Part shown: in pieces, positions 1-64,000 of the stretch
Layout of the letters: each line of letters opens with the position of its first letter
Numbering within the stretch: position 1 is the first letter of the stretch
Source of the DNA: the human T2T-CHM13v2.0 reference genome, Homo sapiens
Direction: 5' to 3' (one strand)
Length of the DNA: 64,000 nt
Assembly (NCBI RefSeq): GCF_009914755.1
Contig: NC_060941.1
Notes under the pieces: model-generated
The model's database searches: none
What the model saw: only the letters and a program-made list of their open reading frames with translations
Told to the model about the DNA's origin: nothing
Made by a program: the position numbers and the translations under genes

Positions 1-65
1 GTGTACATTGGTTCGGCCATCCAGAAAGTGGTGGGGGCTTACAGCTCATAGGTGTATTCAAATAT

Positions 66-410
66 TTTCTTTTTCTTTTTTTGAAACAGGGTCTCGCTGT
101 GTCACCCAGGTTGGAGTGCAGTGTCGCCATCTTGGCTCACTGCAACCTCTGCCTACCTGGCTCAAGCCGTTCCTTTGTCAGATATATTTACCGAGAATAT
201 CCTCTGATCCTCCCATCTCAGCCTCCCAAGTAGCTAGGACCACTGGAATGGGCCACCACACCCGGCTAATATTTTTGTATTTCTTTTAGAGATGGGGTTT
301 CACCATGTTGCCCAGGCTCAGGCGATCCATCCGTCTCAAACTCCTGACCTCATCCACCTGCCTAGACCTCCCAAAGTGCCGGGATTATAGGTGTGAGCCA
401 CCCTCACCTC
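66..410 (-). mobile_element. Old (AluJ-like) Alu carrying a 38-bp non-Alu insertion
   Basis: T-tail then antisense Alu arms. Foreign sequence at 168-205. Confidence 0.85.
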
Positions 411-871
411 GCGCCCCCACCCCACCCCCCCAATTCAAAGATTTTCTGATTGGCAAGTGGTTGAAAGAGTTAAGCTTTTCCTAAAAAGAGTTGATGTCAG
501 AAAGAAATACTCGAGTTAAGATAAGGAGGGGTGTGTGGAAGCCAAGGTTCTTATTATGTAGATGAAGCCTCTAAGTAGCAGGCTTCAGAAAGAATAGATG
601 GTAAATGTCTCTTTTAGGACTTTAAAAGGTGTCAGACTCTTAGTCAAATCTCTCCTTAATCAGAAAAAGACCCAGAAAGGGAGGGGGATTCTCCACACAT
701 GCAAATTTCCCCCACAAGAGATGGCATTGCAGGGCCATTCCAAAATAAGTCGAATAATATATTTTTGGGTAAAATTCGTTAATTTCCTTCGGGGCCTGTT
801 ATCTGTCATGCGATGCTATACCAGAGTCAGGTTGGAATTTGTTATCTTAGTGCTACAAAGAGTCTGTTTTG

Positions 872-1126
872 GGTCGGGCGCGGTGACTCACGCCTGTAAT
901 CCCAGTACTTTGGGAGGCCAAGGCAGGCGGATCATGAGGTCAGGAGATCGAGACCATCCTGGCTAACATGGTGAAACCCCATCTCTACTAAAAATACAAA
1001 AAAATAATTAGCCGGGCGTGGTGGCGGGCGCCTGTAGTCCCAGCTACTCCGGAGGCTGAGGCAGGAGAATGGTGCGAACCCGGGAGGCAGAGCTTGCAGT
1101 GAGCAAAAAAAAAAAAAAAAGGAAAA
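872..1126 (+). mobile_element. AluY-like element lacking the end of the right arm
   Basis: GAGATCGAGACCATCCTGGCTAAC diagnostic. A-tail follows GCAGTGAGC directly. TSD AAAGAGTCTGTTTTG on both sides. Confidence 0.85.
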
Positions 1127-1167
1127 AAAGAGTCTGTTTTGTCAGTCTAATTATATATATTTTATGG

Positions 1168-1900
<733 letters not shown>

Positions 1901-2120
1901 TATTGTTATTTCAACCAGTGTGTCTTGTATTGGGAAGTTTGTAAACAAAACAAGGCTAGAGAGTGAGTCTTTACATGCAAGGAGACAGAAAGTGATTCTG
2001 GGGTCAGGTAAGTCCTTGACCTCAGCTGAGTCATGTTGGCTGCAGTCCTGAGCAAGCAAGATGTAACCTCATGAGTGTCTCAGGTGACTTCTCCATCTCC
2101 AGAGCACTTAAGTGGTTTAG

Positions 2121-2436
<316 letters not shown>

Positions 2437-3116
2437 CCTGAAATTTCTTGAACCGGCCATACTCGTTCCCTCCTCTGGGCCTATGCATGTGCTGTTGTCC
2501 AAACATCACCTCCTCTGGGAAGCCCTCATCTCTGCAGTCACATTTATTTAGTGTCTGTTCCCCAGCTATCCTAGATCCAGGACAGATTCCTCTCTCATCA
2601 GTCCCTGGCAGAGCCCAGCACACACCAGGGCCAGTTAAAAGCCAGGGTCTTCCTTGTCTCTGGCTCCCTTTCTTCTCCCCTGCTTTTGAATATACTTAGC
2701 TTACTGGCATCTTTTCACCTTGCAGAAATCCCTTCTGGAACAAGGATAAACAAAAGAACCAAGTGAGCATTTACTGTCTGCTGAGTCAGTGGATGTGCTC
2801 TGCCTCCCTACCCTGGGGAAGCAGTATGTGCCGAAACCCGGCCATGTGGAGACCAGGTTGTAGACGTAGGATATCATTTATTCAGTCAGTCATCAGTTCA
2901 TTTAGCAAATATTGGATGCTTACTGCATACCAGGTACTGTCATAAGGAGACCCAACAGTGAACAAAACAAAAAACTCCCTGCCCTTTAGGAGCTGATGCT
3001 CTAGTTGGGGGAGAGACAATAAGCAAAGAAGAAAATAATGATCTGGCCGTTCACATGGCCCAGTGGGAGATTCAGCAGGGGGCAGGGGCGTGCTCCTGGA
3101 GGAGGTCATGGTTTCA

Positions 3117-3584
<468 letters not shown>

Positions 3585-3868
3585 CTAGGACAGAGAGACC
3601 CTGGAGGACAGGGGATGAGACCAGAGGTCCTGCAGGCGGATTGAGGGGACTTTGGCTTGGACTCTGATCTGGGAGGGTTTGGGGCATGATCTTGTCAGAG
3701 GCGTTTGAACCAGAGTGACTCCATCTTGTATAGGGGCTGGGTAAAATAAGGCTGAGACTTGCTGGGCTGCATTCTTAGTAAATTAGGCATTTTAAGTCAC
3801 AGGATGAGAAAGGAGGTCAGCACAAGATACAGGTCATAAAGACCTTGCTGATAAAACAGTTTGCAGAA

Positions 3869-4242
<374 letters not shown>

Positions 4243-4394
4243 TCACTGCTCGTTATGCACTCATTAGGATATATTAGCATGCTAAAAGACACTCCCCCAC
4301 CAGGGCCATGAGGGTTTACAGATGCAATGGCAATGTCTGGAAGTTACCCTGTGTGGTCTAAAAAGGGGTTTAGCTCTAGGAATTGCTCACCCCT

Positions 4395-4403
4395 TTCCTG
4401 GAA
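4395..4403 (+). promoter_or_regulatory. GAS (STAT) motif TTCCTGGAA in MER41
   Basis: Exact TTCN3GAA. The neighbouring tandem site is degenerate (CTCTAGGAA, 4374-4382). Confidence 0.5.
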
Positions 4404-4457
4404 AACTCATGGATAATCCACCCGTTGTTTAATATAAAATCAAAAAACTATCCTTAG

Positions 4458-4679
<222 letters not shown>

Positions 4680-4690
4680 TAATTTTTGTA

Positions 4691-5706
<1,016 letters not shown>

Positions 5707-6109
5707 CTAATATTTGTATTCTTAGTAGAGATGGGGGTTTCACCATGTTGGCCAGGCTGGTCTCGAATTCTTGACCTTGTGATCCGCCCGCCTTGGCCTC
5801 CCAAAGTGCTGGGATTACAGGTGTGAGCCACTGCGCCCGGCCTATTCCTTTACTTTCTTAATAAACTTGCTTTCACTTTACTCTGTGGACTTGCCCTGAA
5901 TTCATTCTTGGGTGAGATCCAAGAACCCTCTCTTTGGGACCCATTTCCAGTAACAATCTTAGTGTTTTTGGTTTTTTTTTTTCCCTAATTTTAGAAAACT
6001 TCAAAGATATATGTAAATATATACAATAGGAAAATGAAGCCCATGTACCTGTATCGTGGCTGAGGAGTTTGGTTTTCTTTTCATTAAAAAAAATTAAATG
6101 TACTGTTTA

Positions 6110-6790
<681 letters not shown>

Positions 6791-6797
6791 GAATGAC

Positions 6798-6906
6798 GAG
6801 TTGATGGGTGCAGCAAACCAACATGGCATATGTATACCTATGTAACAAACCTGCATGTTGTGCACGTGTACCCTACAAGTTAAAGTATAATAAAACATAA
6901 AAAAAA
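6798..6906 (+). mobile_element. Severely 5'-truncated L1PA 3' end
   Basis: GGGTGCAGCAAACCAACATGGC..ATACCTATGTAACAAACCTGCA..AAAGTATAATAA plus A-tail. TSD AAAAAAGAATGAC at 6785-6797 and 6907-6919. Confidence 0.9.
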
Positions 6907-7937
6907 AAAAAAGAATGACCACCTGGGTGCTGCACGGATCAGCAGTCTGTCCCTTCACAGCTGCATGGGATTCCAGGGAATGATGTACTGGCCTTGGTTT
7001 TGAAGACCGCTCTGCCCTCCATGTGGGGGATGAACCCTGGAGGGGAAGGGGGAGAGCAGGGGACCCCTATCCTCTCCCTACACGCAGTGACAGCAGTCGC
7101 GTAGCCTGTGGCCCTGAGTTCCTCCCTCTTACAGCAGTGCTGTGCAGAAGAAGGTGCTATGCTCAGTTCAGCCTCACTTTACAGAGAGGGGAGGTAACTT
7201 CCTTGGGTTACACGCTGGCAAGTGGCAAAGTCAGATTCAAACCCAGCCCCTCCGTGTTCTGTCTCCAGGAGTGCGCTGTCTCTACAAGGCTCCCCAGGGG
7301 CTCTATGGACATTTGTAGATTTTCTGATCCCCACTGTGGGGCCAGGGAACCGATTACAGGGAGGCAGCCAAGCTTGACCTCAGAATCCTAACAGCCAACT
7401 GCAGCCTGAGGACCCCCGCATGTGCAGGCAGCTCCTGGGCTTGGCCCAGATCCTACTGTCTCCTTGCAGGAGAGGGAGGAGCACCAACAAAAGTTTAGTG
7501 ACAGATCGGTCTAGGATGAGACGCTGAGTCTGTCTTCAGAGCCTCTAGCTCTACTCCCCATCTGTGAACCAGAGGTAAGAAGTGTGAATTACTTCAACAA
7601 GTATCAAAGCGTCCTGGTGTTGGAGGCTGACACCTGAGCAGGCCTGGTTCCATCCTGGCCCTGCTGTGTGGCCTGAGGCCAGTCACAGTCCTTCTCTGGG
7701 CCTCATCTTCCCTTCACAGGGCTCCTGCAGCCCTGATTCTCTGTGCTGCTGAGCTGCCCGCCCCGGGAATCTTGGCTCTGCTGCTGGGGCAGAATAGTGT
7801 GAGCAAGGCATGTGGGACGCGTGCTGGTCACCAGCCCAAGCTTCTTCCTAGTGAGTCTACTCCCTTCCCTTGCCCAGACCCCAGTGCCCTGACACCTGCA
7901 GACAGAGCATTTGCTTTTTCTTTCCATACCTTTATTG

Positions 7938-12863
<4,926 letters not shown>

Positions 12864-14269
12864 CTATGTGTAGAGAGGGGAGTGTGCACGTGGGCAGAGC
12901 TGTCAGCACCGGGCAGGTCGCACCAGATGGCAGCTGTGGATTCTGCTTTTGACTTCCTGTGTGCTTAAATTTTACATAATAAAAATTCAGAGGAAAGGGG
13001 GGAAAAAGTGACCACAGGGGTGAAACAAAACATATGGGTGCTAGAAATGGCCCCTGGTTTGTGACATGTCATTCAGCCCAATCCTCCCTCAATGCAAGAT
13101 GGGAAAACTGAGGCCCAGAGGTGGAGGGAGGGTCTCTTCTCAGAGCGGACTTCCCTCCCTAATTCTGTTTTCCTCACACCGCATGCAAGCAGCTGTTTGG
13201 GCAGGAGAGGCTGAGGTGACACTTCCTGTCCCTTTGTCTTTTCTCTTCCTGCCAGAGCTCTGTGAGGGTGGTTCTGTTACAGCCCATTTCACAGAGGTGG
13301 AAGCTGAGGGCCTGAGAGCAGAAGTTACTTGCCTGAGTCACACATTGAGTTGGGGTGGGAAACTGGTCCCTAGGCCCCCACCTTCCTCCGATCCCTAGAT
13401 CAAGGGCAATGGCTTTGGATCAGCAGGCCCGGCCTGGCCCCCAGTTTTGCTGTGTGACCTTGGGTGATTCATCTGACCTCTCTGTGCTGCTCCAGGGGTG
13501 AGGAGTTAATGAGGTGACCCATGAGAAGGCTCCTGCCCTGCTGCCCTGCACACGATCAATTCTGTCACATATTCCTCTGTCCCTGCAGTCCCTGGAATCT
13601 CAGAATCTCCAGCAATTGCCATGGCCCCCGCCCTGCCTTGCTGCTATTTCCCTCCAGCCTCTGTATAGGTTTCTGCGTGTCTCTTCCTGTCAGGGTTTGC
13701 CACTAGCCAGGCTTTGGCCCTGAGGGATGGCATAAACTAGTGGAATTTCAGGCAGCAAGAGGCAGAGCGACTGGGGAGATATATGGGACATTCTCACCCC
13801 TTGTCTGGAATGTCCTTTTTCCTACACTCCAATTGGCAAACTCCTATTCATCTTCTGAAGCCCAGGTTAAATATCCTCACTCTGAGGAGCTTTCCCCCAT
13901 CCTCAGCCCAGGTTGGGTCAGTCACCACCCAGTGGCTCCCGCAGTCCCTCTGAGTGCCACCATTATGTGGGTGTGGGTTTTCTTGCTCCATCGCCTGAGA
14001 GGGCCTGGGTTTTGCTCATCCCCCTACCCATTTTAAAGAATGGGAAACTGAGACCAGCCTGTAATCATACAGCAAATGCAGGGCAGAGTCCTGAGGGCGA
14101 GAGTGCAGGCAAATCCCGGTCTCACCACAGACTCTCTCTCTCCTTGACCTTGGGCCCATCATGTCACCCCCTGAGCCTTAGTTTTCTTGTGTGTAACATG
14201 GCAGTAATGGCCCCAAATGCTCACCGTTTTTTCCCTTCATTGAAAGGACTTCTCTGCTCCTCCCTCAGC

Positions 14270-16530
<2,261 letters not shown>

Positions 16531-18315
16531 GTTGTTTGGAGCATTAAATGACATCATCAACACCCAATAGTGGGTGCTCTTATCATTATTATGATTACTA
16601 CTATTATTTATCACTTCATTTTGTCATTGTGGATACGATGATGTGTCTCCCAGCCCAGAACTGCCAGGAGCACCTGCTCACGGAGCTTCTTTGGTGCCCC
16701 ATACCTACCAGTTGGGTCCCCTCCAGCAGGACCCCCCGCAGGAGCCCCAGCTTCCACCAGAGCACTGGGATGCCCTTTGTGTGTTGTTTGGTGTTTATAA
16801 TACTCATTTATCAAAACCAGCCAGCTGGCTTAGGCTGCTTGGCCGCACTGCTCATGGGAGGGGAGGCGTGGGAGGTGGCCTCCCCCTCCTGGACCTGTCG
16901 GAGAGACAACATCATAGCCCTCCCCATCACCTGGCCTGCACCCACAGCCCAGTGTGCTGGGTGCCTGCAGACATCTCCCATTCATTAGAGCCACACCATA
17001 GCACCCGGGTCTAGGTTCTGATTCCCATTTGCCAGATGAGACAACAGAGGCTCAAAGAGGCCATCTGGTTGCGGTTGCTGAGAGTCCCACGGCCCAGAAG
17101 GTTCGCATTGAGATACGATTGCAGGGTCTCTGGCTCTCATGTCATCACTTGCTCACATTCTCACTCAGCAAACCCTCATCCACCTCTCCTGCTGCCTGCC
17201 CAAGCGGGAGAGCAGCCAGAGGCAAGCAGGGACTGTTGAGCACCCAGCAGGTATGAAGCACGAGACTGCATAAATGATCTCACTCCAGGGAGGTGGCTGT
17301 TATTGTGTTATTGTCCCCTTTTACAGACCAGGAAACTGAGGCTTAAAGAGACCTAGTGACTCACTCAATAAATTAGTGGCAGAGCAGGATTTGAACCTGG
17401 GCACACTATTTCCTCAGCCTGAGTGCCTGACTGCTGGGCCAAACTGAATCCATGGTCTGTGTCCCTTCAGTGGGATGGGCCCCAATCTGGCCCGTAGTTC
17501 TGGGAGCACACATGCTGTGTGTGTGCCCTCACCAATCATCACAAAGGTCCTCCAGGAGGCCCTGCCATTCCCACTCACCCTTGAAATCCTGTTTCCTTCT
17601 CCATTCAAGCTCATGTGGCTCCATCTCTGAACCTTGTTCCGTGCAGGGCTGCTTCCTGCACCAGCTTCCCCACCCAAGCAGTTAGTAAGAACCAGAACTC
17701 CATCCGGAGGCTCACAGCAGCCCCTGAGGGAGATTGGCCAAGGGAGACTGGCCAAGGCGGCCGGGAGCTTCCAACTGAGGGAGGCCCCGAGGCCTGCAGG
17801 TGCCTTTCTCTTGCTCTGAATGACACTAGGAATCCAAAGATACATCTGGCCTGGGCCTGCAGGCTTGAGGTCAGTACAGGGTTTGCAGGAACCCAGAGGA
17901 GCCAGTGGTAGTTCCACCTGAAGCATCGGGGAAGGCTGCCCTGGAGAGGTGGTGCTGGCATGTGGCCTAGAAAGATGACGTGGTCATCAGCCTATCAACT
18001 CCACATTTCTCCATCAAGCTCTATCTCCTCTTCCCACACCCACTGCCCCGCCTGGTTTTATCTGTGTGATTGGCAGGCTCCCCAACCCTAATCTGGAGGA
18101 GGCTCCAAGCCTCTCCATCACCCTGGCCTCCTCCCTCAGCCTCCTTCTACTGCCTACCTGCCACCACAGCCTCAGAATCTTTCTCAGGTCCCGTCCCCTC
18201 CCCACTGGAGGAGGAAGCCTCCGCCAGGGGCCCTGCTCTAGGAAACGTGCTGACAGACTGGGAAGTGTGGCAGGTGGCCCCGTGAATAGTCACGGTTCAC
18301 ATTAAATTCCAGGAG

Positions 18316-18750
18316 TGTGGAGGTTTTAGAGAATGGCTGCAAATTCTCTGTCATTCCTTCATTGAGAGGCGGGGTCTGTGTCTCCTCCCTTATATCTAAA
18401 TGGGCTACTTCAACCCACAGAGTGAGGCAGAAGTGATGCTGGGAGGCTGTCTAAGCTACATCAGGCCATGCAGCTTCATCTGGTTCTCTTGGGACACTCA
18501 TGCTCCGTGCCTGTTGCCATGCTATGAGGAAGTCATAGGCAGAGGCTGGATGGAAGTGCTCCAGTCCAATCAGGCAGGGCCAGAGTCCTCCTGGCCCGGG
18601 TGAGGAGGAGGTAAATATGCAGGTGAAGGAAACTGCACATGAATCCAGCCGAGGCTGGGACGTTACAGCACAGGGACAGGCCATCCCTACTGTGCCAGCT
18701 ATTTCATACCCCTGAGTTTAGGGTGGTTTGTGACACAGCAGGAGATAAAC
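18316..18750 (+). mobile_element. MLT1-type MaLR LTR
   Basis: ATGGCTGCAAATTCT..ATTGAGAGGCGGGGTCTGTGTCTCCTCCCT at the start and GGGTGGTTTGT.ACACAGCA..AGATAA at the end. Confidence 0.6.
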
Positions 18751-19640
18751 AAAGAGGGGATTTTGTGACTTCCCCCAACCCTGGTCATCATTCCTTTCTC
18801 AACACATATCTGCTGGAACCCATGAGGGGACAGGGGCTGTGCAGGCAGCTCAAAGTCAAATCCTAGATCCACTGTATTCTCTGTCCCTGTAAAACAGTGG
18901 GGGCAGGATTAGAATCAGGGCACATTTGATAGGACCCCCTGCACTACCCCCAAGCCACTGCACCCACCCTAGCCCCTGACAATATTTGAGTCTGGGGTCT
19001 CAGGTCACTAGATGGTGACATGTTCCTCCTGGCTCTGGCTTCCCATGAGGACCTCAATTTGGGTAATCCTGGAAGGCTGCATGGAAGAGACAGGATTTGA
19101 GCTGTAACGAACAGGCAGAGTTGAAATAATTGTGACATTTTGTTTATTTATATTAAAATATTATATTAACAATTATATTGATTGCCTTAACATTAAAATA
19201 CTATACATTTAATATATCCTGAAAATAATACACACTTTTTGCAGAAATGTTTGACAGAAAGGGTGTAAAGAAAAAACAAAAACAAAACCATCTTTGTAAT
19301 TTCAGTGTCCAGAAATAATCATGGCCGATGTGTTGGTGTATTTCCTACATTTCTACCATCCAACTCAGAACAGGCTGCAGCCTTTAGCAAACTTTCCCAG
19401 CTCAAACAGGGCAGAGACCAGCTGGCAGAAGGGAGAGATCCCATCACCAGCAGAAATGCCCATGTTTGGGCCATGTGGCCTCCAAGGAGGGTGCCAATTC
19501 AGTGCCCTCCATTCCCAGACAGGACTACTCAGGATCCCCAGTCCAAGGCTGCTCCTTCTCTGCCCTGCACCGACTGCCGCAGGGGTTCTCACAGCCTTTC
19601 CTCCTGCCTCAAGCCATTCACATCACTTGGGCAAGGTGGA

Positions 19641-19880
19641 CTCTGCAACCTCCGCCTCTCGGATTCAAGCGTTTCTCCTGCCTCAGCCTCCCGAGTAGCT
19701 GGGAGTACAGACACACGCCACCACGCCCGGCTAATTTTTTTGTATTTTTAGTAGAGACTAAAAAAACCATGGGTTTTGCCATGTTGGCCAGGCTGGTCTC
19801 AAACTTCTGACCTCAGGTGATCCGCCTGCCTCAGCCTCCCAAAGTCCTGGGATTACAGGTGTGAGCCACCATGCCCCGCC
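19641..19880 (-). mobile_element. Truncated antisense Alu
   Basis: Alu consensus without a tail. Confidence 0.8.
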
Positions 19881-20329
19881 GACTTGCTCTGTTGTAGAGG
19901 GGCAGCCTTGAAGACGGTGCATCCTTCTTGCTGCAGACTATTCTTGGCTCTCAAGTCCCCATGCACAAAAAATAACCTGCAGACTCAGGACTGTGTAAAT
20001 CTATCCTCAGGAGGGCAAAGAAAGCCACTTCTCTAAGCACGCCGGGGGCATACTGGCTGCCCGCCCAACAGATGTCTGGATCAGTCTGAATCCTGGGCAC
20101 CCGGGAGAGGAAATGAATTCCCTTCATCAGCGGCCTCGAGCCCCCAGCAGTCCTCCTCCACCCGGGGACAAATTCTTCTCTCCCCCCAAGAATGTTTGCA
20201 ATCCTTCGGATGGCAGTTTTCCAAGACCGACCACTTGAATGTCCTCTCTACCCTCATAAAAGCAAGACCTGTTCCTTGCTGGGAAAGCATGGGGTGGGTG
20301 ATCGTCTTCAACCTTTAAAGGGCTGGACC

Positions 20330-21300
20330 CGTAGCTGCTGCACCCGGGGGCACAGCTGACGGGAGAGGAGAAGCGGCCTCTTCTCAGCATGGGGATGTGG
20401 GGAGCCGCTCAGGGAGAGAAAACGAGGCCTTTACAGCACCGGTTTAACAGCCTCGGCCACGCATCTGCCCGCACAGATCTAAGGCTTGGCTTCGGGTCCG
20501 GCTCCACGCCTGCCCCATGTCCCCACGGTCCGCGGCCCTCGGGAGGCCCGGCCCTGGGGGCTGAGCTCTGCCCTGGGACCGAAGGCCACTCTCCCAGCCA
20601 AGGCCGGAGGGCTCTGCCCTGGGCACATGCGCCCCATCCGCCTGCCCTGAGCTGACCCCGCCGCTCCACACCACCCCACTCGCGGCTGAAAAGCTGAAGG
20701 CAGCCGCACACTCGCCCTTGCAGCTTGCCCTGCAGCCCGCGCGGCCATGTGAGCAAGCGCAGCCAATCAGAGGCTCGCCCTGGACTCCGTCCCGGGCTGG
20801 GGGGCGTGGCTGGAGGGCGTGGCCGGGCGGTACCCGCGGCGTCTCTGCGCTGCCGCCTTTGCTTGCGCGGCTGTGTAGGGGGTTGTGGCGGGCCGGAGAG
20901 TCCCCGAGTGACTTAACATTCTCTAAAAATACCCCATTTTTGAACTTCGACGACCTGGGTTGGCCTGCTCACTCTGTGTCCCTGCGCTCCTCTGCTTCTC
21001 TGCTCCTTCGGTCTTGTGTGCTGGGGACACGTGGGCCTTTCCAGTTACCTGCAGCCACCTTTGGTCTGTAGGAAGGCAGTGGCGCAGGGAGCGGTGGGAG
21101 CCCGGGGCTGCAGGGCTCAAGGTGGCGACGGCGAAGCGGTCTGCCCCACCCGCCACCCCCACCCGCAGGATGCGCATCGCCAGTGCAGCCCGGGTCGTGG
21201 CCCCCCAACAGACCCAGTCCCGCCGCGACACGGCAGCAGCACCTCTTCGCCGCGACACGGCAGCAGCACCTCTTCGGCCCTTTGAGCTCTTCCCTCCTTA
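20330..21300. promoter_or_regulatory. Orphan CpG island with promoter-type motifs
   Basis: High CpG density. AGCCAATCAG (NF-Y) at 20761-20770, followed by two GGGCGTGGC KLF/SP boxes at ~20800-20824. Confidence 0.7.
21221..21276 (+). repeat. Perfect 27-bp tandem duplication
   Basis: CGCCGCGACACGGCAGCAGCACCTCTT x2. Confidence 0.95.
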
Positions 21301-21883
21301 TTTCTCAGTCTCATGCTACACTGCGATTCTTTTATTTATTTGCTATTTTAGGCAGTATCCGCCGGCTCTCTACCATGGACACTCAGTGAGGATTTGGTTC
21401 TCTTAGGTATGAACCCTGTGCTTCACCTCCTGTGAGCTCCAAGACTCATTTCATCAGTTTTGGGATGCATCAGTATTTGGTGTTTACAGTATTATGGTTA
21501 TGTAAATATTGTTCCCAGCTGAGCTGTGCAGTACATTGTGACAACATTTTCCATTTTGTGTTGTTTGTTTTCCTGGGAATTCATAATAGCCTGTTTTCTT
21601 CTTGCATCAAGCTGGACACTCAGTGGATCCTTTCAAATCTGGAGACATGACCTTCGGTTCTGGGAAGCTGGAAGGCACAAGTGCTGTTTTTACAAGCTCT
21701 GAACTCATCTTGTTTCTGTCCCCACCTGCCCCCCCACTTCCAGAGGGACCTTGTGACTCCCAGGCTATGTATCTGGGGGGCCTCTGGCCTTGAATGGTTC
21801 CCTCGACATGCAGAATTTGGTTGCAGCTTCCTCCACTCTGCCTAGGTGATTACTATTAATTTTCCAGCTTCGAAAATTCTGTA

Positions 21884-25899
<4,016 letters not shown>

Positions 25900-26073
25900 T
25901 GACTTAGGCATTTTGCTTGTCTGGCTCACACACCAGGTCATACCTCCCCAGGGAGTTGTGTCCATCTTGTTCAATGTTGTGTTCTCAGTGCTAGTCACAC
26001 AGTAAGTGCTCAATGAATATCTGTTGAATGAATGAAGGAGCTGCCCACATCCTGGGTTTGGGTCAGCCTCTCT

Positions 26074-26698
26074 CTTTTTTTTCCCCCATCATCAGTATTT
26101 ATTGAGCATTTACAGTGTACTAGGCACAATAGAACATACAGAAAACATTTCCCTGCCCTTGAGGAGCTTACATTTTAAAAGAAAAAATACACCTCTTTTA
26201 AAATGGCATTTTTGTTTGGTGTTTTCTGCAAAGTACCGAGGAAATATTTTGTAAAGTGATGCTTTGGGTATAACTTAGCCCCATCATTATTTAAAGAATA
26301 GAGGAAGAAGAAAGAGGAAGGATTTTAAAGGCAGACAATGACAGACCATTCAGGATAGGTAGGGTTTTAAAGGGAGATAAACACAATCTCATCGACTAAG
26401 GAGAGATTTGCTGTAGTAAATAGGATGAGGGAAATAGTCTGTGGGATGCAAGCAAAGGAAGCAGGGTGCCTTAGACATTGATTGGAGCCAGAAAGATCAT
26501 GCGGCCTTTTTCCAAGTACATGGCCACCAAGTAGGAATGGTTGGTGACAAGACAGAAGGCTAAAAAAGGAAGGTAATCTTGTGCACCTGACAAATAGAAA
26601 GAATAAAGGATCAAAATCGAAGGCAGGCTACAATAGTATCAAGAAATTCTTAAAAACCAAAAAGTGATTTGGAAGCACAAAACTTATAGTTAATGCTA
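26074..26698 (-). pseudogene. 5'-truncated, 3'UTR-only retrocopy, probably of TPM3
   Basis: T8 tail at 26075-26082, minus-strand AATAAA at 26098-26103, TSD TTG(G/A)GTCAGCCTCTCT at 26058-26073 and 26699-26714. AT-rich insert. Parent gene assigned from recall of the TPM3 3'UTR. Confidence 0.7.
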
Positions 26699-29042
26699 TT
26701 GAGTCAGCCTCTCTTTACAGCCTTCTGTCACCCCAGGTCCTGCCCACCTCAGATCATGCTTGCATCCTGACTTTGGCCACAATCCTTCCCATCCAGAGAC
26801 TCAGTTTCCTGCATCCACAGAGAGCAGGTTTGGGACTTTTCTCCTAGGAATCAAGGTAAGAGGCAGCCTCTTGTGACCCATGTCAAACATTTATTCTGCT
26901 TTCTGCATGGTCATGGAGTTCCCCAATCTGACTGTGCCACTTACAGACAGAAAGAAATCAAGAGATGTCACTATAGCAAGCCAGCAAGAGACCTTTGTCT
27001 CTGATGGTTCTTGATGGTACTTCTTGAGCTCCAGTGGTGCAGCTGTGCATCCCAGTCTGGCCCTCACCTGGTCCTCATGTGTGGCCCTTTTTACATCTCC
27101 AACCCATTGCCTCTGCTGTTCCTTTCCAGGGATGCTCTTCTTGCTTCTCTGCCTGGTAAGCTCCTACTGGTCCTTAAAAGTCCAGTCTCAAAATCACCTC
27201 CTCTGAGAGGCCTTCCTTATCCCCACCCAGATGGAGATGGCTGCATCACCCAGGCACCCTCCTGGGACTTTTGCTCATGCATCTATTTATAGCACTCACA
27301 TGGAGTTTTGTGATTCCTGAGCTGTTTATCGGGCTCCTGACTAATCCCCAAACTCCTTGTATGCGAGGGCCTGTCTGAGTCATCTGGCCGCCAAGGAGGT
27401 TGGCACGGGACTGGAGTCGCTTCACCCTGGTCTGTGGATGCTTTCCTCCTTCCTTTTTTCATTCCTCAAATATTTATCAGGCACCTACTATGTGCCTGGT
27501 TCTGGGCTATGCATTGGGAACACAGCAGGGAATGAGGCTCGGATGGTCTGGAGGGAGAGCTGTGTTAAAAACTGAGTCAGTAACAAAGACATCAGCAGCA
27601 TAAGTGTTGTGCCTCAGTCTGGGGACCATGATGAGAAGGCCTCTTAGGGGTGTTCATTTAGGAAGCGGTCTGAGGGATGAGAGGGAACCAGCCCCAGGAG
27701 GCTTGAGTGGAAGAATGTTCTGGGCAGGAGCAGCAAGGGTGAAGCTGCTGCGGCAGGACCATCCCTGGCACATTTGAGGGGCAATACTGAGACTCTTGAA
27801 CATCCCAAGAAGCAGAGTGCACAAGGCGGAGTGTGGCCTTGTGCAGAAGTCAAGGCTGTTGGCCAGTGCCTGAACCCAGAAAACTCGCTGGACTAGCCTT
27901 GCAGTTCTGGTAGAAAGGAAGCTGCTCCTGGATGCCCATTTTACAGATGGATAAGCACAGGTCACCAGGGATGATATGGCAAGGATGGAGGCAGCCCACA
28001 GTGTTTTCAAACTCACATTTCCTGGGCACCTAGTGAGTGCCAAGCCCTAGGCCAGGTGTTTCCACTCCTGAACTCATGAAACGCTTTCAGAGACCTTATT
28101 GTCCCCATGGGATAGGTAAACTGAGGCACAGAGCTGCTCAGTGACTTCTTTAAGGTCATCCAGCTAGTAAGTGGAGGAATTGGTATTGGAACCCATACCT
28201 ATCTGAGCCCCAGACTCATGATTTTCCATCCCACTGCCTGGGAAGGGTGAACAGGAGACGCAGGAAGAGAATGGTGATGGCTGCAAGGCTTCCCTCTTAT
28301 CTCCTGTGGCTCCCCACTCTGTGCATGGGGCCCTGCATCACCCCCACTTTACACCTGGGCAAGCAGAGGTCAGGCCCGGCCTCAAGCCTTTCTAGCAGGT
28401 GGTGGAATCTGCTTCCCTCACGTGAGGTCCCTGACAGGGTACACATGTCTGCCTGGAGGCCAGGGGCTGACCCCTTGACCTTTGCCTGGTACATTCTGCC
28501 TTCACTAGCCCTGGCTTTACATCCAGAGTCATCTGTTCCCAGCGCCAGATTGGTCAGCGGTTCCTGAAATCCCCCGAGGTTCCGTGTGGGAGCAGAGGGA
28601 GGACTGGCCCATCCAGCCATTATGCAGATGGGCAGACTGAGATCCTAGGAGGAGAGGAGAGAACGAAGGTCCAGGAGAGAGCCAGGATGGGGCCTCGGGG
28701 CTCGCGGGATAAAATGCACCGCATGCCGCCTCACTCCCTCTGAGACACGGTTTCCCCCTGTGTAGAACAGGGGCAGCAGTAACCAGCCACGAAAACTCCT
28801 CGTGCTGCCTCGTCACCGGGCATCGCTGAGCTCACCACCGACCCCGCGCCCTGGCCGGGCGCCTGGAGCGCGGGCGCGGGCGACGTTTGCTGGCGCCAGG
28901 CCCTCAGTGCGTGTTAGCGAGCAGCGCCGGGAGATAGCTGTCACCGCCGCCCGCTCACAGATGCGTAGACTGAGGCTCAGGTGTCACCACCTGACCAAGG
29001 CTAGTTCCGCTACAAAGCTGCCGACTCGGATCCGAACCCGGG

Positions 29043-29136
29043 TCCAATTTACAGAAAAGGAAACTGAGGCCCAGAGACACTAGGGAGCTTGCTAGGGTGA
29101 GGCAGCTGCAGGTTCAGAGAGCCAGGAGGCAGCCCA
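29043..29136 (+). repeat. Left arm of 94-bp inverted repeat (MIR-derived)
   Basis: 90/94 identical to the reverse complement of 30903-30996. Confidence 0.95.
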
Positions 29137-29681
29137 GCAGCGCACTTTTAACCCCCGCCCACTTCGGCAGGCCCAGCCGTGCCACCTTTAGGGATCTCGG
29201 GTTTTTTCCAGACGACGCACCCAGGAGAACGCGCCCGCGCATCGCACCCGCCGGGGCTGCGGGTCTGGGGTTGCCGGGCTGGGCCTGGGCGCCTGCAGGG
29301 AGCAGCGGGCTCAGTGGGTCCCGGGAGTGGGTGGGGCTTGCATGTTGACGGGCAGCGCGAGGGGCGCGGCTTTAGTCCAGGGGGCGGAGCCTGACCGGAC
29401 CTGGGTTTTTCGGGCGGCTGGCGGACTTGACAGAGAGCGGGAGGGGCCCGGATCCTGGGCCTAAGGAGGGTGGGGCGTGTGCTTGACAGGCAGGGACAGG
29501 CCGGCGTCTGATAGGCAGAGGACGGGCCTTGGAAACGAAAGGACCAATCGGGCACGCAGGGGCGGGGCCTGAGTCAGCGCAGTTCGGCCGGGGTCTCCCC
29601 GGCGCTGCCCAGTCTGTCTCCGGCGCCGCCCGTCGCGGACTCGTCCTTGCTGCAGTCGCCGCCGCAGTCCTCGCCGCAGTC

Positions 29682-29705
29682 GCCGCCGCCGCCGCCGCCG
29701 CCGCC
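29682..29705 (+). repeat. (GCC)8 in the 5'UTR
   Basis: Direct count. Preceded by degenerate GCAGTCGCCGCC units. Confidence 0.95.
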
Positions 29706-29744
29706 GCTGCTCCTCCGCCTGGCCTGGGCCGTCTGCCCGCAGCC

Positions 29745-29789
29745 ATGAGCGTGCTCGGCCCCGGTGGAGCCCGCAGTCCTCTAGATTAG
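29745..29789 (+). promoter_or_regulatory. uORF MSVLGPGGARSPLD
   Basis: GCCATGA start (G at -3). TAG ends 31 nt before the main ATG. Confidence 0.7.
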
Positions 29790-29820
29790 TCTCCACCGCC
29801 GTCCAGGACCCACTTGCAGC

Positions 29821-29869
29821 ATGGAGTCGCCCGCCTCGAGCCAGCCCGCCAGCATGCCCCAGTCCAAAG
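29821..29869 (+). CDS. MAP2K3: MAP2K3 exon 1 CDS (MESPASSQPASMPQSK)
   Basis: Strong Kozak AGCATGG. Donor AAG|GTAGGC. Confidence 0.97.
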
Positions 29870-30902
29870 GTAGGCGCTCCCGGCCGGGACCTCGGCCTGA
29901 CCCCGCGCCTAATCTGGGGCCGGGCTGCAAACCCCGACCTTTCTTTGGTCCCACCCCATCCTGTTCTCGACCTGGCAGCGGCGTCCGGTCCCGGAACCCC
30001 TTCCTGTTCGGGGTCCCGGGACCAGCCCCCGCCTGGGCCCTCACCTGGACCCCCACGTTAGGCCTTGGGACTGCACTCAGGCCCGAGATCACCCAGGCTG
30101 GACCCAGACTAGGACTTTGTTCTGCTCACCCCATCCAAGTCAGGAGCCTCATTCTGACCTCATTTGGGCCTTATGGCTGCAGCCTGGACATGAACTCTCC
30201 CAGTCTTCTCCCTCAGCGGGACCCAGGTGAGATTCACACTGGCCTTCACCTGGGTCCTTGGGCAGCACCCAGTCCCATTTCTAGCTTCGGGTCCCAGGGC
30301 TGTATCCAGGTTGGGATTTAACTTGAGTCTCCATCTGGGCCCCAGAGTGCTCCTGTTGTTGCGGACCTCACTGTACCCCCTATGCGGGTGCTCTGGCTAC
30401 ACCCCAGCTCGGAACTCCCCGTCCTTCTCTCCCCCAGCTCTTCTTATCCTTATAGGCCCTATGTTGCCCCTTCCCTGGCTGGCCTGCACCCTGTCCTGCA
30501 GCCCTGGGCTCCCAGGAACCTTCCTTGTCCTCCCACCCCTCCCTAAGGTACAGCCCCCTCTCTACCGGCCTCTCTCTGTCTTGAGTTGCAAGCTTCTCCC
30601 TGCACTGGGGGTTCTCACCCCATCTTATTCTTGTCCTGGCTGCCTGGGATCTGGGCCAGCCGCCAGGCCAGGGTGCTGGCTGTGCAAGGGATTTGCTCTT
30701 CTCCAAGTAGCTGGCCTTCCTGGAAATTTTTGTGAGGTGGCAGCAGCAGGATTTGTCATGCGGAGGGGGAAGGATGAAACTCGGAGGGCAAAAGGGGAAT
30801 TTTTTTTTTTTTCAGGAAGAGGAAAGGATGTTTTTGGTGCGTCGGAGTTTCAGTAGGCTGGGTTGTGCGAGAGATTTCCAAACCGGACATAGCCGTAATG
30901 AA

Positions 30903-30996
30903 TGGGCTGCCTCCTGGCTTTCTGAACCTGCAGCTGCTTCACCCCAGCAAGCTCCCTGGTGTCTCTGGGCCTCAGTTTCCTTTTCTGTAAATTGGA
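30903..30996 (-). repeat. Right arm of 94-bp inverted repeat, inside a longer MIR (~30903-31110)
   Basis: GGGCCTCAGTTTCCTTTTCTGTAAA MIR core. MIR-like sequence continues to GCACCTGGCGCAGAG..GTGCTCA. Confidence 0.9.
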
Positions 30997-32854
30997 AGTA
31001 ATCGCACCTGCTTCTGTGGACGTGGGAGTGTGGTGTGGGGTGGTGAATAGTAAAGAGCTCTGAGGCGTTCTCTCAGCGTAGCACCTGGCGCAGAGCCGGT
31101 GCTCACCAGGGTACACTGGCTGCACACATCTCGCTATTGTTTCCATTCTTCTTGCTGGAAAGGCCTCCACTGCTGGAAGTGCAGCCGCAGAGTGAGCAGG
31201 AGGAAGCACCTAGCAGCGGGCACCTAGTGGGCACTTCATCAGGGGTCAGCCGCTCTTCTGTTCTGGAGGGTGCAGGCCAATGGGAGCCCTATGTGGGCCT
31301 GGGGAGGGCATGGGCTCTTCCTGGCCCCTGCTGCTGGCTGCTATGGTGGCTGGAGCCGGGTGGGCTGGATAATTATGCCTTACATAAGTGGGAGGCCGGA
31401 TCCCTGACCATTGCCCAACCACTGTGAGTAACTCGGGAGGCACTCGACGGGGGAGGTGTCTGGGGAGGGACTTGCACTGCACAGACCTCGTGGAGCTTGG
31501 GAACCAGGAAATCAGACACTTCTCCACTCTGGAGAGCTCGGGGAAGGGTAGGAAGCACTGTTTGTTTTGGAGGCTTTTTAGCTCTCCAGGCAGAGAATGC
31601 CTCATCAAAATAAAAGTTCCAGTTGCAGAGTTGTGAAAGGAGAGGGGTCATAGATGCAGTGAGAATGCTGTGAGAGGGCCAAAATGAACTTCTAGATGTG
31701 GACCCAGGTCCTAGATGAGGTTGAGGGGGCTGGATGGAGGGTCAGGGACCTCCCTCAGGCCCAGGGACTCTGTAGTCTCTTTGGGGTCTGGGGAAGGATG
31801 TGGTGGCAGAGCCACAATGCCCTTCACCAAAAACCCTATGAGCTCCTTCTTTTTTTCCATGTGCCATGCATTTTCTCATTTATTCCTCATAGCCCCATTT
31901 ACTGATAAGGAAACTGAGGCGTTAAGTGCCTTGCCTGAGGCCACACAGCTGTGACAGGCGGAGCTAGGGTTCCCCCTAGGACTGTGTTTCCACAGTGGCC
32001 TTCCCCGTGCTCCCCTATGTGCCCCTCCCATGCTGGATGCCTGAGCTGAGCTGGTGGGGTGCCCCCACCCCTGGCCTTGCTCAGAGCATGTGCAGTGGGC
32101 CTGTCCTCATGGCCACGTCAGACCTAGAGGACAGACTGAGGCAGAGGTGATGCCTCTCCTGTGCACAGCGCTTTACACTGGGCCTGTTGCATTCTCGCTG
32201 CAAAATCCCACTCATTTGACAGATGCAGAACTCAGCTTGGATGGAGGAGTGGCCGGACTGCCCCCATAGGTGGAGAGCCTCACTCTGTGCCCACCCCATC
32301 CTGGGCACTGGGCCTCCCAGCACTGATCCCTTCTCCACCTTCTCAAAGGAATTTGAACAAAGCAGGGAGTGGCTGGCGCTTGACCTTACTGGAGCTTTAC
32401 CTTTGAGCTTCCTGCCTGGCAGCAGGTGCCCTGCACTGTTTCCATGCCATGGGCCTGGGGAGTTTTCTATGAGTGTGTGAGGCCCTCAGGCCCACAGCTC
32501 TGCTGGTTTTCCCCTGGCCTCCTTGCCCACATGGCCATCTCTGGCTGGGGTTAGAGGCCAAGTGGCTGGCGCTGGGGCCAGTGGGTGGGGGCATGTGTGC
32601 AAGCCACATTTGTCCTTGGAGGGTACCACACGTGTCCTGTTGTCGTTCAGAACATGGGTTCTGCCCCTTCTGCCCTAAGAGTGCCACCTGTGGGAGCACT
32701 TCATGGCTAATCTTCACACAGCTTGGACTGTGGCTGTAGGACTCCTGACTGCCCGATGGTGACACTGAGGTTTCATAGAGCACTGTTGTATCCTAGCCCT
32801 GCCTGCTGTGGCCACCCCCCCAACCCCTGGCTGTCGGAAAGACTGGAGGTGGCA

Positions 32855-33024
32855 CCTCGGGGACTTCCCCCACCCCTCTTGTGACGCACAGGAAACTCTC
32901 TGTCAGCCAACCCATGGCCCAGCGCCCAAAGGGAGCAAAGTTCTCAGTTGGCCCGTGTGAGGAGAAGGCCGGGGCAGCGGAGGCTTCCGGCGGTGAGTCA
33001 GCGGGCACTGGGTGCTGACTCACC
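32855..33024 (+). promoter_or_regulatory. MAP2K3: Probable alternative promoter and non-coding first exon (ends 32992) for the short isoform starting at Met30
   Basis: Consensus donor GCG|GTGAGT at 32993. kB-like GGGACTTCCC at 32860-32869, TGACGCA at 32882-32888, twin TGAGTCAGC sites. A 318-aa MKK3 isoform is established. Confidence 0.65.
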
Positions 33025-35595
33025 CGCTGGGCATGCCAGCCGGCTGCCTACAGCTTAAAGGGGCGATGCCTGCCAGCCTGGTGGGTGGGGAGGGGGTTAC
33101 GTGTCCTGCAGGTGGCACCTAGCCCTGAGCTGGGGCACTGGAGGTGGCCCCTTCCTGGGCCTCGGACTGGGCTGGGAACCCCTGGGCAGGCCCTCTGTGC
33201 CCCACCCAGGAACTTCCTCTATTAGGCAAGGGGCTCTGCTTCCTCTTGCTCACAGAGCAGGAGCAGGTGGCAGTGACTGTTTACCACCCTTGGCCCAGGG
33301 GACACCTCAGGTTCAGCTGTGCAGCTGGGACTCAGGGAGGGTGAGGAGCAGAGGTGGTGCAGGGTCGGCTGGGGTGGGACCCGGCCTGAGCTCCTGGAAG
33401 ATGGTGATGTGGAGAGGCTAAGACCTCAGTTTCCAGAGCCTGACTGCCTGGGTCCAAACCCCAGCTCTGTCCCTTTTGCGATGTGACGTGGGACAAGTTG
33501 CATCTGGTCCACTCTCTGCACTCTGTAAATGATTTCTGTCCCCTGGGCATGGCCCAGCTCTCAGAGGAGAAGCTTCCATTTCCTCATCTGCAGACTGAGA
33601 ATGGGGACCCTGCTTGTCTGGATGTAGACAGTTCCATTCCACACTTGCTAAGTGTCAGGCACAAGTCATAGTGAGACTGCCCTCTGCCTGCAGAGAACCC
33701 AGCCGAGGCATGCCTCTGTCAGGCAGGAAGCCGGGGGGCCTGGGCTCTGCTGGGATGGCCCTGGGTTCGAATCCTGGCTCCACTACTTCCTTACCTGGGC
33801 AAGTCTTGTGCCCTCTTTAGCCCTCAGTCTCCTCTTCTGTAAAGTGGGAGTAAACATGCTCCCTTGCAGGGTAGTGGTCGAGATTGAAGATAGCATTTGT
33901 TAAGTGAATGGCACCTGTTATTATTTTATTATTGTTACTTTTGTGGGTGTAGTTCATTGGTAGGTGGATAAACAGTAGCAGGGCTTCGTGACAATGTGCT
34001 CGTAGGCGCTGTGACATGAGGCCTCTTGGCTGTAGGGTCCTTTCACGCAGGCCAGAATTTACCAGGCTTTAGGGCCTCTTAACCCACTGGTCCCCAACGT
34101 GGGGCTGGGGACTGCCCCTGGCCTCCTGGGCCTCCCTTGGGAGGGTGAGTGGGGAACAGAGAGCTGGGGCCTGCTCCTGCAGGCCTGCCCTGCCCCTGGC
34201 TTTGGCATGCAGCATTAACAGGACGAATATGGGGAAGGTGGGGTGGGACTGGGAATTAGAACTCAGGCCCCTGGGCCAGCCCGGGAAGCAAGAGGGCCTG
34301 GGGTCATGGTTCTAGGGGCTCAGTCCTGAGTCAGGGGTGTTGGGGGGTGGTGGGCCAAGCTGAGGGGAGCAACTGGGTGCCAGTGTCTTGGGAGGGTCCC
34401 AGAGGAGGGCTGCTGGGCAGCAGCATGGAGGACACAGCATTGTGGCAGGGCCCCACGACTGATGCCCACATGCCGTCCACGCCTGCCCTTGTCTGCGCCT
34501 CCTGGCGCTGCCCACCTCCATCAGGCCTGTGTGCCCAGTGGCTTCTGCAGATGCCTCCCCGAAGCAGTGGCCCTGGAAACCTCAAACAGCCTCTTGCCAG
34601 GGGCATGAAGGCCATACAGGGCCAGGGGAGGCAGAAGCAGTTTGTTGGGCCCCTTGCAGCTTCCAGATACCAAGCCTGACTGCGGCAGCTCCAGAGAGGG
34701 CCCCAGACTTTCTTCCCCTGACCCCAGTCCTGGGCACATGTCCTTGTCACCTCCCTGCCCTGCACTCCAGGGCCACCTTCCCTGGTTTCTCTGGGGAGGC
34801 CATGTCCAGCTGTCCCTCTCCCAGCTGGTCCCCTGCCCAGGGTGGCCGGCACCACCTCCTGCCATGTGGCCCATGGCCGGGATTGCACCTGGCTCTGCTG
34901 ACACCTCCTGGCGGCTATATCGAGTGCCCTGACTGTCCTTGCCTGCATCACTGTGCTGATGCCCCCAAGGGCTTCCAAGGCCCGTCCCAAGGTTTACATG
35001 TGCCAGTGTGTGCGGTGATGCGGTGACAGGCCAGGGGGCTGCCTCACTGGGGCAGGGCTGTGAGGGGCTGTGGATGCCAGCGGTGTGTTCAGACCTAATC
35101 AGGAGGTGTGTGGGGGCTGGGGAGCACTGCTGCCTGGGAGGGTTGCTTTGGCGGTGTCAGTTGGCAGCTGAGGCACACGTTGGAGGCCTGCCCAGGACGG
35201 CTCTGGATATGGGGATGGAGACAGCTCCCATCCCCTTGTCATTCTGCTCTTGCCTGGCTTAGCCTTCTGGTCAACCCATAGCCTCCTGCCGTTGGCATGG
35301 CACACGGCATCCCGGATGGCTGGGGCAGACCCCAGGGTGGCGCGGGCAGACACTCGTTGGGAAAGTCTGCAGGGACTTCCAGGTGGCAGGGCTGGTTCTA
35401 GGCCAGCTCCCTACCTACCTCTCAGGGCTGCTGTTGAGGGTGAATGAGACCTGGCAAGTCCAGGGAGCCCCTAGGTACCAGACAGCACTGAATTTGAACC
35501 TGATGTCTGTGCTAGCATTTCCATCACCAAGAACCCCGTTTTTGGTATGTCTCATCATCAATCCCATGCTTTGTAAGATTTTAATAGTAATGATA

Positions 35596-36536
<941 letters not shown>

Positions 36537-37305
36537 TTAAAGCCTGAGCATGGGGCCTGCCCCACAGTGTGGGAGCCTGGGGCCAGAGTCCCACCGATCT
36601 GACCCCTTTTGTGCTGGGGATTTTGTGTGCATGGACTTGTTTGGTCTTCACGGCTACCCAGCAACCTGGGTGTGTTGTCATCACCCCCATCTTAGGAGTG
36701 AGTAAACTGAGGCCTGGTGGGATAGTGACCTGCTCAAGGTCACGAAGGACTGTCCTGGGAGCATGGCTTTGTCTTTACAACTCCGGACCCTTGCTCATCC
36801 TTTCCCAGAGGTCATGGCCCCTTCACCCGTTCATAGGACGTCAAAGGAGGAAACCGAGGCTTGCACAGAGAGGGAGTGTGGCTCGCCCCCAGGCTGGCAC
36901 GGGCCGACGCTGTGGTGGTTTCTCCACAGAGGTGCGGGGAAGGCAGGAGCTGGGACCCAGGCTGGGGGCCTGACTCTGCTGCTGCCCTGGTGCGTCACCT
37001 CAGGCGTGTCCTGGGGCCCCTGGTGTCAGCATCTGCACTGGACAGTCTCTGGGGCACCCTCCAGCCTGAGCAGCCTGCTGCGGGGGCTGTACTGTGCTCA
37101 GTGAGCCTGGCTGCCCCTTCAGACAGAGGAGAGTGCTGGGGCTGGCTTCAAGCAGGCCTCTTTGTTTCTTCTTTTCTTTAAATTGCCTGCACTTGAGTAG
37201 CCTTTATCACACAGTGCAGGAATCTCAAAGGGACAAAAAGGCAGTCTCTTGTTTCTCCTCGGAATACTCTGCACACTCCAGCATTTTCTTTCCTTCTTCT
37301 TCTCA

Positions 37306-37700
37306 TTTTTTTTTTTTGAGACAGTGTCTTGCTCTGTTGCCCAGTGGCACAGTCATGGCTCACCACAGCTCAGACGATCCTCCCACCTCAGCCTCCCAGG
37401 TAACTGGGACTACAGGCACGCACCACCACGCCCACTACATTTTTGTTTTGTTTTATTTTTTGTAGAGACAGGATTTTGTCATGTTGCCCAGGCTAGTATT
37501 GAACTCCTGAGCTCAAGGAATCCACCCACCTTGGCCTCCCAAAGTGCTGGGATTACAGGCATGTGCTAATTTTTGTATTTTTAGTAGAGACAGGGTTTCA
37601 CCATGTTGGCCAGGCTGGTCTCAAACTCCTGACCTCAAGTAATCCTTCTGCCTTGGCCTCCCAAAGTGCTGGGATTACAGGCGTGAGCCACCTCACATGG
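37306..37700 (-). mobile_element. Antisense Alu plus an extra left arm
   Basis: Alu consensus. Confidence 0.85.
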
Positions 37701-40590
37701 TCTGACCGGCATTTTCTTTCTCACACTGCTGTACTCCTGCTGCTCTTGGCTCTTCCTGTCCCTGGGAGGCCACTCCTCGCATCCTGCTGAGGACCTGCAG
37801 GATCCTCACCAATTCCATGTGCCAGCCTTTTGATTCTATAAACCCTGGGCCTCAGTTTCCCCATCTGCAGCATGGAGATCACATTAGTACCTGCCTCAAG
37901 GGGTTGCTGAGAGGATCAAATGAGATGTAATGAAAGAAATTTGCATAGGCCAGGCACGCAGAGGACACCCCAGGACACCCCAGCACATAGTAGGTATTCA
38001 CTAAATGTTAGTGGGTGTTGTAGTGTGGGGGTAAGCTGCTCAACGTGGAATTTCTGGATGCAGAAGAATGGGCATTTTGATGGCCATGGGGCATGGAGGA
38101 CCCAGACCGGTGAGGTCTGGCCATGGGAGGCCAGGCTGCACCCTGATGCCCGCAGCCACCTGCTGTGGGCCCCCTGTCTTTCACGTGCCTTGTGCCCCAG
38201 CCACTCTGCCCGGGGTCCTCCCGTGTTGCCTCCTTCCCTCTCCAGCGAGGCCCGTGCCTCTGGCCCTTCCCTACGTCCTTCCCTCCAAAGCACAAGTGGT
38301 TCCATGTTGCAGGCGGGCCATGGTTGTCTCTGCTGGGCTGTTGGCATTGGGCGGGAGGACCCTCTGGCAGCCATGGTTGCCCCTGTGCAGCTGAGCATCT
38401 GGCCTCCCCACCGGATGTTAGGGGTGCTCCCGAGCCATGCTGGTCCGGAGCATCACCGGGGAGGGGGCGCTGCCAGGTGGATAGTCTGGGGATCCCCCGT
38501 TCTCTGCAGGTGAGGAAGTCCCTGTAGGGTAGAGAGGTGGGGAGGGTGTGAGGCCCTGGAGGCCAGGCCCTGGCCAGGTGGCCTTGCACAGCCGGGCAGA
38601 GGCAGGGCAGGGCTGTGGAGGGCAGAGCCTTGGTCACTCCTCCTCACCCTAGCCTGCTGCACACCTACAAGGTGAGGATAGAGAAGGTAGGGCCTGCAGT
38701 GGCCGTGTATGAGGCCAGATGGCACAGCCTGGGCCTGGCATGGAGCAGGCACTTGGTTAGATGGGAGAACCTTCCCCTTGTCCTGCATCCTCTCCAGAGC
38801 CCAGGACAGGGGCCCCAGAACCTCAGGGCAAGGGGCCCTGCCTGAAGGTGCATGGCCACCCCCTGCTGCCCACAGGTGCTTGGCAGTGGCGTCTGCAGTA
38901 CCTCAGGACCTCTGATGGCACCTGTCCTGGGGAGAGGGGCCAGTGTCTGGCAGGTCGCAGCCAAACACATCCATCCACACCGTCGAGGTACATCTGCCCA
39001 CGCAAAAGCCTGTGCCCACTTCTCGGGGCCTCAGTTTCCCCCGTGCCATGGAGCGCATTGGCCTTGTTGCTGTCCCTCTGAGGGACCCTGGGGAATAGAG
39101 GTGGCCTGGGGCAGGGCGGCGCCTCTTGCTGCTCACATCTCCCAGCCCTTGTGGCTCCTTCCCTGGCAGGCCCAGAACTTCTGCAGTAGAACAGGGACCT
39201 CCTGGAACATCCGGAAGTCAGGTGAGGGCAGTGAACTAGGAGCAGGGATTACTTCTGTTGTCAGAAACCTGGTGATGCTCCTGCATGTGGCATGGTGTGG
39301 GGCTGACTTTATGAGTGGAGGCGGAGCAGGGGCTGCAAGGAGGGGTTGTCATCTTGCCCCTGTGGGTGACCCTTAGAGGGTCACACAGCTTGGTCTCCCC
39401 AGGCCCAGGGTAGAGGGAGCAGCCGAAGTGGGGGCCCTGCCCTCAGGCTGTTGCTGTTTGGACGTTGGAGCCAGACAGACCTGCCTTTATGGCCACTCCT
39501 CACCAGACGCCCACCGTGTGGCCTCTCTAAGTCACCTCTTCTCCCGCATGCTTGATACAACAGATAAGTGAACCTCCCCTACTCCCTTGTGGAGTCACTG
39601 AGAGGGTGGACAGGGGTGGTCTGGGGCTGAGGGTGGTGTTCTCTTGGGAGCTGTGCACTTCCAGATGGCCCCATCTAATCTCCACGCGCCAGGCACTGCT
39701 ATGGCATGACGCTGATAACCCTGGGAGGTTTGTCTGTAATCTCCACTTTACATATGTCCAGAGAGGTGAAGCCACTTGCCTGAGGGCACACAGCTAGGAA
39801 GGGGCAGAGTTGCAGTTGAGCCCAGGCCTTGGCTCCAGAGTGAGTGCTCACAGGTGACCTGCTGACTGGCTCTCTGAGATGGTAACTGCAGAACGGCCAC
39901 CTGTGGGACTCCACAGCAGAGAAGCCATCAGGCCACAGGGAGAGCCGGTCACTGGGGCCTGCGCAGTCAGGCAGCCTCTCTGAACTGGTGAAAGGCAAGA
40001 CGACGTAGCAGCTAGGACAGTCACAGGGAAGAGCATTTCAGGCAGAGGGAAGGGCATGTGTGAAGGCCCTGCGGTGGGAAAGCAGGTGTCTCATTCAGAG
40101 AAGGGCTCACTCAAGGGTCGGGGGCTCTAGTTGGGGGTGAGTGGGAGGAGATAGGGCAGAGCTGCCACGGCCAGTGAGAGTTGTGTTCTAGTCTGGGGGT
40201 GCCTCTCTTTACCTGTGGTGTAGCCTCAGGTCAGTGGCTGAATTCTGGTCAGTTTCAGTTTCCTTGCCCCTGCCTGGGGGCTGCTATGAGGCTGGAGTAT
40301 GTGGAGGACACCCCAGGACACCCCGTGCTGAGAGCCGGGACAGGCGGGCTTATCGTGGGTTGCCAGTGGCCGCCGAGAGCCTCTGTTTGTTGTGGTGATG
40401 GTTGCCACAACGGCTGCACCTGGGCAGCCCTGGGCTGCCTGGCCATCTGGGCCCAGCTCTGACGTCTGCAGCAGCCTGAGGCCTGTTTCTAGGCTGTCTC
40501 CATGACGGCCTCACCCACTCCCTCTGACAGCTGGGTGGCTTCCCCATGGAGCCTGTGGCCCTCCTGATGCAGGCTCGGTGTCCCCAACAG

Positions 40591-40685
40591 GCCGGTGGAT
40601 GCAGAGGCCAGTCCATATACCACCCAGGCCTGCGAGGAGCGTGGTCCCCACCCACCCAGCCCATATGTGCAAGTGCCCTTGACAG
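40591..40685 (+). other. MAP2K3: Candidate alternative exon B (95 nt)
   Basis: CCCCAACAG| acceptor and CAG|GTGGGG donor. Recalled from the MKK3 cDNA leader. Confidence 0.55.
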
Positions 40686-41001
40686 GTGGGGAAACTGAGG
40701 CTTGGTGAAGGGGGAGCCACATGATACAACATTCCCAAATCCCAAGGCATGAGGTGGGTGGCAGGCTGGGGCCAGAGGGACCAAGAGCAGAGAGAGTGCA
40801 GGGAGGGTGTGGCGTGGACCCCACAGGGAAAGGGTGGGACTCAAGGGGCTGGGGGCAAGGTCAAGGCCCAGGGTCTCTGTGCAGAGCTTTAATTTTTAAC
40901 AGAAAATATTTTATATTCTGGTTACGAAAAGCCTGACATCAGGAATAAAAGCTACCTATAATTCTCATTACTTAGGGCAGTTTTTTTTTTCACCTCTGCA
41001 G

Positions 41002-41126
41002 AGAGGCTGGTCATATCCATGGTGACCATTTATGGGCCACAACAGGTCCCCATCTGCGCAGTGAACCCTGTGCTGAGCACCTTGCAGACGTGATCTTGCT
41101 TCGTCCTGCAGCACTGTGCGGGGCAG
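41002..41126 (+). other. MAP2K3: Candidate alternative exon C (125 nt)
   Basis: Strong T10CACCTCTGCAG acceptor and CAG|GTGGGT donor. Confidence 0.65.
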
Positions 41127-41816
41127 GTGGGTGGCATTTCTGCCTCGAGCTGTTTTGTACATGAGGAACCCAAGGTGCAGAGGAGGGCACCATGCCAGGG
41201 TCGCAGAGCTGGAGTTTACCACGGCTGCGCCACTCCAAGCCCAGAGCCTCAGAAGTTCAGAGACTTTGGCCCAGAGGCAGGATAGAAGTGGCCTCAGAAG
41301 CTGCTGGCCCTGTGTGCCATGGTTTTTCCTGTTAGAATGTGCTGAGCCTCTGCATCTCCAGACTCTGTTGCCGTTTCTTGTTGAGCACGAGACTTGGGCC
41401 CCTCCTTCCGCCTCAGGGAGGGCTCCCTGTGGCAGGGGTGCTGTGAGCCATGGCCTGGCCTGTTGGGGTCTGCGAGTCAATAAACTCAGGAGTGACTCCT
41501 GGCCAGACCCCTGACTTGCTGTGCAGCCTGGGGCAAGTGGCTTCACCTCTCTGAGCCTGTTCCCCAAGTAAAGTGAGGTTGGGAGCCCCTCCCTGTAGGG
41601 CTGTGGGAGTATCTGGAGTCACAGATGAGAAGGGCCCTGCCTGTGGCCGGTGCTGTGGCTGTGACAGACTCGCAGTGAGACCCATGCGGTCCCTGACAGC
41701 CAGGGTGTTGCTGCATCTTAAAATGAGATAAAAACGCTGCGCACAGGAGTAGTGACTAGGCGATTGATTCATGGGGTGAGCAGTTAGCAGGCAGGCACCC
41801 AGTGCATGTGGCGGCA

Positions 41817-41817
<1 letters not shown>

Positions 41818-41844
<27 letters not shown>
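41818..41844 (+). repeat. (CTG)9 in intron 1
   Basis: Direct count. Confidence 0.95.
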
Positions 41845-41847
<3 letters not shown>

Positions 41848-43330
41848 CTGTCTGTGGACGCTGTTGTTTCCTGAAGCCTCTGGGGCCTGGCAGCGGGGTC
41901 CCCGGGGTGGCTTTGGTGGAAAGGCTGCAGGTATCTGCTTGCCTGGCTCCTGCACTCTGCCCACCTGCCCCAGGATGGACCCTGGGACCCCTGTCCCTGC
42001 CAAGGCTATTCTGTTTCCTGTTGTTCTGGCCTTGTCTTCCCAGTAGCGGTAACCACCCTTCGCCCTCCATCTGGGCTGGGTTGGCTGCTGGGCCCCGGTG
42101 CGTGGCTCTTAGATGGGGCCACAAGTCTGTGTTGCACCGTGGCCAAGGCTGGATCTGAACCTGGCTTGGAGGCGGCTTCAGAGACTGGGGTCTTCTTGGC
42201 AGGCGGCAGCAGGGCCATGGGCAGTTTCTAAGCCCCAGTACCAGCAGCCAGGGTGAGCCAGCAGCAGGGAGTGGCGGGTGGTGGGTGAGGGCCAAGATGT
42301 GGCAGGATCATGCTTGGGAAATGATGAGGCAGAAGCTCCCACAAGGGCAGGCATGTGGCCAGCATGTCTGTACTGGGTGGTCTCCGGGAGCCGTGTCACT
42401 CCCAGCCCTGCTGCCTGATGGTGCCAGAGCACCAGGTGACCCTGGCATCTCTGATCCTTGCTTCTCCTGCCTGTGGAATGGCGGCTATGCCTTATTCAAA
42501 GGGCGGCCCTGACTACAGGGAGCTCTCTCTGCATGCCAGCCCCACTGTGCCTGGAGCCCCAGAAATGCTGACCCTCCGTTAGTACCAGCTGAGTGCTGTG
42601 CACCTGGCCAGGCTCTTGTAGCCAGCCTGAGAGGTGTGGACACTGGGGCCTCTCGCCTGTCCCTAGGGGTGGAGTGAGGAAGGTACTGCCCCGGGACTCT
42701 GGCCTGCCTGGTGCAGGGGAGGGGAGAGAGCCAGCGCTTTTCAGGGGAGGGAGAGAAACGGGCATCGGGTGTCGGCCTCCAGGGTGAGCAGGGCCCAGCA
42801 GAGCTAGCCTGGAGGGCAGCCCGGGCTGGAGTCCCCGCCTGCTCCACCGCCTGTTGCCCTTTCTGGGGGCCTGGCCTTCCTCATCTTGGATGCAGTATGA
42901 GCCCCATCCTGCTACCTGCAGCTATGAAGCCCCTGTACAGTGGCTGCTGCAGGTGCTGGCTGGACCCCCGCTGGGCCCCTTCTCACCCCACATCCCATTG
43001 ACTAGTCAGGCAGGGCAGTGAGGACACCTCACAGATGGGGAAACTGAAGCCCAGGGAGGTACTCAAGATGTGCCCAGTGGGCAGGGCTGAGATAAGGCCC
43101 TGGAGTCCAGCCTCCAGGCCTGGGTCTGTCCTGCTCTGCTCCCCTGCAGGGCTGGTGGGCCTCCTTCCCCCTTTGAAGGCCTAACGGCCTGGCTTGGAGA
43201 GAGGGGGCTCCCGGCATGGGTGATGGCAGAGGCTGGCACCCTTGTGGGCCAGGGCCTGATGGCTCATGGGAGTGCAGGGGACATTGATGTCAAGGGATAG
43301 GCCAGACGCCTCACCTTCTCTCCATTCTAG

Positions 43331-43397
43331 GAAAATCCAAGAGGAAGAAGGATCTACGGATATCCTGCATGTCCAAGCCACCCGCACCCAACCCCAC
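43331..43397 (+). CDS. MAP2K3: Exon 2 (GKSKRKKDLRISCMSKPPAPNPT; MAPK docking motif, Met30)
   Basis: TTCTAG| ... |GTGAGT. Confidence 0.97.
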
Positions 43398-43795
43398 GTG
43401 AGTCTGCCTCAGTTTCTCCCTGGCTCACCCTGGAGAGGCTTCCCGAACAGGGCTCAATGGAAGGAGTGAGAGGCAGGTGGGGCCAGCCCTGCTTTACCTC
43501 GTCCTGTCCTGGGCAGCCCCTGCTGTGCATACAGCCAGGTGACGGCTGCTGGGGGTTCATGCAGCACCATTTGCTCTGCTCTGCTCACTTCTCACCCTGT
43601 CTTGGAGGCTCGATGAGGCCGTGCCCAGCTCAGTGTAGATGCTCAGCAGCCAGTGAGAGGAGGTGGCCGGAGAAGGCGCCTCCGGGGCAGGAGGCACCTC
43701 GTCCCCACGCCAGGCCCCACACTGGCCCATCTACTGCTGCACTTGGGGAAGGGTGTGGTTCTCTCTGAAGCTCACGGAGTCTTCTTTCTCCACAG

Positions 43796-43844
43796 ACCCC
43801 CCCGGAACCTGGACTCCCGGACCTTCATCACCATTGGAGACAGA
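43796..43844 (+). CDS. MAP2K3: Exon 3 (PPRNLDSRTFITIGDR)
   Basis: CCACAG| ... |GTAGGT. Confidence 0.97.
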
Positions 43845-44317
43845 GTAGGTGCCAGCCGCCACCCCTGCAGGGCCTCTCACTTCACCTGACGAGCGGGTAG
43901 AGCTGACCCTGCAGGGCCACTTTGGGGGGAGGTGACTGAGGGGTCAGAGAGGGTCAGGCTCTGGAGAAGAGCCTCGTCCTGCGCTGCTGGCTGTGTGGCC
44001 CTGGGCCACCCACTCTTTGACCCTCCTGGTGGGAATGAGGACCATCGGCTGCCTGACTGGAGCTTGGCGAGCCCAGAGCTGGTAGGAAGGTTTCTGAGCT
44101 GAGAGCAAGGCCCTGCACCTCATCCTAGCCCTAGGGGAGAGTATTGAACATGCAGGCTCCTAGGCCGCCCTGGACCCGCTGGATCACTCCCTCAGGCCAG
44201 CACCTGGGCAACCTGCATTTTATGCTTCCAGAAGCCTCGGAAGGGCACTAGCCATTCAGAATCCTGGCTCAGGGACCGTGCTATGCCCCGTTCCTCCCAA
44301 CAGAAACCCTACTCCCA

Positions 44318-44994
<677 letters not shown>

Positions 44995-45462
44995 CTACTT
45001 GCTTACTCCTTTTTGTGTCCCTCCCAAGAGAGGGAAACATCTGTGAAGGCAATACTTTTGTTTTGTTGTCACTGTGTCCCCAGTGCCTAAAACACATTGT
45101 GGATGCTTGGTAAACAGTTTCTGAATGAGTGACTCATTCTAGCCAGCTGAGTGGGGTCGGGAAAAGAGGGACGGGGCACCTCTTTCTCAGAGCTGTACCT
45201 GCTGGCGGGGCATTTTGTCTCAGTCACACTCCATAGCAGCCTTGGGGTGTTGGCACTGTGCCTGTTTTATAGAGGGCATCGTGAGGCTCAGAGAGGTTAA
45301 GTGACTTGCTGAGGGTCACACAGCAGGGAGCGGTGGATATGAGGTTTGAGCCCAGATCTAATCAGCTGGTCCTCTTCATGCTGCCCAGGTATCTCCACTG
45401 GGCATGGGGTGAGGACTGGCTTCCAGCTTGCTGGCCACTGACTCTCTTTTCCATCCTTCAAG

Positions 45463-45576
45463 AACTTTGAGGTGGAGGCTGATGACTTGGTGACCATCTC
45501 AGAACTGGGCCGTGGAGCCTATGGGGTGGTAGAGAAGGTGCGGCACGCCCAGAGCGGCACCATCATGGCCGTGAAG
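45463..45576 (+). CDS. MAP2K3: Exon 4 (Gly loop GRGAYG, catalytic Lys in MAVK)
   Basis: TTCAAG| ... |GTGAGC. Confidence 0.98.
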
Positions 45577-45791
45577 GTGAGCAGGGCCTGGAGGCAGCTG
45601 GGAGGGCTCCCTGGAGGAGGCGGGCTGAGCTCTGCCATGGGGCCCTGCCTATCCCTCTCAGTGATCAGTACCGAGGCTAGGCTTTTTGGGGCACACTGGG
45701 CAGTGGCCCCCTGAGCTCCTGGCCCTCCTGTCATGAGTGTGGGTGTTGGCCTCTGCCACGGCAACCTCTGAATGGCAGTCCTTCCCTGCAG

Positions 45792-45911
45792 CGGATCCGG
45801 GCCACCGTGAACTCACAGGAGCAGAAGCGGCTGCTCATGGACCTGGACATCAACATGCGCACGGTCGACTGCTTCTACACTGTCACCTTCTACGGGGCAC
45901 TATTCAGAGAG
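45792..45911 (+). CDS. MAP2K3: Exon 5 (RIRATVNSQEQKRLLMDLD...GALFRE)
   Basis: CTGCAG| ... |GTGCGT. Confidence 0.98.
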
Positions 45912-47060
45912 GTGCGTCCTTGCATGATGCAGCTGGGGATCTCCACCTCCCACCCATCAGTCGCCTGCAACCCACTGTCACTCAGTCCCTCCAGTACGCC
46001 AGGTGCTGGGGACACCTGGCATACTGGCAGGAGGCTCCCCCGTCTCTTGGCTGTTACTGTCCTGCTCAGTGCCTCAGTTTCCTTGTCAGTCAAATGAGGC
46101 CGGTGGTTGTGGGTGCCTCCTAAAGTTGACACGGAAGGTAAACGACATGGCCTGGGGCCTGGCATTCGGCTGCACTCAGTTCTGTCTGTGTGACCATTCG
46201 CATCCCCATGGCATACAGGGCGTGGGAATGGCATATGGGGCGTGGGGTGCCCAAGCAGGCAACGGCCATGGAGATATGAGATCTGGATTCTGGGTTCTAG
46301 GTTTGTGGACAGGATGGGGTGTGTGCTGAGAGAGTGACTGAGGCTGGAAGAGTGGAGCTGCCTTCCGCCAAGCCGGGTGGGTGTGGGTGAGCAGGGAGGC
46401 CGGGAGCCTAGGCGATGCTGGGCTCATACTGGTCACTTGCCCCTCAAAGAGCTGTGGCAGGGTCAGGGCATCTGAGTCCAGCAATCGGGCAAGGTCAGGG
46501 CTGCTTCACCTGTCCTCACTCGTCACTCATGAAGAGCTCAGCATCCTCTGTGCCAGCCCCTAGCCGATGGGGCCCCTGCAGCCTGCGGGTGCCCCCTGCG
46601 CATCTCCCAACCTTCCTGTCAGGAGGGTCCTCAGGAGTTCACTGGGGAAGAGGGAGCAGGTCCTTGCAGGCAGGGAGCCATCTGCCAGGGTCAGCTGGCA
46701 TGAGGGTGTCTGTCGGTCAGCAGGGCCGGCTGTTGCCATGGAGCTGGTGCAGGTGCATCCTGAAGCTCTGGTGGAGGGACCCAGCGAGGCTGTGTGCTAA
46801 TCCTCCTCCTCCCTGGAGACACCTGGAATTAGGGATCAGATAGAGGAGGCTGGCGCCCGAACCTGGCAGTGCAGGCAGAGTTGGAGGGTGGGGGAAGCGG
46901 GCAAGTGGGTGGTGGGTGGGAGCCCGGTGAACTGTGGCTGAGTGGGTGGGCACACGTCGGAGAGGGGGCTGGGGCTGGGGCTGGTGCTGGGGCAGGCAGT
47001 GCAGGTGGTGCAGACACGGGCAGCCCGGCAGCCTGGCTGAGCTCTGGGTGTCACCCACAG

Positions 47061-47177
47061 GGAGACGTGTGGATCTGCATGGAGCTCATGGACACATCCT
47101 TGGACAAGTTCTACCGGAAGGTGCTGGATAAAAACATGACAATTCCAGAGGACATCCTTGGGGAGATTGCTGTGTCT
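47061..47177 (+). CDS. MAP2K3: Exon 6 (GDVWICMELMDTSLDKFY...EIAVS)
   Basis: CCACAG| ... |GTGAGT. Confidence 0.98.
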
Positions 47178-48100
47178 GTGAGTGGCCTGGGTGGGCTGGC
47201 GGGGGGTCCTACGTGCATAGGCAGAGGCCCAGCCCTGCCAGCAGGCATGGAGCCTGCCTATTGATGGTGTCTTGGGCAGAGCTGGGCATCAATGTGCCCC
47301 CTGAACCTGGGCAGCTGCCCTGCATAGGCCCTTCTCCTCCACCCCAGACCAGAGCCTTTGTGCTTAGGAGACCTCCGCTCCTGGGGCTCCTGGAGCCCCA
47401 CAGATTTGGCAGATCCAGGTGTCTGAGCCATTGATTCCAACTCTTGAGTTCCAGATCATTTTTTAAAAAAGGAATTTAGTATTTACAACAGCGTCATACT
47501 AAAAATGCCCCGGGGCAGCTCACAGAGGTACAAGCTAAGTTGGGGGAAAGGTTAGCATCCAAAATGTGTGCTTTTTGAGTCTAAAAAGTCCTTGAGGGAG
47601 GGCAGCAACACTGGGCTTGAGCATTCCAGTAGCCAAAGGAAAAAGGAAAATAGAACCAGTGAGACTGGTTCAATCCTCACTGCATCTGGAAACATTTACA
47701 ATATACCCCTGCCTCAGGCTCCCCACCCAGCCTTCCCAAGGGAAATGGCTCCAAGCTGCTAGAATACTGGCTCTGCCACGGGAGGGGAGATGGGACAGGG
47801 AGGCTGCCAAGAGCTGGGTTTTACCCAAGAAGAGTGTGGCAGGCAGTGATGATGCCTCCCTGGGAGGTGAGCCCGGGAGGATGAGAGGAGGCAGGAGGCC
47901 GAGTGTGTCTGCACCAGGATTGTTAGGATGCTGGGGCAAATGCCAGGACAGGGCAGGAGGCTGGGATGAGAGGGTGCGTAGCCTGTGCAGCGGGAGCGGG
48001 AGACAGGTGGACATGGATGGGGTCTTACTGCTCTGTCGTTTTTGACGTGACCAGGAATAACAGAGTCCTGTCTCTTCCCTCCTCCCCACCCCACCGCCAG

Positions 48101-48152
48101 ATCGTGCGGGCCCTGGAGCATCTGCACAGCAAGCTGTCGGTGATCCACAGAG
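48101..48152 (+). CDS. MAP2K3: Exon 7 (IVRALEHLHSKLSVIHR)
   Basis: CGCCAG| ... |GTCAGT. Confidence 0.98.
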
Positions 48153-49343
48153 GTCAGTGCCTGGCAGCCACCCAGGCACGGTGTAGCCAGTGGGAGGGAT
48201 CCCAGGCCAAGGCGGGTGGACGTCTCCCTATGAGCAACTGTGGCTCCGAGAGGTGATAGGTTGTGACGTGCCCGATGGGGTTCCAGCCGCTTTCCACCTG
48301 CAGCCCTGCAGCTGCCTCCCCTCAGGTTTGCTGGTGCTCGAAGCAAGGACTGGCTTGACTTCTGTCCTGAGAAAGGTGGACTGGGTTCTGTTCTGATGTA
48401 TAGTTTACAAATCGTGAAACTCCAGCATAGAGTGCATATAATCATGTTCACACCCATGCAACCACCTCCCTCCAAGATGCAGGACAATTCTCTCACCCCC
48501 TCCCAGAATGTTCTCTTGGGCTCCTTCCCTGCCATCCCCCATGTGCCTAAGGCACCCACAAGTCTGGTTTTCCCACAGTGGGTTGGTTTCGCCCTTTCTG
48601 GAACATCAGCCTCGCTTGATGTTTCTGGACCCACCTGGGTCTGGTGTGGTCTCAGTTTGTTCCTTTTTGCTGCTGAGCACAAGTCTATTTTTCCAGATTT
48701 ACTGCTTTTCAAAAAATGAATTAGGCTTAGTTCCCATTGTCCACTGGGTGCCCATCCCAGCCCCCCAGGTCACTGTGGTTGGCGGTTGGCACGGAACCTT
48801 CTGGTCCTTTTTATGTGCATTTCCATCTTTACACACATCCCCATGGAGGGCACGGGGATGTGAGTGTCCTATGCGCATTTGTATGGAGAATCCCTGCTGG
48901 GCTGCTCTCCCATGCTGGTCTGTGGGGACTCCATGTCCAAACACGCAGATCCTGCCTCCCAGGCTTTAATTGATCCTGCTGCCCTCTGGGAGCACCCACA
49001 CAAGCCAGGCTCTCACTGGACCTCATGTCTGGAGGGCGGATGCAGGCACGGTGCTCCCAGCAAAGCACCTGGAGTCCTGCCTTCCTTGCAGTGGCCGGGC
49101 CGGGCTGGGCACGTCCTGGCTGTTCCCTGAGGACCAAGTATGACTCTCAGCTGGCCCGGCACCTCTTGCAGCCTCAGTTCCCTGGTCTGACCCTTGGGAC
49201 CCTGGTGCAACCTGCCCACTGGGGCATGGGAGGGGGCACAGGAGGGGTCTTGGGCGAGGGAGGGGGGCACAGCTATGCAGAGCATGGCACCTGCCTCCAG
49301 TCGTGCTCCACAGACGTGGCTGAGGCATGTCCCTCCCTGGCAG

Positions 49344-49471
49344 ATGTGAAGCCCTCCAATGTCCTTATCAACAAGGAGGGCCATGTGAAGATGTGTGACT
49401 TTGGCATCAGTGGCTACTTGGTGGACTCTGTGGCCAAGACGATGGATGCCGGCTGCAAGCCCTACATGGCC
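49344..49471 (+). CDS. MAP2K3: Exon 8 (DVKPSN, DFG, activation loop DSVAKT)
   Basis: TGGCAG| ... |GTGAGT. Confidence 0.98.
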
Positions 49472-49968
49472 GTGAGTGGTCCCCAAGCCCCCCAGGCTCA
49501 GGAGAGGATGGGGCGGGGAGAGATCTGCCCAGGCTGGCCACCCCGGCCATACCCTCTGTCCGTAGGGGCAGAGCCTCCCCACACTGCGTTTCCTGCTGTA
49601 GTGGGGCCACCTGTGTCTTGCTGCCCAGGGGCAGCCCTTCTGTACCCCGTTGTTAACTGACCCCCACAGTGCCCCAGTTGGGTGATAAGCTCATGGACCA
49701 CCTCTGCGGAGGACACTGGTGGGCTGTGCAGGTCCCGCCCCGCCCTCATTGTCAGGAGGGCCTTAGGGGCCTGCTCCCGGGTAGGGTCAGACCGATGCAA
49801 GGGTTGGGCCTTCTAAGCATGACCCAAGCCCTCCTAGCCTCAGTTTCCTCCCCCGTCACATGGGCAGGTGGGCTAAGCTGAGCGCTCAGTTTGGGGATTG
49901 GGAGGCAAGGCCTAGCCATGGGGGCTTACCTGGGGCGGGTGTTCACGCCTCACTCTTCCCTCCTGCAG

Positions 49969-50046
49969 CCTGAGAGGATCAACCCAGAGCTGAACCAGAA
50001 GGGCTACAATGTCAAGTCCGACGTCTGGAGCCTGGGCATCACCATG
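49969..50046 (+). CDS. MAP2K3: Exon 9 (PERINPELNQKGYNVKSDVWSLGITM)
   Basis: CTGCAG| ... |GTACTG. Confidence 0.98.
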
Positions 50047-50939
50047 GTACTGTGGGGGGCCAGGGCCTGCCCTTGGTGGTCAGGTGGGGTGGGTGGAGCC
50101 GTGCCTGGGGCCCTGAGCTTTTGGGGGACTCATCAAATAGTTTAGGTTCTGGAAAGAAGTATTGGCTTCAAAATCTGAGAAGAAAATGTGCCATCAGAAA
50201 TTACCATCTATTTAAGGGAACCTCCTAGGGTCAGGGTCACTCATCGTGAAGTCCTGGGTGCTTTGTGATATGGTGGCCACAGGGCTTTCTCTGGAGTTCT
50301 TGGTGCTTGTTGAGAAATCACAGCCAATCCCAAATTACGTAAGTTCCTGGTATGTAAATCATGCAAAAGCAAGATGGTAAAGATCTTTTCAAAAATATTT
50401 CATAGCAGAAGGTTTGTTGTCGGTGGCGTCCTGGTACATTGCGGTGGGGTGGTAGAAAGGGTGGGCGGGCTCTCAATCCTGGGCCTGTGGAAGCCAAAGG
50501 CATCCCTGGCTTGGGTAGGGTGAGGGCAGATGTGGCAGAAGTCCGAAGTCCAGGTGTAGGGATGGGCCCAGAGCAGTTGCTTCTGGAGTTGCCTGGCAGA
50601 ACCCCATGCCTTCCGTGTTGGGGCTCAGGTCAAGGTGTGGGTGAGCCCGCTCTGGCTCCCCTGTGGACAGTGGATTGGAGGGATGGGAAGACCACCAGGA
50701 TGTGTCCCCCAGCCAGGGCTAGGAAGCTGTGCAGGAGACGCGTGGAAGGACGATGCCATCAGCAGGTCGGGCTCAGGCTGGTGGCCTTGGCCAGTTGAGT
50801 GGCTTGGGACCAATGGAGTGTCCTGGGCGTCAGCTCCTTCCCTGCCCAGGGAAGCCTGGCCCAGGACATTCCTGCTTGTCCCTAGTCCCTTTGACTGTTT
50901 GGTGTTGGGGATGAGGCCGTCAGATAGAATCAGTAAGAT

Positions 50940-52275
50940 GTGGTGAGAAGCGCTGGCGGGGTGTTTTCCAACACCGCAACCCATTCTCGGATTCTCCAGA
51001 CACCCACCCAGTGCCCTGCAGTTCCGTTCGGTTCTGATGCTACCTGGAGTTCGCACAGACCCCACAGGTTAAGGGCTCTGTCCCACCAGACTGCCCCCAA
51101 CATCACACACCAGTTGGAAGTAGCGGGTCTCCCATACTACTGGACTGACCAGCTACAAATTGGGGGTCCCCATGACCCTCTCGTAAGGTTTGATAATTTC
51201 CTAGAATGGCTCACAAAACTCAGGGAAACACTTTATTTGTGTTTACTGGTTTATCAGAAAGGATATAACTCAGGGCCAACCAGATGGAAGAGACTCACGG
51301 GGGAGGGGTGTGAGTGTGGGGTGCAGAGCTGCCGTGCCCTCTCAGGGCCTGGCACCCTCCTGGTACCTCCCTGTGCTTGCGAACCTACAGGCTTCTCAAG
51401 CTCATGGAATTTTGTTGTTTTTGACACAGAGTCTCACTTTGTCACCCAGGCTGGAATGCAGTGGCACAATCTTAGCTCACCGTAACCTCTGCCTCCTGGG
51501 TTCAAGCGATTCTTGTGCCTCAGCCTCCCGAGTAGCTGGGATTACAGGCACCACCATGCCCAGCTGATTTTTGTATTTTTAGTGGAGATGGGGTTTTGCC
51601 ATGTTGGCGAGGCTGGTCTTGAACTCCTGACCTCAAGTGATCTGCCCGCCTCAGACTCGCAAAGTGCTGTGATTACAGGCATGAGCCACCACGCCCAGCC
51701 TCACATGGAGAGGTTTTTTGTGAGAGAGGGTCTCACTCTGTTGCTCAGGCTGGAGTGCAGTGGTATCATCGCAGCTCACTGCAGCCTTGAACTCCCAGGC
51801 TCAAGCCATCCCCCTACCTCAGTCTCCTGAGTAGCTGGAACTACAGGTGTGTGCCCCTATGCCCAGCTACTTTTTTAATGTTTTGTAGAAAAGGGGTCTC
51901 ACTATGTTGCCCAGGCTGGTCTTGAAATCCTGGGCTCAAGCAATCTGCCTACCTCGGCCTCCCAAAGTGCTGGGATTATAGGCACAAGCTACTGCACCCA
52001 CTGAAAGTTTTTATAGAGCACAGTCTCCAGGCCCCCCTCCTCTCAGCATCAGTTGGCGGGTGATGCTGAGAGTTCCCACCCTCTATAATCAGCTGGGTTT
52101 TCTGGGGAGCAGCCCCATCTGAGGCTGTCTAGGGGCCTTACCCTGAGTCACCTCATTAGCATAAACTCAGGCTCCTTGTGGATAACAAAGCCACTCCTGT
52201 CACTCAGGAAATTCCAAGGGTTTTAGGAGCTCCATGCCAGGAACAAAGACCAAATAAATTCCTTTTTATGCCATG
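50940..52275. mobile_element. MER21-like LTR interrupted by two antisense Alus (~51411-52000)
   Basis: CAGACCCCACAGGTTAAGGGCT, CTAGAATGGCTCACAAAACTCAGGGAAACACTT and CAGGAAATTCCAAGGGTTTTAGGAGCTC resemble MER21 as recalled. Confidence 0.7.
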
Positions 52276-52584
52276 GGGGTGGAGAAGGGTGGAGCAGGTG
52301 GGGGTGGCTCTGGGGACAGGTGAAAGGCCACTGTTGCAGATGTGGAGGCCTCTGCAAGGAGGGCCCCCTGCTGACCTGAGGGCAGGGTAGACCAGGGGGT
52401 GCAAGTGCAAAGGCCCTGAGGTGGGGCTGTGCCTGCTGTGTGCCTGGGTGGCCGGGTCAGAGGAGAGGGAGGGAGGGTTGGGAGCGAGGGAAGAGAAGTG
52501 TCTGGTGGGTAGAGAGTTGACGCAGGTGTTGTGGGTTTTACTGGTGTTGCTGCTACCATCGTTATCATCATCATGTGGTTATAA

Positions 52585-55227
<2,643 letters not shown>

Positions 55228-56526
55228 AATTTCTCTAAATTATAATAGACTCCTGTATGTATCCCTTCCAAAGACTCCATAACCATCTGCCACCATTCAG
55301 TCACCCTGTCTGCTGATGTGGGTTGTTTCCCTTGTTCCTGCTGTTTTCCTTCCATTTCAAATTCTCAGCCATCCTGGGGGAGCGACTGGTGAAACAGAGT
55401 CGGGAGAGTCCCCCTGGGTGGGGCTCTGGCCTCGGCCTCCCCCCATCCTGCAAGGGCCCCAGAGCTCTCTTGGCGTTGGCTTTTTCCCACTCACTGCACA
55501 AGCCTCAGGATGCCAGTGGGAATCACCCAGAACAGACAGGGGTCATGCCGGGGATGGCCCTTGGCCAGGAGCAAGTGCTGACTGGGTGCTGGCCTGTTAG
55601 TGTTGTCGCTGGGGAGTCACAGGGGTGCAACTACGGTCCTGGCTGGGTCTCCGCCCCCATGGTGGGGCCGGCCCCTGGCGCTGGACATTCAGGCTGTTTC
55701 TTAGTATTTCCTGGCAGAAAACACCATATGGCACATCTTCGTGTCTGGAGGCTATTTTTGTTGTTTTTCATTTTTTGAGCTCTTTAGAAAAAATAAAGGA
55801 GTACGAGGTTGAAGGTTTGGACACTTCTGCTTTTCTAATTATAACTCTCATGGCCGCTGATCCTTCTCCTGTAGCTCGTATGGGGTACTTGCTCTACATA
55901 TTGCAGTCAGTGAAAATTCTAAGAGAAAAGCCCCCCAAATCGGTACGGTTTTGTCCTGTGAACACGCATGCACACATGCACACACACGCAGTGGGCCCTG
56001 CCTGTGTGGGTGTGTTTGTCTGAGCTGGAAAGGGCCTCTAGCCTGATGGGAGGCACAGTCTCAGCACAGTCCTTAGGGTCTTGTCCGGGCTCCAGTTGCC
56101 AGTGCCAAGTGTTTGTGCTGAGGTCTCTTCCGTTCATCATGGTGATGACGGCCGGCAGTGAGGGCCCTTGTGCTGGAGCCTCGGAATTCTCTGTTCTTCC
56201 AGGCCGGGGCCAGGGCTGACATGACTTGTTTTTTCCATCCAGTCATCATGATTGGAGCCCAGAGTTGGTTGTAAGCTAGCTAGTCCGTCCCTTCCATGAT
56301 GACTTCCTGCCAACCACAGGGCTGGGAGCTTGGAGCGAGGACAGAGACCCACCGGCCCGATGTCACCCACAGGAAATCTGGATCCAGCAGGGCACATGTG
56401 GCCACACAGGCCACTTGTCTAGGAGGGAAACTGCTGGGGCCCTGCAGAAGATGAGGCTGCAGGCTCACGGGTGCAGAGGCGAAGCAGCCTCATGGTCTCA
56501 CACTCTGTCCGCAGCCTTGGAGACAG

Positions 56527-56530
<4 letters not shown>

Positions 56531-56570
<40 letters not shown>
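56531..56570 (+). repeat. (GT)20 microsatellite
   Basis: Direct count. Confidence 0.97.
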
Positions 56571-56572
<2 letters not shown>

Positions 56573-57058
56573 CATTTCCCATGTGCCTCCTCTGTGAAAA
56601 CAGCCCAAATTAATGACAGCAGATGCTGAAGTCTGAGATGGTCAGATGTTAGGAAGGGGATTGGCTGTGACCACCTGGGACCTGCCCACCTGGCTCATGA
56701 GGCTACGGCCCAAAGTTGCCAGCTCCTCAGATTTTTCCAGAGCAGCTGGAACCTGCATTGTTTTGTAAAATCTTCAGAATTCAGGTTTTCTGAAAACCCT
56801 ATGATGGTTCCACCAGTCCCGGTGTGGGCTGAATCTGCTTCCTGAGCTGGGTCCTGCTGGCTGGGTCGGAGGAGCTAAGAGCTGGCATCCCCGGCTTTCT
56901 CGCCTTTGTTCTGCTGGGATGTGGTAGGGAGATCAGCTGTGCAGCTTTGACGCCTGGCTCTGGTACCAGGATGGGTGGGAGCCCCCAACCCTCGCTCCTG
57001 GGTGCAGAGCGTGGTTGTATCTGGGGCCGGGGCCTCTGACCCCCTGTCCCCGCTGCAG

Positions 57059-57198
57059 ATTGAGATGGCCATCCTGCGGTTCCCTTACGAGTCCTGGGGG
57101 ACCCCGTTCCAGCAGCTGAAGCAGGTGGTGGAGGAGCCGTCCCCCCAGCTCCCAGCCGACCGTTTCTCCCCCGAGTTTGTGGACTTCACTGCTCAGTG
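57059..57198 (+). CDS. MAP2K3: Exon 10 (IEMAILRFPYESWGTPFQQLKQVVEE...FTAQ)
   Basis: CTGCAG| ... |GTGAGT. Confidence 0.98.
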
Positions 57199-57551
57199 GT
57201 GAGTCTTGGGTGCTGCTGAGCGCCTGCCACTGCCCCTCCCTGGCCAGATCCCTGCACCTTCCTGGGCCCTGTTCCTTTATTCCTTTGGCAAATAAACCCC
57301 CAGATGACTTGGCATCCAAATATGTAAGGCAGAAACAGCTGGAGCATGAGGAGCATTTGACAAAACGATGGTCTTGGTGGGAGATTTTAATACAGTTCTT
57401 CCAGAAGTGGACAAATCAGATAGACTGAAAAAGAGAACAAAGTATATGGAAAATTTGAACACAAAAAACAAGTTTGCTTTTATTGATATCTAGAACTTTG
57501 TACCAAATTAAAGAATGCCCCATAGGAGCCTTATAAAAATCATGTTTGAGA

Positions 57552-57903
<352 letters not shown>

Positions 57904-58411
57904 TTAATTAAATAGAGCAAGAATTGGGTAAGGAAGAAGCGGCCGGGTGCGGTGGCTCACACCCATGGTCCCCGCACTTTTATTGTTGACCATAATCAGC
58001 AACAGAGGAGCCCAGCAGAGTCCCTGGGCAGTCTGACCCCTTTAATTGTGGACTAACTTCTCCCAGAACCCATGATAAGGAGTTTCTCTCCTGATTGAGG
58101 ATACCAAGTGTGTGACTGTTAGGCAGAGCATTGCAGCCCCATTTTGGTGTTGATATGGAAATTCCTAGGTCACTATGCAGACAAGAAAACCAGGACCCCA
58201 GGAGCCAGAGAAACTTGCTGCAAGTCTCTAGTTTGCTCCTATGAATGCCCCTCCACCCTGGAAGAAGCCCTAGACAGTCCTGTCCCTTCTTCCCTGGGTG
58301 CACGTGTCCCCTGCTGCTAGGCCTGGGGCAATCCTGGGGTGGTTTGGCTGGCCCTTGGGGGCTGGGCTTCCTCCCTGCCAGCCTGGCCACAGCTGCACTA
58401 TTCTCTCCTAG

Positions 58412-58457
58412 CCTGAGGAAGAACCCCGCAGAGCGTATGAGCTACCTGGAGCTGATG
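58412..58457 (+). CDS. MAP2K3: Exon 11 (CLRKNPAERMSYLELM)
   Basis: TCCTAG| ... |GTGAGT. Confidence 0.98.
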
Positions 58458-59066
58458 GTGAGTATGGGCGGGAGGTGCCTGCCCTGCTCTTCAGGGCTGG
58501 CTGGGGCTGGGTGGGGCTCTGGGGAGAGGGCTGCATCCTGCACACAGATGGGTAGCTCCTCTGGCTGGCCCCGTGTTCTCTCCTTTAGGTGCTCGGTCAT
58601 TTGTTTGCTCCTGCATACCTGGCTCCCTCCTCCCTCCTTCCTGCATGCCAGGCCCTGGGAAGGGTACACAGGCAGTGTGTGACAGAATGGGGCAGAGGGG
58701 CCAAGGGTGGCATCAGGGAAGGCTTCATGGAGGAGGTACCATTTGAACTGAGCCTGGAAGGATGAATAAGGGTTATCTCCTGATGGAGAGGCTGTCCCAA
58801 GCAGAAGGTCCAGCATGGGCAGAGGCCTGACGTGTGGGGGGAAAGGGAGGTTAGTGTGGCTGGAGAGTGACCACAAGAGAGCTGAGGAGGAGCCACAGAT
58901 GCCATCTGTGACAGTCATGGAGGGCCTCCTGGGGGTGGAGGTCCTAGAAGGATGAGTAGGATTTTGCCAGTCAGGAGAACACTTGGGCTGGAGCTGGTTG
59001 GGGAAGAGTGGCCACCTCTCCCTCCCGCTACCCCTCCATGGTGACTGTGCCTTCTGTCACCCCCAG

Positions 59067-59150
59067 GAGCACCCCTTCTTCACCTTGCACAAAACCAAGA
59101 AGACGGACATTGCTGCCTTCGTGAAGGAGATCCTGGGAGAAGACTCATAG
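59067..59150 (+). CDS. MAP2K3: Exon 12 CDS (EHPFFTLHKTKKTDIAAFVKEILGEDS*)
   Basis: CCCCAG| acceptor. TAG at 59148-59150. Confidence 0.98.
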   Translation, partial: EHPFFTLHKTKKTDIAAFVKEILGEDS

Positions 59151-60130
59151 GGGCTGGGCCTCGGACCCCACTCCGGCCCTCCAGAGCCCCACAGCCCCAT
59201 CTGCGGGGGCAGTGCTCACCCACACCATAAGCTACTGCCATCCTGGCCCAGGGCATCTGGGAGGAACCGAGGGGGCTGCTCCCACCTGGCTCTGTGGCGA
59301 GCCATTTGTCCCAAGTGCCAAAGAAGCAGACCATTGGGGCTCCCAGCCAGGCCCTTGTCGGCCCCACCAGTGCCTCTCCCTGCTGCTCCTAGGACCCGTC
59401 TCCAGCTGCTGAGATCCTGGACTGAGGGGGCCTGGATGCCCCCTGTGGATGCTGCTGCCCCTGCACAGCAGGCTGCCAGTGCCTGGGTGGATGGGCCACC
59501 GCCTTGCCCAGCCTGGATGCCATCCAAGTTGTATATTTTTTTAATCTCTCGACTGAATGGACTTTGCACACTTTGGCCCAGGGTGGCCACACCTCTATCC
59601 CGGCTTTGGTGCGGGGTACACAAGAGGGGATGAGTTGTGTGAATACCCCAAGACTCCCATGAGGGAGATGCCATGAGCCGCCCAAGGCCTTCCCCTGGCA
59701 CTGGCAAACAGGGCCTCTGCGGAGCACACTGGCTCACCCAGTCCTGCCCGCCACCGTTATCGGTGTCATTCACCTTTCGTGTTTTTTTTAATTTATCCTC
59801 TGTTGATTTTTTCTTTTGCTTTATGGGTTTGGCTTGTTTTTCTTGCATGGTTTGGAGCTGATCGCTTCTCCCCCACCCCCTAGGGTACCAGCAGGCAGAG
59901 CCTTGCCCTCTGCTCAGGCTGGGGTCCAGTGGGAGGGGCCCAAGATCTCTGCTCAGAGAAGTGCAGGGGGAGCCTTCCAGCTCACTCTCCCTGAGGACTG
60001 GCTTGACAGGGGCTATGGGTTTGCTTTGGTGTTGTTTTTAAAAAAAGAAAATATATTTTTTTGAAAAAACGACTGCCCATCCCGGGTCCTTTCCCTGATG
60101 GGTTGGGGCAGTTACCTGGTTGCTGTTTTA

Positions 60131-60180
60131 ATTAAAAAAAAAAAAAAAAAAGGACTAAAGGTTGTGTGAGATTGTGTATG
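60131..60180 (+). terminator. MAP2K3: Polyadenylation region: ATTAAA, genomic A18, downstream GU-rich element
   Basis: ATTAAA at 60131-60136, then GTTGTGTGAGATTGTGT from 60161. Confidence 0.75.
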
Positions 60181-61479
60181 ACACCTGTGAGCCCCCCTCT
60201 TACTTGGGGAAGGTTGTGGCCCTTCAAGGGACCCTTGTCTCTGGGCCAGGGGCAGGGTGTCGTGCTCAGGGGAGGGAGGACTGCCAACCTACCAGGCCCT
60301 TCTACATCTGAGGACACAGAGGCCCCCAGAGGGCTGTGACGAGGTAACATCCTGTGATCATCCAGGCACCAGGCCCTGTACTGACACTGGACAGAGCAGC
60401 GAACACACAGGTCCAGTCTGCTGGTGGCGGCCACCCATCCCACTGTCCTGAAGTAGTGATGACAGCCAGGTCACAGAGCAGCGAGCACCCTGCACACTTT
60501 GCCTGGGCTGGACACGGTGACCTCATGGAGGTTACCTGACCTCCAGTTTACAGATGGGAACAACAGACCCAGAGAGCTGACATCACTTACCCAAAGCCAC
60601 ACAGCTTATAAGACAGAAAAACAGACTTGGGGACAGGTGGTGGGCTCCGGAGAAGGCTCCGAGGGGAGTAGGGGCAGCCTGATGAAGGCGCCCTGCAGTC
60701 TGGCCCTGTGACGCTGGCAGCATGGCTGGGGCAGCAGGGAATTTGCTCACGTAAGCCGGGTGTGCTCAGCTTCAGGTACCGTTAGGTTCGAAGTTCAGCT
60801 GATGGCCTGAAGGACTTGCATCCACCTTGGCTGTTCATCCGTCTCAGGTTCACCCCCTCATGGGGACCAGTCAGGACCCAGGGACTCCAAGAGCTCGGCA
60901 CACCGTGCCCAGGGTACTCCTGAAGTCCCAGGACTGGCTCTTACCAGCTGGGAAGGAGTCGAATTCATCCCCAGGCCAGGAGGGTGGGTGTGACAGCTCA
61001 GGTCAGGTCAGGCATGAGGGGACTCCGCCCACTACAGCTCAAGGTCTGAGAGCAGGGTCTCTGTGGTCCTCTGAGGAAGCTTAGGGTGTGTTCCCAGGAG
61101 GAGGGTCCCCATGGGGTCTGTCTCTGCACTCCTCCTGTCCTCCAGCCCCAGTCTGGGACAGGTCTCTGCCCACTAACCCTTCCCTGGCACAGGGGCGAAC
61201 AGTTCCTGGGAGCTGTTGTCTCCCTCTCTCCATCCTTCAATCATGAAGACTTGTTTTCACCCCAGGGCCTTTGCACTGGCTGTCCCCTCTGCGTAGAACA
61301 CCCCCTCCCCCGTCTTCCTGTGGCTGGCTCCCCCCAACCCCATCCCGGTCTCCCATGTCACCTCCTCAGCGAGGTCTTCCAGGACCACTCTGGCTCAAAC
61401 AGCCTCCGCCCACTAGGCCCAGCCAATCTAGCTTATTATCCTGGGTTATCCTGGCCGAGACCTGACTTGTCACTGTTGT

Positions 61480-62310
61480 GTCGTCAGCGCTGAGAATGCT
61501 GCCGACACCGAGGGAGCGCTCGGCTTCTGCTGAATGAACACATGAAAGAATGAATGAGGGAGGGAGGGAAGGGGGGAGGGAGGGAATGAATCCCTTGCCG
61601 GGGCGCGGCCCCAGGCTCTGTCTCCTGTAGCCGCCAGGGGGCGGTAGAGCTCGGCTTCAACCGCGTGTCCTGGAGCCCCGCCCGGCCCCGAGCGCCCGTC
61701 CGCGTCCTCGTGCGTCCTCGGCGCAGCTGGAGGCCGCGGGCTTGCCACGCGTCAGCCCAGTTCTCGGCCTCTGCGGCTGTCCTGCCCGTGTGCACCCCCT
61801 GGCCCGGCCCTCGGGGCTTCCGGGGACTCTGCAGCCTGCAGACAGCAGCAGACCCAACGCCTAGAGATTTACCGTGCGCGCCCCTGAAGTTACCCAGCGC
61901 CCCGCAGGCCACCGCGCCCCTCGCGGCTCGCAGGCCTGGCTGGACGCCGCAGGCCTGGCTGGATGCCGCAGCCCTTCACAGAGAGCAGGCTCCTCCGCGC
62001 ACGACTGCAGCCCTAGTCGTTTGCAGTTCCCTTGCCATTTATGGGACCCTTTGGCTTTTACAGAGCGTGTCCAGCCATCAGAGTGCGGAAGCCAGTGCGC
62101 AGGTCACTAACATTTACAAAGCACAGGCCCTTGACAGTTTATACTACCCGTGGAGGTCTCAAGCGGCAGGGCCCCTCTCCCCTGTTCCCTGTCCCTGAGG
62201 TGGGGGAATGGGGATGGGGAGCGGCCGCCCCCCCCTCCCCCGAGGCCGGACGCCCGCATTTCCTGTCAGGCAGCAGGGTCCGGGCAGGCGCCTCTTCCAG
62301 GCCCGGGATT
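61480..62310. promoter_or_regulatory. Downstream CpG island with strong CTCF motif (61628-61646)
   Basis: CpG-rich. TAGCCGCCAGGGGGCGGTA. 19-bp tandem repeat at 61929-61971. Confidence 0.7.
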
Positions 62311-62385
62311 AATGAGTCTCTGGACTGGGAGATGGCAGAGGCATGTAGACTTTGTTCAATTACAGCCGTGAGAGCCTCCTCATCA

Positions 62386-62931
<546 letters not shown>

Positions 62932-63559
62932 TCACCCCGAGCCTGGCGGTGCAGGGCCTCTGCAGGAGCTGTCTTGTTCTCCTCCCGGAACGCTCTTCCC
63001 CGGATGTGCTCCCGCTTTGGGGTCTGCTCAGATGCCTCCCTGACCACACTTGTCCTGCCGCACTTTCTTCACATTTATTCATTTTCATTCTTGCCCACTG
63101 GCCGCCTCCCCCGCAAGACCAGGAGGAGCCGGCCTTGCTCACAGGAGACAGGGCAGGTGCAGGAAGGCTGCCGCAAGGCCCAGCGCAGGCAGCAGGCAGC
63201 AGGGCTGTGCGGGAGGTGGTCTGGGGACAGTGCTGCCATTCCGTTTATTCCGGGGGTCTGCTCTGGGAAGGCTTTCCAGGAGCGAGCCGATACTGAGCCG
63301 ATAGGCGCGTTGTGCTGGCTGAGGACTCTGCACCTCAGAGAAGGGAAGCCAGGAGCTCCAAGTCAAACAGCAGGCAGCACCCGTGCCGGGGGTTAGCGTC
63401 CCGGCTGCGCTCCCGCTCCCATGCCCTCCCTCGGGGCCGAGCTCTGCTTCTGAGGGCGGAGCCCAAGGAGGCCCGTGCTGCCCACCTGGCGGCTCAGGCT
63501 CCAGCAGCCCCGAAACTGTGGTCAAGTCCCTCTTCCCCCAGGGAATCGGCAGGGGCCGG

Positions 63560-63998
63560 AAGGATTGAATATGTCCCCCAAGCTGCTGTGTTGGGAGGTG
63601 GGGCCTCACAGCAGGATTAGATCCTGGGGGCCTGCCCTCCTGAATGGATGAATGCTGCCAGCCATCTCCCAGTGGGTTAGTTACCGAGGGGGTTGGTTGT
63701 AATAAAAGGGCGTTTTGCCCTCCCCTGCTGCCTTCAGCACTCTCTTGCCTTTCGGCCTTCCTTCAGCCATGGGAGGACACAGCAGGGAGGCCTTGTCAGA
63801 TGCCGGCCTGGATCTTGATTTCCCAGCCTCCAGAACCCTGAGAAATTTCTGTTGTTTAGAAAGTACCCAGTCTGGGCTGGGCACATGGCTCACACTTGTA
63901 ATCCTAGCACTTTGGGAGGCCAAGGCGGGCGGATCGCTTGAGGCCAGGAGCTCACGACCAGCTGGGGCAACATAGCAACACCTCATCTGTACAAAAAA
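63560..63998 (+). mobile_element. MST/MLT1A-type MaLR LTR followed by an Alu left arm (~63875-63998)
   Basis: TTCCCAGCCTCCAGAACC.TGAGAAATTTCTGTTGTTTA MaLR 3' motif. Confidence 0.65.
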
Positions 63999-64000
63999 GC

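What the first reader, a model, noticed from the sequence alone, without database searches (positions are those of the whole stretch)
29043..30996. 94-bp near-perfect inverted repeat caging the MAP2K3 core promoter and exon 1
Seen: 29043-29136 equals the reverse complement of 30903-30996 at 90/94 positions. All four mismatches are transitions and the outer 38 bp are perfect. The 1766-bp spacer holds the CCAAT/GC/AP-1 boxes, uORF, start codon and exon-1 donor. Established: the arms carry a MIR core, and independent MIR copies are far more diverged than 4%, so a recent copy or gene-conversion event is required. The right arm lies in a longer MIR, so the left looks like the copy. Inference: either a templated-insertion scar or arms homogenised by pairing or recurrent inversion. 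An inversion would flip the MKK3b promoter and exon 1 while sparing the intronic promoter for the docking-motif-less isoform, i.e. a potential invertible isoform switch. Caveat: 94 bp is short for homologous recombination.
Basis: partly seen in the sequence, partly recalled or inferred. Interest (0 to 1): 0.8.

Follow-up and report, generated by a model that had tools for sequence, protein, structure and literature searches.

The report
Short inverted copy flanking MAP2K3 promoter
A 94-base piece of an ancient repeat in MAP2K3 intron 1 was copied, in reverse orientation, to a spot upstream of the gene's promoter, most likely as a one-off DNA-repair scar from primate evolution and not a switch that flips the promoter.

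Summary
29043-29136 equals the reverse complement of 30903-30996 at 90 of 94 positions, with four non-CpG transitions and sharp edges. This is not chance. In a MIR profile built here from 109 other copies, 3,059 pairs of independent MIR copies average 58% identity (maximum 82%), while the arms reach 97% and share 15 departures from the consensus. Nothing else in the CHM13 genome matches an arm full-length.

The right arm sits in register inside a longer minus-strand MIR. The left arm abuts the end of a different plus-strand MIR (model position 231 next to 134) and is a CpG-free patch in a CpG island. So the copy most likely ran right to left, as one templated insertion or ectopic repair event, roughly 10-44 Myr ago with a very wide interval.

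The invertible-switch idea has no support here. Only one orientation could be seen, the longest perfect block is 38 nt, and the known paralogue does not hold this region. Cross-species and pangenome tests could not be run. This is an ordinary kind of event at a notable place. Interest is low to moderate.

The parts
29043..29136 (+). Left arm: the derived 94-nt copy. It is MIR-core sequence (profile positions about 134-213, plus 16 nt that do not align) and a CpG-free patch in the CpG-island shore, 444-475 nt upstream of the annotated transcription starts at 29580 and 29611.
   Evidence: 90 of 94. (profile E 3.7e-10). (local score 57, 0 of 500 shuffles reach it). (0 CpG in 94 nt against 22 and 19 per 194 nt in the flanks). 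(distances).
30903..30996 (-). Right arm: the probable donor segment, lying in MAP2K3 intron 1, 1034 nt past the exon-1 donor.
30922..31094 (-). The longer minus-strand MIR that holds the right arm (nhmmer envelope). The aligned core is 30941-31039, profile positions 97-190, and runs without a break across the arm's outer edge at 30996/30997.
   Evidence: E 4.4e-13. In one search, 4 of 5 hits of this element to other MIR copies reach 16-41 nt beyond the arm edge. In one search, the far flank hits window 10081-10156, about in register with a MIR core. The flank alone against the consensus is not significant (362 of 1000 shuffles).
28929..29042 (+). Older plus-strand host MIR. Its alignment to the profile (positions 111-231) ends exactly at the left arm's outer edge, so the profile register jumps from 231 back to 134 at 29042/29043.
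   Evidence: score 59, 0 of 500 shuffles reach it. (E 7e-4 for 28929-28980).
29137..30902 (+). The 1766-nt spacer. It holds the CpG-island promoter of the MKK3b transcript (CCAAT 29544, AP-1-like TGAGTCA 29570, GC boxes), exon 1 (29580 or 29611 to 29869; uORF from 29745; ATG 29821 encoding residues 1-16) and the first 1033 nt of intron 1.
   Evidence: plus the gene table supplied with the finding.

Best explanation
The pair is the product of one non-reciprocal copying event. A 94-nt stretch of an old minus-strand MIR in intron 1 (the right arm) was used as template, and its copy was laid down in reverse orientation about 1.8 kb away, at the 3' edge of a different, plus-strand MIR upstream of the MAP2K3 CpG-island promoter.

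The likeliest mechanism is repair of a break, or restart of a stalled fork, by copying a nearby template. That means a templated insertion ('patch') joined by end-joining, or a switch-and-return of the nascent strand. After the event the two copies diverged by four transitions.

Shown: the copy relationship, the sharp edges, the direction from right to left, and the absence of any other copy in the genome. Inferred: the repair mechanism, the age (order of 10-44 Myr, interval 3-105 Myr), and neutrality. On this reading the repeat is a scar, not a device.
For: Copy relationship:
- The arms are 90 of 94 identical.
- They share 15 differences from a de novo MIR consensus in 59 common columns, and 42 columns equal the consensus.
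- 3,059 independent MIR pairs reach at most 82% identity.

Not a young repeat family:
- A whole-genome search with the arm found 4 candidates, all scored: itself, the other arm, 34 nt at 97% and 75 nt at 78%.
- The 2.4-kb region is single copy (10 of 10 candidates scored).

Direction:
- MIR homology runs in register through the right arm's outer edge.
- At the left arm's outer edge, profile position 231 of another MIR meets position 134.
- The left arm has 0 CpG in 94 nt inside flanks with 41 CpG in 388 nt (Poisson P = 5e-5), as expected for an import from outside the island.

Insertion type:
- There is no poly(A) and no target-site duplication at the edges (direct reading). This fits the end-joining class of templated insertions described in PMC5110952 (passages read), not the LINE-1 class.
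- Reverse-complement copying by template switching is an established mutation type (PMC5453318, passages read).

Frequency: in 264 kb of contiguous sequence this is one of only 2 low-copy pairs at 93% or more over 60 nt or more, out of 12 such pairs. The other is a tandem duplication.
Against: - The pre-insertion allele was not seen, so insertion versus replacement, and any junction microhomology (which would be hidden inside the arm ends), are unknown.
- My test of whether the host MIR continues beyond the arm failed. The post-arm flank shows no MIR signal: 450 of 500 shuffles score as high, and searches found nothing.
- The right arm's outer flank, tested alone against the consensus, is not significant (362 of 1000). 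The direction therefore rests on alignments that include arm bases, one in-register hit at E 0.34, and the CpG argument.
- 94 nt copied from 1.8 kb away is longer and more distant than the short local template switches modelled in PMC5453318.
- Neutrality is assumed, not tested. The supplied RefSeq table places the left arm inside reporter-assay 'enhancer' (28683-29183) and 'silencer' (29070-29599) intervals.
Confidence: 0.68

Rival explanations
1. Concerted evolution. Two old, oppositely oriented MIR-derived segments have been kept alike by repeated gene conversion or template switching between the arms (quasi-palindrome correction), so the pair may be much older than its 4% divergence suggests.
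For: Both arms lie in MIR-rich DNA, and the left arm adjoins another MIR. Homogenisation of imperfect inverted repeats by template switching is described in yeast (PMC8604942, abstract only, seen in the listing). Close spacing relaxes the length needed for exchange: exchanges over matching stretches under 50 bp are reported between alpha-globin repeats 5 kb apart (PMC2583991, passages).
Against: At the left outer edge the neighbouring sequence is not in MIR register (231 meets 134), so there is no pre-existing homologous acceptor there. Flanks share no similarity, whereas conversion normally needs high flanking similarity. Typical MIR-MIR identity of 58% is far too low to start it. The four mismatches are spread in a way compatible with simple divergence (P = 0.18). 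At two of them (positions 52 and 77) the left arm carries the consensus base by my reading of the alignment, so the donor has changed since the copy.
Confidence: 0.12
2. Regulatory duplication. The copy brought a transcription-factor site to the promoter-proximal region and has been kept for that reason. Each arm carries GAAAAGGAAACT, which fits the interferon-response core GAAANNGAAACT (consensus recalled, not from a tool).
For: The 12-mer occurs only three times in the 64-kb window, two of them in the arms (29054-29065 plus strand, 30974-30985 minus strand). In the 264 kb of the sample that was not chosen for likeness to the arm (the masked window plus L009-L028), it occurs twice, neither time in a MIR hit. 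The left arm lies in RefSeq reporter-assay intervals (supplied table).
Against: There are no binding or expression data. The motif is a two-base variant of the ordinary MIR core and recurs in the three MIR copies that were fetched because they resemble the arm (L004-L006). Four substitutions in 94 nt show no sign of constraint. I ran no search on interferon regulation of MAP2K3, so nothing can be said from the literature.
Confidence: 0.08
3. Invertible isoform switch. Recombination between the arms flips the MKK3b promoter and exon 1. This silences the docking-competent isoform and leaves the downstream promoter for the M30-start isoform untouched.
For: The geometry is right. The arms bracket the promoter, the uORF, the ATG and the donor. 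Exon 1 supplies the only ATG upstream of the docking motif. The separately cloned 'A' promoter fragment starts 3,353 bp after the start of the 'B' fragment (coordinates in PMC3792696, passages), which places it beyond the right arm wherever the B fragment is set over the transcription start. Exchanges on matches under 50 bp are on record for repeats 5 kb apart (PMC2583991).
Against: The longest perfect block is 38 nt. Estimates of the minimal efficient processing segment are 300-500 bp in human meiosis, and recombination in cultured mouse cells fell 20-fold when the longest uninterrupted match was cut from 232 to 134 bp (PMC2583991 and PMC3966225, passages). No site-specific recombinase system is known for such a site in mammals (established knowledge). 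Only the gene-competent orientation is present in the one assembly searchable. Literature searches for MAP2K3 with 'inverted repeat' (5 papers) and 'inversion polymorphism' (1 paper) turned up nothing about this site.
Confidence: 0.02

Closest known systems
Templated sequence insertions of the end-joining class ('class 2' TSI/TSIP; PMC5110952, passages read)
   Same: An extra copy of a short genomic segment sits at a new site while the donor stays intact. There is no target-site duplication and no poly(A). Either orientation is possible. The donor lies in a transcribed region (intron 1), which would also allow the RNA-templated route those authors propose.
   Different: Those insertions are described as coming from distant regions, often other chromosomes. 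Here the donor is 1.8 kb away in the same gene. The junction features that define the class (microdeletion, microhomology, filler bases) cannot be read without the empty ancestral site.
Replication template-switch mutations (four-point model, PMC5453318; FoSTeS/MMBIR for long-range events)
   Same: A single event copies a nearby stretch in reverse complement and so creates an inverted repeat.
   Different: The short-range events modelled there lie within one replication fork, and the authors say they do not model long-range switches (passage). This copy is 94 nt long and 1.8 kb from its template, which falls between that class and the kilobase-to-megabase rearrangements.
Interlocus gene conversion and NAHR between dispersed repeats
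   Same: Sequence passes in one direction between two repeat copies on the same chromosome.
   Different: There is no acceptor in register at the outer edge and no flanking similarity, and the background MIR-MIR identity of about 58% is far below what conversion uses.
MIR (mammalian-wide interspersed repeat, CORE-SINE) fragments
   Same: Both arms match the core of a MIR profile built here from 109 other copies.
   Different: The left arm did not arrive by retroposition. It is a secondary DNA-level copy of one particular MIR, and shares 15 of that copy's private differences from the consensus.

Membership tests
MIR / CORE-SINE derived sequence | Significant similarity to the MIR core | tested here: met
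   The profile was built from 109 hits in 279,256 bases with 28851-31200 masked. Left arm E 3.7e-10, right MIR E 4.4e-13. Local alignment scores 57 and 59, with 0 of 500 shuffles reaching them. The name 'MIR' for this profile is my recognition of the consensus; no repeat library was available.
Templated insertion, end-joining class (class 2 TSI) | Donor intact plus one extra copy elsewhere | tested here: met
   Exactly two copies exist in the genome. The donor MIR is continuous across the arm's outer edge.
Templated insertion, end-joining class (class 2 TSI) | No target-site duplication, poly(A) tail or TTTT/A target (this excludes the LINE-1 class 1) | tested here: met
   The edges read GGG|TCCAATTT and GCAGCCCA|GCAGCGCA. 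There is no A-run and no flank duplication of 5 nt or more across the insert. Class definitions are from PMC5110952.
Templated insertion, end-joining class (class 2 TSI) | End-joining marks at the junctions (microhomology, microdeletion, filler) relative to the empty site | not testable with these tools
   This needs the ancestral or outgroup empty site. No primate or mammal genomes were available.
Interlocus gene conversion | The acceptor already held homologous sequence in register, with similarity continuing in the flanks | tested here: not met
   At the outer edge, profile position 231 abuts 134. Flank identity is 1 of 10, 0 of 10, 10 of 40 and 8 of 40. The inner flank shows no MIR signal, so that edge is inconclusive.
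NAHR-competent inverted repeat / invertible segment | Uninterrupted identity at or above the minimal efficient processing segment | tested here: not met
   The longest perfect block is 38 nt, against 300-500 bp in human meiosis and 134-232 bp in cultured cells. Rare events on matches under 50 bp are reported for repeats 5 kb apart (PMC2583991).
NAHR-competent inverted repeat / invertible segment | Both orientations of the spacer observed | not testable with these tools
   Only one human assembly could be searched, and it holds a single copy in the gene-competent orientation.
Structured RNA or miRNA hairpin | Match to a described RNA family, or both arms within one transcript | tested here: not met
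   An Rfam scan of 28500-31500 found nothing near threshold: the best hits were 19.2 and 17.5 bits against gathering scores of 63 and 38.3, both elsewhere in the spacer. All annotated transcripts start at or after 29580, so the left arm is not transcribed with the right (supplied table).

The most novel reading that the evidence does not exclude
The close spacing (1.8 kb) lets the 94-nt arms recombine or switch templates at a low rate in germline or somatic cells. This would invert the MKK3b promoter with exon 1 and shift output to the M30-start isoform that lacks the p38 docking motif, giving a rare, heritable or mosaic, DNA-level isoform switch in a human kinase gene.
Probability: 0.02. Interest if true: 0.8.

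Novelty: new member of a known kind. Interest (0 to 1): 0.22.

Why it matters
This is a clean, datable example of a mid-sized (94 nt, 1.8 kb away) reverse-complement templated copy. Its size lies between the short local template switches and the large rearrangements usually studied. Donor and recipient can be told apart from one genome alone, by repeat register and CpG content.

It also places a new inverted repeat around a disease-relevant promoter. That is worth one look in pangenome and long-read data and in promoter constructs. If the repeat is neutral, as I expect, the practical value is small: it is an annotation note and a possible source of PCR or mapping artefacts at the MAP2K3 promoter.

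Tried and rejected
1. Host MIR continuing after the arm, which would prove a pure insertion. The post-arm flank 29137-29230 scored below most shuffles (450 of 500). The arm-excised sequence gave no longer profile hit. A separate tail profile from 81 copies found nothing, and single-sequence searches found nothing in register. The de novo profile is weak at the 3' end, so the result is inconclusive.

2. Right outer flank alone against the consensus. This was not significant for positions 56-133 (362 of 1000). A farther stretch aligned to an unexpected part of the consensus (2 of 1000), which I do not use.

3. First profile attempts. One collapsed to an 82-position core and another was noisy. 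One run timed out and was repeated with fewer iterations.

4. MIR-core cluster upstream. Ten profile hits fall in 27000-32500. Similar clusters occur elsewhere: up to 7 hits in 1.3 kb in L027. It is not special.

5. Young repeat family: rejected.

6. Assembly paralogue as a comparison: the region is single copy.

7. Rfam: nothing.

9. Literature. No paper on this repeat was found with 'MAP2K3' + 'inverted repeat' (5 papers; titles and abstract starts read, passages read in one), 'MAP2K3' + 'inversion polymorphism' (1 paper, passages read), 'MAP2K3 promoter' (10 papers listed, passages read in one) or 'MKK3 promoter' + 'NF-Y' (1 paper, passages read). Supplements were not opened.

Full report
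**Observation.**
The repeat is real and sits at the stated coordinates. The repeat finder lists arms 29043-29136 and 30903-30996, 94 nt, 96% complementary, 1766 nt apart. A base-by-base comparison gives 90 of 94. The mismatches are at arm positions 39, 52, 59 and 77. All are transitions and none is in a CpG. There are 38 perfect bases at the outer end and 17 at the inner end.

Similarity ends abruptly. The ten bases outside each edge match at 1 of 10 and 0 of 10, and the forty at 10 of 40 and 8 of 40. The central position of the mismatches is not significant (P = 0.18 for a range this narrow). Four transitions out of four is unremarkable given the usual excess of transitions.

**Is it more than chance?**
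No repeat library was available, so I built a MIR profile from the data. I started from the right-hand element and iterated nhmmer. I then fetched 200 kb of flanking chromosome and rebuilt the model on 279,256 bases in which 28851-31200 of the window was masked. This gave 109 hits and a 305-position model, whose consensus I recognise as MIR.

In the columns occupied by the arm, 3,059 pairs of independent copies have identity 0.583 +/- 0.071. The maximum is 0.82 and no pair reaches 0.9. The arms give 0.966. Each arm is only about 60% identical to the other copies (maximum 0.78). In 59 shared columns the two arms agree with the consensus at 42 and share the same departure from it at 15. They are therefore copies of one another, not two well-kept old elements.

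A whole-genome search of CHM13 with the arm gave four candidates, all scored: itself, the other arm, 34 nt at 97% on C8 and 75 nt at 78% on C5. The 2.4-kb region has no second copy (10 of 10 candidates scored). A young repeat family is thus excluded.

In 264 kb of contiguous sequence, a self-comparison found 12 pairs at 93% or more over 60 nt or more. Only two of these had both members low-copy: this pair and a perfect 65-nt tandem duplication outside the window.

**Which arm is the copy?**
On the right, the profile alignment runs without a break from model position 97 to 190 across the arm's outer edge (window 31039 to 30941, E 4.4e-13, envelope to 31094). When the right-hand element was used as a single query, 4 of its 5 hits to other MIR copies extended 16-41 nt beyond the arm edge into its flank. 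The far flank alone found one hit (E 0.34) lying 107 nt upstream of another MIR core on the same strand, within a few bases of the expected register. The flank alone against the consensus is not significant (362 of 1000 shuffles), so this line of evidence is moderate, not strong.

On the left, the sequence just outside the arm is a different, older plus-strand MIR. 28929-29042 aligns to model positions 111-231 (score 59, 0 of 500 shuffles reach it), and the alignment ends exactly at 29042. The arm then starts again at position 134. A register jump from 231 to 134 is what an inserted piece gives, not a continuous element.

The left arm also has no CpG in 94 nt, although its flanks hold 22 and 19 CpG per 194 nt (observed/expected 0.97 and 0.77). 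At that density about ten would be expected (Poisson P of none = 5e-5). The right arm's surroundings are less CpG-rich (7 and 8 per 194 nt).

**What kind of event?**
There is no A-tail and no target-site duplication, so LINE-1-mediated insertion is out. The criteria are taken from PMC5110952 (passages read).

Gene conversion of a pre-existing in-register MIR is not supported. The outer edge is out of register, the flanks are unrelated, and typical MIR-MIR identity is far too low to start conversion.

What remains is a single templated copy. One route is a patch synthesised from the nearby intron-1 DNA (or from its pre-mRNA, since the donor is transcribed) and joined into a break by end-joining, as in class 2 templated insertions (PMC5110952). 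The other is a switch-and-return of a nascent strand to the opposite-strand template. This is an accepted source of reverse-complement copies, although the published short-range model explicitly does not cover long-range switches (PMC5453318, passages).

I cannot separate these routes. Any microhomology used at the junctions would be hidden inside the arm ends, and the empty site is not available. I tried to show that the host MIR resumes after the arm, which would prove a pure insertion, and could not.

**Age.**
The Kimura distance is 0.0445. Dividing by twice an assumed rate gives about 44, 22 or 10 Myr at 0.5, 1.0 or 2.2e-9 per site per year. The rates are recalled, not from a tool. The exact binomial interval on 4 of 94 stretches this to 3-105 Myr. 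That is far younger than MIR copies are from each other, but the lineage in which the event happened cannot be named without other genomes.

**Function.**
The spacer holds CCAAT (29544), TGAGTCA (29570), GC boxes, a 14-codon uORF from 29745, the ATG at 29821 and the donor at 29870. Exon 1 encodes residues 1-16. The basic docking stretch (KRKKDLRIS) is in exon 2, and the next in-frame Met is residue 30. Loss of exon 1 would therefore give the docking-less protein.

Two promoters, 'B' and 'A', have been cloned and shown active (PMC3792696, passages). By the paper's coordinates the A fragment starts 3,353 bp after the start of the B fragment. That puts it beyond the right arm wherever the 1,018-bp B fragment is set over the transcription start. 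I did no lift-over.

Nothing indicates that inversion happens. The longest perfect block is 38 nt, against estimates of 300-500 bp for efficient meiotic exchange in humans. The same review notes exchanges on matches under 50 bp for repeats 5 kb apart, so rare events are not excluded (PMC2583991, passages; PMC3966225).

The left arm is upstream of every annotated start, so the arms are not in one annotated transcript and an RNA stem is not expected. Rfam finds nothing.

**The paralogue.**
[quoted passage not shown] It also says that the T2T assembly resolves collapsed copies (bioRxiv 10.1101/2021.06.07.444885, passage). In CHM13 I saw one 98% match covering window 49388-51000 at C17:21730682-21732287 on the minus strand. 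Only 38 of 38,031 candidates were scored in that call, so its extent is a lower bound. The promoter interval itself is single copy, so the paralogue offers no second look at the repeat.

**Verdict.**
The event is real and uncommon, and its direction can be inferred. Its kind is known and its most likely meaning is a neutral repair scar. The switch idea stays a long shot that needs data I could not reach.

Noticed in passing
window 29054-29065 (+) and 30974-30985 (-): Each arm carries GAAAAGGAAACT, which fits the interferon-response core GAAANNGAAACT (consensus recalled from memory). The pattern occurs only three times in the 64-kb window; the third is GAAACTGAAACT at 40251 (-). In the 264 kb of the sample not chosen for likeness to the arm, it occurs twice, neither time in a MIR hit.
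   Followed up: partly
window 29129-29144: The last 8 nt of the left arm (GCAGCCCA) are followed at once by GCAGCGCA, a 7-of-8 direct near-repeat at the inner junction. It could be a trace of microhomology at the return junction, or chance. It cannot be resolved without the empty site.
   Followed up: no
window 49388-51000; G000:C17:21730682-21732287 (-): A 98% identical paralogous copy of part of MAP2K3 lies about 0.5 Mb downstream on the same chromosome. Only 38 of 38,031 candidates were scored, so its full extent is unknown. Published work describes duplications from mid intron 1 to the 3' UTR (PMC3792696).
   Followed up: partly
window 27932-29098: Seven MIR-core profile hits fall within 1.2 kb upstream of the promoter, six on the + strand. 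One is a strong, nearly full-length MIR at 28022-28265 (E 1.7e-27). Clusters as dense occur elsewhere in the 279-kb sample (up to 7 hits in 1.3 kb in L027), so this is not exceptional.
   Followed up: yes
window coordinates 114233-114361, outside the window (= G000:C17:21318233-21318361, in L023/L024): A perfect 65-nt tandem duplication. It is the only other low-copy pair at 93% or more over 60 nt or more in the 264 kb surveyed.
   Followed up: no
window 29643-29707: A GC-rich tandem repeat in the 5' UTR of exon 1, with periods of 3, 12 and 24 nt (GCAGTCGCCGCC units running into a (CGC)n tract). It is a possible length-polymorphic tract just upstream of the uORF.
   Followed up: no
window 5426-5485 and 5782-5841: A 60-nt inverted pair at 96.7%, beside the EIF1P5 pseudogene. 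The same 60 nt also match 35863-35922 (93%) and 62412-62462 (92%) inside masked repeats, so these are pieces of a young multi-copy repeat and not a unique copy event.
   Followed up: partly
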